A DNA stretch of 64,000 nucleotides from an uncultured bacterium (GTDB lineage: Bacteria; Patescibacteriota; Minisyncoccia; UBA6257; 2-01-FULL-56-20), in NCBI GenBank assembly GCA_963718575.1, contig OY970358.1, positions 805,528-869,527 of the forward strand, in the 5' to 3' direction. The first letter of the stretch is position 1; each line of letters starts with the position of its first letter. The notes beneath the pieces are model-generated. The model did no database searches. It saw only the letters and a list, made by a program, of their open reading frames with translations, and had not been told where the DNA came from. Shown here in pieces: positions 1 through 64,000 of this stretch. The position numbers and the translations under genes are program-made.

Positions 1-2522
<2,522 letters not shown>

Positions 2523-2536
2523 ATATGAAAATAAAA

Positions 2537-2560
2537 AGCCGGATCCTTGCGAATCCGGCT
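2537..2560. terminator. Hairpin AGCCGGAT-N8-ATCCGGCT between convergent genes; T-run on minus strand
   Basis: A perfect 8-bp stem. On the minus strand it is followed by TTTTTATTTT, making it a terminator for the minus-strand gene that ends at 2588. Confidence 0.5.
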
Positions 2561-2587
2561 GTGTTCTGTGAAGGTTGTAACCCCTCC

Positions 2588-3346
2588 TTATGGGTTATAC
2601 CATTGTTCGTCCATTGCTCCCCCTGGTAGTAACGCGGTGCCTACTTCTTTGTCGGTAGAGGCGTTATTCTTGTAGGTCAAGTAAAAGTCTCCGTATGCCT
2701 TCCAAAGATTCAGGCCGGTGGCTAATTTTTTTAGTCTCGTGCCGCCCGCTTTATGAAGCAGGGCGCTCGTGCCGAGAACGGCCATGGTGTAACCAAGATT
2801 TGCCGATACAACCCCGACAGTGTTGCGATTATTGATCCCCAAAAGCTTCACCGCCCATCCGGTTTCAACAAAGTTATCCGGGAAGTAGGAGTAGTACCAC
2901 TGGCCACAATCGCCGTAAGTCAACACTCCATTATTCAGCGCCCCACATGTGAGACGGTAGCGAACATGTTGGGGCCATTCCATGAATCGCAGTGTCGAGC
3001 GCATATCCCTATAAAATCCGACCACGAGGGCCACTTGCGAACTGTGGTACATGATTGATTCGCTGAGACTCTCTTTCGGTTTCTCCGGCGTTGGCCTTTT
3101 AAAGGCCGCGGCGAAAAGAGGCGCGTTTACCAATTCCATACCGCTTGAGTAGTTCGCTACTGGGTTGTCGGGCAATACCACTGCCGCGACGTTTGTCGGC
3201 GGCGCGCTTTGCCCGGGGAGCATCCCCGGAAAAAACGCGATGAGCAGGCAGGTGAAAAACAATCCGAACGCGCAGCCTCTCGCCCATGTTCTTTTGTGAG
3301 CGAACACTATCGCGTTGTCGATTCGATCAGAAATCCATTGCTCCAT
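2588..3346 (-). CDS. Hypothetical secreted/membrane-anchored protein
   Basis: 252-aa ORF with an N-terminal hydrophobic segment (CAFGLFFTCLLIAFFPGMLP). No recognisable catalytic motif. Confidence 0.55.
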   Translation of the reverse strand: MEQWISDRIDNAIVFAHKRTWARGCAFGLFFTCLLIAFFPGMLPGQSAPPTNVAAVVLPDNPVANYSSGMELVNAPLFAAAFKRPTPEKPKESLSESIMYHSSQVALVVGFYRDMRSTLRFMEWPQHVRYRLTCGALNNGVLTYGDCGQWYYSYFPDNFVETGWAVKLLGINNRNTVGVVSANLGYTMAVLGTSALLHKAGGTRLKKLATGLNLWKAYGDFYLTYKNNASTDKEVGTALLPGGAMDEQWYNP

Positions 3347-3555
3347 AAAATAGAACCTCCATGTTGGTTGAATTCGTCAAGCGGGATTTGACCGGGGGGA
3401 TTCCCGGTTCATTAAAGCAACAAAGCTATCTGCGGCCTTAATGAACGGGGAATCTATTGAGTTATTAATGTGCTTTGTTATTGTGACATTATATATGTAT
3501 TATTGTCAAGTATTTGCGTAGGGCGTTCGGGCATGTTTTCTGTTATACTGATCCT

Positions 3556-3830
3556 ATGAAAATCTTCGACAACAAGATCTGGCGGGACGGAGAAAAAGTG
3601 GGGTGGATCGACGGCAATCACGTCCGTGACCACGGCGACCAAAAACTCGGTTATTTTCAGAATAATATCGTCTATAACATGGAAGGACGCAAAGTGGCGT
3701 ATATCCTTGAGAATGAGCTGAGGTTCGAGAATGGCGGCGAATCGATCCGGTTGGAACATATCAATCAGGAGATAGAAGGGACCGCGCCGTTGCTTGAGAA
3801 GTGTGCGGTGCACGTGCTGATGGAAGATTA
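3556..3830 (+). CDS. Small hypothetical protein (about 91 aa)
   Basis: ATG at 3556 (MKIFDNKIWRDGEKVGW...). TATACT lies 7 nt upstream, so it may be leaderless. Its stop overlaps the uvrC start. Confidence 0.45.
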
Positions 3831-5168
3831 ATGATAAAAACCTCCGTTCCGTACAAGAAATTTCCCGAAACACCGGGCGTTTATCTTATGAAAGACGCCG
3901 CCGGGCGTATTTTGTATGTCGGCAAAGCGGCGAACTTGCGTCGGCGGGTGTCAAGCTACTTCGAGCGGCCGCACGACGTGCGCATCCAGACCCTCGTCGG
4001 CAAGATCGCAACGATCGACTTCGAGCAGAAGGATACGGCGCTCGAGGCGCTGATCCGCGAGGCGGAACTCATCAAGGCGCTCACGCCGCCGTTCAATGTG
4101 CGCGAGAAGGATGACAAGAGCTTTTTATATTTCGAGATCACGCGCGAGAAATTTCCGCGCGTGCTATTGGTGCGCGGGAGCGGGGTGATCCATGAAGGCG
4201 GGGACGGCGCGCGTGGCGGCGCGGGTAAGGGTGTCGTCGCCGAGCGAAAGCGCTTCGGGCCGTTCACGTCGGCATCAAGTGCGCGCGAGGCGTTGCGTAT
4301 CCTCAGAAAACTATTCCCGTGGAGCACGCATGATCCCGATGAGATCGGCAGGCTGAAGCGGCCGTGCTTCAATTACGAGATCGGGCTTTGCCCGGGGACG
4401 TGTGTCGGTTTGATCACGCACGAGGATTATATGAGGAACATCGAGCGGTTGAAACTGTTCTTTGAAGGAAAAAAAGCGCGCATTATCCGCGCGATCGAGA
4501 AGGACATGAGGGCGGCGAGCAAGAAGCAGGAATTTGAGCGCGCGGAGGCGTTGCGCCGTCAGATGTTCGCGCTCAAACATATTCGCGATACGGCGCTCAT
4601 TTCCGACAATGAGACGCTCGTGGCGGTCGGTGGCTCGCGCGCGGCGGGAGCCGATGCGATCACCGCGCTTCGCGCGGGATATCGCATCGAGGGCTATGAC
4701 ATTTCGAACATCTCCGGCACGAGCGCCGTCGGCTCGATGGTGGTGTTTGAGGACGGTGCGCCGAATAAAAATGAATATCGCAAGTTTAAGATCCGCAGTA
4801 TTTTCCAGCCGAACGACGTCGGGATGTTGAAAGAAATCTTGGAACGGCGCTTTGCGCACAGCGCCCCCCTCGAGAATGCAGCGGATCCTGCTGCGGGGAA
4901 AATAGCGGCGCGCTGGCCGATACCGGATCTCGTGCTGATCGACGGCGGCCTTGCGCAGGTGAACACCGCGCGCCGCGTCCTGCTCCGCGCCGGCGTCAAG
5001 GTACCCGTCGTCGGCATCGCAAAGGGTCCGAAGCGGGATCGTAATGATATTATAGGCCTCATCCCAAAGGGTGTGCGAAAAGAAACGCTGATCAAGGTGC
5101 GTGACGAAGCACACCGCTTCGCCATTAGCTATCACAAGGTTCTCCGGCGGATTCGTGTCTTCAGCTAA
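3831..5168 (+). CDS. uvrC: Excinuclease ABC subunit C (UvrC), short form lacking C-terminal HhH domain
   Basis: Contains a GIY-YIG motif (GVYLMKDAAGRILYVGKAANLRRRV), a UVR/UvrB-interacting segment (KKQEFERAEALRRQMFALKHI) and an RNase H-like endonuclease region. It ends at RRIRVFS with no (HhH)2. Confidence 0.85.
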   Translation: MIKTSVPYKKFPETPGVYLMKDAAGRILYVGKAANLRRRVSSYFERPHDVRIQTLVGKIATIDFEQKDTALEALIREAELIKALTPPFNVREKDDKSFLYFEITREKFPRVLLVRGSGVIHEGGDGARGGAGKGVVAERKRFGPFTSASSAREALRILRKLFPWSTHDPDEIGRLKRPCFNYEIGLCPGTCVGLITHEDYMRNIERLKLFFEGKKARIIRAIEKDMRAASKKQEFERAEALRRQMFALKHIRDTALISDNETLVAVGGSRAAGADAITALRAGYRIEGYDISNISGTSAVGSMVVFEDGAPNKNEYRKFKIRSIFQPNDVGMLKEILERRFAHSAPLENAADPAAGKIAARWPIPDLVLIDGGLAQVNTARRVLLRAGVKVPVVGIAKGPKRDRNDIIGLIPKGVRKETLIKVRDEAHRFAISYHKVLRRIRVFS

Positions 5169-5185
5169 CAGACCAAAGGGGGTAT

Positions 5186-5767
5186 TTAGTTTGTAATTGT
5201 GATGGGGCCGCTCACCAGATCGCCAAGCCCGTTCCCGTCAAAGTGGATCCGGATGGAATAGGTGCCGGGTACGACATCGAGCTCGTTGGCACCATAACGG
5301 GAAAGGTAGATCGATCGGGCATCCCAGCTGTACGAGGTCTGGTTCGGGCCGGTCTGCGAGAGGATGACGCCAACGAATGCTTTGGTGACGGCATTCACGA
5401 GTTCGATCTCCCCGGTCACGCCCGCAGGGTGGTCCCACGCGATGGGATTCGGCTGGCCGATCGTCCAGGTGTTATTGGAGATAGGTGTGATGAGGTCGAT
5501 GGTGATCGATGGTCCGGGGAGGGTTGGAACGTTTGACGAGCCATTACCGGATGATGGTGACGGCGCGGATGCGCCGCCGGCGGTTGTCGCGCTGCCCGTC
5601 ACCGTCGTGACCGCAGCGGCAGTGCTCGAGCCTGTTGTCCCGGCATTTTCTGCCTGTATGGCGTGCCGATCCGAGGACACGACGATCAGTGCGGTGATGA
5701 GTGCGATGACCGCCAGCCCGCCCCCGATCCACCCCATAAGTTTCCAGCGCACAGGTGCCGTATTCAT
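5186..5767 (-). CDS. Hypothetical membrane-anchored secreted protein with Ser/Thr/Gly-rich linker
   Basis: N-terminal transmembrane segment (GGGLAVIALITALIVVS) followed by low-complexity TTGSSTAAAVTTVTGSATTAGG. Confidence 0.5.
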   Translation of the reverse strand: MNTAPVRWKLMGWIGGGLAVIALITALIVVSSDRHAIQAENAGTTGSSTAAAVTTVTGSATTAGGASAPSPSSGNGSSNVPTLPGPSITIDLITPISNNTWTIGQPNPIAWDHPAGVTGEIELVNAVTKAFVGVILSQTGPNQTSYSWDARSIYLSRYGANELDVVPGTYSIRIHFDGNGLGDLVSGPITITN

Positions 5768-5790
5768 GATTTTATTGTACCATTATCATA

Positions 5791-7452
5791 ATGATCGCCG
5801 ACGACATAAAACAGTTCTTTCACGGGGACGTGGCGGTGGATGAAACGACGCTCACGCACTACAGCCGGGATTATTCGATGTTCAAGGTGCGGCCGCAGGT
5901 GGTGGTCTTTCCGAAGGATGTTGATGACGTAAAAAATCTGGTGAAGTTCGTTGCGCAGAAAAAAGCGGCAGGGGAAGATATCTCGCTCACCGGCCGTTCC
6001 GCAGGAACGGACATGACCGGCGGTCCGCTCAGCCAGAGCATCATCGTTTCGTTCACGAAATACTTCAATCACATCGTCGAGATCGGTTCCGATGAGGCAA
6101 AGGTGGAGCCCGGCGTGTATTTCCGCGATTTTGAGAAGGAGCTTACTGCGCGCGGTCTGCTCTATCCGCCGTATCCCGCGTCGAAGGATCTGTGCGCGCT
6201 TGGCGGAATGGTCAACAATAATTCCGGGGGCGAAAAGACGCTCGCGTACGGGAAGACGGAGGATTTTGTGCAAGCGGTGAACATCGTCCTGGGTGACGGT
6301 GAGGAGCACACCCTATGGCCGCTCTCGGGCGATGCGCTCAAGGCCAAGCTCGCCGAGCAGAGCTTTGAGGGGGATATCTTCCGTTCGCTCTATAAGCTTC
6401 TTGAGGACAATTATGATCTTGTGAAAGCGGCCAAACCGGACGTTTCCAAGAATTCGGCGGGCTACTATTTATGGAACGTGTGGGATCGGACAACCGGAGT
6501 GTTCGACATCACTAAGGTGATCGTCGGTTCGCAGGGGACGTTCGGCATGCTCACCGAGGCAAAGGTGCGCCTCGTGCCGCTGAAGAAGCATTCGCGTCTG
6601 TGCGTGGTCTTTCTGAAAGATCTCGCCCCTGTCGCCGACCTCGTTGAGGCGGTCTTACCGTTCAAACCGGAGAGCATCGAATCGTACGACGACAAGACGC
6701 TTGGATTTGCGGTCAAGCTCTGGCGGCAGGTGATAGGTTCTATGAAGGGCAATATTATCACGCTCGGTCTGCAATTCCTGCCGGAGGCGTGGATGGTGCT
6801 CACCGGCGGTATGCCAAAGATGATCATGCTCGTGGAATTGTGCGGTAATGACGAGAAAGCGCTCACGGCACAATTGGTGGCGTTGGGCGATGCGGTAAAG
6901 AAATTCGCGAAGGCCCACTCCGGCATCCAGGTGTTGGAGCTGAAGAGCGAAAAAGAAGAACAGAAATATTGGACGATCCGACGCCAGAGCTTTGCGCTAT
7001 TACATAACAACACGACCGGCAAAGATACGGCGCCGTTCATCGACGATTTCATTGTAAAGCCTGAATATATGCCGGAGGTCTTACCAAAGGTGAACGCGAT
7101 CCTGGATAAATATAAAGACGATCTTATCTATACGATCGCCGGTCATCCGGGTAATGGCAATTTCCACATCATTCCGCTTATGGATCTCAAGGACGATCGC
7201 GTGAAGGCGCTGATCCCGATCATTTCCGAGGAGGTGTATCGGCTGGTGTTCCAATACAAGGGCTCGATCACTGCGGAGCATAACGACGGCCTGATCCGCA
7301 CGCCATACCTTGAGGAAATGTACGGATCCAAAATTGAGGAGCTCTTCATGGAGACAAAGAAGATCTTCGATCCGTTGAACATCTTCAATCCGGGCAAAAA
7401 AGTGGGCGGGGGTTTGCGGTATAGCGAGGAACATATCGAATCAACGCAATAA
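5791..7452 (+). CDS. FAD-binding oxidoreductase (FAD-linked oxidase / GlcD-D-lactate dehydrogenase-like)
   Basis: N-terminal PCMH-type FAD-binding motifs (VVFPKDVDDVKNLVKF, LTGRSAGTDMTGG, LGGMVNNNSGG) in a 553-aa protein. Confidence 0.8.
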   Translation: MIADDIKQFFHGDVAVDETTLTHYSRDYSMFKVRPQVVVFPKDVDDVKNLVKFVAQKKAAGEDISLTGRSAGTDMTGGPLSQSIIVSFTKYFNHIVEIGSDEAKVEPGVYFRDFEKELTARGLLYPPYPASKDLCALGGMVNNNSGGEKTLAYGKTEDFVQAVNIVLGDGEEHTLWPLSGDALKAKLAEQSFEGDIFRSLYKLLEDNYDLVKAAKPDVSKNSAGYYLWNVWDRTTGVFDITKVIVGSQGTFGMLTEAKVRLVPLKKHSRLCVVFLKDLAPVADLVEAVLPFKPESIESYDDKTLGFAVKLWRQVIGSMKGNIITLGLQFLPEAWMVLTGGMPKMIMLVELCGNDEKALTAQLVALGDAVKKFAKAHSGIQVLELKSEKEEQKYWTIRRQSFALLHNNTTGKDTAPFIDDFIVKPEYMPEVLPKVNAILDKYKDDLIYTIAGHPGNGNFHIIPLMDLKDDRVKALIPIISEEVYRLVFQYKGSITAEHNDGLIRTPYLEEMYGSKIEELFMETKKIFDPLNIFNPGKKVGGGLRYSEEHIESTQ

Positions 7453-7526
7453 AGGCCGTTTCTATTGCCGGAGGGGGCTTTTGCATCTTTAACTTTTCTT
7501 TAACGAGGCCTTGGTATGGTTGATGC

Positions 7527-8504
7527 GTGAGCACGCGCGTACGCACTATTTCCTATTTTCTCTCGATTGTCGCGGTCGCGGTCATCTTTTTCAGTGTCGA
7601 GTTTATCACTGAAAAATACTTCTATCCGAACGACGAGGTGGTGGATATTCTCGCCGCGATCATCGGCGCGCTTTCATTTGCGTGGTGCAGGCGCTTCTTC
7701 GACCGTGTCACTGACCGGATATTTGCCCGCGCTCCGCGTGATGAACGGGCGAAATTCATCTCCGATATTTCCCACGAACTGCAGACGCCGATCGCGATCC
7801 TGCGGGGCAATGTGGAAGTGCTGCAGAGAAGGAGCATTACGGACGCGGAGCGCGCAACGGCCGAGCGGGTGATCCTGACGACGCTCGACGGCATGTCGCG
7901 CCTGATCGGCAACGTGCTTCTCAGCGCAAAGCTTAAGTTTTCCAAAAAGATATCATTCCAAGAAGACGTCGCGATCGGCGCGTTGTTGTGCGAGACTCGC
8001 GAGGACTGTTTGCTTCTGGCGGAAGACAAAGGTATCCGGCTTCTGCTGGAGATCGAGGATTACGATGTCATAGCGGATGGATATCTTTTTGTGCGCGGCA
8101 ATCGCGACCGGTTGAAAGAAGTCCTGTTCAATCTTATCAGCAATGCGCTCAAGCACACCGACGTCGGCGGGGCGATCACGCTGCATGCCGCGCGATCGGC
8201 TGACATGGTGCGCGTCATGGTCGAAGATTCCGGTACCGGCATCGCGCCGAAGGATCTGCCGCATATCTTTGAGCGGTTCTATCGGATAGAAGGCGACGCC
8301 GCGAGCGCGGGCCATGCAATGCCCGGCACGGGCATCGGCCTGAATATCTGCCGGGAGATCGTAGAGGCCCATGGAGGGAGGATCACCGCAGAGAGCGAGC
8401 TGGGCAAGGGGAGCCGATTCATCATTTCCCTGCCGTTATCGGCACCTTCGCCGCCTGGCAAAAGCCCTGCTCCCCCCGGCATTTCTGCTATAATAAATTC
8501 ATGA
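7527..8504 (+). CDS. Sensor histidine kinase (HisKA + HATPase_c), orphan
   Basis: N-terminal transmembrane segment, H-box ISDISHELQTPIAIL, N-box NLISNALKHT, and DSGTGI / GTGIGLNI G-boxes. No response regulator is adjacent. Confidence 0.8.
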   Translation: MSTRVRTISYFLSIVAVAVIFFSVEFITEKYFYPNDEVVDILAAIIGALSFAWCRRFFDRVTDRIFARAPRDERAKFISDISHELQTPIAILRGNVEVLQRRSITDAERATAERVILTTLDGMSRLIGNVLLSAKLKFSKKISFQEDVAIGALLCETREDCLLLAEDKGIRLLLEIEDYDVIADGYLFVRGNRDRLKEVLFNLISNALKHTDVGGAITLHAARSADMVRVMVEDSGTGIAPKDLPHIFERFYRIEGDAASAGHAMPGTGIGLNICREIVEAHGGRITAESELGKGSRFIISLPLSAPSPPGKSPAPPGISAIINS

Positions 8505-9274
8505 ATCAAACCACTATGGCCTCCAAAAAAATCTATCTGCAGGCGTCGTCGGGCGACCTCGTCCTCGATAACGATGGCGCCGGCAGCGATAAAAAATATA
8601 TATTGAAACTGCGCGATCTTCCTGCGAACGAGAAACCGCGCGAGAAGCTCGTGAAGTATGGGCCGTCGGTGCTCTCGCTCGCTGAGCTTTTTGCGGTGGT
8701 ATTGAATGTCGGCACTAAGAAAGAGGAAGTGCTCACAATGTCACGCAGATTGTTAAAAGAATATGGCGACAGCGCGATCGTCAATCAGAAAGATCCAGCG
8801 AAAATTTCCGAACTGCTCGGCATCCCGCTCGGCAAGGCGTGTCAGGTCGTTGCATGCTTTGAGCTCGGCCGGCGATTTTTCAAGGATCAGTCCGGCAAGA
8901 AGCCGCTTACGATCCGTACCGCGAGCCAGGTCTACGCGTACCTTAAAGATATGCAGGATCTCCCCAAAGAACATTTGCGCGGCCTATATCTCGATGCGCA
9001 TTATCAGCTGATCCACGACGAGGTCGTTTCCATCGGTACGCTCACATCGAACATCATCCATCCGCGCGAAGTGTTCCGCCCCGCGCTCGAATACTCCGCG
9101 TCCGCGGTGATCCTCGCGCACAACCATCCCTCCGGCGTTGCGAAGCCGAGCGACGCGGACATTACGATCACGCGGCAGATCGTGGAAGCCGGGCGTATCC
9201 TCGGCATCTCGCTCCTCGATCATGTCATCATTACTAAGAACAAGTTTGAGAGTGTGCCGGTGGAGTACGCATAG
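8501..9274 (+). CDS. radC: RadC-family JAB/MPN domain protein
   Basis: The C-terminus has HNHPSG...SDAD (JAMM-like), with an N-terminal HhH region. The start overlaps the kinase stop (ATGA). Confidence 0.85.
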   Translation: MNQTTMASKKIYLQASSGDLVLDNDGAGSDKKYILKLRDLPANEKPREKLVKYGPSVLSLAELFAVVLNVGTKKEEVLTMSRRLLKEYGDSAIVNQKDPAKISELLGIPLGKACQVVACFELGRRFFKDQSGKKPLTIRTASQVYAYLKDMQDLPKEHLRGLYLDAHYQLIHDEVVSIGTLTSNIIHPREVFRPALEYSASAVILAHNHPSGVAKPSDADITITRQIVEAGRILGISLLDHVIITKNKFESVPVEYA

Positions 9275-9352
9275 AGGAAAGCTCTTTATAAAAGTTAAAA
9301 CTTTAATTAAACAAGTTTTGACAGTAGTCGTGCAATCAAATATACATTAAGT

Positions 9353-9550
9353 ATGATTGCTTTACTTAACTATTTTGGGATAACTCCGAATCAACTTGGA
9401 TCAGTCTTTATTGTCGTGGCCATTTTTGCGTGGGCAGAATGGAAATTTTTTCTTAGAGATATTAACGATCCACTCTCCGTTATATTTACCGTCGCCGCTT
9501 GGACGGTTCGTGATAAGTATAAAAGATATAAGGAGGGAGAAAATAGGTAG
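9353..9550 (+). CDS. Small hypothetical membrane protein
   Basis: 65-aa ORF in an AT-rich spacer. It has a hydrophobic core (VFIVVAIFAWAEW). Weak call. Confidence 0.3.
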   Translation: MIALLNYFGITPNQLGSVFIVVAIFAWAEWKFFLRDINDPLSVIFTVAAWTVRDKYKRYKEGENR

Positions 9551-9593
9551 CTGGCAGATTTAATCCCTTCCATTTTTCTGCTATAATCTCCCC

Positions 9594-10553
9594 ATGGTGG
9601 ATTTCTCGCATCTGACGAAAGCGTATAAAAAGAAGGTAGTCGTGGACGACTTCACCCTCTCTGTGGATGTGCCGATCTTCGGGTTTTTGGGGCAGAACGG
9701 CGCCGGGAAGACGACGATCATGAAGATGATCGTCGGCCTGCTCGAGCCCACGAGCGGCACGATCACGATCGATGGGGCGCTCTCGTCGCACCCGATCTTT
9801 AAGAAGAAGCTAGGCTATATGCCGGAGACGCCGTACTTCTATGAGCGCATGACGGGCATGGAATTTTTGCGATTCTGTGACGAGCTTTTTGATAATAACA
9901 ACAGCGGCGCGAATCCGGCGGCGCGCCGGGCGCATTATGAAGAAATTCTAAAAAAAGTGGGCATTTTTGCCGCGCGCAACGCGGAAATTCGCACGTACTC
10001 AAAAGGCATGCGCCAGCGCCTCGGCTTTGCGCAGGCGCTCGTGAACGATCCGGAATATCTTTTTCTCGACGAGCCGCTCGACGGCCTCGATCCGATCGGC
10101 CGCCGCGAGATGAAGGAGGTGATGCTCACGCTCAAGCACGAGGGCCGCAAAATATTTCTCAATACTCATATTCTTGCCGACGTGGAAGAGATCTGCGAGG
10201 AAGTGGGCGTCGTGCACAAAGGAAAACTTCTCTACGCGGGCAGCGTGAAGGCATTTTGTGCGGGCAAGCCGCTTGAAGAACGTTTCATGGAGGTCGTCGA
10301 GGCGCACGAGAAACACAGAAGTCACGCACATGAGAAACATCTTCATCATCGCAAAGAATACGCTCAAGCTCGAGATCCGCGACAAGATCCTCTACGGTAT
10401 CATCGTGTTCGGCCTGCTCTATATTTTCTTCATGCTCTTTTTGGCGGACCTCGTACTGAAAGAGCCTTCGATGGTCAAGGCGTTCGGATTGACCGGCATC
10501 TATTTCTTCAACGCGATCATCGCGCTCTTCCTTGGCACGACATCGTTCTTTAA
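9594..10553 (+). CDS. ABC transporter ATP-binding protein (probable native stop near 10330; ORF runs on in-frame to 10553)
   Basis: Walker A (GQNGAGKTT), signature motif (YSKGMRQRL) and Walker B (LFLDEP). The last 70 residues or so are His/Arg-rich and overlap the permease start at 10330. A TATAAT sits 6 nt before the ATG. Confidence 0.85.
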   Translation: MVDFSHLTKAYKKKVVVDDFTLSVDVPIFGFLGQNGAGKTTIMKMIVGLLEPTSGTITIDGALSSHPIFKKKLGYMPETPYFYERMTGMEFLRFCDELFDNNNSGANPAARRAHYEEILKKVGIFAARNAEIRTYSKGMRQRLGFAQALVNDPEYLFLDEPLDGLDPIGRREMKEVMLTLKHEGRKIFLNTHILADVEEICEEVGVVHKGKLLYAGSVKAFCAGKPLEERFMEVVEAHEKHRSHAHEKHLHHRKEYAQARDPRQDPLRYHRVRPALYFLHALFGGPRTERAFDGQGVRIDRHLFLQRDHRALPWHDIVL

Positions 10554-11095
10554 GGATGTGGATCGCAAAGTGGTCTACTTTATTCTTTCGAAGCCGGTGT
10601 CGCGCGCGCAATTCCTGCTCGGAAAGTTCTTCGGACTGTGCATGGTGCTCCTGCTTACGAGCGCGATCCTCGGCGTGGCATATGTTGGCGTAGTGCTTTT
10701 TGAGCACGCCGGGTTCGACTGGATCGGGCTTCTCGCCATCGCTTATGCAATTCCTGGAGATGGCGCTCTTCCTCGCATTCGCGATCTTCGTATCCACATT
10801 CGCGAGTTCGCTTCTTTCTATCGTGTACACCTCGGGCGTATTCTTCCTCGGCCACATCGTGAGCCAGCTTGTCTCCGATGCGAAGGCGATCGGCCTCGGC
10901 GGCATCAAATTATTGCTCGTTGAGATCCTCTATTATATCTTCCCGAACCTCGAAAAGTTCGATGCGCGCGACCTCGCGATCCATGCGGTCGCCACGCCGT
11001 GGATCTCATTCGGCCTCGCCGTCGCGTATGCTGCCGTGTATATCATCTTTCTTCTTACTGCCGCAATATGGGTGTTTGATAAGAAAGAAATCTAA
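10330..11095 (+). CDS. ABC-2 type transporter permease with apparent +1 frameshift near 10740
   Basis: Frame 1 (MRNIFIIAKNTL...WIGLLAIAYA) continues into frame 2 (QFLEMALFLAFAIFVSTF...KKEI). Both parts are hydrophobic transmembrane segments. Confidence 0.7.
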
Positions 11096-11106
11096 AAACT
11101 ATCAGG

Positions 11107-11967
11107 ATGACGCGCCTGAATGGTTATATGAAGATAGCGGTACTGGCGTTGTTACTCGCGCTCGTCGCGCTCTTGCAGTTCGAGTACGACGCGACAAAAA
11201 TTACACTTCCGGCGTCGAGCGGGCAGTCCGCGTCGCCGTTCATGGTGCGGCTGATCGATATGGGATTCCATCCCGCGGTGGCATCGTTTCTGTGGGCCAC
11301 CACAATGCCGGAGATCTTGGATGTATGGAATAAAAAATTTGAATTCTTTACCGACCTCGCGTTCGTGAACGCGGTCGATCCGAAACTCAGCTATCCGTAT
11401 GCGTTCGCGGTGCTGACGTTGCCCGCGGTGCCCGCGCAAAACGATCCGCAGGCCGTCGCGCAGGCCGATGCGATCGGTGTGCAGGGGATCGCGAACGGCG
11501 ATCCGGACTGGCGCATCCCGTACTATATGGCGACGAACGAATTCCTCTATGCAAAGGACGACGTGGCCGCGGCGGAATATTATAATCTGGCGGCGAACAC
11601 GCCGGGCGTCCCGCAGTATGCAGAGCGGTTCTCGCTGAACTTTGGCATCGAGACCAATCAGCGCCAGAAGACGGAACAACTTTGGGAGACGATAAAAGAT
11701 TCCACAAACGATCCGGAGACGCAGTTGCGCGCGCAGGCGTACATCGATCACCTGGAGGATTTTGATTATCTGGACGCCGCCGCGGTGCAATATAAAGCGG
11801 CGTTCGGCGTGTATCCCACGTCGACCGCAGAGCTTGTGGCGAAGGGGATCATCCCGTCCGTGCCGGTGGATCCGTTCGGCTTCACCTTCATCTTTGACGC
11901 CGGCGGAAAATCGGCGATCGACCTCAGCAGCATCCCGGCAGATATGACGGCGGATCCGACGCAGTAG
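11107..11967 (+). CDS. Hypothetical secreted protein (signal/TM anchor)
   Basis: N-terminus MKIAVLALLLALVALL. It lies downstream of the ABC pair. Confidence 0.55.
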   Translation: MTRLNGYMKIAVLALLLALVALLQFEYDATKITLPASSGQSASPFMVRLIDMGFHPAVASFLWATTMPEILDVWNKKFEFFTDLAFVNAVDPKLSYPYAFAVLTLPAVPAQNDPQAVAQADAIGVQGIANGDPDWRIPYYMATNEFLYAKDDVAAAEYYNLAANTPGVPQYAERFSLNFGIETNQRQKTEQLWETIKDSTNDPETQLRAQAYIDHLEDFDYLDAAAVQYKAAFGVYPTSTAELVAKGIIPSVPVDPFGFTFIFDAGGKSAIDLSSIPADMTADPTQ

Positions 11968-12003
11968 ATTTTTCCGTCAGTTGGCCATATACTATCTTCT
12001 GTT

Positions 12004-13032
12004 ATGAAACTATCCATCGGCATCGTCGGGCTTCCGAACGTGGGCAAGTCGACATTATTCCATCTGATCACCAGGCAGAACATCACGATCGCGAACTATC
12101 CGTTCGCGACGATCGACCCGAACGTGGGCGTCGTTGCCGTTCCCGACGAGCGTCTTGAAAAATTGAACGAACTCAGCAAATCCAAAAAGAAGATCCCGGC
12201 CGTCGTGGAATTCTATGATATCGCGGGGCTTGTGAAGGGCGCCAACAAGGGCGAGGGACTGGGCAGCGATTTTTTGGATGATATACACCTCACCCAGGCG
12301 ATTGTGATGGTCGTGCGCGCGTTCGAGAATCAGGACATCATCCATGTGGAAAATTCGGTGGACCCGGTGCGCGACATCGATATCATTAATCTGGAGCTGA
12401 TATTGAAAGATCTTGCGGCGGTGGATAAGCGCCTTACGCGCGTGGAGGCGGAGGCGCGCGCCGGAAAAAAAGAGGCGCTGCAGGATAAGGAACTGCTCAC
12501 GCGGTTGAAAGGCTCGCTTGAGGGCGGCATCCTGCCCGTAACCGACAAAGAACTCTCCGAAGCGATCAAGAGCGAGCCGCGTTTGAACGACTTGCGCTTG
12601 CTTACCACTAAGCGCCAGCTCTATCTTATCAACGGGAAAGAATCGGATGTTTCTAAGGAATTGCTCGATAAGATCGCCGCGCTCGGTGCGGAATATCTGA
12701 TTGCCGATCTCGCGTCGCCCGAAGCCGAGGCGAACGGCATCCCGCAGCTCGTGAAAAAAGCGTATCACGTGCTCGACCTGATCAGTTTCTTTACGACCGG
12801 CGAGGACGAGACGCGCGCATGGACGATCGAGCGTGGCATGAAGGCGCCGCAGGCATCGGGCGTCATCCACACCGATTTTGAGACGAAGTTCATTCGCATG
12901 GAGGTCGTGCCAACGGACAAATTGCTGGAGGCGGGCGGCTGGAGCAAGGCCAAACAAAAAGGATGGCTTCGCGTGGAAGGGAAGGAGTACGTGGTGGCGG
13001 ATGGCGACGTGGTGGAAGTCCGGCATGGTTAA
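12004..13032 (+). CDS. ychF: Ribosome-binding ATPase YchF (Obg-family GTPase with TGS domain)
   Basis: G1 motif GIVGLPNVGKST, the YchF-typical NxxE, and a C-terminal TGS (VVADGDVVEV). Confidence 0.9.
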   Translation: MKLSIGIVGLPNVGKSTLFHLITRQNITIANYPFATIDPNVGVVAVPDERLEKLNELSKSKKKIPAVVEFYDIAGLVKGANKGEGLGSDFLDDIHLTQAIVMVVRAFENQDIIHVENSVDPVRDIDIINLELILKDLAAVDKRLTRVEAEARAGKKEALQDKELLTRLKGSLEGGILPVTDKELSEAIKSEPRLNDLRLLTTKRQLYLINGKESDVSKELLDKIAALGAEYLIADLASPEAEANGIPQLVKKAYHVLDLISFFTTGEDETRAWTIERGMKAPQASGVIHTDFETKFIRMEVVPTDKLLEAGGWSKAKQKGWLRVEGKEYVVADGDVVEVRHG

Positions 13033-13067
13033 TAAAGATTTAATGCTAGAGCTGGTATAATGGGTTC

Positions 13068-13706
13068 ATGCGACTTTTCCCGAAGGCACAGTTTAAAGAT
13101 TTCCCAAAGGAATTTAAAACACTAAATGCGTTGCGAACACCTGTGACCATCCAGGATTTTTTGAACGCGATGCCGTTCAACTTTGAAGAGCGCGGGGAGA
13201 CGTATTGGTCGCCGGTCGTGGTGCTGAAGAACAAAAAGGCGCATTGCATGGAGGGGGCGATGCTCGCCGCCGCGGCGCTGTGGTTGCACGGCCGTCCGCC
13301 GATCATCATGGATCTCAAGACCACCAACCGCGACATCGATCACGTGGTCGCGCTGTTCAAAGAGGGAAATCGTTGGGGCGCGATCAGCAAGACGAACCAC
13401 GCGGTCCTGCGGTACCGCGACGCAATCTATCGCGACCCGCGCGAGATCGCAATGTCGTACTTCAACGAATATTTTTTAAATGAAGACGGCAAAAAAACGC
13501 TGCGCGGTTATTCGGAGCCATTCGATCTCTCGCGGTGCGGTGCGGCATGGCTGACCGCGAAAGAAGATCTTGATGACATTGCATTCGCGCTCGATAGATC
13601 GCCGCATGTTGATATTTTAGGAAAAGGCCGCGCGCGGCGCTTGCGCCCGGCAGAACCCATCGAGATCGAAGCCGGCAAGATCATCGAGTGGAAAAAAGGG
13701 AAATAA
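13068..13706 (+). CDS. Transglutaminase-like superfamily protein (Cys-His-Asp papain-like core)
   Basis: AHCMEGAMLAAAALWLHGRPPIIMD ... DHVVALFKEGNRWGAIS matches the transglutaminase-core pattern C..A..L...GIPAR.V...HaW.EV. Confidence 0.55.
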   Translation: MRLFPKAQFKDFPKEFKTLNALRTPVTIQDFLNAMPFNFEERGETYWSPVVVLKNKKAHCMEGAMLAAAALWLHGRPPIIMDLKTTNRDIDHVVALFKEGNRWGAISKTNHAVLRYRDAIYRDPREIAMSYFNEYFLNEDGKKTLRGYSEPFDLSRCGAAWLTAKEDLDDIAFALDRSPHVDILGKGRARRLRPAEPIEIEAGKIIEWKKGK

Positions 13707-13712
13707 AAAAAT

Positions 13713-13746
13713 GGGCCCAGCGTGCGCGGGATACACACTGGGCCCC
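13713..13746. terminator. Bidirectional hairpin TGGGCCCAG...CTGGGCCC
   Basis: 8-9 bp GC stem between convergent genes, with an A-run upstream. Confidence 0.45.
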
Positions 13747-13858
13747 CTTCGGGTGGGCGTAATCGCTCTCTCCCCGGCGCACCTGAACGCAAGCCAGAGT
13801 GGCCCCTCCCCTGGAACCAATCTGGTCAAGCGTCCGAGCTGCCTCTACGATAACGATT

Positions 13859-14464
13859 TTAGTTTCTTCGGTCAAGCGCCGAGCCGAGCGTTTCGTCGTC
13901 TGCGAACTCGATCTCGCCGCCGGTGGGCAAGCCGCGCCCGAGGCGGCTCACCCGTTTGGCCAGTGGTGCGAGCTCTTTCAATAAGAGCGACGCCTGGAAG
14001 TCGCCGAGCGCGGTCGGGCTGAATCCGAAAATGATCTCATCCGCCGCGCCGCCGAGGTCGTCCGCAATATATTTCTTCAAACTGAACAGGCGCGTTTTCT
14101 GCCACGCTTCCAAAAATCCCGTCTTCGGCACCGGGCCGATGATGAAGTAGCGCCCCGTGAATTTTTTCGTGTTCTCCAGCGAAAGATAGTCCGTCTCTTT
14201 TTCCACCACCATGATGATGCGCTGGTTCCGCGCAGGGTTCGCGCAGACGTCGCACAGCATGCCGGCATTTTGATGGATGAAGAAGCACCGCTCGCAGATT
14301 TTGATGCCGCGCAGCGCGTCGATGCTCGTCGCAAGCACGCGCAGATCCTCTTTGGGCCGTCCGATCAGATAGAACGCCAGCCGCACCGCCTGTCGCGGCC
14401 CGATGGAGGGGAGCTCCGCAAGCTCATCCACCACCTTCTGCACCGGGTCCGGGAGTTTCATCAT
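13859..14464 (-). CDS. recR: Recombination protein RecR
   Basis: HhH (LPSIGPRQAVRLAF), a C4 zinc finger (CERCFFIHQNAGMLCDVC) and a Toprim domain. Confidence 0.9.
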   Translation of the reverse strand: MMKLPDPVQKVVDELAELPSIGPRQAVRLAFYLIGRPKEDLRVLATSIDALRGIKICERCFFIHQNAGMLCDVCANPARNQRIIMVVEKETDYLSLENTKKFTGRYFIIGPVPKTGFLEAWQKTRLFSLKKYIADDLGGAADEIIFGFSPTALGDFQASLLLKELAPLAKRVSRLGRGLPTGGEIEFADDETLGSALDRRN

Positions 14465-14553
14465 CCCACCATTATACCCGCGCGCGGGGTGATGAACCAG
14501 TGGCGGGGGTTTGAGTTGAGACCGATGAGATATACATCAATGCCCAAATAATT

Positions 14554-14991
14554 TTAACGAGAAGCGATTGTCGTTTTATCTGGATAAACTTCCCAAAATA
14601 TAAAATCTTCGTTTGATAGGTAGGTTTTTTTACCGAGTAGATCTTTTCTCATTGAGATAATGATATCACCTAAAATTTTTCTACCATCTTCATGGTTTGC
14701 ATCGTCCTGAACCGTTCTAACATGTTCCATTAATCGATTTATATTTCTAAACACTTCATCGGAGCAGTAAAGCCAAGAAGCTTCCCACTCGGTAATAAAT
14801 TTTTCTTTTAACTCCTTCCGTGCAGTATTGCCAATAAATCCGCGCAGATATTTTATAAGATTACTATATTTCTCTGCTTTTAAACGTAGCTCGGTTTCTG
14901 TTCGTAACGTACGAATTGCAAAAAAATAAGTTAGCAAAGAACCGAGCAGAGCACTCAAGACAACGGTCACGATATTCCAAAAAAGTGGCAT
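14554..14991 (-). CDS. Hypothetical membrane-anchored protein in locally AT-rich DNA
   Basis: N-terminal transmembrane segment (IVTVVLSALLGSLLTYFFAI). Its GC content is visibly lower than that of its neighbours. Confidence 0.45.
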   Translation of the reverse strand: MPLFWNIVTVVLSALLGSLLTYFFAIRTLRTETELRLKAEKYSNLIKYLRGFIGNTARKELKEKFITEWEASWLYCSDEVFRNINRLMEHVRTVQDDANHEDGRKILGDIIISMRKDLLGKKTYLSNEDFIFWEVYPDKTTIASR

Positions 14992-15033
14992 TTAAATGAT
15001 ATTTTTATTTATGCCTTTTGCATAACACTAGAA

Positions 15034-16399
15034 TCATAACGCCGGCAGTTCCTCGTATCTCTTCTCGATCGTCTTAAAACTCGCGAGCTCGCCGTTGAAG
15101 AAGAAGTCCATGTCCTTGAGCGCGCCGTTGCGGTGCTTGGCCACGCGGAGGTGTACGGTGTTGTCGATGGACGAGGCGGTGTCGTTCGGGTTGCGCTCAT
15201 CACGATAGAGGAACATGACGACGTCCGCGTCCTGCTCGATGGAACCGGAGTCGCGAAGGTCGGAGAGGCGGGGGATCTTGTGATCGCGCTGTTCGAGTCC
15301 GCGCGAGAGCTGGCTGAGCGCGAGCACCGGCACTTTGAGTTCGCGCGCGAGCGATTTCAGGCCGCGCGAGATCTCGGTGATCATGTTCACCATATTGTCG
15401 CTGTTCGTGCGCGGGCGGATGAGCTGGAGGTAGTCCACGACGAGCAGGTCGAGGCCGTGCTCCACCTGCAGGCGCCGCGCCATCGAGCGCATCTGGAGGA
15501 CGTTGAGCGACGGCGAGTCGTCGATGAATATTTTGACGGCCGACAGGCGGTCGAGCGCTTCTTGGATCATGGAAAACTCGCTGTCGTTCCGAATGCGGCC
15601 GGTGAGGATGTTCCAGAGCGGCACCTGCGACTCTGCGGAGATGATGCGGTCCTGCAACGACTCGCGCGACATTTCGAGCGAGAACACGCCGACGCTGAAT
15701 CCGGCCTTGCCGGCGTTGCGCGCGATGTCGAGCGCGAACGAAGTCTTTCCGACCGACGGCCGCGCGCCGAGGATCACGAGCTCGGATTTATGGAGTCCCG
15801 AGAGGCAGTCGTCGAGCGCGGGGAAGCCGGTCGGCACGCCGCGCAATTTCCCGCCGCCGGCGTGAAGGTTTGCGATGCGCTCGTATGCGGTCGTCAGATC
15901 ATCTTTAAGCGATGTGAAATTCTGCGGCAGGGATTTTTGCGAGATCGAAAGGATTTTCTGCTCGACGTCGTCGAGAAGGTCTTCCACTTCGCCGCCTTGC
16001 GAAAAAACATTTTCCGCGATCTCCGCCGACGCCTTGATGAGGTCGCGCAAAATCTTCTTCTCCTTTACGTTCGTGGCGTAGTGCTGGACGTGCGATGCGC
16101 TCGACACGTGGTTCGTGAGGTCCGCAAGATATGCCGATCCGCCGACGTCTTTCAGCCACTCGTTCTCCTTGAGGAAGTTGGTAAGACTCAGCACGTCGAT
16201 CGGCTGGTGCTTCTCGTAGAGCGAAAGGATCGCTTTATAGATGCGCTCGTGCGCGGGCGTGTAGAAATCCTCCGGCACCAAAATATCCGCCACGCGGATA
16301 GATCGCGTTCTTGTCGATGAGGACCGAGCCGAGCACCGCCTGCTCCGCTTCCAGGTTCTGGGGCGGAAGCTTGAGTTGTGATTTTTTGCTGACCGCCAT
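15034..16399 (-). CDS. dnaB: Replicative DNA helicase DnaB with apparent frameshift near 16300
   Basis: RecA-like helicase motifs (GARPSVGKTSFALD, DLLVVDYLQLI). The N-terminal 35 codons (MAVSKKSQLKLPPQNLEAEQAVLGSVLIDKNAI) are in another frame and rejoin at ...ADILVPEDFY. Confidence 0.85.
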
Positions 16400-16419
16400 T
16401 TTTTATTAAATCGAAATGA

Positions 16420-17850
16420 TTAAAAGAATCTTTTCCGAATTCGGGAGTCGTCCTTCAAATCCCTTATTGAATATCCTAATCCTTCTATTTCTTTTCGCAA
16501 AGCGTCGGACTGGATAAACTGTTTATTGCTTCGTAATTCGGCGTATATGCGCGCCATTTCGGCGATCTTCGCATCGTCCGGGGTCACTGCCGCGTCGGCC
16601 ATGGCTCTTTCAAGGCCTAATCCCAATACCGTATCAAATTGTTTGACAAGGAGAAGTTTCTCTTTTGGATCGTCGCCATCAGCCAACATTTCGTGAAGGA
16701 CGGCAAGCGCCCGGGGCGTGTTCAGATCGTCGTCTATTGCGGCGTGAAATTCCTTTTCATAATATCCCAACGCATACTTCGCTGATTTCCCCCCGGTAGT
16801 CGTCACGTGAGAATCTTCATAGAGGTCGTTCACTGTTTCATAGAGCCGCTCTATGGCGATTTTCGCCGCATCGAGGCTCTCCCATGTGAAATTCAACCGC
16901 GTGCGGTAGTGCGCGCCGAGCGTGAGGTAGCGGAAGGCGAGGGGGTGATATCCTTTATTTTCTAGTTCTGTGAGCGTGAGGAAGTTGCCCTCCGATTTTG
17001 CCATTTTGCCGCCGTCGATGAGTAAATGCTCGCCGTGTATCCAAAGATGGGCGAGGGGAACATCGTATGCCGCTTCCGACTGCGCAATCTCGTTTGTGTG
17101 GTGCGTGCCGATATGGTCAACCGCGCCAGTGTGGATGTCGAACGGCTGGCCAAGGAAATGTCGCGAGATCGCTGAGCACTCCACGTGCCATCCGGGGAAT
17201 CCTTCACCCCACGGCGATGGCCAGTGCAAAAGATGTTTTTTGAATTTTCCTTCAAGCTTGAACCAGAGCGCGAAGTCGGCAGGATTGTGCTTCTCTTCAT
17301 CGATCACCACTTCTTCGCGCACGCCTACGGATTTTTCGTCGAGCGATTGGCCGGAGAGTGCGCCGTAGTTCGGAAATTTACTCACATCAAAATACACTGC
17401 GGTCGGTGTATCGTACGCAAAGCCTTTTTCAAAAAGCATCTGGATGAGTGCGATCTGTTCGCGGATATGCGCGGTCGCAGGCGCGACGATATCCGGCTTT
17501 AAAATATTCAGCCTGGCGAGATCATCAAAGAACGCCTCGGTATAGAACTGCGCGATCTCTTCCGGCGGTTTTTTTTCTGCCTTTGCGGCAAGGTCGAATT
17601 TGTCTTCGCCCGCGTCGGTGTCGCCGGTCAGATGCCCGACGTCCGTGATGTTCATCACGCGCCGCACGATGTGGCCGTCATAACGCAGCGTCCGCTCCAA
17701 GATATCCTCAAAAATATACGTGCGCAGATTTCCGATGTGCGCAAAATTATAGACCGTCGGGCCGCACGTGTAGAGGCCGACCCAGTCGGAGTGGATCGGT
17801 TTGAGCGGCTCCTTCTCGCGCGAGAGCGTATTATAGAGCGTTAAAACCAT
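16420..17850 (-). CDS. cysS: Cysteine--tRNA ligase
   Basis: HIGH-class motif (CGPTVYNFAHIGN), KMSKS (KMAKS) and the CysRS fold. Confidence 0.9.
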   Translation of the reverse strand: MVLTLYNTLSREKEPLKPIHSDWVGLYTCGPTVYNFAHIGNLRTYIFEDILERTLRYDGHIVRRVMNITDVGHLTGDTDAGEDKFDLAAKAEKKPPEEIAQFYTEAFFDDLARLNILKPDIVAPATAHIREQIALIQMLFEKGFAYDTPTAVYFDVSKFPNYGALSGQSLDEKSVGVREEVVIDEEKHNPADFALWFKLEGKFKKHLLHWPSPWGEGFPGWHVECSAISRHFLGQPFDIHTGAVDHIGTHHTNEIAQSEAAYDVPLAHLWIHGEHLLIDGGKMAKSEGNFLTLTELENKGYHPLAFRYLTLGAHYRTRLNFTWESLDAAKIAIERLYETVNDLYEDSHVTTTGGKSAKYALGYYEKEFHAAIDDDLNTPRALAVLHEMLADGDDPKEKLLLVKQFDTVLGLGLERAMADAAVTPDDAKIAEMARIYAELRSNKQFIQSDALRKEIEGLGYSIRDLKDDSRIRKRFF

Positions 17851-18722
17851 CCCTTTCGTTTGAAATATGTCACGAGCCCGATCATGCCGAGTACCATGAT
17901 GCCGAGCACGATCCAGAATGCGCCCGGCAGGTTGATGATCGGCGTGTCGCGCGTGTCCATGCTGAAGAGCGCGGCGATGAGCAGGAAGGGGAATGTGAGG
18001 AACGAGAGCGACGTGAACGTCTTCATCACGCTGTTGATCTTGAGGTTCATCAGTTGATTGTTCGTGTCCTCGAAGTCCGCGATCGCCTCGCGATAATCCT
18101 CGAGCTGATTCACCACTTTCAATTGATCGCCCATAAGGTCGTTCAGATAGACCTCGGCGCTGTCGCCCCAGAACTTCTTTCCTTTTATTGCGAGTGAGCG
18201 CAGGATCGGTTCCTGGAGTCGTACGATAATGCGGTATTCCGAAACGTCGCGCTTGAGGTAGGTGATGCGCTCCAGCACCTCCTTCTCTTTATCTTTAAAA
18301 ATCTCTTTGCCGACCAACTCCACTTTTTCGCGGATGTGGCGGAGTTGCCGTTCCTCAAAGCTGATGAGATGTTCGATGAGCTTATACATGACGGCGAGCG
18401 ATGAATCGCATTCCGCAACGTCGAACCCATCCAGCACATTATTGAGTCCATTATAATGAACGGTCACCACGCTGTCCTTTGTGACGATGAAGTCGATCTC
18501 GGTGCGCGCCGACGCCTCGTCCTCGGGATCATAGACCGGGAAATAATAGATGAAAAAAAGATAATCTTTATATGCTTCCGCCCTTCCGCGCGCCGACGGC
18601 CCGCGCAACTCTTCCACGATGACCGGATGTAGTTTGTATTCCTTGCCGAGCCACGTGAGATCTTTCTCTGACGGCTTGCCGACATTGACCCACTCGACGC
18701 CTTTCCCTTTCTTTATTTCCAT
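17841..18722 (-). CDS. corA: CorA-family divalent cation transporter with non-canonical SMD in place of GMN
   Basis: C-terminal two-transmembrane architecture ending KRKGWF. The conserved YGMNF position reads FSMDT. Confidence 0.75.
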   Translation of the reverse strand: MEIKKGKGVEWVNVGKPSEKDLTWLGKEYKLHPVIVEELRGPSARGRAEAYKDYLFFIYYFPVYDPEDEASARTEIDFIVTKDSVVTVHYNGLNNVLDGFDVAECDSSLAVMYKLIEHLISFEERQLRHIREKVELVGKEIFKDKEKEVLERITYLKRDVSEYRIIVRLQEPILRSLAIKGKKFWGDSAEVYLNDLMGDQLKVVNQLEDYREAIADFEDTNNQLMNLKINSVMKTFTSLSFLTFPFLLIAALFSMDTRDTPIINLPGAFWIVLGIMVLGMIGLVTYFKRKGWF

Positions 18723-18842
18723 AATGGTATTTTAACATACGCACGGAATTCCCCCCCCGCGATGCCCCCTTTTCATGATTTCTTCATTGTGGTATGATAC
18801 TGGAAGTGTTAGTAGTATAATTTCCAATTATCGGAGGAAGAC

Positions 18843-19184
18843 TTGGAAAAACAAGTAGTGGATGAGTCGTTTAGCGCCGGATGGGAAGCATTCCGTTCCG
18901 GAAGTGTCGATTGGAAACGGACCACGACCGATACGGCGTATCTTGCCGGGGTGGATGCTGCAAGTCGATTTAAGGGCTCGGTCAGTATGTACGACCTGTT
19001 TATCGCCAGCACTCAAGACCATGTTCGCAGTAAGATCGAAGGTCCATTCCAGATATCTCTTGCCTTACGCGGGAGAGAAGCTCCTTTGGCGCCGGACATT
19101 GACATTACTCAGGAAAATGTCTTGTTTTGGAAGAAGCATCGCATTCAACCGCCGGATCTTATTTTGTCAGAAAGTATGGCGTAG
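18843..19184 (+). CDS. Hypothetical protein
   Basis: 113-aa ORF with a TTG start preceded by GGAGGAAG. Confidence 0.3.
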   Translation: MEKQVVDESFSAGWEAFRSGSVDWKRTTTDTAYLAGVDAASRFKGSVSMYDLFIASTQDHVRSKIEGPFQISLALRGREAPLAPDIDITQENVLFWKKHRIQPPDLILSESMA

Positions 19185-19273
19185 AGCGGCCAGCTCCAAT
19201 TTTCAAAACCCACAACCCTGCGGCCGAGAACCCCACATCTCGGCCGCTTTATTTTGCCCAAAAAACCTGGTAC

Positions 19274-19311
19274 TGGCACTCTCTTGACGAGATTGCTAAT
19301 TCGGCTAAAAT
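19274..19311 (+). promoter_or_regulatory. CIRCE-like operator overlapping a TTGACG-16-TAAAAT promoter for hrcA
   Basis: TGGCACTC-TCTTGACGA-GATTGCTAA against the CIRCE consensus TTAGCACTC-N9-GAGTGCTAA. The -10 box is 8 nt from the hrcA ATG. Confidence 0.6.
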
Positions 19312-19319
19312 AGTAGTGC

Positions 19320-20012
19320 ATGACCGACCGAACGGCACAAATATTAGAAGCGGCGATCCAGGAATTCATCAACACCGGCGATCCGGTGAGTTCGGGTCTG
19401 CTCTATGATCGATATGATTTTGGAATAAAGCCGGCGATGATCCGGCTTGAACTTGATGAGCTTGAGGATCGGGGATATCTCGAACAGCCGCATCATTCGG
19501 CGGGACGCGTGCCGACGAATACCGGCTATGAATTTTTTGCGAAGCGGCTGCTCGGGATGGAAACATCCGGCGAGCGCAGCGCTGGTACCGGCAGTGCGAA
19601 GCAGAATGATCTACACTTGCTGCTTAAGGAACAGGCGTGGCCGGATCTCTTGAACGAGCTTTCGGCACAGCTCGGGTTGCTCTCCGTCGCCGCGGACCTC
19701 GCGCGCGAGTCGGTGTACAAAGCGGGGCTCCAGCACTTGATCGATCATCTCGATTGGCAGGATCAGAGCGGCATTCGCGCCGTCATCCACGACTTTGAGG
19801 ATGTAGACGAGCGCGCGCCGCGCGCGGCGGAGAAGATGGGCGCGAGTCCGCAGATCTTCATCGGAAAGAAAAGCCCGTTGACGACGAGCGATGATCTGTC
19901 CGTCGTGGGCGGCAATTATCAGATCGGCGAAGCCACCATTTCCATTTTTGCGATCGGCCCGAAGCGGATGGATTACAAAAAGGTCATACGCATTTTCAAA
20001 AATCTTAATTAA
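19320..20012 (+). CDS. hrcA: Heat-inducible transcription repressor HrcA (short form)
   Basis: N-terminal winged helix (TGDPVSSGLL...IKPAMIRLELDELEDRGYLEQPHHSAGRVPT). Confidence 0.8.
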   Translation: MTDRTAQILEAAIQEFINTGDPVSSGLLYDRYDFGIKPAMIRLELDELEDRGYLEQPHHSAGRVPTNTGYEFFAKRLLGMETSGERSAGTGSAKQNDLHLLLKEQAWPDLLNELSAQLGLLSVAADLARESVYKAGLQHLIDHLDWQDQSGIRAVIHDFEDVDERAPRAAEKMGASPQIFIGKKSPLTTSDDLSVVGGNYQIGEATISIFAIGPKRMDYKKVIRIFKNLN

Positions 20013-20026
20013 TTTTTAACAAACCC

Positions 20027-20527
20027 ATGGCTGACGAAGAGAAAGAAAAAGAGTTATCAGAACCGACGCTCGCCGATCTGAAGGATCAGATCGCGGAGAT
20101 GACGTCCCAGCGCGACGAGTACCTCGCCGGATGGCAGCGTTCGAAGGCGGACTTCATCAATTATAAAAAGGAAGAGATGAAAAAGATGGAGGACATTGCG
20201 CGGTACGGAAATGAGGATTTGATAAAAGATCTGATTTCCGTGATGGACAACTTCGATCTCGCGCTGCGCACGTTGGAGAAAGCCGGCCCGGTGGAGAAAG
20301 GGATCTATCTCATCCGCACGCAGATCGACGATATTTTAAAAAAGCGGGGACTTGTGAAGATCGATCTGAAGCCGGGAGACATGTTCGATCCTGCAGTTGC
20401 GGAAGCGCTTTCCGAAGTGGACGCGGAGCAGCCGCCCGGAGCGATCGTCCAGGAGATAGAGCCCGGATATCGGCTCCATGAGAAAGTGTTACGGCCGGCG
20501 AGAGTAATAATCAGTAAGGATAAATAA
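20027..20527 (+). CDS. grpE: Nucleotide exchange factor GrpE
   Basis: Coiled-coil N-terminus plus a GrpE C-terminal beta domain. Sits in the conserved hrcA-grpE-dnaK position. Confidence 0.9.
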   Translation: MADEEKEKELSEPTLADLKDQIAEMTSQRDEYLAGWQRSKADFINYKKEEMKKMEDIARYGNEDLIKDLISVMDNFDLALRTLEKAGPVEKGIYLIRTQIDDILKKRGLVKIDLKPGDMFDPAVAEALSEVDAEQPPGAIVQEIEPGYRLHEKVLRPARVIISKDK

Positions 20528-20551
20528 ATTAACTAATCATTAAAAATAACA

Positions 20552-22408
20552 ATGGCAAAAATTATCGGAATCGATTTGGGAACCACGAACTCGGCCGTGT
20601 CGGTGATGAAGAACGGCGAGTTGCAGATCTTGGAGAACGCCGAGGGCAATCGCACGACGCCGTCGATCGTGGCGCTCTCAAAAGGCGGGGAGCGGTTGGT
20701 GGGATTGCTCGCGAAGCGCCAGTCGGTGACGAATCCGACGAACACGATCTTTTCGGTGAAGCGTTTGATCGGCCGCAAGTTCACCGATCCGGAGGTGCAG
20801 CGCGACAAAACGTGGCTTCCGTACGAGATCCGCGCGGGTGCGACCGGCGGCGTGGAAGTGAAGATGGGCGATAAGTGGTTTTCGCCGGAGGAAATTTCCG
20901 CGTTCATTTTGAGCAAGCTGAAGGCGGATGCCGAAGCGAAGCTCGGCGAGAAGATCACCGAGGCGGTGATCACCGTGCCGGCGTACTTTGACGATTCGCA
21001 ACGCCAGGCCACGAAGAACGCCGGCGAGATCGCGGGCTTGAAAGTTGACCGCATTCTGAACGAGCCGACGGCGGCGGCGTTCGCGTATGGCGTGAACAAA
21101 GAGAAGAATCAGAAGATCGTCGTCTACGATTTCGGCGGCGGCACGTTCGACGTGTCGGTCCTTGAAATGGGATATGATGCCGAATCGAAAGAGCAGACGG
21201 TGGAAGTTCGCGCGACGGGCGGCGACACGCATCTTGGCGGCGACGACTTCGACAAAAAGATCCAGGAATATTTGGTCGCAGAGTATAAGAAGCAGGAAGG
21301 CATCGACATCTCGAAGGATCCGCTCGCGGTGCAGCGCCTGAAGGAGGCCGCCGAGCGCGCGAAGCACGAGCTCTCGACCGCGGTCGAGACGGAGATCAAC
21401 ATTCCGTACATCTCGAGCGATGCGAACGGGCCGAAGCACTTCCAGATCAAGATGACGCGCGCGAAGCTCGAATCGCTCGTGCAGGAATACATCGACCGCT
21501 CCATCCAACTGACGAAGGAGACGGTGACGTCGCCCGCACCGAAGGGCGCCGGATTCCAGATCGCGGACATCGCGGAGGTGATCCTCGTCGGCGGGCAGAC
21601 GCGCATGCCGGCGATGCAGGATGCGGTGAAGGCGCTGTTCGGCAAGGAGCCGCACCAGGGCATCAATCCGGATGAAGTGGTCGCGCTCGGCGCCGGCATT
21701 CAGGGAGAGATCCTTGCGGCGAAAGCGGAGGGCCGCAAGACCGAAGGCGAAGTGAAAGATATTCTTCTTCTGGATGTGACGCCGCTCTCGCTCAGCATCG
21801 AAACCTATGGCGGCGTGGCAACGCCGATGATCCCGAAGAACACGACCGTGCCGACGGCGAAGTCGCAGGTGTTCAGCACGGCGGCAGACAATCAGACGTC
21901 GGTCGAGGTGCACGTCTTGCAAGGCGAGCGCCCGATGGCGAACGACAACAAGACGCTCGCGAAATTTATTTTGGATGGCATTCCGCCGTCGCCGCGCGGC
22001 ATCCCGCAGGTGGAGGTCACGTTCGATATCGACGCGAACGGCATCTTGAACGTTTCCGCAAAGGACAAGGCGAGCGGCAAGGTGCAGTCCGTCAAAGTGG
22101 AGGCGTCGAGCAATCTTTCAAAGGATGAGATCGAGAAGTTGAAGAAGGACGCCGCCGAACACGCGGCGGAAGACGAGAAGAAGAAAGCGCTCATCGAGAC
22201 GCGCAACCAGGCGGAGTCGCTCGTCTATCTTGCGGAAAAATCCGTAAAGGATGCGGGAGACAAATTGCCGGCTGACGTGAAGACGGGCATTGAAGAGAAA
22301 ATAGCGGCGGTGAAGGGCGTGAAGGACGGCGAGGACGAGCCGGCGATCAAGGCGGCTGTCGAAGCGCTGTCCACGGAGATACAAAAGATCGGGCACTGCG
22401 GCGTATAA
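20552..22408 (+). CDS. dnaK: Chaperone DnaK (Hsp70)
   Basis: [18 protein letters not shown] and a substrate-binding domain; 618 aa. Confidence 0.95.
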
Positions 22409-22416
22409 TAAACAAG

Positions 22417-23459
22417 ATGAATCTCAGGGACATAATGACGGGGAACAGCCCGGCGGTACCGCTGCCGAGCCAGAGCCAGGATCAAAACCTGATCAATCCG
22501 TCTAAGATCGACACGAGCGCACGTCCGCCGGGCAGGTGGCGCGCGCTTTGTCTTGATGTCGTAGCGGTGCTTTCCGCCGCGCTCTTCGGGTATCTCTATT
22601 ACCGATACCTCACACAGGGATTGTCCGTATGGTTTCTCCTTGCTGCACTGATGTTTTTTGGCGTCGCGTCGGTCATGGAAGTGTTTCTGGCGAAGAACGG
22701 GTGGCGAAGTATGTTTGTCATCGTTCTTGAGACTGCCGCGTCGCTCGGATTCTTTTGGAGGGATGATCCGGTGATCCTCGGGAGCATCGCGGCTATCATG
22801 ATCGTCATGCTCTTGTGGGGGCATTTCTCCTCGCGGTCGCTTGTGCGCGAACGGGATCGAGATCCCGTTCTTCGGAGCGAGCGGGGACATGTTGAGCAAG
22901 TTCACGACCGCACTCCTTCTCTTTATGATCCTTGCATACGTTCCGCAGATCGGCGGGAACGCGCTCGTGGTCTCACAGCAGAGCTTTCGAGACGTTCTTC
23001 GACTGGACCTCCGGCCTTGTGAACAGTTTTTATCCGGATCTGTCGCTCAACGGTTCGTTCGGCAATTTTGCGCAAAGCGTCTCAAAGATGGAGCTGACGA
23101 ACAATCCAAGTTTCCAGAGTCTGAACGCCGCGCAGCAGAGCGCGGCGCTTGCAGAGCAGACCACGCAGTTCACGCAAAGTTTCCTGCAGACCGCGGCACA
23201 GCCTGTCGCCTCCTCGTCGCCCACGAGCGATGCGTTCTACAATGTCCTCGACGGCGTGCTCGGAGCGTGGGCCAGCCAGTCGTCCGGATGGTTCGACGTC
23301 GGCTGGGTGACGGTGCTCTTTATCGGTTTGCGCACGCTCGGCATCCTCTTCGTGTGGCTCGGTCAGTTCGTCTCGCTCGTCTTTTATGAGATCCTGCTCG
23401 CATCGGGATTCATGAAAGTGTCCGAAGAGACACGGAAACGCGAGGTCATCAGTTATTAA
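22417..23459 (+). CDS. Membrane protein(s) between dnaK and dnaJ; coding signal jumps across three frames (22417-22850, 22850-22980, 22980-23459)
   Basis: Transmembrane helices in frame 1 ([28 protein letters not shown]), frame 2 ([19 protein letters not shown]), and frame 0 (Q-rich stretch then [20 protein letters not shown]). The Arg-rich tails look out of frame. Confidence 0.45.
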
Positions 23460-23484
23460 TTGTCGCACAATACATTACATTTTT

Positions 23485-24591
23485 ATGAAAGATTATTATT
23501 CGGTGCTAGGCATTCAAAAGACCGCTTCGGACGAAGAGGTCAAAAAAGCATATCGCACGCTTGCGCACAAACATCATCCGGACAAGGCCGGCGGCAATGA
23601 GGCAAAGTTCAAAGAGATCAACGAGGCCTATCAGGTGCTTTCGGATAAGAATAAGCGGGCGCAGTACGACCGCTTCGGCACGGCGGATCCGATGGGCGGA
23701 TTCGGCGGCGGCGCGGGCGGCGGCTTTGATGGCGCGAACGTGCAATGGGGTGCCGGTTTTCCCGGCGGAGGTTTCGATCCGTCGCAATTCGGCGATATGG
23801 GCGACCTTGGGGATATTTTTGAAACGTTCTTTGGCGGCGGCCAGCCGCGACGCAAGACGTACGAGAAGGGATCCGACCTTGAGATCCAGGAACAAATATC
23901 TTTGGAAGAGGCATTCGGCGGCACGGTCAAGATCGTCCGTTTGAAGACGTTCGTTCGGTGTGCAAAGTGCGACGGCAAGGGCGCGGAGCCGGGCAGTGGC
24001 TTTGAGAAATGCACGACGTGCGACGGGCAGGGCCAGGTGCGCGAACAGCGCCGGACCTTCTTCGGCAACTTTTCGCAGGTGAAGACGTGCGCAAAATGTC
24101 ACGGCTCGGGCGAGGTGCCGAAGAAACCGTGCAGCGTGTGCAAGGGTGCCGGGCGCGTGGAATCCAATCGCGACATCAACATCGATATCGTTGCGGGCAT
24201 CGACGACAATCAGGTCATCAAAGTGAAGGGGATGGGCGAGGCCGGCGAGCGCGGCACCGCCGCGGGCGACCTCTACGTACGCGTGCGCGTGCGGCCGCAC
24301 TCGGTCTTTGCTCGGCACGGAAGCGACCTTATTGTTTCAAAAGAATTGAAATTGATCGATCTGCTTTTGGGCAGGACGATCGCGGTGCCCGTGATCTCCG
24401 GCGGCACGACGACGGTGGAAATTCCTGCAGGCTTTAACCTCAAGGAACATCTACGGATCTCCGGACAGGGGATGCCGCACATCGGTTCCCGTGCGCGCGG
24501 CGATCTGCTCGTGAATTTTGTGATCAAAGCGCCGAAGAAACCGGGCTCTCGCGAAAAAGAGCTGCTGGAGAAACTCGAAAAAGAGCAGTAA
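23485..24591 (+). CDS. dnaJ: Chaperone DnaJ
   Basis: J-domain HPD (KHHPDK), a G/F-rich linker and four CxxCxG zinc repeats. Confidence 0.9.
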
Positions 24592-24662
24592 TGTCCGCCA
24601 TTTCGTGGTTTTTTTTATAGTTTTTAATCTAAATTTAATGTGCTTTATGGTAGGGTGGGCAT

Positions 24663-24902
24663 ATGGCCAAGAAAAAACCAATTGCGGCAGATCATTTCCT
24701 CATCGAATATTTTGACGGGAAGTTCAATTTGCTCATCGACGGCTACATGGCGCTCGATAAGAAAATCAATGACCTGAGAGCGGAAATGAGCAGGAGGTTT
24801 GAAGAGATAAATCAGCATTTAGAACTTCACGATGACCAATTCGAAGTTGTTTTTGAAGAACTTCATAGGCTTCGCGAGGAAATGGCCGGGCTTAAGGTAT
24901 AA
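24663..24902 (+). CDS. Small coiled-coil hypothetical protein
   Basis: 79 aa with heptad-like charged repeats. Confidence 0.35.
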   Translation: MAKKKPIAADHFLIEYFDGKFNLLIDGYMALDKKINDLRAEMSRRFEEINQHLELHDDQFEVVFEELHRLREEMAGLKV

Positions 24903-24909
24903 TAGGTGC

Positions 24910-25320
24910 ATGGGCGGTGATATTTCCATTTCTCTCGATAAAAAATCCGTAACGCCTGCCGAAGTGGCGGCGCTCTATATTGAGCTTGGCTGGGGAACGT
25001 CGCGCGAGTATTCCGTGGCGCGCATGAAGCGCTCGCTCGCGCATTGCGACATCGTCGTTTCCGCGCGCAACGCCGGCGGCGAGCTCGTCGGCATCGGCCG
25101 CGCTCTTTCCGACTTTGCGATCGATACGAAAATTCTCGATCTCATCATCGCGCCGGAATATCAGCGTCAAGGTTTAGGGCAAGCGATAATGAAGAAGATC
25201 GCAGCGGCGGCAAAGGGAACGTCGATCTACTTCGAGACGGAACGCAAAAACTTCGCGTTCGCCGCAAAGTGCGGATATGCGAAGCGCGGCGGACTCACTG
25301 TGTTTCGAAAGAAAGCATAG
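24910..25320 (+). CDS. GNAT family N-acetyltransferase
   Basis: Acetyl-CoA motif A (IAPEYQRQGLGQAIMKKI). AGGTG lies 3 nt before the ATG. Confidence 0.8.
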   Translation: MGGDISISLDKKSVTPAEVAALYIELGWGTSREYSVARMKRSLAHCDIVVSARNAGGELVGIGRALSDFAIDTKILDLIIAPEYQRQGLGQAIMKKIAAAAKGTSIYFETERKNFAFAAKCGYAKRGGLTVFRKKA

Positions 25321-25377
25321 GGCGCGCATAAGGAAAATAAAAAAGAGCCCGACATCCTATGCGGATGCCGGGTCTCG

Positions 25378-25848
25378 TTAGATCTTCCGAAGAAGAACAT
25401 ACCAGAAGAATTTTATAAATCCCTTTACCTCCCAAAGCAGGGAGCCAACGGGATCCAGGGTTTCCTTGCTTGCGTGGCAGACGATCTCGCCGCGAAATCC
25501 CAGATATCTCCACATGGCGCGGATTCGCCACATGTGATACCACGAACTTACGACGATCACCGAATTTGTCCGGTGTTCCCGAAGAACGCTGAATGCGGTT
25601 TTTGTTTCGCCGAACGTGTTGTGCGCTGTTGCCGGGGTTATCAACCGTTCAGTTGGCCATCCCCAGTTCCTAAGATAGGCAAGAGTAACATGCCTAAGAT
25701 CGGGGATGCTTTCATCAGCCGAAAAGACGATGATCGCATCCGGCAGGCGGTGAGCAACGCGCAGCGCGGTAGTGCATCGCGCCGTAGAATCCTTGTTGAG
25801 AGCGCCCGCCTCGATAGCGCCTCCGTACAACACTACGAATTGCGGCAA
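25378..25848 (-). CDS. DUF218 (YdcF/ElyC-like) domain protein
   Basis: IVFSADESIPD...VSSWYHMWR pattern typical of DUF218. Confidence 0.7.
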   Translation of the reverse strand: MPQFVVLYGGAIEAGALNKDSTARCTTALRVAHRLPDAIIVFSADESIPDLRHVTLAYLRNWGWPTERLITPATAHNTFGETKTAFSVLREHRTNSVIVVSSWYHMWRIRAMWRYLGFRGEIVCHASKETLDPVGSLLWEVKGFIKFFWYVLLRKI

Positions 25849-25956
25849 TCAAATCACCACCTTTCTTTTGAATTTCTAAATATATATTACTATTATTTTA
25901 TTGATATGTCAATTGAAAAAAAATAGAATTTTTATTATGATAAATAGCGTTCTATT

Positions 25957-26032
25957 GCCCCTATAGCTCAGTCCGCGCCGGATCACTTCGGCCATGGTAG
26001 GAAAGCTCCCTTTGGAAATCCCCGCCGGTTCG
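25957..26032 (+). pseudogene. Degenerate tRNA-Lys-like copy (nt 1-19 exact, 21-nt insertion, decayed body to T-stem)
   Basis: GCCCCTATAGCTCAGTCCG is identical to the first 19 nt of the intact tRNA. The following GTAGGAAAGCTCCCTTT..CCGGTTCG is a diverged body. Confidence 0.55.
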
Positions 26033-26036
26033 CTCA

Positions 26037-26179
26037 TTGAAAATATGAATGGATGTCGCTTGTACGCGGCGTGCCCCTATAGCTCAGTCCGGTAGAGCAG
26101 CTCCCTTTTAAGGAGATGGTCCCTGGTTCAAATCCAGGTGGGGGCACGCCGCGCGGAAGGCATCCATTCATATTTTCAA
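26037..26179. repeat. Perfect 19-bp inverted repeat (TTGAAAATATGAATGGATG / CATCCATTCATATTTTCAA) plus 7-bp CGCGGCG/CGCCGCG arms enclosing the tRNA-Lys gene
   Basis: Left arm 26037-26055, right arm 26161-26179. The 7-bp arms abut the tRNA ends. Confidence 0.85.
26073..26146 (+). tRNA. tRNA-Lys (anticodon UUU)
   Basis: Cloverleaf: acceptor GCCCCTA/TGGGGGC, D arm GCTC..GAGC, anticodon loop CTTTTAA, T arm CCTGG-TTCAAAT-CCAGG, discriminator A. CCA is not encoded. Confidence 0.85.
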
Positions 26180-26193
26180 TTCGCCGCCGGCGG

Positions 26194-26306
26194 TAAGGAG
26201 ATGGTCCCTGGTTCGGAATTGGCAGTGAGCTGAAAATGAGAGTCGACTCTCATTTTCAGCGAACGAACCAATTCACAAATTCTTATTTGCTATCCAGGTG
26301 GGGGCA
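26194..26306 (+). pseudogene. tRNA-Lys 3' part (nt 37-57 and 60-74 exact) interrupted in the T-loop by a 77-nt insertion
   Basis: TAAGGAGATGGTCCCTGGTTC [insert 26215-26291] ATCCAGGTGGGGGCA. The insert carries GGAATTGG..CCAATTC and a perfect 32-nt palindrome (26229-26260). Confidence 0.6.
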
Positions 26307-26317
26307 CGAAATTGATT

Positions 26318-26959
26318 ATGGAAACTAAACACACTCTCTATCTGATAGGTGGCGTTCCAAGATCAGGAAAGTCAACGAGCGCAAACAGGATGGCGCGGCA
26401 GGATTTGATTATATTGCCGACCGATTTCATCCGTTCGATCATCAGAAGTGCGCTTATTGGCAATGCGCCGATCAATGTTGGAGCGTTTGCTTTTAATGGT
26501 GCAGCCTCCTATGGGGAACATCAGTCATGGCCAATCGAAGTAAATAATTTAAACGAGGACGCTCTCGCATGGCGTTGCGCCGTAAGTTTGATCAATAATT
26601 ATGACGCCGCAAATCGGCACGATGTTCTTCTTGAAGGTGTCGCCATCACGCCCGAGGAAGTTAACGCGTTGAAGCTCAAGAATTTAATTCTCAAAGTCGT
26701 ATTCGTCGGTTATAACAACGAATCTCACGCGGACAATATCATCGCACATGCCAAGGAAGCGCACGATTATATCTACGGAGAAATGCTGCGAAGTGGTAAG
26801 GGGGACGCTTATGTAAGAGAAAATATAAAAAATGATATTAAGAGAAGTGATGAAATTAAGCTGCAGGCTGAGAAGCTCGGTTATGCATATTTCGATGCCA
26901 CAAAAGCAGCTTCTTTTGAGGACCATATCCAGACGGTGGTGAATTTTCTCCTCAAGTAA
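26318..26959 (+). CDS. P-loop kinase (AAA_33 / polynucleotide-kinase-like Walker A followed by DxxR)
   Basis: LIGGVPRSGKST then LPTDFIRSII (Asp..Arg as in nucleotide/polynucleotide kinases). Lower GC than the surrounding genes. Confidence 0.65.
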   Translation: METKHTLYLIGGVPRSGKSTSANRMARQDLIILPTDFIRSIIRSALIGNAPINVGAFAFNGAASYGEHQSWPIEVNNLNEDALAWRCAVSLINNYDAANRHDVLLEGVAITPEEVNALKLKNLILKVVFVGYNNESHADNIIAHAKEAHDYIYGEMLRSGKGDAYVRENIKNDIKRSDEIKLQAEKLGYAYFDATKAASFEDHIQTVVNFLLK

Positions 26960-27016
26960 ACATAACTAAGGCTGCCTATTTTATCTTGGTAGATTTTTAA
27001 GTTAGAATAAATTGTC

Positions 27017-27445
27017 ATGGACAATGAATGTCCGTTCTGCGGAAGCGCACGAACCGAAGGCCGTATTCTCAAGGAAGGGGAATTTGCGTATGTGATCTTC
27101 AGCAATCCACGGCTCATGCCGGGGCATCTTTTGGTCATTCCGAAACGGCATATCGATGGGCGCGTCGGTGATCTCTCAAAAGATGAGCGCGATGAGATTT
27201 TTGATTTCCTTTCGGAGTTCCAGGCGAAGATCCTCGACAAGGTCGCTTCGGGCTGTGATATTCGCCAGAACTTTAAGCCGTATGTGAAGAACAGCCGGAC
27301 GCACGTGAATCACATGCACTGGCATCTTCAGCCGAGGGAATTCAAGGATGAGATTTATGAAAAAGCAGATGTGTATCGCGACCCGCTCTATAGAGATCTT
27401 TCGCCGGAAGAGCGAGATCGATTGTTTGCGGTATTAAAAGATTAG
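27017..27445 (+). CDS. HIT family hydrolase
   Basis: Histidine triad HVNHMHWHL, an N-terminal CPFC, and the LVIPKRH core. Confidence 0.85.
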   Translation: MDNECPFCGSARTEGRILKEGEFAYVIFSNPRLMPGHLLVIPKRHIDGRVGDLSKDERDEIFDFLSEFQAKILDKVASGCDIRQNFKPYVKNSRTHVNHMHWHLQPREFKDEIYEKADVYRDPLYRDLSPEERDRLFAVLKD

Positions 27446-27451
27446 CGGCAT

Positions 27452-28045
27452 ATGGAATCCGTTGTATTCAAAAATCATTATTTCCTCATGCGTCATGGCG
27501 AGAGCGTGCCGAATATTCGCGGCGTTATTTTGAGTGACCTCGCCGAAGGGAAGAAGGCAGAGAACACGCTTACGGAAAACGGCGAAAAACAGGCTCGTGA
27601 TTCCGCGTATGATGCGAAGGAGCGCGGGTTGCTGGATGAGCATACGATAATATATTCCTCGCCGTTTTCGCGATGCAAGCGAACGGCGCAGATTGCAAAG
27701 GAAGTGCTCGGCGTAAAAATGGAAATTGTTTTCGACGATCGGTTGCGCGAGCGATGGTTTGGCGATTGGGAAGGGAAGAGCAATATTCATTATCAGAATG
27801 TTTGGGATAAGGACATCGTCGATCCCGATCATAACGATGCAAAAGTAGAGAGCACGAGCGAGGTTGTGCGGAGGGTCGCGGGTCTTATCCGCGATTTGGA
27901 AAATAAATACGATCACAAGAATATTCTGCTTGTTTCGCACGGGGACGCCTTGCAGATACTCCAGACATTTTTTGAGGGCGCGCCATCGTCCGCGCATCGC
28001 GGGATTCCCCATTTAAAAGTGGCGGAGATCCGAAGGGTAAATTAG
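27452..28045 (+). CDS. Histidine phosphatase (phosphoglycerate mutase-like superfamily)
   Basis: RHGES catalytic motif at the N-terminus and SHGD near the C-terminus. Confidence 0.8.
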   Translation: MESVVFKNHYFLMRHGESVPNIRGVILSDLAEGKKAENTLTENGEKQARDSAYDAKERGLLDEHTIIYSSPFSRCKRTAQIAKEVLGVKMEIVFDDRLRERWFGDWEGKSNIHYQNVWDKDIVDPDHNDAKVESTSEVVRRVAGLIRDLENKYDHKNILLVSHGDALQILQTFFEGAPSSAHRGIPHLKVAEIRRVN

Positions 28046-28090
28046 CGCCCGGGCGGTCGCCGTGCCGGTTCATGGTAGAATAAATCCATC

Positions 28091-28555
28091 ATGGATCAAG
28101 TACCGTTGCCTACGCCGCCGCAATCGCCGTTGCCATCGCAACCCGTCGTTTCTGAGACTTCGCCCGCGACTCCCGCAGTGGCACCCACGTCCTTTGGGCC
28201 GACCATCTGTCCGCGATGCCATTTCCCGGTAAAGCCGGAATATTATTATTGTCCGAATTGCGGCGCAAAGCTCTCGGAGCCGCCGCTCCCGACGGGACTT
28301 GTTGACCAGCTTCTGCTCTATGCGTTCAGTCTCATCCTTCCGTGGATCGTCTATCTCGCGATCACAAAATGGCAGGGTATAAAATATCTTCGCGCGTCGA
28401 GCAGTAGGGCGCGGCAGATCGGCCTCATTGCGCTCATTCTGCTTGTCGCGTCGAGCATCGTCTTCTTCTGGCTGAGTACGGTGTGGATACAGGGAACGAT
28501 TCAGTCATCGTTGAACGATGTCAATAATATAAATAGTTTCGGGAGCGGTCTCTGA
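28091..28555 (+). CDS. Zinc-ribbon membrane protein
   Basis: CPRC...CPNC zinc ribbon after a Pro-rich N-terminus, then 2-3 transmembrane helices. Confidence 0.55.
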   Translation: MDQVPLPTPPQSPLPSQPVVSETSPATPAVAPTSFGPTICPRCHFPVKPEYYYCPNCGAKLSEPPLPTGLVDQLLLYAFSLILPWIVYLAITKWQGIKYLRASSSRARQIGLIALILLVASSIVFFWLSTVWIQGTIQSSLNDVNNINSFGSGL

Positions 28556-29220
28556 TGGGCGCGCGCGGGTATGCAAAATGGGTTGTCGGTATTGACGAAG
28601 TCGGGCGTGGTGCGCTCGCGGGGCCGGTGACGGTCGTGGCCGCCATCCTTGCCGTCGACTCGCGCGGGCGCATCGCACACGCGCCGTTCAGGAGATTAAA
28701 AGATTCTAAAAAGCTCTCCGTCGCCCAGCGGGAGTTTTGGATGAAGGAATTCAAGGGCAATGCCGGCGTGCGCTTTGCGGTCGCGCGGGTCTATCCGCGG
28801 GGAATAGAAAAGTTGAATATTTCCGCCGCCGCGAACCGCGCGGCGCTCCGGGCCTTTTCACGATCATTAAAACTTCATAACATCCCGGCAAATACTCAGG
28901 TATATCTGGATGGCGGACTTTTTCTCGGCAGTCGGGCGATCCAGCAGGCGCTGGTTTTAAAAGGCGGATCGGCAACGGTTAATGCAAAGACCGTCGTAAA
29001 AGCTGATGAGAAGTTCCCGGCGGTCGCGGCGGCGTCTATTATCGCAAAAATTTCGCGCGACCGGTTCATGGTGCGGCTCGCGCGGCAATATCCGGCATAC
29101 GGCTTTGACGTCCATAAAGGATACGGCACCGTCGCACACTTCCGCGCGATCAAAAAGAACGGTCCCTGCGCCGCACACCGATTGACTTTTTTGAACAAGC
29201 AGCTTATGATAAACAGATAA
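28555..29220 (+). CDS. rnhB: Ribonuclease HII
   Basis: VGIDEVGRGALAGPV catalytic motif; 221 aa. Confidence 0.9.
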   Translation: MGARGYAKWVVGIDEVGRGALAGPVTVVAAILAVDSRGRIAHAPFRRLKDSKKLSVAQREFWMKEFKGNAGVRFAVARVYPRGIEKLNISAAANRAALRAFSRSLKLHNIPANTQVYLDGGLFLGSRAIQQALVLKGGSATVNAKTVVKADEKFPAVAAASIIAKISRDRFMVRLARQYPAYGFDVHKGYGTVAHFRAIKKNGPCAAHRLTFLNKQLMINR

Positions 29221-29240
29221 ATTAAACTTTATTTAACATC

Positions 29241-29393
29241 ATGGGTGGCGTACCAACGAAGCATCATACCAAGAGCAAGACAGGCCGAAGGCGCTCGCAT
29301 CTTGCGATGAAGAAAGAGAAATTGCTCGTATGTAAGAATTGCGGAGCTCCGCGCCGCGCGCACCGGACGTGCGCCCAATGCGGAAAAATGTAA
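29241..29393 (+). CDS. rpmF: 50S ribosomal protein L32
   Basis: 50 aa ([50 protein letters not shown]), including the bL32 Cys4 ribbon. Not in the ORF track because it is under 60 aa. Confidence 0.8.
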
Positions 29394-29448
29394 CCTACGC
29401 ATCAACTATGGATCGGTCGCTCTTTGCAGAAATTGTTCTTTCCTAATC

Positions 29449-29877
29449 ATGGCCACACGGCATCTCATTCGAACCGTCGTTCTCCAGTCACTCTACGAGT
29501 GGGATTTTTATAACCAAAAAAAGGATATCACCGAGATCCTTGAGCGAAATCTTGCGGAGTTTGCGCCCGGCGTGGATGAGCCGGAGTTCGGTTGGAAAAT
29601 ATTACAGGGCGTGGCGGTGCATCTTGCGGATATCGACGCCGTCATCCGCCGCGCCGCGCCGGAATGGCCGCTCGAGAAGATCGCCGTGATTGATCGCAAT
29701 ATTTTACGCATCGGGCTCTACGAACTGCTCTACGCAGATCCGAACGAAGTGCCGCCAAAGGTGGCGATCAACGAATCGATCGAGCTTGCAAAGAACTATG
29801 GCGGTCCGAACGCGGCGCGTTTCGTGAACGGCGTATTGGGAACGGTCTATCGGGAGAAAGTACCGGCAGCGAAATAA
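29449..29877 (+). CDS. nusB: Transcription antitermination factor NusB
   Basis: [18 protein letters not shown]-terminus and an all-helical architecture. Confidence 0.85.
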
Positions 29878-29901
29878 TACCGCACCATAAGGGCGCATGA
29901 T

Positions 29902-30588
29902 ATGACATCATCAGAAGAACTCGAAAAAAATATCGGCATCACGTTCGAAAACAAGGATCTTTTGACGGAGGCGTTGACGCATCGTTCATACTTGAACGAA
30001 TATCCCCGCTGGCCACTTCCGCATAACGAGCGGCTGGAATACCTTGGCGACGCCGTGCTCGAACTCCTTGTCTCAGAGGAGCTTTTTAAAAAATTTCCGA
30101 CAGAGCCGGAAGGGCAGCTCACGGTCTATCGCGCGGCGCTTGTGAACTATCAGATCCTGGCGAAGGTGGCCGAGCGGATCGGCATGCAGAAATTCATCCT
30201 GATGTCGCGCGGCGAAAAGAAGGATACCGGCAAGGCGCGCGAGGTCATTTTGGCGAACGCGATGGAGGCGCTGATCGGCGCGATCTATCTCGATCAGGGA
30301 TTCGAGAAGATGCGGCCGTTCGTGCACGATTTCGTGATGAACAATCTCGCCGAAGTGTTGAAGAACAAGAGCTATAAGGACGCGAAGAGCGAGCTGCAGG
30401 AGGTCGTTCAGGAAAAGATGAAGCTGACGCCGACGTACCGCACGCTCGACGAGATCGGTCCCGCGCATAAGCGCGTGTTCACGATGGGCGTCTACTATGG
30501 CGACAAGCTGATCGCGAACGGCAGCGGCCCGTCGAAGCAAGAGGCCGAGCTCGAGGCGGCGAAGAACGCGCTGAAGAAGCATAAATAA
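29902..30588 (+). CDS. rnc: Ribonuclease III
   Basis: ERLEYLGDAVLEL signature and a C-terminal dsRBD (GSGPSKQEAELEAAKNAL). Confidence 0.9.
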   Translation: MTSSEELEKNIGITFENKDLLTEALTHRSYLNEYPRWPLPHNERLEYLGDAVLELLVSEELFKKFPTEPEGQLTVYRAALVNYQILAKVAERIGMQKFILMSRGEKKDTGKAREVILANAMEALIGAIYLDQGFEKMRPFVHDFVMNNLAEVLKNKSYKDAKSELQEVVQEKMKLTPTYRTLDEIGPAHKRVFTMGVYYGDKLIANGSGPSKQEAELEAAKNALKKHK

Positions 30589-30589
30589 C

Positions 30590-38749: not shown

Positions 38750-39991
38750 GTGCTAAAATTGGCCTATATGCGCCAATCTCAATTGTTCACGAAGACCGAG
38801 CGGAACGCGCCTAAGGACGAGGCGACGGTAAATGCCCAGCTTTTGGCGCGGGCGGGGTTTGTCTCCAAATTGATGGCGGGAGTGTACAGCTATCTGCCGC
38901 TCGGTCTTCGGGTGTTGAACAATATAGAGAATATCGTCCGCGAGGAAATGGACGCCGTCGGCGGCCAGGAAATTTCCATGCCAATGATCCACCCGAAGAG
39001 CATCTGGGCGACGACCGGCGGTTGGGACAAGATCGACGTGCTCTTCAAGGTAAAGAGTCGCACGGAAAAAGAATATGCGCTCGGACAGAGCGAGGAAGAA
39101 GTTGTGACGCCGCTTGTCATGAAATACGTGAATACCTATAAAGATCTTCCGAAGGCGGTGTATCAGATTAATTGGAAATTCCGTGATGAGCTTCGCTCGA
39201 AGTCGGGCTTGATGCGTGGCGTGGAATTCTTGATGAAGGATATGTACAGTTTCCACGAGACGCAGGAAGACTTTGATCGGTTCTATGCGGAGATGAAGAA
39301 GGCGTATCTGCGCGTGTACGGGCGGATGGGGCTTGTGGCGAAGGCCACGGAGGCGTCCGGCGGCGCATTCACGGAAAAGGTTTCGTATGAATTCATGGTG
39401 CTCACGGACGCCGGCGAGGATGATATTTTATATTGCGACGCATGTGATTTTTGCGTGAACGTGGAGATCGCAAAAGAGAAGGAGGGCGAGAAATGCACGC
39501 GATGTGACAAAGGCAAACTTGCAAAGGCGCGCGCGTCGGAGGTGGGTAATGTCTTTGATCTCGGGCAAAAATTCGCCAAGGATTTTGATGTGACCTATGC
39601 GGACAAGGACGGCAAGCGGCAGTATCCGGTCATGGGGTGTTTTGGCATCGGCATCTCGCGGGCGATGGGCGTGATCGTTGAGAAGTATAACGACGAGCGC
39701 GGTATCATCTGGCCGGAATCGGTTGCGCCGTTCGCGGTACATTTGCTCGCACTTGGCGGTGCGGATGGCGAAAAAATCTACGATTCTTTACAAAAAGCGG
39801 GCATCAAAGTACTCTATGACGATAGGGAAATGTCCGCGGGCGAGAAATTCGCGGAGGCCGATCTGATCGGTATTCCCTGGAGGATTGTGGTGAGCGCCAA
39901 GCTCGGCGGTCAGGTGGAGATCAAGCGCCGGACCGAAAAGGAGCCTCAAATCGTGGACTTGAACGAAGCGCTGGCACTCATTAAAAAATAA
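38750..39991 (+). CDS. proS: Proline--tRNA ligase (short form without editing domain)
   Basis: Class II motifs (FRDELRSKSGLMRGVEF; GCFGIGISR) and a C-terminal anticodon-binding domain. Confidence 0.9.
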   Translation: MLKLAYMRQSQLFTKTERNAPKDEATVNAQLLARAGFVSKLMAGVYSYLPLGLRVLNNIENIVREEMDAVGGQEISMPMIHPKSIWATTGGWDKIDVLFKVKSRTEKEYALGQSEEEVVTPLVMKYVNTYKDLPKAVYQINWKFRDELRSKSGLMRGVEFLMKDMYSFHETQEDFDRFYAEMKKAYLRVYGRMGLVAKATEASGGAFTEKVSYEFMVLTDAGEDDILYCDACDFCVNVEIAKEKEGEKCTRCDKGKLAKARASEVGNVFDLGQKFAKDFDVTYADKDGKRQYPVMGCFGIGISRAMGVIVEKYNDERGIIWPESVAPFAVHLLALGGADGEKIYDSLQKAGIKVLYDDREMSAGEKFAEADLIGIPWRIVVSAKLGGQVEIKRRTEKEPQIVDLNEALALIKK

Positions 39992-40013
39992 TTAACATAC
40001 TCAGCGGACAACA

Positions 40014-41057
40014 ATGGCACTCTTCGACAATGTTTTCAAAGACATCGGTATTGACCTCGGCACGGCGAACTCTCTTATTTATTTGAAACACAAAGGCATC
40101 GTGGTGAACGAGCCGTCCGTTGCGGCGATCAATACGAAGACAAACCATGTGCTCGCGGTCGGCGATGAGGCGAAAAAAATGCTGGGCCGCGTGCCGCCGC
40201 ACATCAACGTGGTGCGTCCGCTCGTGAACGGCGTGATCTCCGATTTTGAGATGACCGAAGAGATGCTTCGCCATTTGCTCAGCCGTCCGAAGGCGAGTCC
40301 GATCATGTCGTATCGCCGCGCGATCCTTGCGATCCCGAACAATCTTACGGAAGTGGAGCGGAAGTCCGTGGAGGATGCGGCGCTGAACGCCGGTTGCTCG
40401 AAGGTATATCTCGTGGAATCGCCGACGGCGGCAGCGCTCGGCGCCGGGTTGCCGATCATGACGCCGTCGGCGAGCATGATCATCGACATCGGCGGCGGCA
40501 CAACGGACATCGCGGTCATCTCGCTCGGCGGTACCGTTGTCTCGCGCACGCTCAAGGTGGCGGGGGACAAGTTCAACGAGGATATCATCCGCTATGTGCG
40601 CGACGAGTTTCATCTTGCGATCGGCGAGCCGACGGCGGAGTTCGCCAAGATCGCGGTCGGTTCCGCGATCCCGCTCGACGAGCGCATGGAGGTGCCGATC
40701 CGCGGCCGCGATTATACGACCGGCCTGCCGCGCGAGGTTGGCATGAAGAACAATCATGTCCGCATGGCGATCGCAAAATCGCTTCGCCAGATCATCGATT
40801 CGGTGCACGAGGTGATCGAGGAAACGCCGCCGGAACTGGCGGGCGACGTCCTGCGCGGCGGCATCGTGATGTGCGGCGGCGGCGCGCTTTTGCGCGGCCT
40901 CGATGAATTGCTTGAAAAGGAGACCGGCGTCACCGTGACCGTGGCCGACGATCCGCTGACGTGCGTGGTGCGCGGACTGGGCCAGATGGTGGACGATTTC
41001 GACGCACATCGCGAACTGCTCGACAATCCCCTGAAGCCGCTCTATATCAATCTCTAA
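40014..41057 (+). CDS. mreB: Rod-shape determining protein MreB
   Basis: IGIDLGTANS and the actin fold; 347 aa. Confidence 0.95.
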   Translation: MALFDNVFKDIGIDLGTANSLIYLKHKGIVVNEPSVAAINTKTNHVLAVGDEAKKMLGRVPPHINVVRPLVNGVISDFEMTEEMLRHLLSRPKASPIMSYRRAILAIPNNLTEVERKSVEDAALNAGCSKVYLVESPTAAALGAGLPIMTPSASMIIDIGGGTTDIAVISLGGTVVSRTLKVAGDKFNEDIIRYVRDEFHLAIGEPTAEFAKIAVGSAIPLDERMEVPIRGRDYTTGLPREVGMKNNHVRMAIAKSLRQIIDSVHEVIEETPPELAGDVLRGGIVMCGGGALLRGLDELLEKETGVTVTVADDPLTCVVRGLGQMVDDFDAHRELLDNPLKPLYINL

Positions 41058-41072
41058 TGGCATCAATCTGCA

Positions 41073-41799
41073 ATGGGGCGACAGCGCATCTCGAATAATC
41101 ATTGGGTCTCCGCCGCGCTCATCGTCATCCTTGCCGGTATTGTTTTTTTTGCGCCCTCGTATGGATGGAAGATTGCGCGCGTGGTTGAGCCCGGCGCTCG
41201 GCGGTCCGGCCGCCCTGCAGAACGGCGCGGACTCACCGATGTCTCCGACGGATGGTCAGATGCCGGCGCTCGCTGCGGAGAATGATGCGCTTCAGGCGCA
41301 GCTTGCGCAGTTGCAGGTGGTCGCATCACAGCTGCCAACCTCGTCGGCAAACGAGATCCGTGCGATGGTATATTCCCGTTATCCGATGAACTTCAGGAAC
41401 GAGCTTTTGGTGAACGCCGGGTCAGAGAACGGCGTCACGAACGGCGATGCGGTCGTATTTCAGGGGATGCTGATCGGCCAGGTGATGACGGTGTTCGGAG
41501 AACAGTCGCTTGTTCAGACAATTTTCGATAACGACATCAGGATGCCGGTGCGGATCGGCTCCGGCGGGGTAAACGGACTGTTGCAGGGCGGTTCGTACCC
41601 GATCGTCGGATCGATCGCGAGCAATGCGCCGATCGATCCAAACGCCATCGTCTATTCCGCCGCGCCGGGCATCCCGTACGCGATACCGATCGCGCAGGTG
41701 GTTGCCACGAGCACGTCGCCGGACAGTTTGTTTCAGCAGGCGACGCTCGATTTCCCCTACGACGTGAACAATATTGAAACGGTCCTTATCGTGCAATAA
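41073..41799 (+). CDS. mreC: MreC with apparent frameshift inside a T8 homopolymer (41143-41150)
   Basis: Frame 0 has the transmembrane segment MGRQ...ILAGIVFF. Frame 1 has a coiled coil (ENDALQAQLAQLQV) and a beta domain. The switch falls at the T8 run. Confidence 0.75.
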
Positions 41800-41800
41800 T

Positions 41801-42238
41801 ATGCGATTACGATTCATCCTCGCCATCCTTATCCTTCTTCTCGCGTGCGCATTGCAATTCTGGTTTGCATCTGCGGGAACGTTCGTCAATTTCATTCTCG
41901 CCACGCTCATCGTATTCGCGTTCTTTTTCGATATTTGGGAACTGATCGTATTCATCCTTTTTGCGATTCTCGTGATCAACTGGCAACCGGCAATAAGCGT
42001 CGATGTCTTTGTTTTCGGCATCATTCCCGTCGCGGCGTACGCATTCCATAAGGTGTTTGCGTGGACGCCATGGGTGGCGGCCCCCGTTGCGATCGTCTGC
42101 GGATTTTTTCTGCTCTATCTTTCCATCGCGCCAGTGGCATTTCTTACCGACTGGTCGTTGTTCCTAATGGACATATTCGGCGGCCTGGTATTCGGCGGCC
42201 TGGTATTCTTCACGCTCGATCGGCTGAAGACGCAATAA
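41801..42238 (+). CDS. mreD: MreD-like polytopic membrane protein
   Basis: Four or five transmembrane helices in the conserved position after mreC. A 15-nt tandem duplication gives GGLVFGGLVF. Confidence 0.6.
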   Translation: MRLRFILAILILLLACALQFWFASAGTFVNFILATLIVFAFFFDIWELIVFILFAILVINWQPAISVDVFVFGIIPVAAYAFHKVFAWTPWVAAPVAIVCGFFLLYLSIAPVAFLTDWSLFLMDIFGGLVFGGLVFFTLDRLKTQ

Positions 42239-42245
42239 TGTTTCC

Positions 42246-44150
42246 ATGAAAAGAAAGCCGGATATCCCATTTGAGGATTCATTGAACGACGACTGGGGGC
42301 ACGATCTTGATATGGTGGAGGTGCCATTCGGATCCCGCCCGCTCATCGTGCTCGGCGTGATCATCATTTGCATCGCGCTCGTCATCATCGGCCGCGTGGC
42401 GTATTTGAACATGGCGGGCGGGGCATATTACGCCGCGCGGGCGGAGGATAACGCGGAAGCTGTCGCAGGCGACGCCCGCGCCGCGCGGCATCATCTACGA
42501 CGCCGAGGGTGATCCGCTGGTGCAGAACAAGGCGGTGTTCGACGCGGTGCTCAATGCGAATCTGTTCATCTCGAACCCAGGAATGCAGAGTTCGACGCTT
42601 GCCGCAGCGCAAACTATCCTCGGCGTTCCGTCATCCACCGTGTGGTCGCTCCTGAGCGAGAGCGAGGCACAGGATTTTTCCACGCCAGTGGTGCTCGCGC
42701 AAGACATCGACCAATCACAGCTCGTGGACATTCAGGCGCTCGGTTCGTCCACGATACAGATCCAGAGCGACTTTGAGCGATATTATCCGAACGGTCCGAT
42801 ATTTTCTTCGGTCGTGGGATACGTCGGCCGCGTGAGCGAGGCCGATCTCACGGGCGATGCAAAGCTCACCGCCGAGGATTTCGTGGGAAAGAGCGGCATC
42901 GAGGAGGAATATGACACGGTTTTGCAGGGAACGCCCGGCGTTGATATCAAATTCACCGACGCGCAAGGGAAGGTGCTCGGCGAAGAACAGCAGTCCATGT
43001 CCACCATCGGATCATCCGTACATCTTACGATCGACGGAGGATTGCAGACTGAGATCTACGACAGTATCCAGCAGGAGCTTGCGGTGCTCGGCCGGCAGGT
43101 CGGCGTCGGGCTTGCGATCGATCCGCAGACCGGCGCGGTGCTCTCGCTCGTCAACTTGCCGGGGTTCGACAATAATGCGTTCGAGTCGCCGGCAAGCAGC
43201 AGTGCGGAGATCGAAAACTATCTCACATCGCCGGATAAGCCGCTCTTTGACCGCGTCGTTTTGGTCAGTATCAGCCGGGTTCGACAATCAAGCCGCTTGA
43301 TGGCGTTGCGGCACTGAAGGAGGGGATTATCACGCCGGATCAGGAATTGTATTCGCCCGGTTATCTCATGGTGCCTGATCCTTATGATTCATCGACGCCG
43401 ACGAGGTACGCGGATTGGGAATCTCACGGGTATATTGATCTCGCATCCGCGCTCGCGCAATCGTCCGACGTGTATTTTTATATCGTCGGCGGGGGATCGC
43501 CCGAGTACACCACGCCCCCGCTCAACAATCCGGTGGATTACGGCGTGAAAGGGTTGGGCGCAAACGAGTTATATGATTGGTGGACCACGTTTGGTCTTGG
43601 GAAAAAGACGGGCATCGATCTGCCGAACGAAGCCGCCGGATTCTTACCGACGCCCGCATGGTGGAGCACTGTCTCCACCCGTCCGTGGTCGCTTGGCGAC
43701 ACCTACAACGTCTCCATTGGGCAGGGCTCGCTTGCCGTCACGCCGATCCAGCTTCTGAGCTACATTGATGCGATCGCGAACGGCGGAAAGATCTATAAGC
43801 CATTTTTGAATGCCAGCACGACCCCGGTCGTGAGCGAGGATCTCACCGACCTTTTGCCGGAGATCCAGCAGGTGCAACAGGGGATGCTCGAGACGGTGGC
43901 CGACCCGCGCGGCACCGCATACACGATGGACGACCTTCCCGCACAGGCGTGCGCAAAGACCGGCAGCGCGCAGGTACAGAACAACCAGGAGGAGAACGCG
44001 CTCTTCGTCGGCTACTTCCCGTGCACCGATCCGCAGGTCGCATTGCTTATCCTTATTGAAAATTCCAAACAGGGAAGTCTTAACGCTGTCCCCATCGCAA
44101 AAAATGTGTTCGATTGGTACTACGAAAACAGAATGGCGGTCAGCAAATAG
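42246..44150 (+). CDS. mrdA: Penicillin-binding protein 2 (MrdA) broken by two apparent frameshifts (about 42460 and 43263)
   Basis: Three ORFs (42246, 42520, 43347) in consecutive frames together make a PBP2. The second junction restores PGSTIKP (SxxK), and KTGSA appears later. Confidence 0.8.
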
Positions 44151-44191
44151 CTGCACCGTGCAGCTATTTGCGGGCATGGTATCATATTTTT

Positions 44192-45181
44192 ATGAGCGAA
44201 TTGCGACAAGATTTAACCTCGGGCGATTGGGTATTATTGGCGCCGGGGCGCGCTGCGCGGCCGAAATTTTTAGACAAGAAAAAACCGGCGCGCAAACCGA
44301 CGCCAAAAAACAGGTGTCCGTTCGAGGATCTTAAAAAATCCGGTAATTGGCCGCCGATACTCGCCCTTCCAAACGAGAAACAATGGGAGATCGCGGTCAT
44401 CCCCAATAAATATCCTGCGCTCGAGCGCGGGGCGGTATGCTCTGTGCCGTTCCGCCAAGGCATCTATCATGCGCGCACCGCGGTGGGGACGCACAACCTG
44501 ATCGTCACCCGCGATCACAATAAACATTTCATTGACCTCAGCGGGTCGGAAGTGGTAAAGCTGTTCGAGATATTCCAAGCGCTCCATTGTATGGCGGCGG
44601 ATGATAAATGCGCCGCATATGTTTCGTCGTTCTATAATTACGGCCCGGATGCCGGCGCGTCGGTCTGGCATCCGCATTATCAGATGCTCACGCTTCCGAT
44701 CATCCCGCCGCACAATGTCCGTTCGCTCCGCGGCACGAATGAATATTTCAAGAAATATGGGCGATGCGTGCGGTGTGACATCATAAAAGTGGAACAGAAA
44801 AAAAAGACGCGCGTTGTCATCGAGAATGAACATGCGATTGTTCTCGCGCCGTATGCCTCAAAGCGCCCGTTCGAAGTGACCGTGTTGCCAAAGAAGCACT
44901 GGGCCTCGTTCCGCGAGACGTCGCCTGCGGCAGTCCGTGATATCGCGCTCGCACTCCAGTCGGCACTGCAAAGGATGAAAAAATACGTGAACGACCCGGA
45001 TCTGAATTTCTTCATCCACGACACGCCGCTCGATCATAAGGATTATCGCCATCACCATTGGCATATCGAGGTGATCCCGCGAACCTCGTTCGAAGCAGGA
45101 TTCGAATTTTCCACCCGGATCGATATCAACGTCGTGGACCCTGATAACGCCGCCGCAATTTTGCGCGGAAAGAAAAAATAA
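44192..45181 (+). CDS. Galactose-1-phosphate uridylyltransferase-like (GalT/HIT-like)
   Basis: HPHYQ histidine motif, an N-terminal Cys/His zinc site (RCPFE) and a duplicated half-barrel. Confidence 0.7.
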   Translation: MSELRQDLTSGDWVLLAPGRAARPKFLDKKKPARKPTPKNRCPFEDLKKSGNWPPILALPNEKQWEIAVIPNKYPALERGAVCSVPFRQGIYHARTAVGTHNLIVTRDHNKHFIDLSGSEVVKLFEIFQALHCMAADDKCAAYVSSFYNYGPDAGASVWHPHYQMLTLPIIPPHNVRSLRGTNEYFKKYGRCVRCDIIKVEQKKKTRVVIENEHAIVLAPYASKRPFEVTVLPKKHWASFRETSPAAVRDIALALQSALQRMKKYVNDPDLNFFIHDTPLDHKDYRHHHWHIEVIPRTSFEAGFEFSTRIDINVVDPDNAAAILRGKKK

Positions 45182-45202
45182 CGCGCGGAGCATTTACTCG
45201 CC

Positions 45203-45547
45203 ATGATCGAAAAGATAAAAAAGTACCGCCTGGTCAGCCTGCTCTCGCTTGGTTCGCTCGCGCTCGCCGCCGGCGGATTCTTCTGGGCGCTCGGCGCGCT
45301 ATCCGGCGTCGCTTCCGGCCCGCTCATTTTACACTTCAACGATATGCAGGGAATCACGAGTATCGGGGGATTGAGCGATCTTATCCTGATGGGCATCCTC
45401 GGGATTGTCATCGTGGTCGTGAACTTTTTCATCGCACTGGACCTTGAGGCGCGTAACCCGGCGCTGGGGAAGATCGTCGCCGCGATGACGCTCATCATGG
45501 CGGTCTTGCTTTTTTTGGCCTTCGCGGCTATAATCAAAGTCAATTAA
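45203..45547 (+). CDS. Small membrane protein
   Basis: Three hydrophobic helices. Confidence 0.45.
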   Translation: MIEKIKKYRLVSLLSLGSLALAAGGFFWALGALSGVASGPLILHFNDMQGITSIGGLSDLILMGILGIVIVVVNFFIALDLEARNPALGKIVAAMTLIMAVLLFLAFAAIIKVN

Positions 45548-45562
45548 AAACGCATTACACCT

Positions 45563-45877
45563 ATGGCAAACGATTTCGCAGTAATTGAAACGGGCGGCAA
45601 GCAATACCGCGTCTCCGCCGGAACGAAGCTCAAGGTGGAAAAACTTGATGTAAACGCGGGGGATAAAGTGGTCTTTGATACCGTCCTTTTGACGTCCGTC
45701 GGCGACGCGGTCAAGGTAGGCGCGCCGTACGTGACGGGAGCCAAGACGGAGGCCAAAGTGCTTGGCGACGGCCGCGGCAAGAAGCAGATCATCTTCAAGT
45801 ATCACTCCAAGACCCGCGCGCGCAAGAAGAAGGGTCACAAGCAGGAATACACGGAGCTTGAGATCATCAAAATATAA
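45563..45877 (+). CDS. rplU: 50S ribosomal protein L21
   Basis: MANDFAVIETGGKQYRV... with a typical bL21 length. Confidence 0.9.
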   Translation: MANDFAVIETGGKQYRVSAGTKLKVEKLDVNAGDKVVFDTVLLTSVGDAVKVGAPYVTGAKTEAKVLGDGRGKKQIIFKYHSKTRARKKKGHKQEYTELEIIKI

Positions 45878-45937
45878 TGTCTAAAAACACCTCGGCGCGT
45901 GCCGGGTGTTTTGTTATGATATGGTACAATAAAGCAT

Positions 45938-46174
45938 ATGAACATATTAAATTCGGGGATGGCGTCGGGGTACGGGGTGCTGTTTGGCCCATGGCTGATA
46001 ATACTCGTTCTTTGGAGCTTATTTTGGAAAGGTCTCGCGTTGTGGCATTCCGGCCGTCGCGGCCAGCCGTGGTGGTTTGTGGTCATGCTCATCGTGAATA
46101 CCATCGGCATTCTGGAGATCATTTATTTGTTTGCGGTGTGCAAGTTGAAGTTCTCGGAATTGTTCAAGAAATAG
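45938..46174 (+). CDS. Small membrane protein
   Basis: Two transmembrane helices and Trp-rich. Confidence 0.4.
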   Translation: MNILNSGMASGYGVLFGPWLIILVLWSLFWKGLALWHSGRRGQPWWFVVMLIVNTIGILEIIYLFAVCKLKFSELFKK

Positions 46175-46184
46175 AATTTCCCGT

Positions 46185-46222
46185 AAAAAATATCACAGAA
46201 TTAAATTCTGTGATATTTTTTT
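46185..46222. terminator. Bidirectional terminator (11-bp perfect stem TATCACAGAAT/ATTCTGTGATA, A6/T7 flanks)
   Basis: Lies between convergent genes. Confidence 0.75.
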
Positions 46223-46226
46223 ATAT

Positions 46227-47711
46227 TTAATTTATATCAAACACATCCGCGCCCGGCGTTCCGGCGGGAATCTCATTGTCTGATTTGGCAGTAAGTAGTG
46301 GATGTTCGCCTTCGCCGCATCGGCGGTGGTGAACGAGTGCGTGATGAACATCGTCGTCTCGGCCGGCACAGGGATTCCGCGCGCGAGGACGCCACCGGCG
46401 TTCACGACCACGTACTTCGGGCGTGCTCGCGGGGAGCGCGTTGATCTCCTGGCCGATTGTCACATAGTTTGCGCTGAACGCGCCGGGGACGTTGGGATTC
46501 TGCGCCCACACGATGAAGTAGTCGTAGTAGCCCCAGCCGGCGACGACGATGATGAAGGCGACGGCAAGCGATTTGGCCCACGCAGCGTTCCAGTGTTTTT
46601 CGATGATACGATAGAGCCATACGCCGCCGAGCGTGGCGAAGATCAGCGCCGGCGCGAGCGCGAGAATGGAGCGCAACGCGTGGGGGATGCCTTCGTCCGA
46701 CGCCGCGGCGGGCAGGATGCCGAAGATCAGCCACGCGAACGTGAGCAGGATGCCGAACTGCGGAAATAACTTTTCGTTTTCCGCGGTGATATATTTTTTA
46801 CGCGCACGCTGGACAATGAAATAGATCGAGAGCACGATGCCGATCAGGAACAATATCCCGACGGGCCAGAAGAGCTCCGGCGCGCCGCTCACGTTCTGCC
46901 GCCAGTTATAATCGCCGTGATAATTGAACATCAATGCTTCTTTCACGATGTTGACCGCAAGGTCGTGAACCGGGTTTGCCGCGCTCGTGACGCTGATCTC
47001 CGCGGTGCGGCCAAAAAAGCTGCCGGGGACGGTGGCGAAGTACCATCCGAGCGGCGCGGCGACGATGAACGTGACGACGATGAACAACGCCGTGCGTTTC
47101 CAAAATCCGGTCAGTGTATAGAAGAACGGAATGAAGAGTAAAAAGAGGATCGGCGTAACGCGGTAGGCGATGTACGTGTAGAATCCCAGGCCGTAGACGA
47201 TGCCGGCGAGCGCGGCGAATACAAGCCCGGTGCGGCCGCGAGCGGAGCGGAACGCTTTCACGAGCAGCCATAGCGTGAAGACGAGCGCGAGCGGCGCGAG
47301 GATCGCGCGGAAGCCGATGCGTGAAAAAATAATACCCCAGAAGCTCGTGGCGAGCAGGAATGCGGCGAGCAACCCCGGGCCGTTGCCGAAGAGTTCGGCG
47401 ACGAGGAGGTACAGGCCCCAGACCGTCAGCACGCCGGCGACGGCCGCAGGCAGGCGGATGATCCACGGCTCATAGACCGGCCATACTTTAAGGATCACCG
47501 CGATGATGTTTACGTACAACCCTTCGCGGCCGTTGTCTTCGGGATAGAATACTTGGAAATGGTTCGTCTCCGCGACTTCTACGGCGTTATTCCCGTCCAT
47601 CGCTTCGTCCGGGTAGAGTCCGGGCGGTGTCGTTGTAAAATGGTAGAAGCGGAGGAAGATTGCTATAATCAAGATGCCGAACAAAAGAACGTTCCGCTGA
47701 GTTTTTGACAT
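46227..47711 (-). CDS. GT39/ArnT-PMT-like glycosyltransferase (apparent frameshift near 46410 in C-terminal region)
   Basis: Polytopic. YPDEAMDGNNA... luminal-loop motif, with a DE-like N-terminal loop. The C-terminal 60 aa or so look out of frame; the alternate frame reads KYVVVNAGGVLARGIPVP. Confidence 0.75.
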   Translation of the reverse strand: MSKTQRNVLLFGILIIAIFLRFYHFTTTPPGLYPDEAMDGNNAVEVAETNHFQVFYPEDNGREGLYVNIIAVILKVWPVYEPWIIRLPAAVAGVLTVWGLYLLVAELFGNGPGLLAAFLLATSFWGIIFSRIGFRAILAPLALVFTLWLLVKAFRSARGRTGLVFAALAGIVYGLGFYTYIAYRVTPILFLLFIPFFYTLTGFWKRTALFIVVTFIVAAPLGWYFATVPGSFFGRTAEISVTSAANPVHDLAVNIVKEALMFNYHGDYNWRQNVSGAPELFWPVGILFLIGIVLSIYFIVQRARKKYITAENEKLFPQFGILLTFAWLIFGILPAAASDEGIPHALRSILALAPALIFATLGGVWLYRIIEKHWNAAWAKSLAVAFIIVVAGWGYYDYFIVWAQNPNVPGAFSANYVTIGQEINALPASTPEVRGRERRWRPRARNPCAGRDDDVHHALVHHRRCGEGEHPLLTAKSDNEIPAGTPGADVFDIN

Positions 47712-47731
47712 TACTTCTATTATATCAAAAT

Positions 47732-48153
47732 GGATCCATCACCATCATTCGAACAGGCATTGGAGGCGGATATGAGGACGCTTGCGGCGGAGATTCATCG
47801 CACGGCCGGAAATGAAGGACGTGAAGAACGCGGAAGGGTTGGACGCCGTGAAGGAAGCCATCCGCGCGTTTCCGCAGTTGAGCCATGAGACTCCGGGCGG
47901 CAACGGTACGCCCGCTGCGGCAACGGACGGAACGCAGGCGTTCGCGAACAGTCCGCTGCCCGCATATGCGCAAAACGCCGCTCCGGAAGTGCGCTTGGAA
48001 ATAGAATATCTGCTCGACATCGCTCTGCAAAAAGGGGTCGGCCCGGCGCTCGCCGAATCCGCAAAGTCGCCGTACTTCGTGCAGGACGCGTTCCATGACG
48101 CGCTCGCGGGGAAATTATATCCGGAGCTACAGAAGCGGGGCTTAATGAAGTAG
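47732..48153 (+). CDS. Hypothetical protein (apparent frameshift near 47800)
   Basis: MDPSPSFEQALEADMRTLAAEIHRTAG in one frame continues as MKDVKNAEGLDAVKEAIRAF... in the next. Confidence 0.4.
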
Positions 48154-48162
48154 TAACATACT

Positions 48163-50566
48163 ATGGCGTCATTTTATTTATTTGCGGGGATCGTGGTCGG
48201 CGCGGTCATCGTGCTTGCGGCGTACTTCATCATCCGCGCATTTGCCCGCCGGCGGATATTCGATTCGTTGCAGATGTCGCTATTTTTAATAAAAATCCCG
48301 AAGGCCGCACCTGCGGACCGGTCGGCTGGCGGCGGGGAAGGCGGCGATTTTAAAACCGAGCTTGCGCACTTTGAACAGCTATTGAACGGCCTGACCGCCA
48401 TCAAGAAGCCGATCGTGTTCGAAGTTGCCGTGCCGCATATCGGCGAGGAGATCCATTTTTACATCGGCGTGCCAAAGTTGTCCGCTGAGGTCGCTATAAA
48501 ACAGATCCAGGGACTATGGAATGGGGCGAGCGTGGAGCTCGTGCAGGACGATTTCAATATCTTCAACGCGAACGGGGCGACGAGCGCGGCGTATGTGGCG
48601 CAGAAGGAGCACTATGCGCTGCCGATCCGCACGTACGCGCGAGCTGGGCTTAGACTCATTTGAATCCATCGTGGGCGCGTTCGCAAAGATCAACGAGCTT
48701 GGCGAGGGTGCGTCGCTTCAGCTCATCGTGCGCGCGGCATCGGGCGGTTACAAAAAAGAGATCTATCATTATATCGACTCCTTAAAGAAGGGCGAGCCGC
48801 TCAAGAAAGTGTTTGGCGTGGGAATTTCCGGGGTCAGCGTCTCCGACGTCACGGAAGTATTCAATCCAAAGTCAAAAGAAGAGGTCGCAGAGGAGAAGGC
48901 GAAGCGCGTGGTGGATGACGAGGCGGTAAAGGCGTTGCAACTCAAGGTGGCAAAGCCATTGTTTGAGGTGAATCTTCGCCTTGTCGCGTCAGCCGGGTCG
49001 TCGTTCCAGGCAAATGATATTCTCGACGGTCTCACGGCGGGATTCAGCCAGTTTGGCAGTCCCATGCGCAACGATTTCAAAGTTGTGAAACCGCGCAACC
49101 CGAAAAATCTTGTGAACGATTTTATCTACCGCATGTTCGACGATAGCGAGAAGATGATCTTGTCGAGCGAGGAGATCGCGAGCGTCTACCACTTGCCGAT
49201 CTCATCCACGGAGACGCCGCGCGTGAAGTGGCTTAAATCAAAAGAAGCTGCGCCGCCGGAAAATCTTCCGACGAGCGGCCTGCTCATCGGCGATGCCATG
49301 TTTCGCGGCGCGGGCAAGCCGGTGTACATCACGGATGACGATCGCCGTCGCCATATTTATGTGATCGGGCAGACCGGCACCGGTAAATCCACTCTGCTCG
49401 GCAATATGATCATCGAGGATATCCAGTCAGGCAAAGGCGTGGCGATCATCGACCCGCACGGCGATCTTGTGGAGAACGCGCTCGGCTTTGTGCCAAAGGA
49501 GCGGCTGGACGACGTCATCTATTTCAATCCCGGCGATCTCGCGCGCCCGCTCGGCCTCAATATGCTCGACTTCAACGCCGACCGTCCGGAAGAAAAAACG
49601 TTCATCGTGAACGAGATGCAGAGCATCTTCAATAAATTGTTCTCGCAGGAGACGATGGGTCCGATGTTCGAGCAGTATATGCGCAATGCACTTCTGCTTT
49701 TGATGGAAGATATGCCGAATGAGCCGGCCACGCTCGTGGAGGTGCCGCGCATCTTCACCGACGCGGATTATCGCAAGCGCAAGCTCGCGCGCATCCACAA
49801 TCCCGTCGTCGTCGATTTTTGGGAGAAGGAAGCGGTGAAGGCCGGCGGCGAAGCGTCGCTCGCGAACATGACGCCGTACATCACATCCAAGTTCAATAAC
49901 TTCATCTCAAACGATTACATGCGGCCGATCATCGGCCAGCCGAAGTCGGCGTTCAACTTCCGCGATGTGATGGACAGTAAGAAGATATTGCTCGTCAATC
50001 TTTCGAAGGGAAAGATAGGGGACATCAACGCCGGATTGCTCGGCATGGTGATCACCGGGAAAATATTGATGGCGGCGCTCTCGCGCGTGGACATTGCGGA
50101 TGCGGACAAGCGCCCCGATTTCAATTTATATATAGATGAGTTCCAAAACTTCACCACCGATTCAATCGCGACGATCTTATCCGAGGCGCGGAAATATCGC
50201 CTGAACCTGACGATGGCGCACCAGTTCATCGCCCAGCTTGAAGACAAGATCAAAGACGCCGTCTTCGGCAACGTCGGTTCCGAGCTCGTCTTCCGCGTGG
50301 GGGTGCAAGACGCCGAGTTCCTCGTGAAGCAATTCGAACCTGCGTTCAATGAGAATGACCTCATAAACATCGACAATCTCAACGCTTACGCGAAGATTTT
50401 GATCAACGGGCAGACGTCCAAGCCGTTCAATCTCAGGATCGGCACCACGTCGTGGGGCGGCGGCAGCAAAGAGCTGGCGGAAAAGCTCAAGGAGTATTCG
50501 CGGACCAAATATGGCCAGGATCGTCAAGGTATCGAGGACGACATCTTCAAGCGCTTGCGGGCGTAA
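48163..50566 (+). CDS. VirD4/TraG/TraD-like coupling-protein-type P-loop ATPase with N-terminal TM anchor (apparent frameshift near 48645)
   Basis: N-terminal transmembrane segment, Walker A GQTGTGKST and Walker B LYIDEFQNF; about 800 aa after repair of the frameshift. Confidence 0.65.
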
Positions 50567-50854
50567 AGGGAGTTTAGTATATTTAAGGAAGCCCATTTCG
50601 GAGGTTGTTTGCTCAAGATCTGGGCAATCCAAAAAACGAGGACGAACTCAATGAAAAATTGTCTCAACGCCCCCGCCACCCTGACCTGCGCAAACTTCGA
50701 AGCCACCTGCGCCGCGATGACCCCCGACAACCCTGCAGCCTGCGCCCAGACCGGAGCAGCCATCAACAAGTAGACGACCGCAGACCTCCAAGAGCAGACC
50801 AGTGGCCTAAGATCGAAAGATCTTGGGCCACTACTATTTTTATAAACTATCAGA

Positions 50855-52114
50855 CTACATCCGCATCCACGCCTTGAACGCTTTCCACGGCGACATGATC
50901 ATTAAAAGATAATTAAATTCCACGAGGCGGCTGAACTCCCAGCCGAGCCATCCGGAAAAGATGAAAGGACCAAGTTTTGCTACCGCCCAGCTCTCGCCGA
51001 TAGGGATCACGTATGGATATTCTTGGGGGACGAATGAATTATTGCGGGGCACGTAGGAAGCCGTTTCGGCTTTTTTTATTTCTTCCACCACATTGTGCGC
51101 GGCGATCTCACCCTCGAGGATTGCGACATGCGCCACGGCCGGCACCGGTCGTTTCGTCTTTGGGTCCATAAAGCAGACGTCATCACCCACGGCATAGATC
51201 ATCGGTGCGAGCTTTAAATCCGGCGTGCCGGGCAGGCACGACATGTCGTTCTGTGCCATCGGTTTGCCTCGCGGTTCTTTTTGGAGCGGCACGGGCGAAA
51301 GAAGATCGGGCGTCTTCGTTCCGCCGGTCCAGATCAGGACATCAAAAGGAATGTTCACGGGAGTCGCTTCGCCCGGCTTTGCCGGATCGGCGGCGATCAT
51401 GATCTCGTTTTCCGTCACGGATGCGATCTTCATTCCCGTCATCACGGAGATCTTCAATCGCTTGAGGCGGCGCATCGCGATCGCGATGACGTTTGGCGCA
51501 AAGCCGGGCAGGAGCGTCGGCATCGCCTCGACGATTGAGATTGAAACGTGCAGACCCGGATTCTTTTTTTCCTCGATGGTTGCCCACTCTCGCAATTCCG
51601 CCGCGAGCTCGACGCCGTTCGGGCCGCCGCCGCCGGCGACGATGCGGACGTCGCCGCTCTTTGCAAACGCCGCAGAGACGGCGGCGCGGATCTGTAACGC
51701 GCTCTCAATCGTCTTCAACTGCAATGCGTGCTCGCGCAGTCCGGCGATGCCGAAGTAATTTGTCTCCGAGCCGAGCGCGATCACGAGGTAATCCGCACGG
51801 ATCGCGCGGCCATCTTTTAATGCGATCGTTCCACCCGCAACATCCGGAGAGATGATCTCGCCTTGCATGAACGTGATCGGGAAATTCTTTACGAGCATGG
51901 CGATTTCGTACGAGCAGTTGCCCTCGTGCTCCGGCTCCGGCCGTGCCGCAACCTTATAAAGGAGGGGGATGAAGATATGACAGTCATTGCGATCGATCAG
52001 CACGACGTCATATTTTTCAAGCAGGCTCAGGCGTCGTAGTGCGCGCGAAATATCCATCGCCGCGCGAAGTCCGCCGAAGCCCGCGCCGAGGATTACGATA
52101 TGGTTCTTCTCCAT
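50855..52114 (-). CDS. ndh: Type II NADH dehydrogenase (FAD-dependent pyridine nucleotide-disulfide oxidoreductase)
   Basis: Two Rossmann GxGxxG motifs (ILGAGFGGL; VAGGGGPNGVE). Confidence 0.85.
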   Translation of the reverse strand: MEKNHIVILGAGFGGLRAAMDISRALRRLSLLEKYDVVLIDRNDCHIFIPLLYKVAARPEPEHEGNCSYEIAMLVKNFPITFMQGEIISPDVAGGTIALKDGRAIRADYLVIALGSETNYFGIAGLREHALQLKTIESALQIRAAVSAAFAKSGDVRIVAGGGGPNGVELAAELREWATIEEKKNPGLHVSISIVEAMPTLLPGFAPNVIAIAMRRLKRLKISVMTGMKIASVTENEIMIAADPAKPGEATPVNIPFDVLIWTGGTKTPDLLSPVPLQKEPRGKPMAQNDMSCLPGTPDLKLAPMIYAVGDDVCFMDPKTKRPVPAVAHVAILEGEIAAHNVVEEIKKAETASYVPRNNSFVPQEYPYVIPIGESWAVAKLGPFIFSGWLGWEFSRLVEFNYLLMIMSPWKAFKAWMRM

Positions 52115-52208
52115 ACGCCCATTATACGGTGCTTTGACTTATCCTTATAATAAGGATATAATATCGGCAGGACATTTAGATGTGCGCTATGGCGCGGGAG
52201 GAACGACC

Positions 52209-52733
52209 ATGGGTAAGCCTGGATTCTTTGGATTATTCTCACTCCCACAGAAGTTGACCTGCTGGGATAATCTTTACGATATTGCCGTCCGTTTGCCCGG
52301 GTTCAAGATCTCGGCAGAGGTTCTTATCGCACAATCCGCGGCGAGCCGTTTGATCGAGCAATGCGGGGAAGAAGGAAGCGATCCCGAACTCCTTGATCGC
52401 GCGGCCGAGTATTACGCGTCCGCGCTCAACGAACTGCAGGGGAGTCTTGCAGTCTTCTTTATCGAATTTCGTCGCGATGCGATCGAGCGATTCAATCGAG
52501 CGGTGATTCATCCGGATCCGTTCGAAGTCGAAGCGCGTCGAGTGGTCAGGAAAAGCCTGAGGGAGATGTTCGGATTGACCTCTCAGGAAAAGTTTGACCT
52601 TCGGCGGGCATTCGATCTGATGGTCGTCATCGGTTCTCTCCTCGATGGTTTGTCCATCAGCAACTGCTCGTGCCGCACGCATCGGGATTCGCGCTGGAAG
52701 AAATCCCTTGCGGGATTAAGCGAAGTCGCCTGA
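52209..52733 (+). CDS. Hypothetical protein
   Basis: GGGAGGAA SD 6 nt before the ATG, and a terminator follows. Confidence 0.5.
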   Translation: MGKPGFFGLFSLPQKLTCWDNLYDIAVRLPGFKISAEVLIAQSAASRLIEQCGEEGSDPELLDRAAEYYASALNELQGSLAVFFIEFRRDAIERFNRAVIHPDPFEVEARRVVRKSLREMFGLTSQEKFDLRRAFDLMVVIGSLLDGLSISNCSCRTHRDSRWKKSLAGLSEVA

Positions 52734-52748
52734 TCACCGCCAACCAAC

Positions 52749-52783
52749 GGGCCGCTCATCACGAGCGGCCCGTTTTCTTTTTT
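52749..52783 (+). terminator. Intrinsic terminator GGGCCGCTC-ATCAC-GAGCGGCCC + T-run
   Basis: 9-bp GC stem followed by GTTTTCTTTTTT. Confidence 0.75.
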
Positions 52784-52817
52784 ATGAAATATCGCGGGAT
52801 TCTGCTAAAATAAGAGC

Positions 52818-53936
52818 ATGATTAACTATCTGAGTTCCGTGACCCCGAAAGCGCTCGCGGGAACGGTATTGCTTCGTCTTGATTTCAATACGGAGGACGA
52901 CTGGCGGATGCGCGCGGTCCTGCCGACCATTAAACTTTTATTAAAGACAAGCGATCGGATCATAATAGTGAGCCACCGGGGCCGGCCGGTGGGGTTTGAT
53001 AAAAAGCTCAGCCTGCGTAGCGATGCGTTAAAACTTTCTCAACTGCTCGGGGGAAGGAAGGTCACATTCATTGATCGCTTCCGCTTTGCGGAAATAAGGC
53101 GTCAGGTGAACGCCGCGCCGCGCGGTTCGGTGTTCCTTCTCGACAACCTGCGGTTTTTGCCGGGCGAGGAAAAAAACGATCCAAAGTTGGCAAGGCGGCT
53201 TGCCTCGCTTGCGGATTTTTATGTGAACGATGCGTTTGCGGTCTCGCACCGTGCGAATGCATCGGTCGTCGCCGTCACGAAGTTCTTGCCGAGCTATGCG
53301 GGACTCGAAATGGAGCATGAGATCACATCGCTCAGTAAGGCGGTCATAAAACCAAAGCGTCCGGTGGTGCTCATCCTCGGCGGCGCGAAAGCGTCGGACA
53401 AGCTCGGCGTCATCGCATATTTTAAACATAAGGCGGACTGGTTCTTGCTTGGCGGCGGCTCGGCGAATACGATCTTATCGCTCACGGGGATGGATATGAA
53501 GAAGTCCGTAAAAGATAATGACCCCAAAGAACTTCCGGCCCTGAAAAAGATCGCCGCGTATAAGAATGTGGTCCTGCCCTGTGATTTTGTCTGGGGCGAT
53601 GCGAGCGCCCGTGACAGGATCTTGGACGTCGGTCCGAAAACAGTGGCATCGTTCACCAAAAAAATCGCGACGGCGCGGACGATCATTTGGAGCGGTCCGC
53701 TCGGACTTATCGAGAAGAAGCGATACACGAAAGCGAGCGTTGCGATCGCGCGCGCGATCGGCCGCAATCGTCGTGCATTCTCCGTATCCGGCGGGGGAGA
53801 GACGGTGATGTTCCTCAAACAATATAAGCTTGATAAAAAATTCAGCTTCATCTCGACCGGCGGCGGCGCGATGGTGGATTTCCTTGCGGGAAAAAGATTG
53901 CCGGGGATCGAAGCCCTGCGACGACCGTTACAATAA
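52818..53936 (+). CDS. pgk: Phosphoglycerate kinase
   Basis: Two-domain PGK with N-terminal R..D.N substrate motifs and C-terminal GGGA. TAAAAT lies 6 nt before the ATG. Confidence 0.9.
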   Translation: MINYLSSVTPKALAGTVLLRLDFNTEDDWRMRAVLPTIKLLLKTSDRIIIVSHRGRPVGFDKKLSLRSDALKLSQLLGGRKVTFIDRFRFAEIRRQVNAAPRGSVFLLDNLRFLPGEEKNDPKLARRLASLADFYVNDAFAVSHRANASVVAVTKFLPSYAGLEMEHEITSLSKAVIKPKRPVVLILGGAKASDKLGVIAYFKHKADWFLLGGGSANTILSLTGMDMKKSVKDNDPKELPALKKIAAYKNVVLPCDFVWGDASARDRILDVGPKTVASFTKKIATARTIIWSGPLGLIEKKRYTKASVAIARAIGRNRRAFSVSGGGETVMFLKQYKLDKKFSFISTGGGAMVDFLAGKRLPGIEALRRPLQ

Positions 53937-53937
53937 T

Positions 53938-54825
53938 ATGAAAAAAAACATCTCAAAGATTCCCAAGCAAAAAATCGTGGTGATCTATCACGGCAATTGT
54001 CCCGACGGATTCGGCGGCGCATGGGCGGCGTGGAAAAAGTTCGGCGCGAAGGCGGCGTATATCGGCGCGCGCGATCGCAATGCGCTTCCGGTGCCGCTCA
54101 AGAACAAGATCGTTTATCTTATCGACTACACCTACGACACGCCCATCATAAAAAAGCTCATCAGGGATAATATCCGCGTGACGGCGATCGACCATCACGT
54201 GAGCCAGCGCGAGGGGACCGAGCTCACCGAGCATTATCTGTACGACGTGAAGCACTCCGGCGCCACGCTCGCGTGGAAGTATTTCCATCCGCTCAGGAAG
54301 CCGCCGATGCTTCTGCGCTATGTGGAGGACCGGGATATTTGGAAGTGGAACCTGCCGCATGCGCGCGAGATGCTGATGATGATCGACCTTGCGCCGTTCG
54401 ATTTCAAAGCGTGGAGCCGGCTCGCAAAAGACCTCGATGATCCGCAGGTCCATGCGACATACCTCAAGAAAGGCGCATTGCTCGAATTGCACTACCGATC
54501 GCTCTACGAAAAGCTTTTGCCGAACGCGGAGCTCGTGAAGTTTGCCGGACACAAGATCTACGCGCTCAACTGCCCGTATTATTTTGCCGATGATCTCGGC
54601 CATGCGCTTGCGGTCAAAACGCATTCGTTCGCTCTGTTATGGAACGAATCCGGCGGGAGGATCCGGTGTTCGCTCCGTTCGGAGGGGAAGATAGACGTGT
54701 CGAAGATCGCAAAGAAATATGGCGGCGGGGGGCACAAGCAATCGTCCGGATTTTCCTTCCCGGTCGGCGAGAAGACGCCGTGGAAATTATTGCCGGCGGC
54801 TCGTTCGAAGGAGCGCATCTCTTAA
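53938..54825 (+). CDS. DHH-family phosphoesterase (NrnA-like)
   Basis: DHH motif (IDHH), NCPDGFGGAW, and a DHHA1-like C-terminus with GGGH. Confidence 0.8.
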   Translation: MKKNISKIPKQKIVVIYHGNCPDGFGGAWAAWKKFGAKAAYIGARDRNALPVPLKNKIVYLIDYTYDTPIIKKLIRDNIRVTAIDHHVSQREGTELTEHYLYDVKHSGATLAWKYFHPLRKPPMLLRYVEDRDIWKWNLPHAREMLMMIDLAPFDFKAWSRLAKDLDDPQVHATYLKKGALLELHYRSLYEKLLPNAELVKFAGHKIYALNCPYYFADDLGHALAVKTHSFALLWNESGGRIRCSLRSEGKIDVSKIAKKYGGGGHKQSSGFSFPVGEKTPWKLLPAARSKERIS

Positions 54826-54833
54826 TACTCGCC

Positions 54834-55478
54834 ATGCCCGCCAAAAAGAAAAGATTCTATGCATACTTTGTTCCGGCCTTTGGCGCAAAATCGTCGACGG
54901 CGAAGCAGGGCGTGACCGACCGCTGGGCGGTGTGTGAGAAATTTGTGTCAGGGAAAACCGGCGCGCGATTCAAGGCGTTCGATGATCAGCGCTCTGCCGA
55001 AGCGTGGCTGGCGCAAGGCGCGATGTATGAGGCGAAGGCCGTGCAGCCGCGCCCGAGGCTCGAGCCCGGCGTCTATTTCGACGCCGGCACCGGGCGCGGC
55101 AAGGGCGTCGAAGTGAGCGTCACCGACGTTCACGGAAAGAATCTTCTTCACAAAGTGATCGCGGCAAGGGAGCTGAACAAGTTCGGCAAACATCTGGTGG
55201 GCAACGACGACGCGACGAACAATTACGGCGAACTGCTCGCGCTCAGCTTTGCGCTCGAGATCGCGCGGAAAGAAAAAATAAAAAAGGTCTTCGGCGACAG
55301 CAAGCTCGTCATTGAATTCTGGTCGCAGTGGCGGATCAAGCGGAAGAATCTGCCGGAGGAGACGGTCGCGCTTGCGGATGAGGTTTCCCGCGCGCGCGCG
55401 GATTTTGAAAAAACAGGCGGCATCGTAGAGCGCATCTCCGGCGATTTCAATCCCGCGGATTTAGGATTTCATAGATGA
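54834..55478 (+). CDS. rnhA: Ribonuclease HI with N-terminal hybrid-binding (viroplasmin-like) domain
   Basis: N-terminal KKKRFYAYFV...GARFKAFDDQRSAEAWL, and a C-terminal DAGTGRGKG...NNYGELLAL...DSKLVIE RNase H fold. Confidence 0.75.
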   Translation: MPAKKKRFYAYFVPAFGAKSSTAKQGVTDRWAVCEKFVSGKTGARFKAFDDQRSAEAWLAQGAMYEAKAVQPRPRLEPGVYFDAGTGRGKGVEVSVTDVHGKNLLHKVIAARELNKFGKHLVGNDDATNNYGELLALSFALEIARKEKIKKVFGDSKLVIEFWSQWRIKRKNLPEETVALADEVSRARADFEKTGGIVERISGDFNPADLGFHR

Positions 55479-55557
55479 AAACGGATGTATAGATAAAAAA
55501 AGCCGGCGGCGCATCGGTGAACGACGCGGCGCCGGGATCAACGTAGAGAAACAATTG

Positions 55558-55863
55558 TTATGAGGGGCCGATGAGGAAAGTGATCTCGAGCGTGTTTGCC
55601 AATTGATAGAGGCTGTCGTATGATGGCCTCGCTTCGCCCTCCATGATCTTTTCCACGGTTCGTTGGCTGACGCCAGCTTTTTTTGCGAGCGCATTTGCTG
55701 AAAGATTGCGGATTTTGCATTCTTCAGCGATCTGCTTCCCGATCGCCTGTAGTGAGATTTGTTGAGCGCTTTTTGGAGGTTGAATTCGTGGATGGAACTC
55801 TCTGACATGATCAACGGGAATACCGGCGTCGTGACCAAGCCCCTCGATAGTCATCGTGGACAA
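55558..55863 (-). CDS. XRE-family HTH transcriptional regulator
   Basis: HTH_3 (LSANALAKKAGVSQRTVEKI). Confidence 0.7.
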   Translation of the reverse strand: MSTMTIEGLGHDAGIPVDHVREFHPRIQPPKSAQQISLQAIGKQIAEECKIRNLSANALAKKAGVSQRTVEKIMEGEARPSYDSLYQLANTLEITFLIGPS

Positions 55864-55987
55864 TTTTTTCTCCTTCGTCCTGCAGAAATAGTGGAGCAGA
55901 TTTTATAATAAACCATCATGCGTGCATGTCAATAAGAAAATCCGGCGACACCTACCATAATGGCCTGTGTCGCCGGGCCGGGTGTTT

Positions 55988-56254
55988 TTATTTTCCCGTG
56001 AGAAGATATTCGATGGTGCATCCCAATTCTTCTGCGATCTTTTTAAGGATCCCAATCTCCTTTGAAATATCGCCATCACATCCGCTTTCAATCTTACTGA
56101 GTTTTGCACGGGTGATTTCTGCGCTAAATGCCAGTTCTCTTTGGTGAATTTTTTCACCACGAAGACGCCTAATTCTCCTTCCTATTTCTCCCTCCGGAGT
56201 CGTAGGTACGTCATCAGGGTTGAAGGCAACAACTGCGGTCGCGGTCGCCGGCAT
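55988..56254 (-). CDS. XRE-family HTH transcriptional regulator with own TTGACA promoter and AAGGAGG SD
   Basis: HTH_3 (IHQRELAFSAEITRAKLSKIESG). Confidence 0.7.
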   Translation of the reverse strand: MPATATAVVAFNPDDVPTTPEGEIGRRIRRLRGEKIHQRELAFSAEITRAKLSKIESGCDGDISKEIGILKKIAEELGCTIEYLLTGK

Positions 56255-56454
56255 TGATATTCCTCCTTATGTCGGTGGCTATTCCTCAAACTGAACAAGA
56301 ATGGTTTGATTTCCGTCATCGCATCCGTCTCTATATGAATTTTAAAATGCCTAATGAACTGTTTTTCATGATATAATGTCCTGTTATTTTGTCAATAAGA
56401 AAAGGCCGGCGCTGGGGAGCGTCGGCCTGAGTGAAACAGCACAAGAGCGGGTTT

Positions 56455-56820
56455 TTACTCCGGGAAGGATAAAAATGCGCCTTCCTCGTGCAATTGCTCA
56501 AGGGTGAGTGACAGATCTGTTACGGGTTCTCGGGTGTTCCCTTGGTAATAGCCAACAGTACATCCGAGTACCGCGAAAAGTCTGACGAGCTTCTCTCCCG
56601 TCACGCGTTCGTGGGTTTCATTCCCGCATTTAAGGTTGATGAGGCTCAGGAGGCTTAACCCGACCATCTTACGAAGATCAAAGAGCCTCGTGTGTGTCGG
56701 ATTTTTTTTCCACGCGGCGGCGATCGCCTCGGAGATTTTTTTCCGGAAGACTGGTGAGAGCGGCTTTCTTTCGTTCAAATATTTCCAACTTCTTCGCGGG
56801 GATTCCGTAATGCTCGGCAT
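56455..56820 (-). CDS. Hypothetical DNA-binding protein with NUMOD3-like motif
   Basis: RKKISEAIAAAWKKNP resembles the NUMOD3 motif of homing-endonuclease DNA-binding modules. No nuclease catalytic motif. A minus-strand terminator lies at 56412-56445. Confidence 0.45.
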   Translation of the reverse strand: MPSITESPRRSWKYLNERKPLSPVFRKKISEAIAAAWKKNPTHTRLFDLRKMVGLSLLSLINLKCGNETHERVTGEKLVRLFAVLGCTVGYYQGNTREPVTDLSLTLEQLHEEGAFLSFPE

Positions 56821-56891
56821 TTACTCTTTTCCTTTCCCGTACATTGTTTGCCAAAACTTCTGATTTTATCATACAACACCAGAGATATACT

Positions 56892-56920
56892 TGTCAAATT
56901 ATGCCCTGCGTGCTAGAATT
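56892..56920 (+). promoter_or_regulatory. rnpB promoter TTGTCA-17-TAGAAT
   Basis: Consensus-like boxes 5-7 nt upstream of the P1 5' strand. Confidence 0.55.
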
Positions 56921-56924
56921 CTTT

Positions 56925-57412
56925 TGCTGGTCATTCAGGCGGTCGCTGTACGACTATCACCCCCGGCCTTACAGCCCGGGATGGGTCGCGCAGAGGAAAG
57001 TCCGGACACTCTCTTTCTGCGTAACGCGAAAGTGTCGCGTGGAAAGATAAAATAGTAGCGGCTAACAGCCGCCGTTCGTAAGAATAGAGGTGCGAGCAGC
57101 GACGTTCATACTGGAAACGGTATGGAGGACCCCATCCCGAGCTCGATGGTCCAATTCCGCCATAGGGACAACAAAGCGGAAGTGAAACGGCAAAATCCTT
57201 ACTGAGTGCAAGGCCGTGCTCTCGCGATGATTCGCAAAGATCGGCGCGAGAGAGTGCCGCAGCGCCGCGCGTGCAAGCGCGTGGCACGAGCCCGCGAGCG
57301 ATCAAGGGCACAGATAAATGACCGTCCATCATGCGTCGCAAGGCGCATGGTCGACAGAATCCGGCTTATGGATTGCCAGCACAAAACAGCTCGAAAGGGC
57401 TGTTTTTGTTTG
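56925..57412 (+). ncRNA. rnpB: RNase P RNA (bacterial type A) with intrinsic terminator
   Basis: P4 strands AGGAAAGTCCGGAC and ACAGAATCCGGCTTA. P1 pairs TGCTGGTCATTC with GGATTGCCAGCA. Terminator ACAGCTC-GAAA-GGGCTGT plus T5. Confidence 0.8.
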
Positions 57413-57414
57413 TA

Positions 57415-57714
57415 GTGGGCGAAGTGTTAAGAGAGTACCCCCATAGCGTGATTACTTTCCAGCCCCGTGCTCTGAGCTTCAGAATATTTTTCTCATCTCT
57501 CCGACGAAGTGGTGAGGAATATCTTCCCAAGGAAGAAATCCAAGCCGCTTTTCTCGAGTTTGTAGAACAGATGAAGGCAATACGCATTTCCCCGAATAAC
57601 GCCGATATTTATATCGGTTGGTGGGGAAGCCAAGCGACCTTCGAAATCCCGCACCCTTTTTTGGAATTCGCTGCTGTTGCAAAAATTCCAGTTACCTTAG
57701 ACATAAACGACTGA
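57415..57714 (+). CDS. Hypothetical small protein (GTG start) within rnpB-associated cassette
   Basis: ...IYIGWWGSQATFEIPHPFLEFAAVAKIPV; a GGGCGC..GCGCCC plus T-run terminator at 57727-57760. Confidence 0.3.
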   Translation: MGEVLREYPHSVITFQPRALSFRIFFSSLRRSGEEYLPKEEIQAAFLEFVEQMKAIRISPNNADIYIGWWGSQATFEIPHPFLEFAAVAKIPVTLDIND

Positions 57715-58081
57715 CAAAATTATAATGGGCGCACTAGCAATAACTGGGCGCCCTTTTTCTTTTGCCAGCCTTAAACGTCCCGACTACCTCCGTGAAGCTG
57801 GCTGAAACCAGAAAGCAACACGTGGAAAGGGTGTGCTCTGAACTGAAGGAGGGCATGCGTAGGCCATGCTGCTGGCCGGGCTGTATGCACCGAACGGACA
57901 AACCATTAAGTCCTTCACAAAAATTTATGCTTGGAAGGAAATCTAAAAAGTAAACTAAAGTGGGCTAAGCGGTAGGAGAGCGTCTCAGACGAGAATTTAC
58001 GAAACCCCGCAGGGGCGTTTTTGATTGACATTTTCTATTAATTTATGTATCTTAATTTACGGTATAAAAAGGAGCGCTACG

Positions 58082-64000: not shown

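Follow-up and report, generated by a model that had tools for sequence, protein, structure and literature searches.

A tRNA-Lys(UUU) gene nested in a split copy of itself and bracketed by a covarying helix in Patescibacteria

The window analysed here, the whole 64-kb stretch of DNA, encodes the bacterial hrcA-grpE-dnaK-dnaJ, nusB, rnc and rpsP genes, and contains an intact tRNA-Lys(UUU) gene that an initial annotation had placed at 26073-26146; both ARAGORN and Rfam confirmed it. This gene lies between the two halves of a long helix, and these are flanked in turn by the two halves of a second, outer tRNA-Lys gene, which is interrupted once more in its T loop. The parts of the unit, in window positions, are:

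25913-25941, plus strand: sigma-70-like promoter (TTGAAA, 17-nt spacer, TATGAT; 10/12 matches), just upstream of the outer 5' half
25957-26013, plus strand: decayed 5' half of the outer tRNA-Lys (canonical nt 1-35), with nt 1-19 exact (25957-75)
26014-26021, plus strand: remnant of Pa, the small 5' hairpin of the cassette (GGAAATCC); does not fold
26022-26072, plus strand: left half of the leader-trailer helix (repeat analysis, 42 intermolecular pairs with the right half, covariation), made up of Pb (26022-29), the invariant loop TCGCTC (26030-35), Pc (26036-55, the left arm of the initial annotation), a loop (26056-64), Pd (26065-71) and N-1 (26072)
26073-26146, plus strand: inner tRNA-Lys(UUU), intact (ARAGORN; full-length match to the Rfam tRNA model RF00005, 68.2 bits)
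26147-26193, plus strand: right half of the leader-trailer helix (repeat analysis, cofold, covariation), made up of Pd (26147-53), the loop CGGAAGG (26154-60), Pc (26161-80, the right arm of the initial annotation), the loop TCGCC (26181-85) and Pb (26186-93)
26194-26214, plus strand: first part of the outer tRNA-Lys 3' half (canonical nt 36-56; 21 nt, 100% identical to the inner tRNA)
26215-26291, minus strand: T-loop insert, an inverted cassette frame without tRNA (covariance-model match and alignment), with an outer helix (26216-22 / 26268-74), loops (26223-28 / 26261-67), a palindrome (26229-60) and, as its tail, a small hairpin (26275-91) whose reverse complement is Pa
26292-26306, plus strand: second part of the outer tRNA-Lys 3' half (canonical nt 59-73; 100% identical to the inner tRNA)

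All repeats described in the initial annotation are real, and the locus is reproduced at 100% identity across the region in two independent assemblies of other samples (L001 and L008), so that an assembly artefact was ruled out. Short-read assembly breaks at these loci in contigs L002, L003, L009, L010 and L012. Population variation at 26197, where L002 and L003 both end, was considered and rejected, as the contigs all belong to one 100%-identical strain; the breaks at this position are attributed to the palindrome and the repeats. The inverted repeat around the tRNA is perfect, as had been reported, with a length of 20 bp rather than 19 (26036-26055 / 26161-26180), and no further copy occurs in the 64 kb (0.03 expected). 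The 7-bp CGCGGCG/CGCCGCG arms (26065-71 / 26147-53), likewise present at the tRNA ends, extend the acceptor stem via T26072-A26146 to a 13-nt perfect inverted repeat. Upstream, 25956-75 equals 26072-91 over 20 identical nt, in keeping with the exact nt 1-19 and diverged remainder noted before; the D-loop insert that follows measures 20 nt (25976-95) instead of the 21 first given and folds as a hairpin of -7.7 kcal/mol, and past it 25996-26013 matches tRNA 26091-26108 at 83%, with three mismatches that break the D stem, where GGAA stands in place of GAGC. The downstream copy was also correctly described as split: two exact tracts, 26194-214 (= 26109-29, 21 nt) and 26292-308 (= 26132-48, 17 nt, including 2 nt past the tRNA), are parted by a 77-nt insert that holds a perfect 32-bp palindrome (26229-60). 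The upstream stretch GGAAATCCCCGCCGGTTCG, which might be taken for decayed tRNA nt 39-57, is actually the Pa remnant, Pb and a conserved cassette loop.

Related loci place these pieces in a wider series of forms. In L092 and L098 the arrangement is pristine, with exact nt 1-35 upstream, exact nt 36-73 downstream and no other insert; the cassette, which splits the outer gene exactly between nt 35 and 36, is built from a small hairpin, about 45 bp of leader-trailer helix and an inner tRNA-Lys that is complete. An outer 5' half of exact nt 1-35 without insert was found in L092, L095, L096, L098 and L101. The window is a degraded member of this series, with a hairpin insert in the D loop, a broken D stem, the small hairpin lost and the T loop interrupted, and its outer gene is a pseudogene. 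Run with introns allowed, ARAGORN did not rebuild an outer gene. The outer gene has decayed in L024, L028, L055, L094 and L096 as well, the last with ATTG/CGAAT variants, and it is never the sole copy in any lineage looked at; the inner tRNA-Lys(UUU) is most likely the working gene. The junction of the right half with the 3' half is kept in the window, in the GTDB relatives L017, L024, L028 and L055 and in ten metagenome stretches. Moreover, one-sided forms occur (M-R-D in L017, L028, L055 and L094; U-L-M in L035), and L096 and L100 hold arrays that read, in short-read assembly, as (5' half + L) x2, tRNA, (R + 3' half) x6.

Insertion of the cassette is precise and its presence patchy among close relatives, and empty sites were found among near kin whose flanks are 86% (L013/L101) or 86-95% alike (L021/L024). 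Gene order is conserved, and the gene content of the neighbourhood varies. Cassette divergence ranks as flank divergence does (cassette versus flanks, 94% versus 85% between the window and L095, 92% versus 84% between the window and L101, 89% versus 81% between L095 and L101, and about 80% versus 71-73% for L024), the non-tRNA parts diverge at about the rate of the coding flanks, and the outer halves follow the lineage-specific changes of the inner tRNA.

Folding of the whole region gave z = -7.7 against shuffles, and the arms form one long helix; in the window the duplex comprises a perfect 20 bp, 7 bp running into the 7-bp acceptor stem, and an outer 8 bp. In cofolds this layout, with 37-43 leader-trailer pairs, was obtained in 7/7 lineages with differing arm sequences. 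Across the seven, 20 of 45 pairs have changed on both sides and 96.5% of cells are paired, while none of 500 shuffles reached 20 and slid partners gave 1-4. The unpaired loops are invariant across lineages, which argues against simple hairpin-templated homogenisation, since this would have left the loops complementary. Furthermore, Pa forms a 4-8-bp hairpin with differing stem sequences in the six other lineages, and its remnant in the window is unfolded. The window's other tRNA is without such a helix. A CIRCE-like operator was dismissed because the loop sequences are direct, not inverted, repeats, and counts of G.U versus A.C (five variable G.U cells and one invariant U.G versus three A.C cells) were set aside as a discriminator between RNA and DNA constraint, the informative cells being too few.

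Partition-function folding bears on what the arms may do. With native arms the inner acceptor stem formed with P = 0.97, compared with about 0.5 when the right segment was shuffled; in pristine L092 the same shuffling led the inner 5' strand to pair with the outer 3' half (P = 0.41). These values come from an equilibrium calculation, and local co-transcriptional folding might render the arms unnecessary. In addition, the right arm and its junction persist where the left arm is lost (L017, L028, L055, L094), so a pure pairing role is no sufficient account.

The initial annotation had reasoned that single clean tRNA-Lys genes in related genomes, together with transcripts of the mature 74-nt tRNA alone, would leave a local duplication scar with no function. 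Clean single genes do occur (L013, L014, L015, L018 and L020), but other relatives share the structure with compensatory changes, and the locus is hence no functionless local scar. A neutral origin could be put more broadly, with the outer pieces as leftovers of tandem tRNA-Lys genes, for example a dead CUU gene upstream, and the inverted repeat as a young accident; indeed, distant relatives (including L032 and L034) carry tandem tRNA-Lys(CUU)-tRNA-Lys(UUU) genes after dnaJ, and the window's outer copy is clearly decaying. Such a history is nonetheless already contradicted by the covariation of the helix in seven lineages, with its invariant loops, and by the pristine forms, in which the upstream copy is exact UUU nt 1-35 and thus not a dead tRNA-Lys(CUU). 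Pristine pieces that end at nt 35 and begin at nt 36 denote complementary break points, not two independent truncations, and tandem copying would give direct rather than inverted spacer repeats. We consider it extremely improbable.

Another proposal of the initial annotation was that the copies are scars left by an integrase-bearing element in repeated rounds of site-specific integration at tRNA-Lys and excision. Attachment sites in tRNA genes fall into sublocation classes in the anticodon and T loops, and the locus resembles such scars in having a duplicated tRNA 3' part, from the anticodon loop onwards, downstream of an intact gene, a classic attR-type signature, and breaks in both of these loops; the variable gene content of the neighbourhood, and a kinase-like ORF (26312-26959) with no homologue in any related locus, point the same way. 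The topology does not: with a 5' half upstream, the copies are nested around complementary arms and not tandem, which is not an integration product. No core is duplicated at the junctions, 35/36 junctions sum exactly to the intact loop, and only 47 nt separate the intact tRNA from the outer 3' half. There is no island, and the absence of an integrase reported earlier held in Pfam tables for at least 10 kb on either side. A search of 2.9 million viral contigs for the junction pattern returned 0 matches, and a phage att site was discarded. Together with the conserved gene order, and an arrangement conserved with covariation across species, this largely refutes integration scars, to which we would give hardly any weight.

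With regard to transcription, a consensus scan placed all promoter-like sites at 25868-25941; the stretch from the 5' half to the intact tRNA contained none, and a scan of 25700-26500 by consensus gave no terminator; a TTGAAA in the left arm was rejected as an internal promoter for want of an acceptable -10 element. The promoter at 25913-25941 is placed relative to the tRNA 5' end as in the clean relative L013 and, judging from these motifs, probably drives the whole unit.

In the second interruption, in the T loop of the outer 3' half, a covariance model of the bare module matched 26274-26216 on the minus strand over its full length (59.4 bits, E 2e-12), compared with only 20.5 bits on the plus strand, for the palindrome, and the insert's reverse complement can be aligned to the cassette frame over its entire length (48-56 matches versus 37-45 for the same-strand control). 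By sequence, the insert is a tRNA-less inverted copy of the neighbouring cassette. The same insert was identified in L095, L101 and L017/L097, and the T-loop interruption is conserved in four lineages. Read in module orientation, it has C and A at the place of the main copy's invariant U.G, which suggests that what was kept is the DNA sequence rather than the pairing. A lone module copy away from tRNA-Lys lies in the grpE-dnaK spacer of L027 (35 bits); apart from it, only the two copies at the locus were found in the 64 kb and no other in 1.39 Mb of related loci. Hence a dispersed palindromic repeat of the REP or MITE type was rejected, there being no scattered copies in either set, and a match at 45245-45276 (19.6 bits) inside an ORF (45203-45547) was judged to be due to chance. 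The module's inverted occurrence in the T loop, and its single occurrence off tRNA-Lys in L027, fit copying at the DNA level.

These data raise a rival in which the cassette is a mobile DNA element, a frame of one small and one long hairpin, about 77 nt in all, with an optional tRNA cargo that inserts in the middle of 7-nt loops of stem-loop-forming DNA, and the RNA plays no part; the target may be cut by a nuclease that is structure-specific or of the homing kind, for example one of the small GIY-YIG proteins of the phylum, and the complementarity of the arms would be needed for mobility or be kept by the copying mechanism. Both insertions follow the fourth nt of a 7-nt loop on a 5-bp stem with no duplication or loss, the anticodon loop being entered at 35/36 and the T loop at 57/58 (exactly so in L017), and the frame is present in both orientations and once outside tRNA-Lys. 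Arrays such as those of L096 and L100 are expected from repeated insertion into the carried tRNA, although their counts are unequal and derive from short-read assembly, and both the patchy presence of the cassette and the C and A of the T-loop copy accord with this account. Analogous nested tRNA loci carrying GIY-YIG genes (Pfam PF01541, E about 1e-15) were detected at tRNA-Lys and tRNA-Ala in L091 and at tRNA-Lys in L065, and perfect inverted repeats bracket GIY-YIG genes in L048 and L052. On the other hand, the module is not dispersed save for L027, cassette divergence tracks host divergence, and invariant non-complementary loops are poorly explained if copying is the sole mechanism. Window-type cassettes and their surroundings are all free of nuclease and transposase genes; a tblastn search gave no GIY-YIG homologue in the window or in any such cassette, and sampled GIY-YIG genes had no tRNA association (5/5 contexts), so these nucleases were rejected as general companions of tRNA genes. 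We therefore hold a purely DNA-level element to be unlikely, while it is the rival we take most seriously.

Free-standing GIY-YIG homing endonucleases offer a comparison, since they sit in tRNA gene clusters (phage T4 SegB, PMC2330249; SegB-driven segmental amplification, PMC13096335). As with the SegB systems, L091 and L065 have small GIY-YIG genes close to tRNA genes, here with a tRNA fragment on one side and an intact tRNA on the other, the distribution is patchy and tRNA segments occur as amplified repeats. In contrast, the window's cassette is without a nuclease gene, most sampled members of the family are away from tRNAs, and the proteins of the L091/L065 type have about 80-95 aa and the catalytic domain only.

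The initial annotation had further considered that the downstream copy is a 3' exon of a second tRNA-Lys with an intervening sequence in the T loop. Its anatomy holds, in that this is the 3' half of an outer tRNA-Lys with a T-loop break in four lineages; splicing, however, is neither needed nor indicated, for the window's outer gene is dead, there is no lineage that depends on such a gene, and the insert is a copy of the neighbouring hairpin in inverted orientation. A stronger form of the idea is that the outer gene is a functional intron-containing tRNA-Lys in the pristine lineages, the cassette being a new bacterial intron that encodes a tRNA and is removed by host RNA-processing enzymes, with two tRNA-Lys per transcript and the window representing a lineage with a dead outer gene. 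If true, this would add a class to the tRNA introns of bacteria and give archaeal split tRNAs a bacterial counterpart. The exons of L092 and L098 rebuild a perfect tRNA, and the outer halves follow the changes of the inner tRNA; Pa, a covarying and conserved hairpin at the 5' junction, has no evident use for the inner tRNA. In the cofolds of seven lineages Pa has the 5' junction at its base and Pb the 3' junction, and the direct closing of Pb at both junctions would bring the splice sites together. Nevertheless, the cassette has no group I core and belongs to no known ribozyme or intron family: the Rfam group I model (Intron_gpI) had no match in the window at E up to 10, nor in L092, L091 and L065 at E up to 1, and Rfam scans yielded no other family. 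No P1 pairing of the 5' exon end with the cassette start is readable, as the cassette opens with the self-contained Pa and then CCGCCGG, with no segment complementary to CCCUUU. The junction is three-way and not a bulge-helix-bulge, and no 3-nt bulge pair 4 bp apart occurs in the seven-lineage cofolds; archaeal origin with splicing of that kind, to which an AT-rich upstream region might have pointed, was thus dropped, the window's genes also being bacterial. Finally, the outer gene decays freely and is never the sole copy, and gene conversion from the inner copy can account for identical exons. On balance we judge an intron quite improbable.

The 35/36 position is nevertheless shared with self-splicing group I introns that sit within tRNA-Asn and tRNA-Asp of Patescibacteria (Nakagawa et al., mSystems 2026, PMC13011429). 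As described in that report, which makes no mention of Lys, those introns occupy the same unusual anticodon-loop point in the same phylum and are patchy, with a 5' exon ending in U and an insert ending in G, and the pristine exons of our cassette likewise rejoin perfectly. Unlike what is described there, our insert lacks a group I catalytic core in Rfam scans, has non-tRNA sequence of only about 120 nt, brings along the interrupted tRNA as a second, complete copy and gives no indication of splicing. Archaeal split and intron-containing tRNA genes with complementary leader and trailer, and permuted tRNAs (PMC3218864), form a second point of reference. Similarly to the Nanoarchaeum-type split tRNAs, the halves are broken in the anticodon loop and joined by a long helix beside the break, but the host is a bacterium, the halves stand in cis around an intact copy without a bulge-helix-bulge, and the outer gene is dispensable and decaying.

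In light of this evidence we favour, with moderate confidence, an old nested tRNA-Lys arrangement, passed on mostly vertically in a peat and soil clade of Patescibacteria (Paceibacteria-like), in which the inner tRNA works and the helix is maintained as an RNA element. In an ancestor, a single tRNA-Lys(UUU) gene would have been split between nt 35 and 36, with nothing lost or duplicated, by a cassette in which Pa is joined by a helix, long and irregular (Pb, Pc, Pd), that bears a complete tRNA-Lys(UUU) at its tip. Homing-type insertion by a GIY-YIG nuclease is the leading candidate for the origin of the cassette, by analogy with the nested tRNA loci of distant relatives that carry such a gene. 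The inner tRNA appears to lack a promoter of its own and would be transcribed from that of the outer gene, which would turn the outer 5' half and left arm into a leader and the right arm and outer 3' half into a trailer. Selection would maintain the leader-trailer helix, most likely at the RNA level, and we propose that it is probably kept as a folding guide or a processing stem. In the former role it would zip the ends of the inner pre-tRNA and prevent mispairing with the look-alike outer halves; in the latter it would be a double-stranded substrate, probably of RNase III, and the freed pre-tRNA would pass to RNase P and 3' trimming.

A leader-trailer stem of the RNase III type had been among the three options of the initial annotation and is the best supported of them, as one helix covaries in seven lineages; cleavage by RNase III is only putative. 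Stems of this kind are found around the rRNAs of bacterial rRNA operons, and phage T7 early-mRNA sites have internal loops. Our helix resembles them in the duplex of at least 20 bp flanking a mature RNA, the conserved internal loops and the covariation of the paired parts, and the window holds an RNase III gene (rnc, Pfam) at 29902-30588, 3.7 kb off. It differs from rRNA stems in enclosing a single tRNA, and clean relatives do without it.

The same nested arrangement would also accommodate the remaining forms. The T-loop insert would have a single origin, in an ancestor shared by four lineages, as a tRNA-less copy of the neighbouring frame in inverted orientation, which template switching during replication could yield across the folded stem, and the clean and one-sided forms could result from deletion between the directly repeated tRNA halves. 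In the window the outer halves equal the inner tRNA on either side of the T-loop insert, in tracts that measure just 15-21 nt, and this requires either very short gene-conversion tracts or selection of an unexplained kind.

Disrupted tRNA genes, whether with multiple introns, split or permuted, are regarded as archaeal and eukaryotic features, and to our knowledge self-splicing introns are the only known kind of disruption in bacterial tRNA genes. Judging from the genomes compared, a tRNA nested in its own split copy is a layout common to several Patescibacteria, and no description of it was found in the literature searched. What breaks the bacterial tRNA gene at its anticodon loop here is not an intron of known kinds and carries a spare copy of the gene; this would be a second route, besides splicing, by which insertion into an essential single-copy tRNA gene may be tolerated. 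Within one clade, the fragmentation of a tRNA gene is met in forms that are pristine, one-sided, arrayed or decayed, and the locus defines a covarying, RNA-like helix with invariant loops. Since tRNA finders report the inner gene alone and short-read assemblies break at such loci, the arrangement is probably under-reported in metagenome-assembled genomes.

The locus is built around a single intact tRNA-Lys(UUU) gene (ARAGORN, Rfam), and the repeats and tRNA copies described in the initial annotation were all found in the sequence by ARAGORN, Rfam and a repeat finder, as follows:

26036-55 / 26161-80, perfect 20-bp inverted repeat
26065-77 / 26141-53, 13-nt inverted repeat that lengthens the acceptor stem via T26072-A26146
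26073-26146, intact tRNA-Lys(UUU), hereafter the inner tRNA
26215-26291, insert in the T loop of the downstream tRNA copy, holding a perfect 32-bp palindrome
26312-26959, P-loop kinase-like open reading frame (ORF) of lower GC

Exact direct copies were present of tRNA nt 1-19, of a 21-nt stretch that begins in the anticodon loop and ends in the T loop, and of the final 15 nt of the tRNA with 2 nt past its end, and the D-stem/anticodon-stem region was also copied at 83% identity. The arms of the inverted repeat had no further copy in the 64-kb window, and the region folded 7.7 standard deviations more stably than shuffles. Two assemblies from other samples (L001 and L008; L-numbers denote assemblies or related loci compared with the window) agreed with the locus at 100% identity throughout, which rules out an assembly artefact. 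By canonical numbering, the upstream copy ends after U35 and the downstream copy begins at U36.

Homologous flanking pieces were present in several relatives, and further carriers were found by a metagenome scan with the conserved junction between right arm and 3' half. In L092 and L098, neither of which holds any additional insertion, the upstream piece reproduces nt 1-35 of the inner tRNA exactly, as the downstream one does nt 36 to the end; hence, the structure is an outer tRNA-Lys cut precisely at 35/36, with zero loss or duplication. The cassette lodged in the cut begins with a small hairpin, Pa, and continues with helix Pb (8 bp), an invariant loop, helix Pc (about 20 bp), a second loop, helix Pd and, at the tip, the inner tRNA, where Pc is the long inverted repeat seen initially and Pd the 7-bp arms, which prolong the inner acceptor stem. 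The window is a degraded member of this conserved tRNA-within-a-tRNA arrangement: in its outer 5' half the D loop holds a 20-nt hairpin insert and three substitutions destroy the D stem, Pa no longer folds, and the outer T loop is interrupted. The proposal that the downstream copy is the 3' exon of a second tRNA-Lys was right in its anatomy, but its splicing component found no support.

Among relatives, L095 and L101 are window-like but retain an intact outer 5' half, and L024, a closed 0.9-Mb chromosome, has the complete layout in decayed form. One-sided forms comprise tRNA, right arm and 3' half (L017, L028, L055, L094) or 5' half, left arm and tRNA (L035), and five loci (L013, L014, L015, L018, L020) carry a clean tRNA-Lys with no flanking copies. 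Moreover, a contig represented by L096 (13160-13901) and L100 (1-60) holds an array in which two units of 5' half plus left arm and a truncated left arm precede a single intact tRNA-Lys, followed by six units of right arm plus 3' half that differ slightly among themselves; the unequal unit numbers may be genuine or stem from assembly. In L064 (7100-7620), the 'tRNA-Gln(ttg)' called by ARAGORN is a decayed tRNA-Lys-like pseudogene, with a decayed tRNA/right-arm/3'-half remnant 320-430 nt upstream, and this genome must have a working tRNA-Lys elsewhere. ARAGORN also called 'tRNA-Stop(tta)' in L017 (11904-11977), L094 and L097 on normal tRNA-Lys(UUU) genes with the loop CTTTTAA; the call apparently reflects a one-base register error and not a suppressor tRNA.

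A covariance model built on the bare module (the cassette minus its tRNA) gave a full-length match to the minus strand of the window's 77-nt T-loop insert (59.4 bits, E 2e-12). It also matched the corresponding inserts in L095, L101 and L017/L097, there too on the strand opposite the tRNA. Because of this match, and because the whole 77 nt, reverse-complemented, align end to end with the cassette frame, the T-loop insert is the cassette copied inverted, minus its tRNA; its small 'tail' hairpin is the counterpart of Pa, with compensatory changes. In L017, the pieces flanking the insert rejoin as an exact T loop (GGTTCG|AATCC), which puts the insertion point behind the fourth of seven loop nucleotides, a geometry equal to that of 35/36 in the anticodon loop. 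The sole copy found away from a tRNA-Lys locus was a tRNA-less module in the grpE-dnaK spacer of L027 (2046-2108; 35 bits, 27% GC), and no others were found in the window or in 1.39 Mb of related loci. At window 45245-45276 the model gave a weak match (19.6 bits) that has GGTTCGCTC and TCGCCGCCGGCGG in common with the cassette; it falls within an ORF for a membrane protein (45203-45547) and was judged to be chance.

In all seven lineages that have both segments, left and right are joined by 37-43 pairs in one common layout, although the arm sequences differ. In a gap-free alignment of Pb, loop, Pc, Pd and acceptor stem from seven lineages, 96.5% of the cells were paired and 20 of 45 pairs had changed on both sides; none of 500 shuffles attained the observed covariation, and sliding the partner by 1-3 columns left just 1-4 double-change pairs. 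The helix is thus maintained in evolution. Furthermore, the unpaired loops are largely or wholly invariant, with TTCGCTC opposite TCGCTG and CGGAA kept in the Pd-adjacent loop, which points to selection on a structured element, as mere homogenisation of an extruded DNA hairpin would give complementary loops; the few informative G.U and A.C cells do not separate RNA from DNA constraint.

Between lineages, cassette and flank identities follow one and the same ranking, and the non-tRNA parts diverge at about the rate of neighbouring coding DNA, which fits old, mainly vertical descent. Empty sites occur among close relatives (L013 beside L101, L021 beside L024), and both these and the one-sided forms would result from a deletion between the tRNA halves, which are direct repeats. 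Scars of repeated integration and excision, also suggested initially, were rejected, given that no integrase or transposase lay within 10 kb of the locus and that the arrangement, compared with the defining properties of an integrase scar, did not match them; the same comparison discarded a group I intron, a bulge-helix-bulge (BHB) intron and a dispersed palindromic repeat.

Since every promoter-like site is located upstream of the outer 5' half, with no terminator found inside the unit, the functional steps that we infer begin, most simply, with a long precursor that would yield the inner tRNA, the outer halves and arms serving as leader and trailer. With native arms, partition-function folding gave the inner acceptor stem P = 0.97, which dropped to about 0.5 when the right segment was shuffled; on this basis, a stem that guides folding of the inner tRNA is favoured. 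In the pristine L092, the same shuffling led the inner 5' strand to pair with the outer 3' half. The stem is probably also a substrate of RNase III, whose gene lies 3.7 kb downstream. The leader-trailer processing stem, with its maintained, covarying helix, was the best of the three readings initially offered. The interrupted outer gene is the sole copy in no lineage; its dispensability, along with the anatomy, the helix covariation and the loop invariance, is demonstrated.

The arrangement would work in a like manner to known leader-trailer processing stems, and resembles archaeal split tRNAs in how its halves come together. A full-text literature search of incomplete coverage turned up no account of a tRNA gene lying within its own copy, nor of split-like tRNA genes in bacteria; as far as found, the arrangement has not been previously described, an absence that is not proof of novelty.

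The window is bacterial, encoding hrcA-grpE-dnaK-dnaJ, RNase HII, nusB, RNase III, a short SMC and rpsP, and among GTDB species representatives its closest relatives belong to the Patescibacteria (Paceibacterota, Parcubacteria, Minisyncoccia), many from peat and soil. In this group, having a tRNA-Lys(UUU) closely downstream of dnaJ is an old trait. The kinase-like ORF, which begins 5 nt past the outer 3' half, had no Pfam match and no homologue among related loci, and the DUF218 and HIT genes are likewise patchy; therefore, gene content changes frequently around tRNA-Lys, which makes these surroundings a hot spot. Relative to L001 (99.8% identity across 21 kb), single additional C bases stand at three places in the window (22394, 22846, 22988), either sequencing/assembly indels or true frameshifts; the one at 22394 leaves dnaK with 618 aa, compared with 650 aa in L001. 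Nested loci of the window type fragment metagenome assemblies: short-read contigs of other samples end at 26197 (L002, L003) or begin at the 32-bp palindrome (L009, L010; window 26230-26231), and the contig of the nearest GTDB relative (L012) stops, at 3742, exactly at nt 35 of a tRNA-Lys 5' half.

With respect to origin, the cassette is inserted precisely, at 35/36, where one report also places self-splicing group I introns in Patescibacteria tRNA-Asn and tRNA-Asp (PMC13011429), yet Rfam scans found no group I core or other Rfam family at the locus. Two distant Patescibacteria (L091, L065; about 42% DnaJ identity) have similar loci carrying a GIY-YIG nuclease gene, which makes a homing-type origin of the cassette an attractive hypothesis. 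The tRNA-Ala(UGC) locus of L091 (12308-12871) follows a full plan akin to the window: a 5' fragment stopping at nt 35, a GIY-YIG gene (12364-12600) between inverted repeats, an intact tRNA (12649-12719) with a 23-nt leader-trailer helix, and a 3' copy split by an 86-nt T-loop insert. A looser version occurs at tRNA-Lys in L091 (11590-12210) and L065 (11780-12500), where partial copies are broken by hairpins or small palindromes and the GIY-YIG gene comes after a fragmented 5' copy and before the intact tRNA; in L065, these partial copies carry the TCCGCCAGCCGGCGGA palindrome five times, in D, anticodon and T loops, and two 101-nt tandem pseudo-units are present. The GIY-YIG link is kept as a hypothesis because window-type cassettes have no such gene, the family, with at least 7,700 members (84-95 aa) spread over many unrelated intergenic sites, is very large, and none of five sampled members (L102-L106) had tRNA neighbours. 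The small GIY-YIG gene looks like a mobile unit of its own; a ATCCCGTTAGAGA motif is conserved about 10 nt upstream of its start codon in L052 as well as in each of the five sampled contexts, and in L048 (3267-3563) and L052 (9721-10002) the gene sits between perfect inverted repeats of 22 nt and 14 nt, respectively.
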